Positions 1 through 64,000 are shown, numbered from the stretch's first letter. The stretch is 64,000 nucleotides of DNA from Escherichia coli (GCF_030384885.1 NZ_CP128613.1), one strand, 5' to 3'. The notes: generated by a model not told the origin, from the sequence alone. A program made the numbers and translations.

Positions 1-1149
1 ACCGATCTGGCAAAACGCGCACGTCCGCAGGGTGAAAAAGAGCTGGCACAGCTGCGCACCTTCGCCAAAGCCGAATTTGGCGTCGATGAGTTGCAGCCGT
101 GGGATATCGCATACTACAGCGAAAAACAGAAACAGCACCTCTACAGCATCAGTGACGAACAGCTGCGTCCGTACTTCCCGGAAAACAAAGCGGTTAACGG
201 CTTGTTTGAAGTGGTGAAACGTATTTACGGCATCACCGCTAAAGAGCGTAAAGATGTTGATGTCTGGCATCCGGATGTACGTTTCTTCGAACTGTATGAC
301 GAGAACAACGAACTGCGCGGCAGCTTCTACCTCGACCTGTATGCCCGTGAAAACAAGCGCGGCGGGGCGTGGATGGATGACTGTGTAGGCCAGATGCGTA
401 AAGCCGACGGTTCGCTGCAAAAACCGGTCGCGTATCTGACCTGTAACTTCAACCGCCCGGTGAATGGTAAACCGGCGCTGTTTACGCATGACGAAGTAAT
501 CACGCTGTTCCACGAGTTCGGTCATGGTCTGCATCATATGCTGACCCGCATTGAAACCGCCGGTGTATCCGGGATCAGCGGGGTGCCGTGGGATGCGGTC
601 GAACTGCCGAGCCAGTTTATGGAAAACTGGTGCTGGGAGCCGGAGGCGCTGGCGTTTATCTCCGGTCACTATGAGACTGGCGAACCGCTGCCGAAAGAAC
701 TGTTGGATAAAATGCTGGCGGCGAAGAACTACCAGGCGGCGCTGTTTATTCTGCGTCAGCTGGAATTCGGCCTGTTCGATTTCCGTCTACATGCAGAATT
801 CCGTCCGGATCAGGGGGCGAAAATCCTCGAAACCCTGGCAGAAATCAAGAAACTGGTTGCCGTGGTGCCGTCTCCGTCCTGGGGCCGCTTCCCGCACGCT
901 TTCAGCCATATTTTCGCCGGTGGTTATGCGGCAGGTTACTACAGCTACCTGTGGGCTGACGTACTGGCGGCAGATGCCTTCTCACGCTTTGAGGAAGAGG
1001 GTATTTTCAACCGTGAAACCGGGCAGTCGTTCCTCGACAGTATCCTGAGCCGTGGCGGTTCAGAAGAGCCGATGGATCTGTTCAAACGCTTCCGTGGGCG
1101 TGAACCGCAACTGGATGCGATGCTGGAGCATTACGGCATTAAGGGCTGA
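1..1149 (+). CDS. prlC: oligopeptidase A (M3 zinc metallopeptidase), C-terminal part; 5' end lies upstream of the window
   Basis: Frame 1 is open from base 1 to TGA at 1147-1149; HEFGHGLHH (HExxH zinc site) present; matches OpdA C-terminus as recalled. Confidence 0.9.
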
Positions 1150-1156
1150 TCATTCA

Positions 1157-1909
1157 GTGAAAATCTGCTTAATTGATGAAACAGGCACCGGAGACGGTGC
1201 CTTATCTGTTCTGGCGGCTCGCTGGGGGCTGGAACATGATGAAGACAACCTGATGGCGCTGGTGTTAACGCCGGAGCATCTTGAATTGCGTAAGCGCGAT
1301 GAGCCAAAACTTGGCGGCATCTTTGTTGATTTTGTTGGCGGAACGATGGCGCACCGTCGCAAATTTGGCGGTGGACGCGGTGAGGCGGTGGCGAAAGCGG
1401 TGGGCATTAAAGGCGATTATCTCCCGGACGTGGTGGACGCTACCGCAGGACTGGGGCGCGATGCCTTTGTGCTGGCTTCGGTCGGCTGTCGTGTGCGGAT
1501 GCTGGAGCGTAATCCAGTCGTTGCCGCGCTGCTCGACGACGGCCTGGCGCGTGGTTATGCGGATGCGGAAATCGGCGGCTGGTTGCAGGAGCGTTTACAG
1601 TTAATCCACGCCTCCAGCCTGACGGCGCTGACTGATATTACCCCCCGCCCGCAGGTGGTCTATCTCGACCCGATGTTCCCGCATAAGCAGAAAAGCGCGC
1701 TGGTAAAAAAAGAGATGCGCGTGTTCCAGTCGCTGGTGGGGCCGGATCTCGACGCTGATGGATTGCTGGAGCCTGCACGCTTGCTGGCGACCAAACGCGT
1801 GGTGGTAAAGCGCCCGGACTACGCGCCACCGCTGGCGAATGTCGCCACGCCAAACGCGGTAGTTACCAAAGGGCATCGCTTTGATATTTATGCAGGTACG
1901 CCGGTGTGA
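1157..1909 (+). CDS. rsmJ: 16S rRNA m2G1516 methyltransferase RsmJ
   Basis: GTG at 1157 eight bases after prlC stop gives 250 aa starting [10 protein letters not shown]; longer ORF-track start at 1052 overlaps prlC and is rejected. Confidence 0.8.
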
Positions 1910-1916
1910 AAGTAAA

Positions 1917-1942
1917 GCAGGGTAGCGTTATCGCTACCCTGC
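1917..1942. terminator. hairpin between convergent rsmJ and dtpB, probably a bidirectional terminator
   Basis: GCAGGGTAGCG-ttat-CGCTACCCTGC perfect 11-bp stem with T-rich flanks on both strands. Confidence 0.6.
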
Positions 1943-1957
1943 TTTCTGCAAGAATAA

Positions 1958-3427
1958 TTAATGGCTTTCCGGCGTCGCAATCATGCGTTTCAGCCACGGC
2001 ACCATCAACAGCATCACTACTGCAACGCCTAGCGTGACCAGACCAATCTTACCAAACACGCTGGTATAGACGGGCAACGTCTCAAGCGGATCGGTAATGT
2101 TGTCTGGTACTGCGGTAAATGTTGCCACATAGCCGCCAAGCAAGAACGCGGCAGCTTGCGTCAGGAACCACATCCCGAGAATAAAGCCCATCAAATGCTG
2201 CGGCACCAGGGCAGCAATCATCGCCAGGCCAAGGGCACTAATAAACAGTTCACCTAAACTCTGGAATAAGTAAACCAGCACGATAAACCATGGTGATGTC
2301 AGCCCTTGTGCATCAGCAAACCACATTCCCGCAGCTGCAGCCGTCAAAAAGCCCAGCGAGCACATAAACATACCGAGAGTAAATTTCATCGGCATCGAGA
2401 GGTCTTTGCCTTTGTTACCCAAATGCGTGTAGATACCTGCCAGTATTGGGCTGGCGAGTACCACCCAGAACGGGTTAAGCGCCTGGAAGCTGACCGGGTT
2501 GATGGAAAAGCCGAGAATTTCATGATGCACGTTGTTGATGGCAAAGAAGTTCAGCGACGTTGGCATCTGGGCGTAGAGAATGTAAAACACCACCGCTTCG
2601 AGCATCAGAACAAAGGCGACAAACATTTTATTACGCCCGGTTTTATCCAGCTTGAATGCCTGACGAAAGAAGATGATGGTGACGACGATGGAGAGAACAA
2701 TCAGCACCAGATTGGCGACTTCTACGTTGTGCATCAGCCATGCACAGACGAAGATCATCACCACGCTGCCAAGTAATACGTACAACAGTTTGCTGAAGCT
2801 CATCGGCTTGAAGTCGGGTTCAGAACCAATGTCTTTCACCATTCCACGACAGGCGATGTAAACCAGTAATGCGATAATTAATCCCGCACCGCACAGGTTG
2901 TAGGTAACAGAATAACCGAATCTATCAGCGATCACAGGGGCCAACGATAACGCTATCAACGAGCCGATATTGATCGACATATAGAACAGGGTGAATGCGC
3001 CATCAAGCCGCGGATCTTTCGGTGGATAGCACTTCGAAAGCAAGCTGGCAGGGTTAGCTTTAAACAGGCCGTTACCGACAGCGATAGTCCCCAGGGCGAT
3101 GAAAATCAGGTCAGGCTTAAGTAGCGACATGCCGGTCATGAAATAGCCAATCGCCAGCACAAGTGCTCCGAGAACAATGGTGCGTTTGGTCCCCAGCAGG
3201 TGGTCGCCGACATAGCCGCCAATGGAAATGAGGCCATAGACCAGCGCAGCAAACGCACCAAAAGTGACAAAAGCCTGCTCTTGCGAGAATCCAAGCTGTT
3301 TAACGAAGAAAACCGCCAGTACGCCCTGCACGCCGTAGTAGCCGAATCGCTCCCATAACTCGACAAAAAAGATCATGAAAAATGGGCGAGGTTGCTGCAG
3401 CATCCCCATGGGTGTTGTTGTATTCAT
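1958..3427 (-). CDS. dtpB: dipeptide/tripeptide:proton symporter (POT family)
   Basis: 489-aa polytopic membrane ORF at the K-12 dtpB position between rsmJ and uspA. Confidence 0.9.
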
Positions 3428-3689
3428 ATTTATTAACCTTCCAATACCATCCTGAAAAGTATGAACGCGTAAGGGATAACGCGCGAAAAAGTTTACATCT
3501 GTCAGAGATTCTTAATATTGATGCGGTGAATAGATTAATACACTATTACAACAGAAAATAACCAGCTGATCACACTAATGATGGAAAATATGATGGTGTT
3601 AAATGTTGTATTGGCTGGGGATTTTGATTGCGTACGCAGATCGTAGGCCAGATAAGGCGTATACGCTGCATCAGGTAACAAGGCGCGCC

Positions 3690-3720
3690 AAAAAGCAAAA
3701 CGCCCGCATATGCGGGCGTT
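3690..3720 (-). terminator. rho-independent terminator of uspA
   Basis: CGCCCGCATATGCGGGCG palindrome followed on the minus strand by TTTTGCTTTTT, about 25 bp past the uspA stop. Confidence 0.7.
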
Positions 3721-3744
3721 CAGGCACACGTCGTGGAGGGAAGA

Positions 3745-4179
3745 TTATTCTTCTTCGTCGCGCAGCGGAACAATCAGCATATCAACGTGAACGGTGTTGA
3801 TCAGCTGACGTGCGGAAGACATCAGTTTACTCCAGAAGTCCTGGTGGTGACCACAAACCACCAGATCCATATCGTATTTCTTGATTGCATCGACCAGAAC
3901 CTGGCCCAGATCGCCGCTGCCGCTCAGGGTTTCAGTGATTGGGTAGCCTGCATTAGTGGAAAGCTCGGTCAGCGCATGATGTGTCTCTTCAGAGATGCGT
4001 TTCTGCATATCACCCAGATTCACATCAATAAGCCCGGTGTATAGGTCAGAGTAGTTTACATCTACGTGGATCAGAGAAACTTTCGCATTGTAGGGGCGAG
4101 CCATAGAGACTGCTTTCTCTACCAGAACTTTGCTTTCCGGGGAGAGATCGACCGCGATGAGAATGTGTTTATAAGCCAT
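3745..4179 (-). CDS. uspA: universal stress protein A
   Basis: 144-aa [27 protein letters not shown]... matches UspA. Confidence 0.95.
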
Positions 4180-4569
4180 AGTGTTACTCCTTCCATAAAG
4201 TTGTCGATGACTGGCCAGCTAGCGTTTCTTGTGCCGTTACGTCACCCGCGTCCTGCGAACTACGTGCGCGGGGCTAACCCAGCCGTAAAGATTCAGTGTT
4301 AAGACCATCCTTACCTTATAGCGACCCGGATGATCCGTCAATCCGCCTTGCTTACCCGTTAGATAAACAAATTTTCGGCATGAATATATTGATAGTGGTT
4401 AACCTTCTGGAAAAAAAACAACCTGATCTCCTACACTATCTATAGAGCCGCTCGGATGTTGGTCACCACAAAAGCGGTTTCTCCAGGACCTGGTGTTAAC
4501 TGATTGGCAGCGTATCGGGAGCGGTAGCCCCGGGGTGGAACTCCGCGGGCAGGTCGCCGGGGAGGAGGT

Positions 4570-4905
4570 ATGATAAGCACCGTCGCATTATTTTGGGCTT
4601 TATGTGTCGTTTGCATTGTTAACATGGCGCGCTATTTCTCATCACTACGCGCGTTGTTAGTGGTACTGCGTAACTGCGATCCATTGCTCTATCAATATGT
4701 TGATGGAGGGGGCTTTTTTACCTCACATGGCCAACCCAACAAACAGGTGCGTCTCGTTTGGTATATCTATGCCCAACGTTATCGCGATCATCACGATGAT
4801 GAGTTTATTCGCCGCTGTGAGCGGGTGCGTCGGCAGTTTATTCTGACCAGCGCATTGTGTGGTCTGGTGGTGGTCAGTCTGATTGCATTGATGATTTGGC
4901 ATTAA
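4570..4905 (+). CDS. uspB: universal stress protein B (small membrane protein)
   Basis: 111-aa [26 protein letters not shown]..., divergent from uspA as in K-12. Confidence 0.9.
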
Positions 4906-4926
4906 GCACTTCAGCAAAAATAACGC

Positions 4927-4957
4927 ATAAAAAAAGCGGGCCAGCAAACTGACCCGC
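4927..4957 (-). terminator. candidate rho-independent terminator for pitA, located beyond the REP element
   Basis: GCGGG-n12-CCCGC hairpin followed on the minus strand by a run of 7 T. Confidence 0.5.
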
Positions 4958-4983
4958 TCGAGACTGATTACAAACGCAAAATT

Positions 4984-5082
4984 GCCTGATGCGCTACGCT
5001 TATCAGGCCTACATAATCTCTGCAATCTATTGAATTTGCATGTTTTTGTAGGCTGGATAAGGCGTTCACGCCGCATCCGGCA
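4984..5082. repeat. REP/BIME-type extragenic palindromic repeats (two inverted units)
   Basis: GCCTGATGCGCTACGCTTATCAGGCCTAC and GTAGGCTGGATAAGGCGTTCACGCCGCATCCGGCA units between convergent uspB and pitA. Confidence 0.75.
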
Positions 5083-5113
5083 TGAACAAAGCGCACTATG
5101 TCAACAATCTGAA

Positions 5114-5140
5114 GCGGGCCAACTGACCCGCTCGTTTTGG
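5114..5140 (+). terminator. candidate plus-strand hairpin, possibly a weak uspB terminator
   Basis: GCGGG-ccaactga-CCCGC followed by TCGTTTTGG; same stem sequence as the 4927-4957 hairpin. Confidence 0.35.
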
Positions 5141-5149
5141 TGCGTGCGA

Positions 5150-6649
5150 TTACAGGAACTGCAAGGAGAGCCAGTAAAGCCCGCCGGAAAGCAGTACCGC
5201 AGCCGGAAGGGTAAACACCCAGGCCATCAGAATACTGGTCACGGTTTTACGCTGTAAGCCGCCGCCATCTACCACCATCGTCCCCGCGACAGAAGAGGAG
5301 AGTACGTGGGTAGTGGAAACCGGCATCCCGGTATAACTCGCCAGGCCGATAGACACTGCCGCAGTCATCTGGGCAGACATCCCCTGAGCGTAGGTCATGC
5401 CTTTCTTACCGATTTTCTCACCGATAGTCGTTGCCACACGACGCCAGCCAATCATCGTACCGATACCTAACGCCAGCGCGACCGCCATGATGATCCACAC
5501 CGGCGCATACTCGATGGTGCTAAGCATGTCGGACTTCAGTTTCTTCAACAGGCGCTGATCGTCTGCACTCACGCCAGGCATCTTCACCACTTTGTCGATA
5601 GTGTCAGAAACGCACAGCATAATGCGGCGCATCTGGCTACGTTGATCAAGCGACAGCTTGTCGTAGCTTTCCACATCAGTAGTCAACATGCCTTTCAGGC
5701 GGTTGAGCGCGTTAATGGTATTCGACGGATGGCAATGGAACTCCGCAGGTTGCGTTGCGCCAGCTTCCGGAGCCGGTACTAACTGATCAGCACCGGTAGC
5801 CTGTTTCAGCAGCGCAGGGTGCTGCTCAAAGTAAGCTTCCACGTTGTTGATGGCATCACGGGTACGGGTGATTTCGTAGCCAGTGGCATTCATATTCACC
5901 ACGAAGCCTGCTGGCGCGACGCCAATCAGTACCAACATAACCAGACCAATGCCTTTCTGACCATCATTTGCGCCGTGCGAAAACGCCACGCCGATAGCGG
6001 AAAGGATCAGCGCAATACGCGTCCAGAACGGCGGCTTTTTCTTGCCGTCTTTCTTTTCACGCTCCGCTGGGGTCAGGTGGATACGGGCGCGTTTCTTGGT
6101 GCCGCTCCAGTAGCGACGCAGCAAGAAAATCAGACCGCCAGCAAACACCAGGCCGACAATAGGGGAAACGATCAGAGAACCGAAAATACTTAATACTTTC
6201 GGGATATTGAGTGCATCCACCACTGACGTCCCGGTCATCAACGCATTGGTTAAACCAATCCCGATGATCGCGCCAATCAGCGTATGAGAGCTGGATGCAG
6301 GTAAACCAAAGTACCAGGTACCCAGGTTCCAGATAATCGCCGCTAATAACATAGAGAACACCATGGCAAGTCCATGAGACGATCCCATATTAAGCAGCAG
6401 ATCCGTCGGCAGCATATGCACAATGGCATAGGCAACACTCAGACCACCCAGCAAAACACCCAAAAAGTTGAACACCGCCGCCATAACCACGGCGAGCTGA
6501 GAACGCATCGCGCGGGTATAGATAACGGTTGCCACGGCGTTGGCTGTGTCATGGAAACCATTGATGGCTTCGTAGAACAGCACAAAAGCCAGTGCAAGCA
6601 ATAATAACAGCCCGGTATGCAAATCCAGGCCAGCAAACAAATGTAGCAT
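5150..6649 (-). CDS. pitA: low-affinity inorganic phosphate transporter
   Basis: 499-aa polytopic membrane ORF, length and position as K-12 PitA. Confidence 0.9.
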
Positions 6650-6879
6650 AGGACGTTACGCCATTTTGAGGACATGAACGCGGCGCATTATCAGTGACTT
6701 TCGCGGCGCGGGCAAAGTGAAATATAGACTTTTTTTGATTTGCCTCCTGTATAGATTGCACTCAAAAAATAATTATCTTATATAATTCAGGCAAATACTT
6801 CCTTTTAGTAATATTGATGCTGGTGCGACCACTGAGGAATCTTTACAATTCACGCCCGTTTTTTTTAGAGGAGCGCAAC

Positions 6880-8082
6880 GTGGAAAGGTTTGATGCCATT
6901 ATTATAGGCGCTGGTGCGGCGGGTATGTTCTGTTCTGCGCTGGCAGGTCAGGCAGGACGCCGGGTTCTGCTGATCGATAATGGTAAAAAACCAGGGCGCA
7001 AAATCCTCATGTCTGGCGGTGGGCGCTGCAACTTTACCAACCTTTATGTCGAACCGGGCGCTTATCTGAGCCAGAATCCGCATTTTTGTAAGTCTGCACT
7101 CGCGCGTTTTACCCAGTGGGATTTCATTGATCTGGTCAATAAACACGGCATTGCCTGGCACGAGAAAACGTTAGGGCAACTCTTCTGTGATGACTCCGCG
7201 CAGCAGATTGTCGACATGCTGGTGGCTGAGTGCGAGAAGGGCAATGTGACCTTCAGATTGCGAAGCGAAGTGCTGAGTGTGGCGAAGGATGAAACAGGCT
7301 TCACGCTTGAACTGAATGGCATGACCGTCGGTAGCGAAAAACTGGTCATCGCGACCGGTGGGCTGTCAATGCCGGGGCTGGGGGCATCGCCGTTTGGTTA
7401 TAAGATTGCCGAACAATTTGGCCTCAACGTGCTGCCGACCCGCGCGGGTCTGGTGCCATTCACTTTGCATAAACCGTTGCTCGAGGAGTTACAGGTGCTG
7501 GCGGGTGTGGCGGTACCTTCCGTGATTACGGCTGAAAACGGCACCGTTTTCCGTGAGAACTTACTCTTCACCCATCGCGGCTTGTCTGGACCGGCAGTGT
7601 TGCAGATTTCCAGCTACTGGCAACCGGGTGAATTTGTCAGCATTAATCTGCTACCGGATGTGGACCTCGAAACCTTCCTGAATGAACAGCGTAACGCACA
7701 TCCGAATCAGAGCCTGAAAAACACACTGGCGGTTCATCTACCGAAGCGGTTGGTTGAACGCTTACAACAACTCGGGCAAATCCCGGATGTCTCGCTAAAA
7801 CAGCTCAACGTACGTGACCAACAGGCACTGATTAGCACATTGACCGACTGGCGTGTGCAGCCGAACGGCACTGAAGGCTATCGCACTGCCGAAGTGACGC
7901 TCGGCGGCGTGGATACCAACGAACTCTCTTCACGGACGATGGAAGCGCGCAAAGTGCCTGGGCTGTATTTCATCGGCGAAGTGATGGACGTCACCGGCTG
8001 GCTGGGGGGCTATAACTTCCAGTGGGCGTGGTCGAGTGCGTGGGCTTGTGCGCAGGATTTGATTGCTGTGAAGTCGTCCTGA
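6880..8082 (+). CDS. yhiN: putative FAD-dependent oxidoreductase (HI0933-like flavoprotein)
   Basis: GTG at 6880 preceded by AGAGGAG gives 400 aa; FDAIIIGAGAAG dinucleotide-binding motif. Confidence 0.85.
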   Translation: MERFDAIIIGAGAAGMFCSALAGQAGRRVLLIDNGKKPGRKILMSGGGRCNFTNLYVEPGAYLSQNPHFCKSALARFTQWDFIDLVNKHGIAWHEKTLGQLFCDDSAQQIVDMLVAECEKGNVTFRLRSEVLSVAKDETGFTLELNGMTVGSEKLVIATGGLSMPGLGASPFGYKIAEQFGLNVLPTRAGLVPFTLHKPLLEELQVLAGVAVPSVITAENGTVFRENLLFTHRGLSGPAVLQISSYWQPGEFVSINLLPDVDLETFLNEQRNAHPNQSLKNTLAVHLPKRLVERLQQLGQIPDVSLKQLNVRDQQALISTLTDWRVQPNGTEGYRTAEVTLGGVDTNELSSRTMEARKVPGLYFIGEVMDVTGWLGGYNFQWAWSSAWACAQDLIAVKSS

Positions 8083-8388
8083 CCTATTACCTAAAGATGA
8101 AAATTATTAGAGCCGCATTAAAAATGAGCTAATTTTGATAGTGGCTATCTTGTGATTATTTTCTAATAAGCCCGTGAACTGAAACCCTCCATGCTTAAAA
8201 TAAGGTGGGGGAATGGTGATTAAAAATCGACCGAAGTCCAGATCTTTATAAAATATGAACAGGTTGAAAAAAGACAGTAACTTTACTGTTTTTTATACTT
8301 AACCATCAATGTTAAGTTATTTCATGATACCTAAGAAAAACCAGCGTTACGCAATTGGTCGACGCTGGTTTTATCCGGTACGTTGCAA

Positions 8389-9441
8389 TTATTTTTTAGC
8401 AGAACCTGCTTCTAATATTGAAACGATTGAGAACAACGTAAAGCATACCGCTCCCAAACCGACAAGAACCCGCGAAGGAATAAAATATCCCATGTCGGTC
8501 TGCGCCATTTCCGCAAGAAACGATGCCAGGAAAAGGCAAAACAGGCAGGTGAAGACGGGAATCATCGGAATTCTGTTGGCTAACGAACAGGTACGTCTCC
8601 AGACCAGTGCCAGTAGCCAGACTTTTGAGAATATGCTGTAACAGATCATTCCAAGGCAAATGAGAATAATGCCGGGAGCCAGCCGAGCGCTTGCATCGGA
8701 ACTGACTAAGACGTATATGCCCTGCAGCACCGTGATTGAGCCGAGAAAAATAACCCAATAACACCAAAGCCAGTGCTCTTTGGATGAGAACGTATTACGT
8801 GTTTGATGGACGATTGTGGCTACAAGGCCAATGAGACAGGCACAGATTGCGGTTAACCCAAGCAATACGTGACCGGCGACATAATGTGGGGTTATGTCGG
8901 CACTGCGTAACAGCGTTATCGACCAAATGAAACCGAGCAGGGTGAGTAATACGGGAACGGCAATGAGGCAATTACCGATTAATGAAGAATAAGCCTGTGC
9001 CGGTGTTCCGTCGCTTTTGCTCCCCGATGCATTTTTGGGAATGAGCAGAAAGTGACCGGATGACGCTGCCACTGTCGATACACAGGCGGCAATCATACCA
9101 ACGCCGAAAATCACATGACCGGCGACAAACTCGTCTGCCATCACATCATTGCCTGCTAACAGTGCCCAACCCCATATCATGGTGATAATTGACCCCGCAT
9201 AGCCAATAATGGGGAACAGTGTATTGTAAAACGTATTAACGCCGCGCGTGAGCTGCGAAATGATAATAAATGCGGTAGTGAATAATGCCAGGCATATGGC
9301 TGCCAGAGAAATCAGCACATGACCCGCGACGAAATACTCGCTTTGCCCTGAACTTTCCAGCACAAAGCCACCTAACGCGATACAAATTAACCCCATAATC
9401 AAGGGGATTAATTTGAAAAGCCACCCGATATATATGTTCAC
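8389..9441 (-). CDS. yhiM: inner membrane protein YhiM
   Basis: GTG start at 9441 preceded by GAGGAG gives 350 aa; polytopic, with three internal xVAGHV repeats. Confidence 0.8.
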   Translation of the reverse strand: MNIYIGWLFKLIPLIMGLICIALGGFVLESSGQSEYFVAGHVLISLAAICLALFTTAFIIISQLTRGVNTFYNTLFPIIGYAGSIITMIWGWALLAGNDVMADEFVAGHVIFGVGMIAACVSTVAASSGHFLLIPKNASGSKSDGTPAQAYSSLIGNCLIAVPVLLTLLGFIWSITLLRSADITPHYVAGHVLLGLTAICACLIGLVATIVHQTRNTFSSKEHWLWCYWVIFLGSITVLQGIYVLVSSDASARLAPGIILICLGMICYSIFSKVWLLALVWRRTCSLANRIPMIPVFTCLFCLFLASFLAEMAQTDMGYFIPSRVLVGLGAVCFTLFSIVSILEAGSAKK

Positions 9442-9822
9442 TTTAAACTCCTCAGGTATCCCTGCTAATATCGAAATGTGCATTAATGATAATTTCAGCC
9501 TGTTAATAAAATGACGAGATATCATTAAAGACAAATGCATAGCATAACTATAGCTGGGTTTACTTTGCCGAGTGCCACTTTTCAGCGTTCAAAAGGCCAT
9601 GGTAAATAAATATTTATCCTAAGATTAATTCTTATTCTGTAGTTCTTTACAATTATCTTCCAGGGAGGGATTATTTTTCATTATTGGTAAAAGACCGGAT
9701 AGTCTCGGCGTTTAAAATCAGCGAACATATAATTATTATTGTTTTATATCGTCGTAAATATGTCTTTCAGACATGTATCGTTTATTTTGTAACAAACAAT
9801 TCAAAAATATCATAGGTTATTT

Positions 9823-11430
9823 ATGAAAGCAATTCATAATCTGATTGGAAACAACTCCTTAAGCCATGAATATAAGCATTCAGATAAAGTTAACAATCAT
9901 CAACACCATGGCAAGGTTGATAAAAAACATCTTTCAAAGACAGTTGAAGTTAATATACTGGATAAATTTTCGCAAATAGGTAACAATGCAGGCCTGCATA
10001 TCATCTATTTCCTGCAATATGGTCACTGGAATGTAAATGACTATTTTCATCAGACGGTGAAAACATCGCTTTACAATAGTGAACCTTCTATAGATATCCA
10101 AGAATATAATAGTTTCGCCAACATGGATACTGACACGTTTATCTTTACAATTATACCAGACAATAACCATGTGTTAAAATTATCATCTCCCATAACCGTT
10201 ACGATTGAGCGTAGGGATGGTTATTATTTTATTAATTTCTCCGGAGATAAATCAGATATAATTTATAAAGTTGATGGGCTTTCTATCATATCCGAAAATT
10301 TCTTTACTCTTCTTAGCGGTAATTTTAAACCTGACTGGCGTTGGGATGTCTCTACTGAGAACCTCACTAAGGAAAAGTTTGATAACTATGTTAAATCTGT
10401 GTTCTCAGAAATAGATTTTTATAAACACTGTGGTGTGATTAACCCACAAAATATGAACACGGCTTATTTTGGCGATACAGATGGAAGAGTAGGCGCTATA
10501 CTTTATGCATTGCTCGTTTCAGGGCATATAGGCATCCGGGAAGAGGGGGGGAGTTTAATATGTGAATTATTAAATCACGAAAATATGGCTTCATCTGCAT
10601 ACGAAAAGAAAAAAATGGGAGAGCTCTACGCTTTATTAAATGCAAGAGACATGATCTTGAATGAGTTGCATAATCATGTTTTTTTAAAAGGCGATGCGAT
10701 TACTCCTTGTATTTTCCTTGGAGATCATACAGGCGACAGGTTTAGTACTATTTTTGGAGATCAATATATCCTTACTTTGCTAAATTCTATGCAAAATATG
10801 GAGGGTAATAAAGATAGTCGTATAAATAAAAATGTCGTCGTTCTGGCTGGAAATCATGAAATCAATTTTAATGGTAACTATAGTGCACGACTAGCAAATC
10901 ATAGACTCTCCGCCGGTGATACATATAACTTAATTAAAACGCTTGATGTTTGTAATTATGACCCAGAAAGGAAAGTTTTAACCAGTCATCACGGAATAAT
11001 AAGAAATGAAGAAAGTAAATGTTATTGTCTCGGTGCTTTGCAGGTTCCATTTAAACAGATGAAAAATCCTACTGATCCTGAGGAATTAGCTAATATATTT
11101 AATAAAAAACATAAAGAACATATGGATGATCCTCTATTCCATCTAATCCGAAGCAATATTATGAAACCCACTGCTTTATATACTGATTATTTTAATAACA
11201 CTACTGATTTCAGACCAGCACGTAATCATATCTTCATATGTGGAGAGAAACTCAAATGTGAAGACCCCAGCAAATACATTAGACAAAAATATGGCCATCA
11301 TGGGCTCGGGGTAGATCAGAATCAACAATTTGATAATGGTATTATGGGTCTAAATTCCCGGAAGGAAGTACGTGATAAAAATAATAAAATAATTTATTCA
11401 TCAGGGCTTAGTTGTTTTCAATCTCATTAA
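9823..11430 (+). CDS. yhiL: DUF4049-type protein, paralog of YhiJ (yhiL/yhiK position), intact 535 aa
   Basis: AT-rich ORF sharing motif blocks with the next ORF: YFGDTDGxVGA, FLGDxTGDRFS, VLAGNHE. Confidence 0.7.
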   Translation: MKAIHNLIGNNSLSHEYKHSDKVNNHQHHGKVDKKHLSKTVEVNILDKFSQIGNNAGLHIIYFLQYGHWNVNDYFHQTVKTSLYNSEPSIDIQEYNSFANMDTDTFIFTIIPDNNHVLKLSSPITVTIERRDGYYFINFSGDKSDIIYKVDGLSIISENFFTLLSGNFKPDWRWDVSTENLTKEKFDNYVKSVFSEIDFYKHCGVINPQNMNTAYFGDTDGRVGAILYALLVSGHIGIREEGGSLICELLNHENMASSAYEKKKMGELYALLNARDMILNELHNHVFLKGDAITPCIFLGDHTGDRFSTIFGDQYILTLLNSMQNMEGNKDSRINKNVVVLAGNHEINFNGNYSARLANHRLSAGDTYNLIKTLDVCNYDPERKVLTSHHGIIRNEESKCYCLGALQVPFKQMKNPTDPEELANIFNKKHKEHMDDPLFHLIRSNIMKPTALYTDYFNNTTDFRPARNHIFICGEKLKCEDPSKYIRQKYGHHGLGVDQNQQFDNGIMGLNSRKEVRDKNNKIIYSSGLSCFQSH

Positions 11431-11691
11431 AACTCCATGAATACTGTGGTATGTCTTATTAATCCTGAAAGTATTTCATAGGTTTTCTTAATCGATTGTA
11501 GAGGTATGTTCTGATAACGCCTCTACAATCTCTAGGGATTTTTTCTACTTTGAGATAAGAAATTTCATATTATGCCTTAAGGCTGAATGATTTGTGCAAA
11601 ATATAATTGTTTTTCCATCGAACATGAGGTGTATGTCATAAGATTAAATATTAACTACGTATTCCTCGCGGTGAATAGCATGAGGTAAAAA

Positions 11692-25862: not shown

Positions 25863-26590
25863 AACATCCCTCCGTTGATGGAAATAACCTGGCGGGTGAC
25901 GTAACCCGCAATATCAGACATTAAATAGCTGGCAAGCCCGGCAACTTCTTCCGCCTGGCCCATGCGTTTCATGGGGATCATCGACATTGCCTCTTTCAGA
26001 GCGCTCTCTTCCATTTCGATCATCCCGGTATCAATAAGCCCCGGCGCGATGCAGTTGACGGTGATTTTGCGCTTCGCGAGTTCGATAGCCAGTGCTTTTG
26101 TTGCGCCGATAATTCCGGCTTTGGCAGCGCTGTAGTTCACCTGGCCGCGATTGCCCATTACGCCGGAAACCGAGGACAGCGTGATGATGCGTCCACCCTG
26201 GCGTGCGCCGATCATCGGCATAATGCACGGCTGAATGACGTTGTAGAAACTGTCGAGGTTGGTGTGGATCACCGCATCCCAGTCGTCATCGCTTAAAGCC
26301 GGAAAAGCGGCATCGCGGGCGATCCCGGCGTTACTAACCACGCCGTACCAGGCACCGTGTTGCGCGATCTCGTGCTCCAGCACTTCCCGACACTGTTCGC
26401 GGTTTGCGACGTCGAAACTGAGCAAACGCCCGTTACCACCGTTGGCGACAATGGTATTCAGCGTTTCCTGAGCGCCTGTGGCGTCACGGTGATAGTGAAC
26501 GCCAATATTAAAGCCGTCTGCCGCCAGTTGGCAGGCGATGGCGCGACCAATGCCTTTGCTGGCACCAGTAACCAGAACTGAACGACTCAT
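25859..26590 (-). CDS. 3-oxoacyl-ACP reductase, SDR family (tentatively ApeQ-like)
   Basis: 243 aa; TGASKGIGRAIA cofactor-binding motif and YSAAK catalytic YxxxK. Confidence 0.85.
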   Translation of the reverse strand: MSRSVLVTGASKGIGRAIACQLAADGFNIGVHYHRDATGAQETLNTIVANGGNGRLLSFDVANREQCREVLEHEIAQHGAWYGVVSNAGIARDAAFPALSDDDWDAVIHTNLDSFYNVIQPCIMPMIGARQGGRIITLSSVSGVMGNRGQVNYSAAKAGIIGATKALAIELAKRKITVNCIAPGLIDTGMIEMEESALKEAMSMIPMKRMGQAEEVAGLASYLMSDIAGYVTRQVISINGGML

Positions 26591-27054
26591 CAGGACGCTC
26601 CTTGTTGAAACAGGGTGGTAAGTTCTTCCGCGGTCGGCTGGAAGGTGTTAATGCGGCCCGTTGCCTCGCCGTCGTTGATGCTGCACTCAAAACTACCGAA
26701 GCGTTCATCTTGCATCAGCAGTTTGACGGTAATGGTCAGCGTCTGGCCTGCGGGCAGAATGCCAGCGGCGCAAAGCAATTCACGCGCGCCCAGTACCATC
26801 CCTAACTCAATACTGTTTTTGCCCTGCTGGTGGCGATGCCAGCCAGACCAGACGCCGACGGTTTGCGCCATCAGTTCAAGGGCAAACCAGCCAGGGAGAT
26901 TGCCGTCCGGGTCGAGAAACGGTGCCAGTACACCACTGGGCGAAACCGTCACGCGGCACACGGCGCTGTCATCGCTGACGCTCACCACTTCTTCCAGCAG
27001 CAACATGGGCGCATCGTGGGGCAGATAAGCGCCGGGTGATAAATAGTGGCTCAC
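26590..27054 (-). CDS. hotdog-fold 3-hydroxyacyl-ACP dehydratase-like protein (tentatively ApeP-like)
   Basis: 154-aa ORF, 1-nt overlap with the reductase start; size and position fit a FabA/FabZ-like dehydratase. Confidence 0.65.
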   Translation of the reverse strand: MSHYLSPGAYLPHDAPMLLLEEVVSVSDDSAVCRVTVSPSGVLAPFLDPDGNLPGWFALELMAQTVGVWSGWHRHQQGKNSIELGMVLGARELLCAAGILPAGQTLTITVKLLMQDERFGSFECSINDGEATGRINTFQPTAEELTTLFQQGAS

Positions 27055-28229
27055 GAAACCCTCCCGAGCAGAATGCTGGCGTTATTGCCGCCAAAGGCGA
27101 AGGAATTGGACAGGATCACCGGACGTGCCAGCGGCTGTGGTTTTTCGATAATGCCGCACGGTGGCAGCGTGGGATCGCGTGGCGACAGGCTGAAGTCCTG
27201 AGCGGGCAGCGGTAAATCACGCTGTAAGATCAACATACTGATTGCCGCCTCGGTAATGCCCGCCGCGCCCAGCGTGTGTCCGGTCAAATGTTTGGTGGAG
27301 CTGCACGGTACGCGTTCGCCAAACAGGGCGTTAACCACTATTGATTCAATCTGGTCGTTGAGTTGTGTGGCGGTGCCGTGCAGGTTGATATAGCCGACGT
27401 CATCTGGCGTAAGCTGCGCATCGGTCAGCGCCTGGTTAATAGCGCGGATTGCCCCTTCGCCCTGCGGATGCGGGGCCGAAATATGGTAAGCGTCGCTCGA
27501 TTCACCAACGCCCAGTAACGCGATGGGCTGCGGTTCACGGGTCAGCAGCATTAGCCCCGCGCCTTCGCCAATGGTGATGCCCGCACGGTCACGACCAAAC
27601 GGCTGACATAAGGTTGGCGACAGCGATTCGAGGCTGTGAAAACCGTTAATTGGCATCCGGCTCAGGGTGTCTGCGCCACCCACAATGGCGGCATCGACCA
27701 GCCCCGCTTCGATAAGCCTGCGCCCGCTGATCATCGCTCTGGCGCTGGAAGAGCAGGCGGTTGAAAGAGTATATGCCGGGCCGTCGAGCGCCAGCCAGTG
27801 GCTGAGAAAACGCGACGGATCGCCGAGTTCCTGCTGCGCGTAGTGCCATGTGGTGCTTGGCTGCCCGTGGGTGCGCAGGTTAACGTGCGTGTCGCCTTCA
27901 TGCAGGCCGGAGGTGCTGGTGCCAAGCACAATCGCAATGCGCTCGCGGCCATATTTTGCGATGGCGTCATCAACCTGCGGCTGGATCTGCGCCAGCGCCG
28001 CCAGCAGGATCTGATTGTTGCGCGAGCGGTGCGCAGCGAATTTTTCCGGGATAAGCGGAAGCTCGCCATCCACGCCAGCCAGGACCGCCTGCGGATGCCC
28101 CTGCAACCAGCCTGCGCGTGGGCGCATTCCGGGAGCAACACCGCGAGTCAGGTTGGCTGCGATCTCATCAAGATTATTTCCCAGGGCGTTGATCATGCCA
28201 ACGGCGGAAATATAAATCATATTAGTCAC
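27051..28229 (-). CDS. beta-ketoacyl synthase (tentatively ApeO-like)
   Basis: 392 aa; Cys in STACSSS, His motifs LHGTATQ and TGHTLGAAG. Confidence 0.85.
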   Translation of the reverse strand: MTNMIYISAVGMINALGNNLDEIAANLTRGVAPGMRPRAGWLQGHPQAVLAGVDGELPLIPEKFAAHRSRNNQILLAALAQIQPQVDDAIAKYGRERIAIVLGTSTSGLHEGDTHVNLRTHGQPSTTWHYAQQELGDPSRFLSHWLALDGPAYTLSTACSSSARAMISGRRLIEAGLVDAAIVGGADTLSRMPINGFHSLESLSPTLCQPFGRDRAGITIGEGAGLMLLTREPQPIALLGVGESSDAYHISAPHPQGEGAIRAINQALTDAQLTPDDVGYINLHGTATQLNDQIESIVVNALFGERVPCSSTKHLTGHTLGAAGITEAAISMLILQRDLPLPAQDFSLSPRDPTLPPCGIIEKPQPLARPVILSNSFAFGGNNASILLGRVS

Positions 28230-28806
28230 CTAAGTATTGAATGGTGATGTGGTATTTAAAGACATGCTGCTCAATGCTGATTGGCACGCGTTTTCCTTTG
28301 CGATTCAAATAAGTGATTTCCGTGACCAGTTTGCCACTGGCGTTACGCAGTTCGCGTTTGTCACCGTTGTCGCGAAGCGTCCATCCAGCGGGGAGTTGCG
28401 GTTGCCAGGCGCTAATCGGCCAGTGGCTGAGCATCACGTCAGCCAGCACCTGACTTGCTGGCGGCAATTGTGGGACGACGATGGATTGCTCGGCGCGTAG
28501 CCCTTGCGCATCGTAGGTCACCAGAAACAGACGAATGCCGACTGATGACAGTCCGGCAAGGGTGATTTTCTGGTCGTCGGCATTAAGCATCACCAACAGC
28601 GACTGGGTTTTGCCGTTGAAGCTTCCGGTCAACAGTTGCTGGGAATTGACGGCGGGCGATATCCCCGGCGCAGGCAGCGTGATGCGTGTGCCAGGTTGCA
28701 GCCACGCCTGCGGGCGTCCTTCCTGTTCCGGTTGCGAGTGGCTACAGCCGGTGAGGATAAGCGTAGCGGTCAGGGCGAATGCCCGCCAAAAGGTGGGTTT
28801 GATCAT
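28222..28806 (-). CDS. lipoprotein, DUF3261-like (tentatively ApeN-like)
   Basis: 194 aa with signal peptide and lipobox LILTGCSHS. Confidence 0.7.
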   Translation of the reverse strand: MIKPTFWRAFALTATLILTGCSHSQPEQEGRPQAWLQPGTRITLPAPGISPAVNSQQLLTGSFNGKTQSLLVMLNADDQKITLAGLSSVGIRLFLVTYDAQGLRAEQSIVVPQLPPASQVLADVMLSHWPISAWQPQLPAGWTLRDNGDKRELRNASGKLVTEITYLNRKGKRVPISIEQHVFKYHITIQYLGD

Positions 28807-31118
28807 TTTTTTGTTCTCTTTTTATCGGGCATAGCCAGCGGCGAAAGCAGGAAGGCGGTGAAAATACCGCTCACCAGCACAATGCCAAAACTGCTGATGG
28901 CCTGAGTGGCGCTGAATACCAGCATTCCCAGCGTCAGCAAGGTGGTGAGCATTGCCAGCGTGATCGCCAGTAGGGAAGTTAACGGTGTACCGCGCGAATT
29001 ACTGAAAAACAGCGTGTAGTTGATGCCGATGCCAAGCACCAGCACCAGCGCCAGCAGCGAAAAGAGATTCACCGCCTGCCCGCTCATCGCCAGCACTGCC
29101 AGACCGCAGCCCAGCGAAAGCACCGAAGGCACCAGGCTGATAAGCCCTTTGCGCCAGCCGAGGCGGGCCACTGCGCCGCAGGCAATCACTGCCAGCGCCA
29201 CCAGCAACAAACCGGTTAAGACGTGGCGGTAAAGTGCGAACAATTCATCAAAAGTGTTTTTGCGATCAACCCAGGCAATGCCCTGGTAATAGCTGGCTGT
29301 TTCCTGCAACAACGCGCTACTTTTAACCCCTTCAACCGGCACCAGTACGCCGCTTGCGCCGTTTTCCAGCGTCAGCCACAGCAGACGCCAGCCTTCACTG
29401 GCGGGGCTTGCCAGCCATTCATCGACCTTCACTGGCATGGCGTTGAGATCTGGTTTCAGCGCCGTCAGTCCGGCATTTTGCAGCGCTTTTGTTACCGTCG
29501 GGGCAGCCGTTTTCAGCAGATGTAAATCTTCCTCCTGCCGCGCCAGGGAGTTCAGCGGAATAGTGCGGTAGTTGCTGATAAGACGGTCTTTTTTCGCTTT
29601 CTCCAGCGAGGTGGTAAATTTCTCCAGCCGCCGCAATGTTTGCTGTGGCGAATCGCCGTAAACCACAAACCATTTTTGATCGACGCTTTGTCCGGTCAGG
29701 GCGGTAATGGCTTTTTCCTGCGCCAGAATATGCTGCGGCAGCGCCTGTAACTGCGAGATATCGTCATCGACGCGCAGCATTGACATCCCCGCCAGCGAAA
29801 ACAGCGCCAGCGCGACGGGCAGACCCCGCGACAGTTTTTTATTGCGCCGCCACGCCGCCAGCCAGCGCAGCATCAACGCCATCGCCGGAACCGGACGCAC
29901 CGGCAGGCCACGGCACAGCCACGGATGCCAGAACAGAACGGTCAGACAGGAGGCGCTCAACCCGACGGCGGCAAAAATCGCCATCTGGCGAATGCCGGGG
30001 AAGGGGGCGAGCATCATAATCAGATACGCCGCCACGGTGGTGAGCAGCGCCAGTAGCAAGGCATTGCGCACTTTCACCAGGCTTTGCCACGGCGAAACGT
30101 CATTGCCGTGCACCATCCGCTCGGTAAGGTAATAGAGCGTGTAGTCAGCGGAAATGCCGATAACGCTCATGCTCATCACCAGCGTCATCAGGTGTAATTC
30201 ACCGAAAATCAACAAGGTGGCGACCGTTCCCGCCAGCGCGCCAATGCCGATGGAAATCACGCAAAGCAGCAACGGGCGTAAAGAGCGGAACACCGCCACA
30301 ATCAGTAATATCACCCCCAGCAGCGTTGCCACGCCCAGGGTTGAGATATCCTGCTTCGCCTGTTGACTGGCGTAATCGCTGTAAAACACCGTGCCGCGCG
30401 AGAGCAACTGCGCCTGCGGATAACGCGTTTTCAGATCCTTTTCCAGTGTATTCAGGGTGGTGATCAGCTGGTGGGTTTGCTGCATATCAAACGACGATCC
30501 CGCCAGTTCGCCGTGCAGCAGATACCAGTAGTTGCCCTGGGGATCCTGTGTCACCAGCCAGCCGTCCATCAGCCGCAAACGCTGGCCATTTTTCGCCATC
30601 GCCAGCTGCGAGCCGCGCATTAACATCAGCGGATCATTTTGCAGCTCCTTACCGCTTACCCCGGAGAACGCAGAATAAAGCTGGGAGAGGATCCACTGCG
30701 CCTGCGCTTCGCCGCCGTTTTGCAGGCGCGTGCGGGTGTCGGGGTCAATCAGGCCGTTACGATGCTGCCAGAAAAACGCTCCCCACGCTTGCTGGCTGGC
30801 GGCATCCATTGGCCCTTTAACGTCGCCGAGCGCAGCGGATTTTTGCAGCAGCGTCAGCCATTCCTGAGCCACACTGGGATTAGCCTCTTTACCGGGGCTG
30901 ACCAGCCACACCAGTTGGCGGTCCAGACGCTGCATAAAGCCGTCATTCAGCGCCGGGGGAATATCGCCCATCGCCTGTTTGGGTAACATAGCCAGCACGC
31001 TACTGTTCAGTCGTGATTGCGGCAGCAGGATCAGCAACGCCGCCGCCATGACCAGGCAGATGATCACCCATAACAGCGCCGGGCGTTTACTGGGCGGCAA
31101 AACGTTGGCGTTCGTCAT
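28803..31118 (-). CDS. MMPL/RND-superfamily membrane exporter (tentatively ApeM-like)
   Basis: 771 aa with two blocks of TM helices separated by large soluble domains. Confidence 0.8.
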   Translation of the reverse strand: MTNANVLPPSKRPALLWVIICLVMAAALLILLPQSRLNSSVLAMLPKQAMGDIPPALNDGFMQRLDRQLVWLVSPGKEANPSVAQEWLTLLQKSAALGDVKGPMDAASQQAWGAFFWQHRNGLIDPDTRTRLQNGGEAQAQWILSQLYSAFSGVSGKELQNDPLMLMRGSQLAMAKNGQRLRLMDGWLVTQDPQGNYWYLLHGELAGSSFDMQQTHQLITTLNTLEKDLKTRYPQAQLLSRGTVFYSDYASQQAKQDISTLGVATLLGVILLIVAVFRSLRPLLLCVISIGIGALAGTVATLLIFGELHLMTLVMSMSVIGISADYTLYYLTERMVHGNDVSPWQSLVKVRNALLLALLTTVAAYLIMMLAPFPGIRQMAIFAAVGLSASCLTVLFWHPWLCRGLPVRPVPAMALMLRWLAAWRRNKKLSRGLPVALALFSLAGMSMLRVDDDISQLQALPQHILAQEKAITALTGQSVDQKWFVVYGDSPQQTLRRLEKFTTSLEKAKKDRLISNYRTIPLNSLARQEEDLHLLKTAAPTVTKALQNAGLTALKPDLNAMPVKVDEWLASPASEGWRLLWLTLENGASGVLVPVEGVKSSALLQETASYYQGIAWVDRKNTFDELFALYRHVLTGLLLVALAVIACGAVARLGWRKGLISLVPSVLSLGCGLAVLAMSGQAVNLFSLLALVLVLGIGINYTLFFSNSRGTPLTSLLAITLAMLTTLLTLGMLVFSATQAISSFGIVLVSGIFTAFLLSPLAMPDKKRTKK

Positions 31119-31692
31119 CGGTCAGTTGCGCTGGCGTCAGTTGATGTTGGGTAAGAGCGATATCGGTGCGATCGTCCTGTTTATCATTAAGCTGAATGCT
31201 CTCCAGATAGGTTTGCCCGGCGAGATCGATGGTATTGAAAATTTTATCCAGCGGCGTGGTGGTCGGCGTCAGGCGCAGCGTCCAGCGGCCTTCGCCTTTG
31301 TCAGCAAATTCGACGCGGAAGTTTTGTTCCAGCACTTTGCGATCGGCCTGGAACAGCGCGCGCAGCAGGTGGTTAAACTGGAACATCTGCGGGTTATTTT
31401 CTGCCGTGATGATTTGTGGCGGCTGACCGTTGATCACCTGCACCATGCGTTTATCGTCCAGCAATAGCTGCATGGGAAATGGTGAGGTTTGATCCCACAA
31501 TAACCCCTGGTCGCGGGCGATCAACATCTGGCCCTGAGATCGCAGCGGCTGCGGCAGATCTTTAATCGTCCGGGTTTGATCAAAATGGGCGCGGATCACC
31601 GGCTGTTCGGTAAAGCGTTGCTGAAGATCGTCCAGGGTCAGGGCGCTCACAAACGGGCTAATCAGCAGCGCCAGCAGCGGTAAAAATTTCAT
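31087..31692 (-). CDS. LolA-like periplasmic lipoprotein-carrier protein (tentatively ApeL-like)
   Basis: 201 aa with signal peptide MKFLPLLALLISPFVSA; start overlaps the upstream stop (ATGA). Confidence 0.65.
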   Translation of the reverse strand: MKFLPLLALLISPFVSALTLDDLQQRFTEQPVIRAHFDQTRTIKDLPQPLRSQGQMLIARDQGLLWDQTSPFPMQLLLDDKRMVQVINGQPPQIITAENNPQMFQFNHLLRALFQADRKVLEQNFRVEFADKGEGRWTLRLTPTTTPLDKIFNTIDLAGQTYLESIQLNDKQDDRTDIALTQHQLTPAQLTDDERQRFAAQ

Positions 31693-32111
31693 GGTTTGAC
31701 TCCCATGCGTTCAAACAGAATATCGGGGCTGACAAAGCACAGTTCGCGGCTTTGCTCGTCGACCGCGACCTGAATGGTGTATCCGGTGGTGGCGCGTTTG
31801 CCCGTTTCGGCATCGAAAATCTGATAGCCAATTCGCAGGCGGTTTTCGAACTCTTCGATATGCGCACGCACGCGGATGCGTTGCTCAAAGGTGAGGGCGT
31901 GGCGATATTTCACCCGCGCATCGACCACTGGCCACAAATAACCCGACTCTTTCATCTGCCGATAGCCGTAATTGAACTGGTTGAGCAGCGCCTCGCGGGC
32001 CACTTCAAAGTAGCGAAAATAGTTACCGTGCCAGGCCACGCCCATCATATCGACGTCGTGAAATGGAATGATCAGCTCGACTTCAGCGGTAAATCGGGGA
32101 TCGTTAAGCAC
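31689..32111 (-). CDS. hotdog-fold acyl thioesterase, 4HBT/YbgC-like (tentatively ApeK-like)
   Basis: 140 aa; PFHDVDMMGVAWHGNYFRYFE resembles the 4HBT active-site region. Confidence 0.75.
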   Translation of the reverse strand: MLNDPRFTAEVELIIPFHDVDMMGVAWHGNYFRYFEVAREALLNQFNYGYRQMKESGYLWPVVDARVKYRHALTFEQRIRVRAHIEEFENRLRIGYQIFDAETGKRATTGYTIQVAVDEQSRELCFVSPDILFERMGVKP

Positions 32112-32114
32112 CCT

Positions 32115-33791
32115 TTACTCCTTGTCCTGGACTTCCGGCAGTTGCCAGAAATCGAAAAAATTAAACCAGTCGAGGGGCGACTGGAGCGCGTGATGTTCCA
32201 GACGCGCGGCGTAATGATCGATAGCGTTTTGCAGCGCCTGCTGGCGTTCGCCACGCGGCAACAGCAGCGGGTCGGCAAAGGTTTCGCAGTGAATATGCAG
32301 CTTGCCGTGCTGGCGCAGGGCGAAAATCAGATTCACCGGGCAGCGCAAAATAGAGGCGAGAATAAACGGCCCCTGTGGGAAGGGCGCAGGCTGGCCCATA
32401 AACGGACTCCAGCAGACGCGCCAGTCGCCGCCGCGTTGCGGGTTGATGGCGATGCGGTCAGCAACAATCGCCACCCATTCGCCGTTATCCAGCTTCTCTT
32501 TTAGCAGGATGGCGGTGTCCGGGCCGATATCCGTCACCGGGAGCAGGTTGATGCCTGCCTGCGGGGCCATCTCCTGCATTATCTGTTTAAAACGTTGGGC
32601 GTTTTCGCTAAACACCAGCGCGTTAATGGTTTTGTAGCCCTGAATTTTTGCCAGCGCCCGGCACACTTCCACATCGCCAAGATGCGAGGCCAGCAGCAAT
32701 TTGCCGCGCGGATCGCTGACGTTAAGTGCCGCTTCTGCGCCTGGTGCAAACAGCACATCACGCCCGAGTTGCAGCTCGCCGCGCCAACTGGCGATTTTGT
32801 CGAGCATGGCGTTGCCGAAACGTAGAAAGTGCTGATAGCTGTTGAGTTTTGCTGCCTGTGGTTGATGCTGGCGCACACGGGCGAGCCAGTCTTGCGACGC
32901 TTTGCGCGCCCGGCTGGCGGTGAGCCAGTAGACGCCCACCACCGGGTAAAGCAGCGCGGTAAACGCCGTTCTTCCCAGCAGGCGCCAGACCAGCAGCATC
33001 AGGCGCATTCCCCATAATCCTTTCACTTCGCTCTGCCGCGCCCAGTGGCTGGAAGAGTGGCGCATCAGCAGCGAAGGAATACGCGGCAACATGCCGAAAA
33101 ACAGGCGCGTGTGCATGAGCGAGATGCGGACGTTATCTTTCAGGGCATCAAAGTGCGAAAGCCCGTCCAGCGGATAGGTGACGCGAGTCGGCACGAAATA
33201 GCTGGTGTTTCCCTGCCAGTAGAGGCGCACCATCACTTCGGTGTCGAAATCCATCCGCTTGCCGATGGTGGCGTGTTTTGCCAGTTGCAGCGTTGGCGCA
33301 ACCGGATAAACGCGAAAGCCGCACATGCTGTCTTTCAGTTGCAGGGAGAGCGTTTCGATCCACACCCAGACGTGGGTGACCCAGCGCCCGTACAGCCGTG
33401 AGCGGGGGATGGAGTCATCGTAAATTGGCTGGCCGGAGATCAGTGCCGCAGGGTGTTGTTCAGCGAGTGCCAGCAGTTTGGGGATATCTTCAATCGCGTG
33501 CTGACCGTCGGCATCCACCTGTACCGCATGGCTGAACCCCGCGTCTGCCGCTGCCTGTAAGCCGCGCATTACCGCCGCGCCTTTGCCTGCGTTTTCTGCC
33601 AGGCGAATTAATGTCACGCCAGGCTGTTCGGCAACCAGATTATCCAGTTGCTGTTGCGTGGCGGCATCGCTGCCGTCATCCACCACAATACAGGGCAGAT
33701 TAAATGGCTTAAGACGCGCCAGCACGCCCGGCATCATTGCGCCGTGGTTGTAGCAGGGGATCAACACGCAGGGAGAAAAGTTTACCGACAT
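32115..33791 (-). CDS. fused family-2 glycosyltransferase / lipid-A-type acyltransferase (tentatively ApeJ-like)
   Basis: 558 aa; N-terminal VVDDGSD and QVDADGQH GT2 motifs; C-terminal half assigned by family recollection. Confidence 0.7.
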   Translation of the reverse strand: MSVNFSPCVLIPCYNHGAMMPGVLARLKPFNLPCIVVDDGSDAATQQQLDNLVAEQPGVTLIRLAENAGKGAAVMRGLQAAADAGFSHAVQVDADGQHAIEDIPKLLALAEQHPAALISGQPIYDDSIPRSRLYGRWVTHVWVWIETLSLQLKDSMCGFRVYPVAPTLQLAKHATIGKRMDFDTEVMVRLYWQGNTSYFVPTRVTYPLDGLSHFDALKDNVRISLMHTRLFFGMLPRIPSLLMRHSSSHWARQSEVKGLWGMRLMLLVWRLLGRTAFTALLYPVVGVYWLTASRARKASQDWLARVRQHQPQAAKLNSYQHFLRFGNAMLDKIASWRGELQLGRDVLFAPGAEAALNVSDPRGKLLLASHLGDVEVCRALAKIQGYKTINALVFSENAQRFKQIMQEMAPQAGINLLPVTDIGPDTAILLKEKLDNGEWVAIVADRIAINPQRGGDWRVCWSPFMGQPAPFPQGPFILASILRCPVNLIFALRQHGKLHIHCETFADPLLLPRGERQQALQNAIDHYAARLEHHALQSPLDWFNFFDFWQLPEVQDKE

Positions 33792-34165
33792 AGGCGGATC
33801 TTCCCGCTACTGGCGGTGTGGCGGGCGTCACCGTCGTGACGCTGATAACTAAAGCTCAGAATCTGGCGTTCTTCCTGCCAGCTAAGCGTGAGTGTGACGC
33901 GGTTATCCGGCAGCAATGGAGCCTGGAATTTGATGTTCTGAATGGAGTGAAAACGCCAACCGGGCGCGAGCAGGGCAAGCGCGTAACTCATCGCCCAGTC
34001 GATTTGTGCCACGCCGGGGAGTAATGGTTGTACGGCAAAATGACCGCGAAACCAGAACAGATCTGCCCTGAGATGCAAAACAATCTCAAGGTGATTCACT
34101 TGTGCCTGATGGCGCTCGATTTCATGGGGCTTCATGAAATAACTCCTGTAATTGCGCATAGACAC
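33782..34165 (-). CDS. hotdog-fold dehydratase (tentatively ApeI-like)
   Basis: 127 aa with FabZ-like GHFxxxPxxPGV-type motif (RGHFAVQPLLPGV). Confidence 0.65.
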   Translation of the reverse strand: MSMRNYRSYFMKPHEIERHQAQVNHLEIVLHLRADLFWFRGHFAVQPLLPGVAQIDWAMSYALALLAPGWRFHSIQNIKFQAPLLPDNRVTLTLSWQEERQILSFSYQRHDGDARHTASSGKIRLCR

Positions 34166-35483
34166 GCTTGTTCATACTGTTTACTGGCATTTCATCAATA
34201 ACGCGCCAGTAACGCGGAATAGCAACTGGCTCCAGCGTCGGGCGCAGTAATCGCCGCCAGGCCATTTCCTGGCTGTGCCCGCCGCCGTTTTGCCATTGCA
34301 GGCGAGCTTCGTCATCCAGCACCAGCAAAACGCCAATACTCTGACGCCCGCCGCGCGTAACGGGAACTGCCGCCGCCTCGTGAATACCGTCCAGCGCCAG
34401 CAGACGTTGTTCTACTTCCTGGAGTGAAATGCGTTTTTCTTCAATCTTAACGATGCGTCCGCGACGCCCCATCAGATGGAACTGGCCGTCTTCGCTAAAC
34501 TGCAAGATATCGTCGAGTAACAGGCCGCTATCTTCCTCCATCAGAGGTGAAAAGAGACGAAAGGCATCATCTTCGGCCTGGAACTGCATACCTGGAAAGG
34601 GCCGCCAGCGGCGTTGCTCTTGTTCGCGGTAACGCCAGGCGATGACGCCGGTTTCCGTGCTGCCGTAGATTTCATCAGGCCAGACGCGCAGCCAGCTCGC
34701 GGTGTGTTGTACGTCCTGCCACGGTAGTTCACCGCCAGCGGACAGAAGCACCTGAACGGGGGGCGGGGATAGCTGAGCATCCAGACGCTTCAAAAATGCC
34801 GGGCTGCTGATGAAGATATAGCGATGCTGATGACTCAACGCGGCAAACTGTTCGACATACCAGAGCATGGCGGCATGGAGCGGTAATCCCAGCGCCATGG
34901 GCAGGAAAACGCGAAAAGTCAGGCCGTACAAATGCTGCGGCAATACGGAACCGATGACACGACATCCGGCAAGACGTGCGCCTAATCGTTCAGCCAGCAG
35001 TTCTGCTTCACGGTCCAACAAACGAACAGGTTTAATCACCCGCTTCGGCTGCCCTGTGGAACCAGAGGTAAACAGCTCGATATAAGCGTCTGGCGCTATA
35101 GCGGCAAAGGTGAATGATTGTGTCGCGACTTGTGGGGAGCTTGCTACCAACTGCAATGAACCTTGGCAGTTAAGTTCGCTGTCGCTAAGCACACCATCGA
35201 ACAGTTCACGTTGCTCGTTAAGCTGGATGACGCGGTTATGCCCCGGAAGCACCGGTGTTTTTCCGGCGTGTAGCGTGGCGAGCAGGGCAACGATAAACAG
35301 ATAGCAGTCCTCAAAGCACAGCGCCCAGCGTTCACCTGGTTGTTGCTGTAAACGGCAGATAAGTTGCGAGACATCGTGACGCAAATCGCCCAGCGTCCAG
35401 GTGCTTTCGTCCAGCCACGCAATGGGCGTGTCATCAGAGCGTGGCGCAGTCAGCCAGCGTGCAAGCGGTAAGGTCTGCTTCAT
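34122..35483 (-). CDS. AMP-dependent synthetase/ligase (tentatively ApeH-like)
   Basis: AMP-binding motif LFTSGSTGQPKRV; start set at ATG 35483, overlapping the upstream stop (ATGA); ORF-track start 35522 is an alternative. Confidence 0.75.
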   Translation of the reverse strand: MKQTLPLARWLTAPRSDDTPIAWLDESTWTLGDLRHDVSQLICRLQQQPGERWALCFEDCYLFIVALLATLHAGKTPVLPGHNRVIQLNEQRELFDGVLSDSELNCQGSLQLVASSPQVATQSFTFAAIAPDAYIELFTSGSTGQPKRVIKPVRLLDREAELLAERLGARLAGCRVIGSVLPQHLYGLTFRVFLPMALGLPLHAAMLWYVEQFAALSHQHRYIFISSPAFLKRLDAQLSPPPVQVLLSAGGELPWQDVQHTASWLRVWPDEIYGSTETGVIAWRYREQEQRRWRPFPGMQFQAEDDAFRLFSPLMEEDSGLLLDDILQFSEDGQFHLMGRRGRIVKIEEKRISLQEVEQRLLALDGIHEAAAVPVTRGGRQSIGVLLVLDDEARLQWQNGGGHSQEMAWRRLLRPTLEPVAIPRYWRVIDEMPVNSMNKRVYAQLQELFHEAP

Positions 35484-36061
35484 GAGCGATCTCTTTTCAT
35501 CACCTGACGGCGCACCAGCCATTCACCAGCCATTAACGTCCCCATCAACAAATAAGCAATCATGCCGTTCCAGGCAGTCCATAACGACATATCGCCATGC
35601 AGCGCGGTAAAGAGGGCAATTCCGCCGTTGATGATGAAAAAGCCGCACCAGATTTGCGTGACGTGGCGGGTATAGCGCACGCCCTTTTCCGGGAGGTCTG
35701 GCTCCTGCAAACGCGCCAGCCGCTCAACAATTGGCATTGCCGACCACAGCGAACCGCCAAAAACCGCCAGCATTACCGCGTTAACCACTACCGGGTAAAA
35801 CAGCAGTAGCTGGTGCGTTTTCAACAGAAAGCTGGCAACACACAAGGCGATACCCACAACAGCGACGATTTGTGTGACGGCTTGTAGCGGCCCGGCCTGG
35901 CAACGAGTCTGGCGCAGGCGCAATAAAAGCAGCAGCGCCATCAGCGGCAACAGCCAGTGCAGGCCGTTATGTGCCAAACCAAGCCAAATCACAAACGGCC
36001 AGGCGAGCAGCAATAATCCAGTCAGCAGTTTAATAATCGGTAGCGAGCGAATGCCCGACAT
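35480..36061 (-). CDS. integral membrane protein of unknown function (tentatively ApeG-like)
   Basis: 193 aa with about 5 predicted TM helices; in-operon position. Confidence 0.6.
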   Translation of the reverse strand: MSGIRSLPIIKLLTGLLLLAWPFVIWLGLAHNGLHWLLPLMALLLLLRLRQTRCQAGPLQAVTQIVAVVGIALCVASFLLKTHQLLLFYPVVVNAVMLAVFGGSLWSAMPIVERLARLQEPDLPEKGVRYTRHVTQIWCGFFIINGGIALFTALHGDMSLWTAWNGMIAYLLMGTLMAGEWLVRRQVMKRDRS

Positions 36062-36065
36062 CAGA

Positions 36066-36317
36066 TCAGGCTTCTTGTAGCAGGCGTTCTACGGCCTCTA
36101 CGACATCCCGGACTGTACGCACTGCTTTAAACTCTTCCGGCTTGATTTTCTTACCGGTTTTCTTTTGCAGATGCACAATCATGTCAACGGCGTCGATGCT
36201 GTCCAGTTCCAGATCTTCGTACAGGCGCGCTTCAGGTTTGATGTCCTGCGGTTCGATTTCAAACAGCTTAACCAGCAGAGCTGAGACTTCCTGATAGACG
36301 GTTTGTTGTTCTGTCAT
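36066..36317 (-). CDS. acyl carrier protein
   Basis: 83 aa, acidic, with phosphopantetheine attachment motif DLELDSIDAVD. Confidence 0.85.
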   Translation of the reverse strand: MTEQQTVYQEVSALLVKLFEIEPQDIKPEARLYEDLELDSIDAVDMIVHLQKKTGKKIKPEEFKAVRTVRDVVEAVERLLQEA

Positions 36318-36328
36318 GATGGCTTTCC

Positions 36329-36586
36329 TCAGGCACGTTGTGCAGCAATAAAAGAGGCCAGAGTGGCGACAGAGAAAAAGTGCTGACGCATCTCTTCACT
36401 TTCCGCAGAAAGTACAACGCCATATTCATTTTTCACTGCCAGCCCCAGTTCCAGGGCATCGATAGAGTCCAGCCCTAAACCGTCGCCAAACAGTGGCGCG
36501 TCGGTATCGATATCATCAGGAGCCAACTCGTCCAGATTGAGGGTGCTGATGATGAGATTTTTAATTTCCAGATAAAGCGCTTGCAT
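36329..36586 (-). CDS. acyl carrier protein (second, tandem)
   Basis: 85 aa with attachment motif LGLDSIDALE. Confidence 0.85.
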   Translation of the reverse strand: MQALYLEIKNLIISTLNLDELAPDDIDTDAPLFGDGLGLDSIDALELGLAVKNEYGVVLSAESEEMRQHFFSVATLASFIAAQRA

Positions 36587-37382
36587 TATTTATTCCTGAG
36601 AGAGGTAAACAACCTTGTTGTAATTGAAGCAAAAGATGCCGGTTTAACTGCCTTGCTGCTAGCGCCGGTTCTTGTGAAGTTGCATCGTAAAATTTATTGA
36701 TTTCTACCCGCCCACGGACTTCAACCGTAAAAAGTGGCCTGGCAGGTGGAACGTCATACCATTTACTTTGTTTATCCAGCAGATGCTCGCTACAGCCGAT
36801 CGTCACGATGCGTAAATCGCTGGCGCAGCGCACGGCAATATTCGCCGCACCGCGCTGTAACGTCATTTTTTCACCAGGCTTCGTCCGCGTGCCTTCGGGG
36901 AAAATCAAGATAGTGTCGCCCTGTGCCAGTCGCTGTTGGCAACGGGGTAAGAGAGTTTCAGCTTCGCTGTTGATTAAATAATCTGCCGCCCGCACGACGC
37001 CGCCAAGAAAAGGATTTTTTAACAGCGCGCTTTTTACCAGGCAGTCAGTTTCTGGCATGACTGATGCCAGTAGTACGTAATCGATAAGCGTGGGATGATT
37101 AGCTACGACGAGGCAACCGCGTTCCTGACGTAAAATTTCAGCCCCATCAATACGATAATCCAGCACGCCAAGCCCTTTTGCGACTGTTAAAAACAGACGA
37201 AAACTGGCGGCAATGCTGCGACGCGCCAAACGACGGCGGCGGGAAGTGTTCCACACCAAAACTAACAGTACGTTAAACCACACCACAGAGAGTAGTAGTC
37301 CGCCGAGGCCAAACAGGGCAAAACACAACCCGGTCATAACCAGTCGCCATGTCCATTCCAGGCGTGACATCAGCTTACTCAT
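36561..37382 (-). CDS. PlsC-family lysophospholipid acyltransferase (tentatively ApeD-like)
   Basis: 273 aa; N-terminal TM helix, NHPTLID (HxxxxD) and FPEGTR motifs. Confidence 0.75.
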   Translation of the reverse strand: MSKLMSRLEWTWRLVMTGLCFALFGLGGLLLSVVWFNVLLVLVWNTSRRRRLARRSIAASFRLFLTVAKGLGVLDYRIDGAEILRQERGCLVVANHPTLIDYVLLASVMPETDCLVKSALLKNPFLGGVVRAADYLINSEAETLLPRCQQRLAQGDTILIFPEGTRTKPGEKMTLQRGAANIAVRCASDLRIVTIGCSEHLLDKQSKWYDVPPARPLFTVEVRGRVEINKFYDATSQEPALAARQLNRHLLLQLQQGCLPLSGINNASALSGN

Positions 37383-38125
37383 CTACGGCTCCAGCGCCAC
37401 TGTACGCGCTCACCAGGAAGTGAAAAAGCATCTGAATTTTGTAAATAGTGCTGTAAAAACAACATGCTTTGCGGCAGTGTTGTTTCATTGCCCGCAATGG
37501 CTGGCTGTGTTTCACATTGCCACTCATCGCCAGCTTCAATCACCAGCGCAACAGCATATGGCCAGGTCGGCATTTCTGCTGGGAGCTGCGGATGATAGAA
37601 CTCAGGTAGAAAGCCATCAAAATCGACCATCAACACACGCTGGTATCCCGCTTGTAGCAGGCTAAGCACTTCACTCAAACCTTGCTGGAAAGTGTCGCGA
37701 CCAGCCGAAAGCGATGACGAAACGATCGGCTGTTTGGCCGCAATGGTCAGGTTACCCACGGAAGAGTTGTGTACTGAAAGTGCAAAGTCGGTGGGGGAAA
37801 GCGCCTGTTCAGTTGCCAGTGCATGAACAATGCGGTAATTGCGCTCCAGTTCGCCATGACGACTGGTATACAAAACGGCGTCTGGCTGATGGCGGCGTAG
37901 CATTGCCAGGCCGCATTCAACAGCCAGTTTGCTGCCTGAACTGAGGCGGCGGGCGGTCATCATTGGCAGTTCACTTAATTTTGCCAACGGCGCGGCAGGG
38001 TCAATCGCCCACGGCTGGCGCGACCATGCTTGCCATTGCTGCGCTTCGCTAAGTCCAGGCGCCAGTGCCTGCCAGTCGGTAATATTTAATGTAAATTTCA
38101 TCAACGCGCGCCCGCGGTAAACCAA
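37379..38125 (-). CDS. ketosynthase-like protein without the recognisable catalytic triad; chain-length-factor-like partner (tentatively ApeC-like)
   Basis: 248 aa, start overlaps downstream-gene stop; no Cys/His KS motifs found by eye; alternative start at ATG 38101. Confidence 0.55.
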   Translation of the reverse strand: MVYRGRALMKFTLNITDWQALAPGLSEAQQWQAWSRQPWAIDPAAPLAKLSELPMMTARRLSSGSKLAVECGLAMLRRHQPDAVLYTSRHGELERNYRIVHALATEQALSPTDFALSVHNSSVGNLTIAAKQPIVSSSLSAGRDTFQQGLSEVLSLLQAGYQRVLMVDFDGFLPEFYHPQLPAEMPTWPYAVALVIEAGDEWQCETQPAIAGNETTLPQSMLFLQHYLQNSDAFSLPGERVQWRWSRR

Positions 38126-38141
38126 AATTATTAAGTGACGA

Positions 38142-39209
38142 TTATTTCTTTTGGCATATCAAAAGAGTATGCCCAACGCCTAAATTATCGTGGCGCTCTG
38201 CTACCTGAAATCCTGCTTTATTCAGATAGTCGTAAAATTTCTCTGCACTATAGAAACGGCTGTTACCGTTTGCCATGCAGGTGAAATAAAGTGAGGACGC
38301 GTTCAGGCTAAATGATGCTGCTTCAAACCGCTGCGCATCCCAGAACAACTCCATGATGCAAACTTTTGCGCCAGGCTTCATTACGCTGGCGATTTTGCTG
38401 AGTATGCTAATTATTTGTTCGGGTGAAAAACAGTCTAAAAATTGGCTCATCCACCAGATATCAGCCTCGCCCGGTAATGGGGCATCGCTTAGCATATCCA
38501 CCGCATGGAAATCTATGCGATCAGAAAAACCTGCATTCGCGATATTTTCTTTCGCTAGTACGATTTGTTGTGGCAGATCTAATAACGTCACGGCGATGTT
38601 TTCATTGTATTTGCAGCAACGCAAAGCCCACTTACCCGTATTGCCGCCTACATCGTACAATGTTGTGGGGTTGTTGGCGAATACATAAGGCAGTGCGGCG
38701 TTAAATGCGCCATCTGAATAGTAATGATCAAACGCAAACCAGCTTTCACGAGCGGCATCTGGTAATTGTGAAAGTGCGGGATATATCGTCGACCAGTCGC
38801 CAAATACTTTTAACCCGGACGGTTTTCCTTCATTGAGTGAATCGGCGAGGAAGAAGAGCCCCTGATAGCAGACATCCTGGGTGAAATCCATATTCACGCG
38901 AGTCATAGTGTCATGCAGGAGGTAATGACCGATTTTCGCCAGGTAATACATTCCCTCTTTACAGGTAATAATTCGCCCGCTTAAGCCCATATCTAACAGA
39001 ACGCTGGCCGCATATTCGTTGATATGGCTATGTTCGGTGATATCAGCCAGCGTTGCGCCATGTTTGCCTTGCCGATCCAGATATGAAAGTACACCCGCAT
39101 TACGTAGGCAGAGAGCTGTTTGAAAAAGCATGGGGGCAAAGGCAATGCGTTGAGCTTCGGTAATCGCATCCAGTGCGCTAAGAGAATCCTGTTCGTACAT
39201 GTTGGGCAC
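38142..39209 (-). CDS. class I SAM-dependent (O-)methyltransferase (tentatively ApeB-like)
   Basis: 355 aa; glycine-rich SAM-binding motif VGGNTGKWA. Confidence 0.75.
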   Translation of the reverse strand: MPNMYEQDSLSALDAITEAQRIAFAPMLFQTALCLRNAGVLSYLDRQGKHGATLADITEHSHINEYAASVLLDMGLSGRIITCKEGMYYLAKIGHYLLHDTMTRVNMDFTQDVCYQGLFFLADSLNEGKPSGLKVFGDWSTIYPALSQLPDAARESWFAFDHYYSDGAFNAALPYVFANNPTTLYDVGGNTGKWALRCCKYNENIAVTLLDLPQQIVLAKENIANAGFSDRIDFHAVDMLSDAPLPGEADIWWMSQFLDCFSPEQIISILSKIASVMKPGAKVCIMELFWDAQRFEAASFSLNASSLYFTCMANGNSRFYSAEKFYDYLNKAGFQVAERHDNLGVGHTLLICQKK

Positions 39210-39268
39210 AACCTGTTAAGAGGGAATTAAATTATTATCGGACCGAAGCGGCCCGACTTTAGGGGAAA

Positions 39269-39658
39269 TTACAAATCTGCGCCAGCCGACAAATTCAGTT
39301 GAATATCTTTGTCGAGATTGCGGACCCAGCGATTATAGTTTTTATGAATTTGTCCGCCTGATGCTTGCAGGTTCTGACTATTTTCATAATTGATATCGTA
39401 GCTGGATGCCGTGTAGTTAATGCGAATTTCGGCTGAATGATCGCGTGACTGTTGACGTGCTTTAATTACGCCTTGTCCGGCTTCGGACATAATCCATTTG
39501 CGTTCAACGCCAGCTTTCAGAATCGCTTTTTTCACTTGTTCCGGGGTATGACCAGCGCTGACGGTTGAGTGAACCTGATCAATTGGCGCAGTACGCGCGC
39601 AACCCGCTAAAGCACCCACAACAGCAATAGCCGCAAACCATTTCATGTAATGTCTCAT
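39269..39658 (-). CDS. small lipoprotein, first gene of the cluster transcription unit
   Basis: 129 aa; signal peptide with lipobox LAGC; lower GC than the downstream genes. Confidence 0.55.
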   Translation of the reverse strand: MRHYMKWFAAIAVVGALAGCARTAPIDQVHSTVSAGHTPEQVKKAILKAGVERKWIMSEAGQGVIKARQQSRDHSAEIRINYTASSYDINYENSQNLQASGGQIHKNYNRWVRNLDKDIQLNLSAGADL

Positions 39659-39988
39659 TAGAATCCCATTAAAGTATTGTTTTTACGAGTAAAGCAAGAT
39701 TTAACTGTAATTGCTGGCATCACTATTCTTTATTTAGCGAAAAAATTACTTGTGAGATAAGTCAGTAAGTGCACATCAGAGTAAAAATTTCTGAAATGAC
39801 TAAATTACTGCCAGCGGGGACCAACTATAAGTGAGTGAGAAAAATGAGGCAATAAAAATAACAGATTGTTATCAGTGCATTCTTTGAGAGGGATTTAATC
39901 GCTATTCGGCGTTTATATATATTTGACTTAAGGAATGGTTTTTATAAATTAATTGTCTGAATAATGTTTCTTCATTTCCTCAAATCAA
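39659..39988 (-). promoter_or_regulatory. AT-rich putative promoter/regulatory region of the biosynthetic cluster
   Basis: About 330 bp non-coding, very AT-rich (TTTATATATATTTGACTTAAGG), between the yhhT terminator and the first cluster gene. Confidence 0.4.
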
Positions 39989-40017
39989 ATGGCCACTGTT
40001 AGATAAACGGTGGCCAT
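39989..40017 (-). terminator. candidate yhhT terminator hairpin
   Basis: ATGGCCAC-n13-GTGGCCAT stem 20 bp past the yhhT stop, followed on the minus strand by TTGATTTGAGG. Confidence 0.5.
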
Positions 40018-40037
40018 TGCCTGCTCAGGAGGTGCTA

Positions 40038-41087
40038 TTAACCTGGTAACCGACTTTTCGGTCTGCCCGGCCCCAGTAAGATCGCCAGTTTGCTACCGCC
40101 TTTGGTGGTTTCCATCCAGATTTTACACACGCTGGTTAATGGTACCGAAAGTAGCATTCCAACCGGGCCGAGCAGCCATCCCCAAATCAACAATGAAAGA
40201 AATACCACCATGGTGGACATCCCCAGGCGATGGCCCATCATCCGCGGTTCTAAAATATTGCCGATGACCATATGGACAACTAAAAACAATGCGCCGACCA
40301 GAATACATTCGTAAACGCCATTAAACAGCAGCACCTGAATCATTGGCGGTACGGCGGAAATTACCGCGCCGATATTGGGGACGTAGTTAAGCAAAAACGC
40401 CAGTACCGCCCACATCAGCGCAAACTGTACACCCATAAGTTCCAGCCCCAGCCAGACGATAATGCCTGTCCATAAACTTAGCAGTGTCTTCAATGCAAGA
40501 TAGTGCGAAACACCTTTTAAGGCGCGGTGTAGTCCGGCGATGTGAATCTGTGGATTATTCAACGCAAAACGCATTTTGTAAGGGACGTGGCGCACTTCAA
40601 ACAGCATGAAAACTACGGTCATCACCAGCAAAAGCACGCTCGCCATTGCCCCGGAAAGCCCGGTCATTAGCGCCGTGGTGAAGGTAACCACTTTTTCCGA
40701 GTCCATCCGCTGCAGCATTCGCTCCGGCGACATATGCAAATTAAGAAAAGGCAACATCTCCTGCAATTTAAAAAGCTTGCGCGTCAGCTCCTTATTAAAC
40801 TTCGGCAGCATAGAGATAAATTCGTTAAACGAAGCTGCCAGTACACCGACCAGTGCGGTAAGTGCGATCAGCATCACCACCACCACAATCGTAATTGCAA
40901 CGGGGCGTTGTACTCCGCGACGAATAAACCAGGTGACGAGCGGGTTGAGGACGATGGCAAAAAACAGCGCCAGTAACAGTTGCACAATGATATCTGCCGC
41001 TGCGTGAATGCCCGCGAGGATTACTACCAGCGAGGCCAGTTTAAGCAGAATGTGCATGCCCGTTTTATCGGGTTGAGGGGTTTCCAT
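40038..41087 (-). CDS. yhhT: AI-2E family (PerM-like) membrane transporter
   Basis: ATG at 41087 gives 349 aa (METPQPDKTGMHILL...); polytopic. Confidence 0.8.
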   Translation of the reverse strand: METPQPDKTGMHILLKLASLVVILAGIHAAADIIVQLLLALFFAIVLNPLVTWFIRRGVQRPVAITIVVVVMLIALTALVGVLAASFNEFISMLPKFNKELTRKLFKLQEMLPFLNLHMSPERMLQRMDSEKVVTFTTALMTGLSGAMASVLLLVMTVVFMLFEVRHVPYKMRFALNNPQIHIAGLHRALKGVSHYLALKTLLSLWTGIIVWLGLELMGVQFALMWAVLAFLLNYVPNIGAVISAVPPMIQVLLFNGVYECILVGALFLVVHMVIGNILEPRMMGHRLGMSTMVVFLSLLIWGWLLGPVGMLLSVPLTSVCKIWMETTKGGSKLAILLGPGRPKSRLPG

Positions 41088-41218
41088 TGGGGCTTCCTTG
41101 TGACTTTTTGTATTAAGTGTAGCGGGAGTCACGCCAGCAATATTCTGATTCTTACTGCTGATTTTCACGTCAGCACGTGGTAAAAATGAAACACTGTTGT
41201 AAAAATGTGGTGATCCTC

Positions 41219-42436
41219 ATGCCCGAACCCGTAGCCGAACCCGCGCTAAACGGATTGCGCCTGAATTTGCGCATTGTCTCCATTGTCATGTTTAACTTCG
41301 CCAGCTACCTCACCATCGGGTTGCCGCTCGCTGTATTACCGGGCTATGTCCATGATGTGATGGGCTTTAGCGCTTTCTGGGCAGGATTGGTTATCAGCCT
41401 GCAATATTTCGCCACCTTGCTGAGCCGCCCTCATGCCGGACGTTACGCCGATTTGCTGGGACCCAAAAAGATTGTCGTCTTCGGTTTATGCGGCTGCTTT
41501 TTAAGCGGTTTGGGGTATCTGACGGCAGGATTAACCGCCAGTCTGCCCGTCATCAGCCTGTTATTACTTTGCCTGGGACGTGTGATTCTCGGCATTGGGC
41601 AAAGTTTTGCCGGAACAGGGTCGACACTGTGGGGCGTTGGCGTGGTTGGTTCGCTGCATATCGGGCGGGTGATTTCGTGGAACGGCATTGTCACTTACGG
41701 GGCGATGGCGATGGGTGCGCCGTTAGGTGTCGTGTTTTATCACTGGGGCGGCTTGCAGGCGTTAGCGTTAATCATTATGGGTGTGGCGCTGGTGGCCATT
41801 TTGTTAGCGATCCCGCGTCCGACGGTAAAAGCCAGTAAAGGCAAACCACTGCCGTTTCGCGCGGTGCTTGGGCGCGTCTGGTTATACGGCATGGCGCTGG
41901 CGTTGGCTTCTGCCGGATTTGGCGTTATCGCCACCTTTATCACATTGTTTTATGACGCTAAAGGCTGGGACGGTGCGGCTTTTGCGCTGACGCTGTTTAG
42001 CTGTGCATTTGTTGGAACGCGATTGTTATTCCCTAACGGCATAAATCGTATCGGCGGCTTAAATGTGGCGATGATTTGCTTTAGCGTTGAGATAATCGGC
42101 CTGCTACTGGTTGGCGTGGCGACTATGCCGTGGATGGCGAAAATCGGCGTCTTACTCGCGGGGGCGGGGTTTTCGCTGGTGTTCCCGGCATTGGGCGTAG
42201 TGGCGGTAAAAGCAGTGCCGCAGCAGAATCAGGGGGCGGCGCTGGCAACTTACACCGTATTTATGGATTTATCGCTTGGCGTGACCGGACCACTGGCTGG
42301 GCTGGTGATGAGTTGGGCGGGCGTCCCGGTGATTTATCTGGCGGCGGCGGGACTGGTCGCAATCGCGTTATTACTGACGTGGCGATTAAAAAAACGGCCT
42401 CCGGTGGAAGTACCTGAGGCCATCTCATCATCTTAA
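41219..42436 (+). CDS. yhhS: MFS transporter
   Basis: ATG at 41219 gives 405 aa; 12-TM MFS topology. Confidence 0.8.
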   Translation: MPEPVAEPALNGLRLNLRIVSIVMFNFASYLTIGLPLAVLPGYVHDVMGFSAFWAGLVISLQYFATLLSRPHAGRYADLLGPKKIVVFGLCGCFLSGLGYLTAGLTASLPVISLLLLCLGRVILGIGQSFAGTGSTLWGVGVVGSLHIGRVISWNGIVTYGAMAMGAPLGVVFYHWGGLQALALIIMGVALVAILLAIPRPTVKASKGKPLPFRAVLGRVWLYGMALALASAGFGVIATFITLFYDAKGWDGAAFALTLFSCAFVGTRLLFPNGINRIGGLNVAMICFSVEIIGLLLVGVATMPWMAKIGVLLAGAGFSLVFPALGVVAVKAVPQQNQGAALATYTVFMDLSLGVTGPLAGLVMSWAGVPVIYLAAAGLVAIALLLTWRLKKRPPVEVPEAISSS

Positions 42437-42439
42437 AAC

Positions 42440-42997
42440 TTACTGAATAACCAGCGTATTAATGATGTTTTCTGCGGTGGTCTGTGCTTTTTGCTGATCG
42501 TCAGCTGGCAGCGTAATTTGCATGGTCAGCAGTTGATTACCCACGTTACCCAGAATAACGGAAGAGTACGCCGTCTGGCCTTTCGCGGAGATAATGCTGT
42601 CTAACTGCTGCATTTTGTGACCTTTCAGCTCAATGGCTTTGTTGGTCACTACTTGCAGCTGTGGATCGCGGCTACGTTGCTGATCTTCCAGGCGCTTCGC
42701 CAGCACCGCCAGATCTTCTTTCGGATCATCGCCCATGATGACGATGACTGCTTTTTGCCCGGTGGCGTCGGACCAGACATGCATGTTATTAGCCTGCGTT
42801 CCCAGCTTACCGCTCTGGTCGGTCATATCCGCTGGCAGCGAGAAACTTAACTTGCCATCAAGCAGGTTGACGGGATTCCCGGTAGCGTTACTTTCCGCGA
42901 CCGAACCCTGCGCCGTAGCGTTAGTGTCTTTATCATCACAGGCCGCAAGCCCCATAACCAGCAGGCCAATTCCGACATATTTAACCAGATTGCGCAT
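42440..42997 (-). CDS. dcrB: periplasmic lipoprotein DcrB
   Basis: 185 aa from [22 protein letters not shown] (lipobox). Confidence 0.8.
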
Positions 42998-43069
42998 TGA
43001 CTTCTTCCTTTCGATAAACGGCCATAACGGCTCATTCATCCATCTTATCACAACTCTGATAACGAACCT

Positions 43070-43735
43070 TTAACTCGCCTGCAAAGCGTTGATTTCGGAT
43101 TTATCTGCCAGTCTTTTCAACAGCATATTGAGTAATACGCCATACATTGGCAGGAAGAAAACGATACTGATTAACACTTTGAAACAGTAATCGACCAGCG
43201 CGATTTCCATCCAGTGTTCAGCCATAAAGGCATCTGGGCTGCGCCAGAAGGCAATGAAGAAGAAGGCCAGCGTGTCGCTGACGTTACCAAACAGGGTGGA
43301 AGCCGTCGGTGCCAGCCACCAGCGACGACTCTGACGCAGGCGGTTAAAAACGTGCACGTCGAGGATTTGCCCCAGCGCGTAGGCCATGAAACTGGCGGTG
43401 GCGATACGGGCGACAAACAGGTTGAAGTGGGCGAGCGCGCCGAATCCCTGCCAGGAACCCATATAGAACAGCGACGAGATGACGTAGGAGATCAGTAACG
43501 CCGGGATCATCACCGCAAAGATGATACGACGGGCCAGCGGTGCGCCAAAAATACGCACAGTCAGGTCGGTAGCAAGGAAAATAAACGGAAAGCTAAACGC
43601 GCCCCAGGTGGTATGGAAACCAAAAATGGATACGGGAAGCTGAACCAGATAGTTACTGGAGGTGATCACCAACAGATGAAATAACGATAACCAGAACAAC
43701 GCTTTATAGCGTTGAGTTTGCGAGAAAACGTTCAT
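43070..43735 (-). CDS. yhhQ: queuosine-precursor transporter family membrane protein
   Basis: 221-aa polytopic ORF at the K-12 yhhQ position. Confidence 0.8.
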   Translation of the reverse strand: MNVFSQTQRYKALFWLSLFHLLVITSSNYLVQLPVSIFGFHTTWGAFSFPFIFLATDLTVRIFGAPLARRIIFAVMIPALLISYVISSLFYMGSWQGFGALAHFNLFVARIATASFMAYALGQILDVHVFNRLRQSRRWWLAPTASTLFGNVSDTLAFFFIAFWRSPDAFMAEHWMEIALVDYCFKVLISIVFFLPMYGVLLNMLLKRLADKSEINALQAS

Positions 43736-43954
43736 ATTGTACCTTTTTGATTAACCATTGGGGTGAGGGAACCCAATACGTACGACACGTCTGTTACCTT
43801 AACATAATAACGTGCTGACCCTTTTTTCGAGCCGCCGCATGATACTGCTTTACGTTGACAATGCAATGGTTAATTTTCGCGCAATCGTTAACCTGGTTTG
43901 CTTACGGACTCACAGGGCGTAAACTAGCGCCGTTTTTTATGTGATGAGAAGAAA

Positions 43955-44200
43955 ATGACCGATCTCTTTTCCAGCCCTGACCACACACTCGACGCACTTG
44001 GCCTGCGCTGCCCGGAACCCGTGATGATGGTGCGCAAAACTGTGCGCAATATGCAACCTGGCGAAACGTTGCTGATTATTGCTGATGATCCGGCGACGAC
44101 ACGCGATATTCCTGGGTTTTGTACCTTTATGGAACACGAACTGGTTGCTAAAGAAACGGATGGACTGCCTTATCGTTATTTGATTCGTAAATCGGGGTAA
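43955..44200 (+). CDS. tusA: sulfur carrier protein TusA
   Basis: 81 aa with CPEP active-site motif ([12 protein letters not shown]). Confidence 0.9.
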
Positions 44201-44304
44201 GGTGGATCAGGCTAGCGGACCGATCGCGCTCAATTTTGCGGCTTGCAACCGGTTTGTAGGACGGATAAAACGTTCAAGCTGCATCTGGCGATACGGTGCG
44301 CAAT

Positions 44305-44391
44305 GCCTGATGCGACGCTGTCGCGTCTTATCATGCCTACGAGTTCAATGCCCTGTGTAGGCCAGATAAGGCGTTTACGCCGCATCCGGCA
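44305..44391. repeat. REP/BIME-type extragenic palindromic repeats
   Basis: GCCTGATGCGACG...CATGCCTAC and GTAGGCCAGATAAGGCGTTTACGCCGCATCCGGCA units. Confidence 0.75.
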
Positions 44392-44414
44392 CGCAAACGT
44401 AATGGAATGCACAA

Positions 44415-44723
44415 ATGGATTATTTAATTCCAGTTTGTCTGGTATTGCTGGGATTGCTCGCGATCTTCACCCCCAATTGGCTGATCCCTGTTTTTATCGT
44501 CGTGGGGGGATGGCTGGGGGTACTTGCCTGGGGTTGGCTCTGGCTAATGATTTTTTTACCTTTACTTAACGGTGTCGGGCTTGCTTATGCCCTGTGGTTG
44601 ATGTTCAAAAGGCCATCCATAGCATCCCGCCTGGTTGCTGCATGCTGTGTTATCTCCGTCATTCTGATGTTAGCGCTTTATTATGCTTTCCTGACTATGC
44701 CGCCGTTCCCGCCTCAGCACTAA
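44415..44723 (+). CDS. hypothetical small hydrophobic membrane protein (102 aa)
   Basis: ORF with 3 predicted TM helices, Trp/Leu-rich, followed directly by a strong hairpin; weak ribosome-binding site. Confidence 0.35.
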   Translation: MDYLIPVCLVLLGLLAIFTPNWLIPVFIVVGGWLGVLAWGWLWLMIFLPLLNGVGLAYALWLMFKRPSIASRLVAACCVISVILMLALYYAFLTMPPFPPQH

Positions 44724-44748
44724 GCCTGATAGCCAGAGGCTATCAGGC
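44724..44748. terminator. strong hairpin between the small ORF and convergent zntA, possibly a bidirectional terminator
   Basis: GCCTGATAGCC-aga-GGCTATCAGGC perfect 11-bp stem; T-rich sequence follows on the plus strand. Confidence 0.55.
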
Positions 44749-44755
44749 AACACTT

Positions 44756-46954
44756 TTACTTCCTGCGCAACAATCTTAACGCATTCGCTGTCACCAGCAC
44801 CGTCGCACCCGTATCTGCCAGCACCGCCAGCCATAGTCCGGTCATCCCTAACAGCGTTGTGACGAGGAAGATCCCTTTCAGCCCCAGCGCAATGGTGATG
44901 TTCTGGCGGATATTGGCGTGAGTGGCGCGTGCCAGTTCAATCATCTGCACCAGGCCGCGCAGGTGGTTATGGGTTAATGCAGCGTCGGCGGTTTCCAGCG
45001 CCACATCTGTGCCACTGCCCATTGCAATCCCTATGGCGGCAGCTTTCATGGCGGGCGCGTCGTTAATACCGTCACCGACCATCGCCAGAGGCGCATGTTG
45101 ATTCAGCTCGGTCACCGCTTTGACTTTATCTTCTGGTAATAGGCCCGCTTTAAATTTCAGCCCCAGTTCACCGGCGATTGCCGCCGCTGCGTGTGGATTA
45201 TCGCCAGTGAGGATCACTCCTTTGACGCCCAGGGCGCTCAGTTCGCTGATGGCAGTTGCGGCGTCGGCGCGCAGGGTATCCTGCAATGCAATGACACCCA
45301 GCACTTCATCGTTACGCACCACCAGTACTACCGTTTGCCCGGCGCTTTCCAGTTCGTTAATTAAACCAGCAAATGCAACAGCCGGATGTTTTCCGGCAGC
45401 GCATATCAACACGCGCTCACCGTTAATCAGTGCTTCAATACCAGACCCGACCAGCGCCCGCTGTGATTCGGCGGCGGGAATGGCGAGTTCAGCAACCTGT
45501 GCTTCGCGTACGATGGCTTGCGCCAGTGGATGCGTCGCGCCTTGCTCGACCGCCGCTGCCAGTGTCAGCAGTTCAGATTCACTAATACCCGTTGCCGGAT
45601 GAATCGCGGTAACGCGCGGTTTACCGACGGTCAGCGTGCCGGTTTTATCAAACGCCACCTGGGTAACACGACCTAGTTGTTCCAGCGCCGCACCGCCTTT
45701 AATCAACGCCCCATGACGCGCTGCTGCCGCCAGCCCGGAGGTGATCGCCGCAGGTGTTGAGATCACCAGCGCACACGGGCAGCCAATCAGCAGCAGCGTC
45801 AGCCCTTTATAAATCCACTCCTGCCAGCTTGCGGCAAACAGCAGCGGTGGCACCAGCGTCACCAGCAGGGCGACGGCCATAATCGCTGGCGTGTAAATAC
45901 GGCTGAAACGGTCGATAAACCGCTCAATGGGCGCGCGGCGCTCTTCGGCTTCTTCGATCAGTTTCAGAATCCGGTCAATGGCGCTGGCACCCGGTTCTGA
46001 CAGCACTTCCAGCGTTACCAGACGGTCTACGCTGGTGGCGCCTGCAGGAACTTTATCACCCGTCGCGCGCTCCACCGGAATGGATTCGCCGGTCAGGGCG
46101 CTTTCATCAAAACTGGCAAAGGGCGAGAGCAGTTTACCGTCGGCAGGTAAACGCCCACCTGCCGCAACTTCGATAACATCGCCCGGACGCAGGCTGTTAA
46201 TTGCTACCTCTTCACGCTTGCCATTACGCAGGCGCGTGGCGGTTTCCGGTTTCAGCGCCATTAACGCGCTGACCCCTTGACGCGCGCGGCTGGCGGCCCA
46301 GCCTTCCAGTCGTTCACCAATCAAAAACAGCAGCAACACCATCGCAGCTTCAGCCGTTGCGCCAATAAACAGCGCACCAATAGCGGCTACGCTCATTAAG
46401 GTTTCAATAGCGAAGTAGCTGCCGGATTTGATCAGCCGTAATGCCTGACGAGCAATCGGGTACAGCCCAACCAGCGTGGTCGCGATAAACGCCAGTTGAC
46501 CGAACGGATGATTAAACTGCTCCAGACCCCAGCTGATTGCCATCAACACGATTAGCGTAATCAGCGGCAGATTCTCTTTCAGGCGTGATGCTTGCGGTTC
46601 TACGGCTGCCTGTTCATCGCGCAGGGAATAGCCCGCTTTTTGCACCGCAGATTCAACTTGTGCACGGATGTCATTGTCGGCATCAACCACCAGTTTTTCG
46701 GTGGCGAACAGCACCTGCACCTGATTCACGCCTGCAAGCTGGCGCACGGCATTTTCTACCTTGCGCGCGCAGGCGGCGCAGTCCATGCCGCTGACTTTCC
46801 AGCTATAGCGGGTGCCGGAGACGTTTTCAGAGAGCGTTGGCGTGCTGGAACATGCGCCGTCGCAGCAACAGTCGTTGACGTTCTGTACCGTGGTTAGCGG
46901 TTTGAACGCAGAAAATTGAGGGGCTTTCTTGCCGTGATTGTCAGGAGTCGACAT
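44756..46954 (-). CDS. zntA: Zn(II)/Cd(II)/Pb(II)-translocating P-type ATPase
   Basis: 732 aa; GMDCAAC metal-binding motif, CPC in a TM helix, DKTGTLT phosphorylation site, GDGINDAP. Confidence 0.95.
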   Translation of the reverse strand: MSTPDNHGKKAPQFSAFKPLTTVQNVNDCCCDGACSSTPTLSENVSGTRYSWKVSGMDCAACARKVENAVRQLAGVNQVQVLFATEKLVVDADNDIRAQVESAVQKAGYSLRDEQAAVEPQASRLKENLPLITLIVLMAISWGLEQFNHPFGQLAFIATTLVGLYPIARQALRLIKSGSYFAIETLMSVAAIGALFIGATAEAAMVLLLFLIGERLEGWAASRARQGVSALMALKPETATRLRNGKREEVAINSLRPGDVIEVAAGGRLPADGKLLSPFASFDESALTGESIPVERATGDKVPAGATSVDRLVTLEVLSEPGASAIDRILKLIEEAEERRAPIERFIDRFSRIYTPAIMAVALLVTLVPPLLFAASWQEWIYKGLTLLLIGCPCALVISTPAAITSGLAAAARHGALIKGGAALEQLGRVTQVAFDKTGTLTVGKPRVTAIHPATGISESELLTLAAAVEQGATHPLAQAIVREAQVAELAIPAAESQRALVGSGIEALINGERVLICAAGKHPAVAFAGLINELESAGQTVVLVVRNDEVLGVIALQDTLRADAATAISELSALGVKGVILTGDNPHAAAAIAGELGLKFKAGLLPEDKVKAVTELNQHAPLAMVGDGINDAPAMKAAAIGIAMGSGTDVALETADAALTHNHLRGLVQMIELARATHANIRQNITIALGLKGIFLVTTLLGMTGLWLAVLADTGATVLVTANALRLLRRK

Positions 46955-46996
46955 GGCATCCTCCGGTTAAGTTTTTTCTCATTAACCGAAGGATAC

Positions 46997-47022
46997 ACTC
47001 TGGAGTCGACTCCAGAGTCAAG
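46997..47022 (-). promoter_or_regulatory. zntA promoter with ZntR (MerR-family) operator
   Basis: Perfect 22-bp palindrome ACTCTGGAGTCGACTCCAGAGT lying between TTGACT (-35) and TATCCT (-10) with a 20-bp spacer on the minus strand. Confidence 0.8.
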
Positions 47023-47027
47023 TTTTA

Positions 47028-47654
47028 TCAGAGATACAGCGAGCGGACGATGAGGAAATGTCCGGCAAAGTAGCAGGCCGCAGCAATCGCGTTGTCCGCA
47101 CGGAAGCGTCGGCGATAGTGACTACCCAGCCAGACAAAGTTACTTATAAACAGCAACGAAGCGCCGACAAACGCAGAGAGCGCCGGAGCGGTCGGACGGA
47201 AGAACCACAGTTCACCTGCCAGCCACACCATCACCAGCGTCATGCCGATAAACGTGCAGATAGGCCAACGATACTCTTCCAGACGCGTCCAGATAATCGC
47301 CAGTAACAGCGCACCCAGCACCAGCAACACCAGCGGCAAAGGCCAGAAGAAAGAGAGCGTCATCTGGCTGGCGAAATAGATGGTGTACAACAGGTGCGAG
47401 AGGAAAAACGCGCCGATGGCGTACATCAGACGTTGACGTGGCAACAGGGTTAGCGCATCGCCCAGCAGTGAGGCGCACAGTCCCGCCAGCACCAGATAGC
47501 TAATGGCGTCGAACATCGGCGCTTGCCAGGCCAGCAACAGCAGGAGAAGAAGGGTTAATGGTTTAAATACCCAGCGTTGCCAGGTTGGCCCACGATACGA
47601 TGCATCCACAGATAGCCATGCGGAAAGACAGACAGCGATAAACGACCAAAGCAT
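47028..47654 (-). CDS. yhhN: YhhN-family integral membrane protein
   Basis: 208-aa polytopic ORF at the K-12 yhhN position. Confidence 0.8.
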
Positions 47655-47794
47655 CTTAGTTCCTTGAATTCGTTATTTTTTCGTAAGCGGAATGCCTACG
47701 GTCTTGCTTCCAGTTTAGTGGCGAGGGTGGACGGATGACAACACCATAACTGGCAGGGTATGCTTATTTCCGCATTTTCCGATGAGGGATAAAG

Positions 47795-48154
47795 ATGAGC
47801 AAACCACCTCTTTTCTTTATTGTTATCATTGGCTTAATTATCGTCGCCGCATCGTTTCGTTTTATGCAACAGCGACGGGAAAAAGCTGATAATGATATAG
47901 CGCCACTCCAGCAAAAGTTGGTGGTGGTGAGCAATAAGCGGGAAAAACCGATTAACGATCGCCGTTCGCGCCAGCAGGAAGTGACACCGGCTGGTACCAG
48001 CATGCGCTATGAGGCGAGCTTCAAACCGCAAAGCGGAGGAATGGAACAGACGTTTCGCCTCGACGCCCAGCAGTACCATGCCCTGACAGTGGGCGATAAA
48101 GGTACGCTGAGCTATAAAGGAACGCGCTTTGTCAGCTTTGTCAGCAAACAATAA
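47795..48154 (+). CDS. yhhM: small protein with N-terminal TM anchor
   Basis: 119-aa ORF at the K-12 yhhM position. Confidence 0.75.
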   Translation: MSKPPLFFIVIIGLIIVAASFRFMQQRREKADNDIAPLQQKLVVVSNKREKPINDRRSRQQEVTPAGTSMRYEASFKPQSGGMEQTFRLDAQQYHALTVGDKGTLSYKGTRFVSFVSKQ

Positions 48155-48156
48155 GG

Positions 48157-48426
48157 TTATTTTTTAACGTTAAATTTCTTCTGCCAGACCAGCAATTCAA
48201 ACACGCCGAAAAGGAAAATCCGCACCTTTTCGGCGGTGGTCATCTGCGGGCCATCTTTCGGCAAAGTGGATTTCAATAGCGCCAGCTGCATACCATGCAT
48301 CAGCACGGTAAAAATCAGCGCCACGTTAACGAAAATATTCAGCGGACGCGGGAAGGGATGCACCAGGTTGAGGATTAAAAATCCCCAAACGCAGAGCATT
48401 AACAAACGTCCAATATTAATCAACAT
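48157..48426 (-). CDS. yhhL: small inner membrane protein (DUF1145)
   Basis: ATG at 48426 gives 89 aa (MLINIGRLLMLCVWGFLILN...), overlapping the rsmD 3' end. Confidence 0.7.
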   Translation of the reverse strand: MLINIGRLLMLCVWGFLILNLVHPFPRPLNIFVNVALIFTVLMHGMQLALLKSTLPKDGPQMTTAEKVRIFLFGVFELLVWQKKFNVKK

Positions 48427-49012
48427 CACTTTCTCCTTGTGCTTCGCGTTGATACAGGCGGTAAGCCACCTGACCTGCCACTTTTTCCCGATGTAATGAC
48501 CAGTTCGCCGGAACAGTGGGCAGACCGTTTTCGACTTCGCTTTCGACATAAATCAGGGCTTCGTCAGCCAGCCAGCCGTTATCTTCCAGTAAATTTATCG
48601 TCTCTTCTAACAAGCCACGGCGGAACGGTGGATCGACAAACACGATATTATGCGGTGTGCCTTTTTGCGCCAGGAATGACATCGCGTTGCTGTTCACCAC
48701 GCGTGCATTGCCTGCTTTTAGTGTCGCCAGATTCTTAATTAACTGTTGAGAAACCGCGCGATCCATCTCAATCAACGTGGCCCCCGCAGCGTAGCGCGAT
48801 AACGCTTCCAGCCCCAGCGCGCCGCTCCCGGCGAAGCAATCCAGACATTGGGCGTCAACAATGACCGGAGCCAGCCAGTTAAACAACGTTTCGCGTACGC
48901 GGTCGGTGGTGGGGCGCAGGCCTGGGCTATCAGGAACCGGGAGTTTACGGCCTCGCCACTGCCCGCCAATAATGCGGATTTGGCCGCTGCCGGAATGATT
49001 CGGTTTTTTCAT
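48416..49012 (-). CDS. rsmD: 16S rRNA m2G966 methyltransferase RsmD
   Basis: 198 aa; SAM-binding DCFAGSGALGLEA and DPPF motifs. Confidence 0.85.
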   Translation of the reverse strand: MKKPNHSGSGQIRIIGGQWRGRKLPVPDSPGLRPTTDRVRETLFNWLAPVIVDAQCLDCFAGSGALGLEALSRYAAGATLIEMDRAVSQQLIKNLATLKAGNARVVNSNAMSFLAQKGTPHNIVFVDPPFRRGLLEETINLLEDNGWLADEALIYVESEVENGLPTVPANWSLHREKVAGQVAYRLYQREAQGESDVD

Positions 49013-49161
49013 GATAAATTGCTCAATCCGCCAGATAACACATACTTGCAGGCGGTGATGTGAATTAAGTTAAGTGATAGACTATTTCATCATTTTTTTA
49101 GCTGCTATGTACATAGCGTTAACGCTGTGCCATGAAGCAACAGCGAGGAGTGTAGTCGCAA

Positions 49162-50700
49162 ATGGCGAAAGAAAAAAAACGTGGCTTTTTTTCCTGGCTG
49201 GGCTTTGGTCAAAAAGAGCAGACCCCGGAAAAAGAGACAGAAGTCCAGAACGAACAACCGGTTGTAGAAGAAATCGTTCCGGCGCAAGAGCCTGCGAAGG
49301 CTTCTGAACAAGCCGTTGAAGAGCAGCCGCAGGCGTATACTGATGCCGAGGCGGAAACTTTTGCTGCCGAAGTTGTGGAAGTCACTGAACAGGTTGCTGA
49401 AAGTGAAAAAGCGCAGCCTGAAGCTGTTGCTGAACCGGAAGTTATTACTGAGCCGGAAACGATAGTTGAAGAAACGCCAGCGTCAGTCATTGAACCTGAA
49501 GTTACGCCAGAGCCTGTGGCTATCGAGCGTGAAGAGCTGCCGTTGCCGGAAGACGTCAAAGCCGAAGAGGTTTCGCCAGAAGAGTGGCAGGCCGAAGCGG
49601 AAACCGTAGAGATTGTCGAAGCGGCGGAAGAAGAAGCGGCTAAAGACGAAATCACCGACGAAGAGCTGGAAGCACAGGCGCTGGCTGCCGAAGCGGCAGA
49701 AGAGGCGATGATGGTGGTTCCTCCGGCAGAAGAAGAGCAGCCGGTGGAAGAAATCGCTCAGGAGCAGGAAAAACCGACCAAAGAAGGTTTCTTCGCGCGC
49801 CTGAAACGCAGCCTGTTAAAAACCAAAGAAAACCTCGGTTCCGGATTTATCAGCCTGTTCCGCGGTAAAAAAATCGACGATGATCTGTTTGAAGAATTGG
49901 AAGAGCAATTGCTCATCGCCGATGTGGGCGTGGAAACCACGCGTAAAATTATCACCAATCTGACAGAAGGTGCGACCCGCAAGCAGCTACGTGATGCCGA
50001 GGCGCTCTATGGCCTGCTGAAAGAAGAGATGGGCGAGATTCTGGCGAAAGTCGATGAACCGCTGAACGTTGAAGGTAAAACGCCGTTCGTGATCCTGATG
50101 GTGGGCGTCAACGGTGTGGGTAAAACCACGACGATTGGTAAGCTGGCGCGTCAGTTTGAGCAGCAGGGTAAATCAGTGATGCTGGCGGCGGGCGATACTT
50201 TCCGTGCAGCAGCGGTTGAACAGCTTCAGGTCTGGGGTCAGCGTAATAATATTCCGGTGATTGCCCAGCATACCGGTGCGGATTCCGCTTCTGTTATCTT
50301 CGACGCCATTCAGGCCGCTAAAGCGCGTAACATCGACGTTTTGATTGCCGATACCGCCGGACGCCTGCAGAACAAATCGCACTTGATGGAAGAGTTGAAG
50401 AAAATCGTCCGCGTGATGAAGAAACTCGACGTTGAAGCTCCGCATGAAGTTATGCTGACTATCGACGCCAGTACCGGGCAGAATGCAGTAAGCCAGGCCA
50501 AACTGTTCCACGAAGCCGTTGGCTTAACCGGCATCACGCTAACGAAACTGGACGGCACGGCGAAAGGCGGGGTAATTTTCTCGGTGGCTGACCAGTTTGG
50601 TATCCCTATCCGCTACATTGGTGTCGGCGAACGTATTGAGGATTTGCGTCCGTTTAAAGCGGACGACTTTATAGAGGCACTTTTTGCCCGAGAGGATTAA
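49162..50700 (+). CDS. ftsY: signal recognition particle receptor FtsY
   Basis: 512 aa; acidic Glu/Ala-rich A domain then NG domain with GVNGVGKTTT. Confidence 0.95.
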   Translation: MAKEKKRGFFSWLGFGQKEQTPEKETEVQNEQPVVEEIVPAQEPAKASEQAVEEQPQAYTDAEAETFAAEVVEVTEQVAESEKAQPEAVAEPEVITEPETIVEETPASVIEPEVTPEPVAIEREELPLPEDVKAEEVSPEEWQAEAETVEIVEAAEEEAAKDEITDEELEAQALAAEAAEEAMMVVPPAEEEQPVEEIAQEQEKPTKEGFFARLKRSLLKTKENLGSGFISLFRGKKIDDDLFEELEEQLLIADVGVETTRKIITNLTEGATRKQLRDAEALYGLLKEEMGEILAKVDEPLNVEGKTPFVILMVGVNGVGKTTTIGKLARQFEQQGKSVMLAAGDTFRAAAVEQLQVWGQRNNIPVIAQHTGADSASVIFDAIQAAKARNIDVLIADTAGRLQNKSHLMEELKKIVRVMKKLDVEAPHEVMLTIDASTGQNAVSQAKLFHEAVGLTGITLTKLDGTAKGGVIFSVADQFGIPIRYIGVGERIEDLRPFKADDFIEALFARED

Positions 50701-50702
50701 CA

Positions 50703-51371
50703 ATGATTCGCTTTGAACATGTCAGCAAGGCTTATCTCGGTGGGAGACAGGCGCTGCAGGGCGTTACGTTCCATATGCAGCCGGGTGAGATGGCGTTTCT
50801 GACCGGTCATTCCGGCGCAGGGAAAAGTACCCTCCTGAAGCTGATCTGTGGGATTGAGCGGCCCAGCGCCGGGAAAATCTGGTTTAGCGGCCATGACATC
50901 ACGCGTCTGAAAAACCGTGAAGTTCCGTTTCTGCGCCGCCAGATTGGCATGATTTTCCAGGATCACCATCTACTGATGGACCGTACTGTCTACGATAACG
51001 TGGCGATACCCCTGATTATCGCCGGTGCCAGCGGTGACGATATTCGTCGTCGTGTATCGGCGGCGCTGGATAAAGTCGGGCTACTGGACAAAGCGAAGAA
51101 CTTCCCTATTCAGCTTTCCGGCGGTGAACAACAGCGTGTTGGCATTGCCCGCGCGGTGGTGAACAAGCCCGCGGTACTGCTGGCGGATGAACCGACCGGT
51201 AACCTTGACGACGCGTTGTCAGAAGGAATTCTACGTCTGTTTGAAGAATTTAACCGCGTTGGGGTAACCGTATTGATGGCAACGCACGACATCAACCTGA
51301 TTTCGCGGCGTTCCTATCGCATGCTCACCCTGAGCGATGGTCACTTGCATGGAGGCGTGGGCCATGAATAA
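50703..51371 (+). CDS. ftsE: cell-division ABC ATPase FtsE
   Basis: 222 aa; Walker [18 protein letters not shown] signature. Confidence 0.95.
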
Positions 51372-52422
51372 GCGCGATGCAATCAATCATATCCGGCAGT
51401 TTGGCGGGCGTCTGGATCGCTTCCGTAAATCGGTCGGCGGCTCTGGCGACGGCGGTCGTAACGCGCCAAAACGGGCGAAATCCTCGCCAAAACCGGTAAA
51501 TCGCAAAACCAACGTTTTCAACGAACAGGTGCGCTATGCCTTCCACGGCGCATTGCAGGATCTGAAAAGTAAACCGTTCGCCACGTTTTTAACGGTGATG
51601 GTTATCGCCATCTCCCTGACGCTGCCCAGCGTCTGTTATATGGTGTACAAAAACGTTAACCAGGCGGCGACGCAGTATTATCCGTCACCGCAAATCACCG
51701 TTTATCTGCAAAAAACGCTGGACGATGACGCCGCTGCGGGCGTGGTGGCACAGTTGCAGGCCGAGCAAGGTGTAGAGAAAGTGAATTATCTTTCTCGTGA
51801 AGACGCACTGGGCGAGTTCCGTAACTGGTCTGGTTTTGGTGGTGCGCTGGATATGCTGGAAGAAAACCCGCTTCCGGCAGTGGCGGTGGTGATCCCGAAA
51901 CTCGATTTTCAGGGGACCGAGTCACTGAATACCTTGCGCGATCGTATCACCCAGATCAACGGCATTGACGAAGTGCGAATGGATGACAGCTGGTTTGCCC
52001 GTCTGGCGGCGTTGACCGGGCTGGTCGGGCGCGTTTCGGCAATGATCGGCGTATTGATGGTGGCGGCAGTGTTCCTCGTCATCGGTAACAGTGTGCGTCT
52101 GAGCATCTTTGCTCGCCGTGACTCCATTAACGTACAGAAACTGATTGGTGCGACAGATGGTTTCATCCTGCGCCCATTCCTGTACGGTGGCGCATTGCTG
52201 GGATTTTCTGGCGCATTGCTGTCATTAATTTTGTCGGAAATTCTGGTCCTGCGTTTGTCTTCGGCGGTTGCGGAAGTGGCACAGGTTTTCGGAACGAAGT
52301 TTGATATCAATGGCTTATCTTTCGATGAATGTCTGCTTTTGCTGCTGGTGTGTTCGATGATTGGCTGGGTGGCAGCCTGGCTTGCCACGGTACAACATTT
52401 ACGCCACTTTACGCCTGAATAA
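51364..52422 (+). CDS. ftsX: cell-division ABC permease-like protein FtsX
   Basis: ATG at 51364 (MNKRDAINH) gives 352 aa, overlapping ftsE by 8 nt. Confidence 0.9.
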
Positions 52423-52546
52423 TAAAAGCGTGTTATACTCTTTCCCTGCAATGGGTTCCGTAGCAGGGAAAGAGACCCCGTTGTCTCTTCCCGGTATTTC
52501 ATCTCTATGTCACATTTTGTGCGTAATTTATTCACAGCGTTGCATT

Positions 52547-52573
52547 GAACTTGTGGATAAAATCACGGTCTGA
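52547..52573 (+). promoter_or_regulatory. sigma-E-type promoter upstream of rpoH (P3-like)
   Basis: GAACTT, 16-bp spacer, TCTGA fits the sigma-E -35/-10 consensus about 95 bp upstream of rpoH. Confidence 0.55.
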
Positions 52574-52666
52574 TAAAACAGTGAATGATAACCTCGTTGC
52601 TCTTAAGCTCTGGCACAGTTGTTGCTACCACTGAAGCGCCAGAAGATATCGATTGAGAGGATTTGA

Positions 52667-53521
52667 ATGACTGACAAAATGCAAAGTTTAGCTTTAGCCC
52701 CAGTTGGCAACCTGGATTCCTACATCCGGGCAGCTAACGCGTGGCCGATGTTGTCGGCTGACGAGGAGCGGGCGCTGGCTGAAAAGCTGCATTACCATGG
52801 CGATCTGGAAGCAGCAAAAACGCTGATCCTGTCTCACCTGCGGTTTGTTGTTCATATTGCTCGTAATTATGCGGGCTATGGCCTGCCACAGGCGGATTTG
52901 ATTCAGGAAGGTAACATCGGCCTGATGAAAGCAGTGCGCCGTTTTAACCCGGAAGTGGGTGTGCGCCTGGTCTCCTTCGCCGTTCACTGGATCAAAGCAG
53001 AGATCCACGAATACGTTCTGCGCAACTGGCGTATCGTCAAAGTTGCGACCACCAAAGCGCAGCGCAAACTGTTCTTCAACCTGCGTAAAACCAAGCAGCG
53101 TCTGGGCTGGTTTAATCAGGATGAAGTCGAAATGGTGGCCCGTGAACTGGGCGTAACCAGCAAAGACGTACGTGAGATGGAATCGCGTATGGCGGCACAG
53201 GACATGACCTTTGACCTGTCTTCCGATGACGATTCCGACAGCCAGCCGATGGCTCCGGTGCTTTATCTGCAGGATAAATCGTCCAACTTTGCCGACGGCA
53301 TTGAAGATGATAACTGGGAAGAGCAGGCGGCAAACCGTCTGACCGACGCGATGCAGGGCCTGGATGAGCGTAGCCAGGACATTATCCGCGCACGCTGGTT
53401 GGACGAAGACAACAAGTCCACGTTGCAGGAACTGGCTGACCGTTACGGTGTTTCCGCTGAGCGTGTGCGCCAGCTGGAAAAGAACGCGATGAAAAAACTT
53501 CGCGCTGCTATTGAAGCGTAA
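52667..53521 (+). CDS. rpoH: RNA polymerase sigma-32 (heat-shock sigma factor)
   Basis: 284-aa ORF matching RpoH. Confidence 0.95.
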
Positions 53522-53541
53522 TTTCCACTATTAATCAGAGA

Positions 53542-53576
53542 ACCCTGGATGAGAGTCCGGGGTTTTTGTTTTTTGG
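53542..53576 (+). terminator. rho-independent terminator of rpoH
   Basis: ACCCTGGA-tgagag-TCCGGGGT hairpin followed by TTTTTGTTTTTT. Confidence 0.8.
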
Positions 53577-53792
53577 ACCTCTGCAATAATCAATTACCCC
53601 CTCCGACAAAACGCCAATCCCCACGCAGATTGTTAATAAACTGTCAAAATAGCTATTCCAATATCATAAAAATCGGGTATGTTTTAGCAGAGTATGCTGC
53701 TAAAGCACGGGTAGTCATGCATAAAACGAAATAAAGTGCTGAACAACAACATCACAACACACGTAATAACCAGATGAATGGGGATTCTCAGG

Positions 53793-54896
53793 ATGAATAT
53801 AAAGGGTAAAGCGTTACTGGCAGGATGTATCGCGCTGGCATTCAGCAATATGGCTCTGGCAGAAGATATTAAAGTCGCGGTTGTGGGCGCAATGTCCGGT
53901 CCGGTGGCCCAGTACGGCGACCAGGAGTTTACTGGCGCAGAGCAGGCAGTTGCGGATATTAACGCTAAAGGCGGTATCAAAGGCAACAAACTGCAAATCG
54001 TAAAATATGACGATGCCTGTGACCCGAAACAGGCGGTTGCGGTGGCGAACAAAGTCGTTAACGACGGCATTAAATATGTCATTGGCCACCTCTGTTCTTC
54101 ATCAACGCAGCCAGCGTCTGACATCTACGAAGACGAAGGCATTTTAATGATCACCCCAGCAGCAACCGCACCAGAGCTGACCGCCCGTGGCTATCAGCTG
54201 ATCCTGCGCACCACCGGCCTGGACTCCGACCAGGGACCGACGGCGGCGAAATATATTCTTGAGAAAGTGAAACCGCAGCGTATTGCTATCGTTCATGATA
54301 AACAGCAATACGGCGAAGGTCTGGCGCGTGCGGTGCAGGACGGCCTGAAGAAAGGCAATGCTAACGTGGTGTTCTTTGATGGCATCACCGCCGGGGAAAA
54401 AGATTTCTCAACGCTGGTGGCGCGTCTGAAAAAAGAGAATATCGACTTCGTTTACTACGGCGGTTATCACCCGGAAATGGGGCAGATCCTGCGTCAGGCA
54501 CGCGCGGCAGGGCTGAAAACTCAGTTTATGGGGCCGGAAGGCGTGGCTAACGTCTCGCTGTCTAACATTGCGGGCGAATCAGCGGAAGGGCTGCTGGTAA
54601 CCAAGCCGAAGAACTACGATCAGGTTCCGGCGAACAAACCCATTGTTGACGCGATCAAAGCGAAAAAACAGGACCCAAGCGGCGCGTTCGTCTGGACCAC
54701 CTACGCCGCGCTGCAATCTTTGCAGGCGGGCCTGAATCAGTCTGACGATCCGGCTGAAATCGCCAAATACCTGAAAGCGAACTCCGTGGATACCGTGATG
54801 GGGCCGCTGACCTGGGATGAGAAAGGCGATCTGAAAGGCTTTGAGTTCGGCGTATTTGACTGGCACGCCAACGGCACGGCGACCGATGCGAAGTAA
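53793..54896 (+). CDS. livJ: periplasmic Leu/Ile/Val-binding protein
   Basis: ATG at 53793 gives 367 aa with signal peptide; paralog of the livK product. Confidence 0.9.
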
Positions 54897-54956
54897 TCAT
54901 TAATCGGCAACTTTGGGTTGCCGCCAAATTGCTAATATCGAGTACGCATGCTTCAT

Positions 54957-55055
<99 letters not shown>

Positions 55056-55096
55056 AATTTCTCGTTGGTCATCACTTTTGAAATCAAACTTGACGA

Positions 55097-55480
55097 TTAA
55101 CGCTTCTCCCAGCCGCCCTGTTGTGCCGTAAACCCCAGCGCCTGCATAAACGCCGTCATCACGCCGCGATCTTCCACGCCTGCATCCGCCATCCACCAGC
55201 CTGAAACGCCGGGATTGTTACGCAAAACCTCTTCCAGCAAATATTGCCCCACACCGCGACGTCGGGTGACTTCCCGCACGCGCAGGGAATCCAGTGCCCC
55301 CTCGGTGCCGCTTAAGGTTACGCGCACGGCAGCAAGCAGGCGCTCGTTAAAACGCGCGGCGTAGATGCGGTGGTTATCGTCAACCTGTAAAGAGGAAGAT
55401 GAATACTCCGGCCAGATCTTTTGCAGATCAATCCGGTCCTGGTCGCTAAAGTGTTCTAATCGAATGATGGTCAGCTTCAT
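55097..55480 (-). CDS. panM: GNAT-fold PanD maturation factor PanM
   Basis: 127-aa ORF MKLTIIRLEHFSDQDRIDLQKIWPEY..., convergent with livJ. Confidence 0.85.
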   Translation of the reverse strand: MKLTIIRLEHFSDQDRIDLQKIWPEYSSSSLQVDDNHRIYAARFNERLLAAVRVTLSGTEGALDSLRVREVTRRRGVGQYLLEEVLRNNPGVSGWWMADAGVEDRGVMTAFMQALGFTAQQGGWEKR

Positions 55481-55903
55481 GGGGAACCCGTGTAAATCAC
55501 AAAAGTGGAACCAGTGTAGCGAAATAATTTAATCGGAGGCTTTCTCTTTTTTATTTCTTTTGGCAGGTGATTAATTTTTTAACAGCAATAATTACAAATT
55601 AAAAACATTAGAGAATGAAAAATGTCCAGCATAATCCCCTGAATGGTAGTGAATTATTCCGCCCTTTGTACCGTTATTTTATGCTGACAACGGCGCTTTT
55701 TTCTGTTTATCTATCAATAAATTCAGAATATTATCTGTTCTTAATCGACTGAAAAATAGGGATTTTAATCGCTATTATCACAAAACACTGCGCTAAACCC
55801 TTAATCAGACAGGCAAAAACAGTGCAGTATAAAAAAAGTACAGTCTGATTTGTTAACACATAAAAACAAAGCAACACAACATCACGAATGGGGATTTTTG
55901 ACT

Positions 55904-64000: not shown

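Follow-up and report, generated by a model that had tools for sequence, protein, structure and literature searches.

The ftsY locus and its source lineage

The window, by which we mean the whole 64,000-nucleotide stretch of Escherichia coli DNA that was analysed (NZ_CP128613.1), carries on its forward strand at 49162-50700 the coding sequence of FtsY, with an intact frame of 512 codons followed by a stop. This assignment draws on the list of open reading frames, on identity to annotated ftsY, on the FtsY equivalog model TIGR00064, which the 512-aa protein matched with 385.9 bits against a cutoff of 260.7 (E = 9.8e-116), and on the presence of both Pfam domains of FtsY, SRP54_N (PF02881) at residues 225-290 and the SRP54 GTPase (PF00448) at residues 308-508. 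The neighbours are arranged as in E. coli, with a divergent rsmD on one side and ftsE-ftsX-rpoH on the other; reading frames for ftsE and ftsX come next in the window, and the order ftsY-ftsE-ftsX is annotated in an identical database record (NZ_CP027579.1). Every attribute of FtsY that could be tested was present. A scan of 48900-50900 with Rfam at gathering thresholds detected no RNA family.

The identical record is that of E. coli 2013C-4282, whose ftsY (protein WP_001040622.1) and both 5-kb flanks match the window with 100% identity. Okuno et al. 2023 (PMC10100065) list this strain as a member of Escherichia cryptic clade I with a complete sequence; the clade is a sister lineage to E. coli sensu stricto. 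FtsY of a second clade I strain, EC42405, is also 512 aa long, and the exact protein of the window occurs on 383 contigs under the name 'MULTISPECIES: signal recognition particle-docking protein FtsY [Escherichia]'. The 512-aa FtsY is an ordinary protein and is already known in RefSeq.

Several features of the surroundings were recorded alongside. Between zntA and panM (44760-55700) the window is 1.86% diverged from E. fergusonii GCA_900450565.1, 1.23% from EC42405 and 3.6% from K-12 and SMS-3-5; for ftsY the divergence is 0.5% from E. fergusonii in the NG domain and 6-8% from E. marmotae, E. ruysiae and E. whittamii. The genome-wide baseline expected for E. fergusonii is about 7%. These values suggest a recombination tract, common to E. 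fergusonii and clade I, around zntA-ftsYEX-rpoH-livJ. On the reverse strand at 48157-48549, yhhL encodes 130 aa from an upstream ATG in our list of reading frames and 89 aa (270 nt) in the identical RefSeq record, where it overlaps rsmD by 11 nt; the two lengths reflect the choice of start codon and no difference in sequence. Finally, the 90%-identity cluster that holds K-12 FtsY also includes 222-aa FtsE proteins, which looks like a clustering artefact, perhaps caused by fused ftsY-ftsE calls, that carries no biological meaning.

Domain layout and length difference from K-12

The A domain (49162-49794, residues 1-211) is acidic, of low complexity and fast-evolving, and ends at the phenylalanine that matches Phe196 of K-12. 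It is of the enterobacterial type, combining a basic N-terminal motif, an acidic centre and a helix at the A/N junction. Residues 1-196 comprise 28% Glu, 16% Ala, 11% Val and 9% Pro and have a net charge of -48; by analogy with NMR data for the K-12 protein (PMC5094494), the acidic centre is probably disordered. The basic lipid-binding motif MAKEKKRGFFSWLG (49162-49203, residues 1-14; PMC5533587) is the same as in K-12, as is the amphipathic membrane-targeting helix FFARLKRSLLKTK at the junction (49789-49827; PMC5533587, PMC5094494), and residues 1-39 match K-12 exactly. The NG domain, a helical bundle and GTPase delimited with Pfam (49795-50697), shares 99.3% protein identity with K-12, from which GTP-dependent interaction with Ffh/SRP and targeting activity would be expected. 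Amino acid identity to other Escherichia is 82-97% in the A domain as against 99-100% in the NG domain.

Two further observations concern the DNA that encodes the A domain. A run of eight adenines at 49172-49179 spans ftsY codons 4-6 (AAA GAA AAA AAA), and a 516-aa E. coli FtsY in the database (P0027) starts with an aberrant stretch, MYIALTLCHEATARSVVANGE, and passes into normal sequence directly after this run, which suggests a frameshift or a mis-called start at the homopolymer. An antisense reading frame of 148 codons at 49209-49655 on the reverse strand, rich in Ser, Ala and Thr and wholly inside the A-domain coding region, was considered as a gene and dismissed, being most likely a by-product of the GAA/GCN-rich sense codons.

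An earlier note on this DNA had given a length of 497 aa for K-12 FtsY and had placed the additional residues of the window protein in its Glu/Ala/Pro-rich A domain; both statements proved correct. The ftsY gene of K-12 ER3413 is 1494 nt long and encodes 497 aa (WP_001040654.1), so that the window protein is longer by 15 residues, and protein and DNA alignments, which are somewhat ambiguous in this low-complexity sequence, assign the difference to three in-frame indels of 4, 10 and 1 aa, all within the acidic A domain. The first segment without a counterpart in K-12-type alleles is VAEP (12 nt, 49426-49437, with a placement that is ambiguous by a few bases) and the second is TPASVIEPEV (30 nt, 49474-49503). 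The third indel falls at the Ala-Gln codons at 49672-49677, where K-12 reads ET-A and the window reads EAQA; the 3 nt are gone, and one Gln lacks a counterpart, only in the 497-aa K-12-type alleles, and the Gln codon is retained in the 498-aa form, which is the length of many E. coli alleles.

Repetitiveness of the A domain

The same note had described the A domain as repetitive and built of EPEV and EPE units. Such motifs do occur, as EPEVITEPE at residues 91-99 and EPEVTPEP at residues 111-118. Tandem Repeats Finder detected no array at 49400-49540 with a minimum score of 30, the region 49100-49900 having been run at the most permissive threshold. Repeated peptide words of three, four and five residues in the acidic core were also in no excess over 2000 composition-preserving shuffles (P = 0.89, 0.43 and 0.34, respectively). 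The sole Tandem Repeats Finder match in the A domain lies at 49618-49650 and consists of 2.2 copies of a 15-nt unit, GAAGCGGCGAAAGAA, with 83% matches and a score of 45. This array, which encodes EAAEEEAAK, is situated away from the indels and has the same length in the window, K-12 and CB8671; MOD1-EC7003 lacks five codons at this site.

A weak self-similarity was detected at an offset of 60 nt, with about 54% DNA identity (P ≤ 0.005 against codon shuffles). It corresponds to two degenerate units of 20 codons, AVAEPEVITEPETIVEETPA and SVIEPEVTPEPVAIEREELP, that occupy 49423-49542 on the forward strand and share 9 of 20 residues; the pair is an ancient and decayed tandem duplication. Long alleles from E. 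marmotae, E. ruysiae, E. whittamii and E1V33 show the 60-nt periodicity as well (P ≤ 0.004); in the allele of SCPM-O-B-8794 it is fainter (51%, P = 0.027), and the same offset test did not find it in short alleles.

An origin of the extra segments as copies of their neighbours was ruled out. The 30-nt segment is identical to each neighbour at only 13 of 30 positions (43%) and is therefore not a recent tandem duplication; for the 12-nt segment the identities are 6 and 4 of 12. Nor does the site behave as a tandem-repeat locus would: near-identical units arranged head to tail are lacking at the variable position, the differences of 12 and 30 nt do not amount to whole copies of the degenerate 60-nt unit, and copy number does not vary among close strains (49 carriers, full-length 126-nt query). 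The description of the domain as repetitive thus holds in a weak sense, through compositional bias and one old 20-codon duplication, and fails where an array at the indels or a surplus of short words is meant.

Length alleles across the genus Escherichia

We surveyed the length of ftsY in a scan of one genome per GTDB species, using the best 80 loci; the representatives of E. coli, E. fergusonii, E. marmotae and E. ruysiae were not among these, and the last three species were recovered through the protein cluster and a contig look-up. In the scan FtsY was 512 aa long in E. whittamii, 504 aa in E. albertii, 486 aa in Escherichia sp. MOD1-EC7003, 509 aa in Escherichia sp. E1V33 and 512 aa in 'E. 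coli' SCPM-O-B-8794, a genome that is filed as representative of a species of its own. FtsY proteins of 512 aa under the names E. marmotae, E. ruysiae and E. fergusonii were also present in the 90%-identity cluster to which the window protein belongs, and their DNA was aligned. In all alleles of 512 or 509 aa the two segments occupy matching positions and are plainly homologous, though diverged, the counterparts of TPASVIEPEV being TPAPVVEPEV in SCPM-O-B-8794, APAPVVEPEV in E. marmotae, TPASVVEPEV in E. ruysiae and SSAPVVEPEV in E. whittamii. The VAEP segment was found in all sampled Escherichia other than E. coli, including E. albertii.

Relative to the window, five of the long-allele lineages outside E. 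coli are 5-8% diverged in the DNA of the NG domain and 8-11% in the A domain, and can therefore be treated as independent witnesses. The ftsY of E. fergusonii, which is only 0.5-1.2% from that of the window, was for this reason not counted as an independent outgroup. Because both segments are present in five independent lineages, the long state very probably existed before E. coli parted from clades I to V, and the 497/498-aa allele is a contraction and the derived form. In E. albertii and MOD1-EC7003 the first segment is present and 8 of the 10 residues are missing from the second. At the very base of the genus the long state is accordingly only a possibility, and a 24-nt gain after the split of E. 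albertii could account for the difference.

Distribution of alleles within E. coli

A search of 5426 complete E. coli genomes located ftsY in 5425. The short junction was present in 5370, the long segment in 49 (at least 97.6% identity to a 126-nt query spanning the indel region) and a 504-aa allele like that of E. albertii in six, these three classes adding up to 5425; the short form is thus nearly fixed in E. coli sensu stricto. Other lengths of FtsY in E. coli are 458 aa (PSJ-07), 495 aa and 504 aa, and the range among 78 complete Enterobacterales ftsY genes, taken from the best 80 loci of the scan, is 456-576 aa. In about 18 complete genomes ftsY is at least 99% identical to that of the window, which suggests that some 18 of the 49 carriers are of the clade I type; the others are similar to SMS-3-5. 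The nearest relatives of the window in the flanks are carriers of the long segment, so that the long allele co-segregates with the flanking haplotype and is a lineage trait.

The region of the indels is itself conserved among carriers. Over 84 nt there are zero differences among the alleles of clade I, SMS-3-5 and LR28, the flanks of which are about 3% apart, and this identical core is found in clade I, in E. fergusonii and in a small part of E. coli sensu stricto. The ftsY backbone of SMS-3-5, which we take to be a phylogroup F strain, is E. coli-like, with 0.8-2.3% NG-domain divergence from short alleles, and its 84-nt region is that of the window. The idea that a 131-nt stretch of identity between the window and SMS-3-5 demonstrates a recent transfer of a small patch was considered and rejected: the 48 differences in 1536 nt lead by a hand estimate to chance gaps of about 140 nt, and comparable gaps exist elsewhere in ftsY.

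The six genomes named E. coli that have the E. albertii-like ftsY are SCU-172 (NZ_CP054353.1), MS 21-1, MSB1_4I, NZ_OZ547117.1, NZ_OZ546925.1 and NZ_OZ546911.1. In SCU-172, the one of the six that was examined, the flanks (600 nt upstream, 294 nt downstream) share 99.7% identity with the type strain of E. albertii and only some 93% with E. coli. The six are either mislabelled strains or cases of large introgression.

Origin of the short allele

The 30-nt indel is bracketed by an imperfect direct repeat, with a left copy GAAGAAACGCCAG at 49468-49480 and a right copy GAAGTTACGCCAG at 49498-49510 on the forward strand, that is identical at 11 of 13 positions and has its copies exactly 30 nt apart. 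Removal of one copy and the spacer from the long allele produces the junction of the short allele, GAAGAAACGCC(G)GAG. The 12-nt indel is flanked by weak microhomology only. Along the branch towards most of E. coli sensu stricto, in-frame deletions of 12 and 30 nt would have taken 14 codons out of the old 20-codon duplication, and one further codon would have been lost later in K-12-type strains. The 30-nt loss may have come about by replication slippage or illegitimate recombination between the copies of GAAG(AA/TT)ACGCCAG, an origin that we infer from the position and spacing of the repeat.

The two classes of allele also differ by substitution. In and around the indels 10 of 42 aligned bases (24%) differ between long and short alleles, as against about 3.5% in the adjoining A-domain DNA; the short allele is therefore not merely the long allele minus 42 nt, and the haplotypes are old and more than one mutational step apart.

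A separate deletion in the A domain was noted in PSJ-07, whose 458-aa FtsY lacks 120 nt in frame (A-domain residues ~140-179, approximately 49577-49704 in the window). In our reading of the alignment, a perfect direct repeat of 8 nt, CAGAAGAG, with copies 120 nt apart, contains its breakpoints, and the allele is a clear case of slippage-type deletion within the A domain.

Functional effect and alternative explanations

In K-12 FtsY the stretch from Ile38 to Ala140 is highly dynamic and disordered by NMR, binds SecYEG through non-specific electrostatic contacts and serves as a tether for the NG domain (PMC5094494). The A domain as a whole has been called 'poorly conserved' (PMC5533587) and 'non-essential' (PMC2780400), and FtsY-NG+1, from which nearly the whole A domain is removed, supports growth, although less efficiently (PMC2064314). 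Truncation experiments indicate that the acidic A domain modulates membrane engagement (PMC5533587). The indels map inside the region that matches Ile38-Ala140; the 14 additional residues bring three more Glu and three more Pro, and both lipid-binding motifs, like all other mapped motifs, are intact. Since a dynamic tether is affected and the motifs and NG core are unchanged, the 14-residue difference is most likely a near-neutral change in tether length. Taken together, we consider it very likely that the window carries an ordinary clade I allele at the ancestral length, and that the K-12-type form was shortened by in-frame deletions in the disordered A domain with little consequence for function.

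The strongest of the other explanations, although an unlikely one, is that E. fergusonii or a related donor supplied the long allele by homologous recombination, in a block of about 10 kb or more. The ftsY of the window is 0.5% (NG domain) and 1.2% (A domain) from that of E. fergusonii, as against 3-4.6% for E. coli sensu stricto and 6-8% for the remaining named species, and over 11 kb E. fergusonii lies 1.86% from the window in a patchy pattern of 0-5.6%. However, clade I strain EC42405 is equally close, at 1.23% from the window and 1.89% from E. fergusonii, the 18 complete genomes with nearly identical ftsY mark the allele as typical of clade I, and transfer may equally have run from clade I to E. 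fergusonii. The direction of any such transfer leaves the ancestral status of the long form unchanged, because the independent outgroups are also long.

Alternatively, the long and short forms may be functionally distinct and under selection, for example if the length or charge of the tether (14 residues with the three additional Glu) tunes scanning of SecYEG or auto-inhibition at the membrane. The clustering of substitutions at the indels, the near fixation of the short form in E. coli sensu stricto and the effect of the acidic A domain on membrane engagement in truncations (PMC5533587) would be in keeping with this, but the region is disordered and its binding to SecYEG non-specific (PMC5094494), NG+1 supports growth (PMC2064314), FtsY length ranges widely across the family and includes a natural 458-aa E. 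coli allele, and high divergence is also the outcome expected of relaxed constraint. We regard a role for selection as quite improbable. A combined account receives the same low weight: an old dimorphism of long and short forms, with 24% of aligned bases differing at the indels and 1.5-3.5% in the rest of the gene, that may move by recombination and that selection on tether length or charge may maintain or sweep.

The earlier note had proposed slippage-type expansion, that is, a recent slipped-strand event in the window strain or its lineage that added 15 residues to a K-12-like 497-aa FtsY. This we consider highly improbable. The biased composition, the two EPEV...EPE motifs and the short direct repeats speak for such an event, but homologous copies of both segments exist in the five independent lineages outside E. 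coli, the 30-nt segment resembles neither neighbour closely and lies in no detectable array, and copy number is constant, with the 84-nt region invariant in clade I, SMS-3-5 and LR28 and the 126-nt query matched closely in all 49 carriers. The 8-11% divergence of the outgroups in the A domain also argues against recent import of one expanded allele. What survives of the proposal is the involvement of short direct repeats and slippage; the polarity is reversed, as the outgroups keep both segments and the K-12-type allele is the derived one. Finally, an assembly or sequencing artefact, for which only the low complexity of the region would speak, can be practically dismissed given at least 97.6% identity over the 126-nt segment in 49 independent complete genomes, the occurrence of the protein on 383 contigs and the intact frame.

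If the preferred reading of an ancestral long form is correct, K-12 FtsY is no reference for ancestral length, and the 497/498-aa protein used in nearly all of the biochemistry of the SRP receptor would be a derived, shortened one. The natural alleles of 458-512 aa in E. coli and its sisters would provide a ready series for testing the length of a disordered tether, and the extra segment is a lineage marker by which most E. coli sensu stricto can be told apart from clade I and from other Escherichia. The significance is small, and the main value lies in this corrective on the use of K-12 as a reference.

Comparison with known systems

FtsY of the window and of K-12 are products of the same gene in the same rsmD / ftsY-ftsE-ftsX / rpoH context and share the A, N and G architecture, the lipid-binding motif and the junction helix; they differ in that three in-frame indels leave the K-12 protein with 15 fewer residues in the centre of the A domain, which is 92% identical at aligned positions. 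The 512-aa FtsY proteins of E. fergusonii, E. marmotae, E. ruysiae and E. whittamii resemble the window protein in length, in having both extra segments in place and in belonging to the same 90% protein cluster, but differ from it by A-domain substitutions (86-97% amino acid identity; at the DNA level E. marmotae, E. ruysiae and E. whittamii are 8-11% diverged). That of E. fergusonii is 97-98% identical over the A-domain query and 100% identical in the NG domain. Among mechanisms of length change, the locus differs from contingency-type simple-sequence loci in that ftsY has no array of near-identical units and its alleles are stable within lineages. It resembles instead the variation in length of disordered linkers by microhomology-associated indels, with in-frame changes of 3-120 nt in an acidic disordered region and direct repeats, matching at 11 of 13 and 8 of 8 positions, at the breakpoints.
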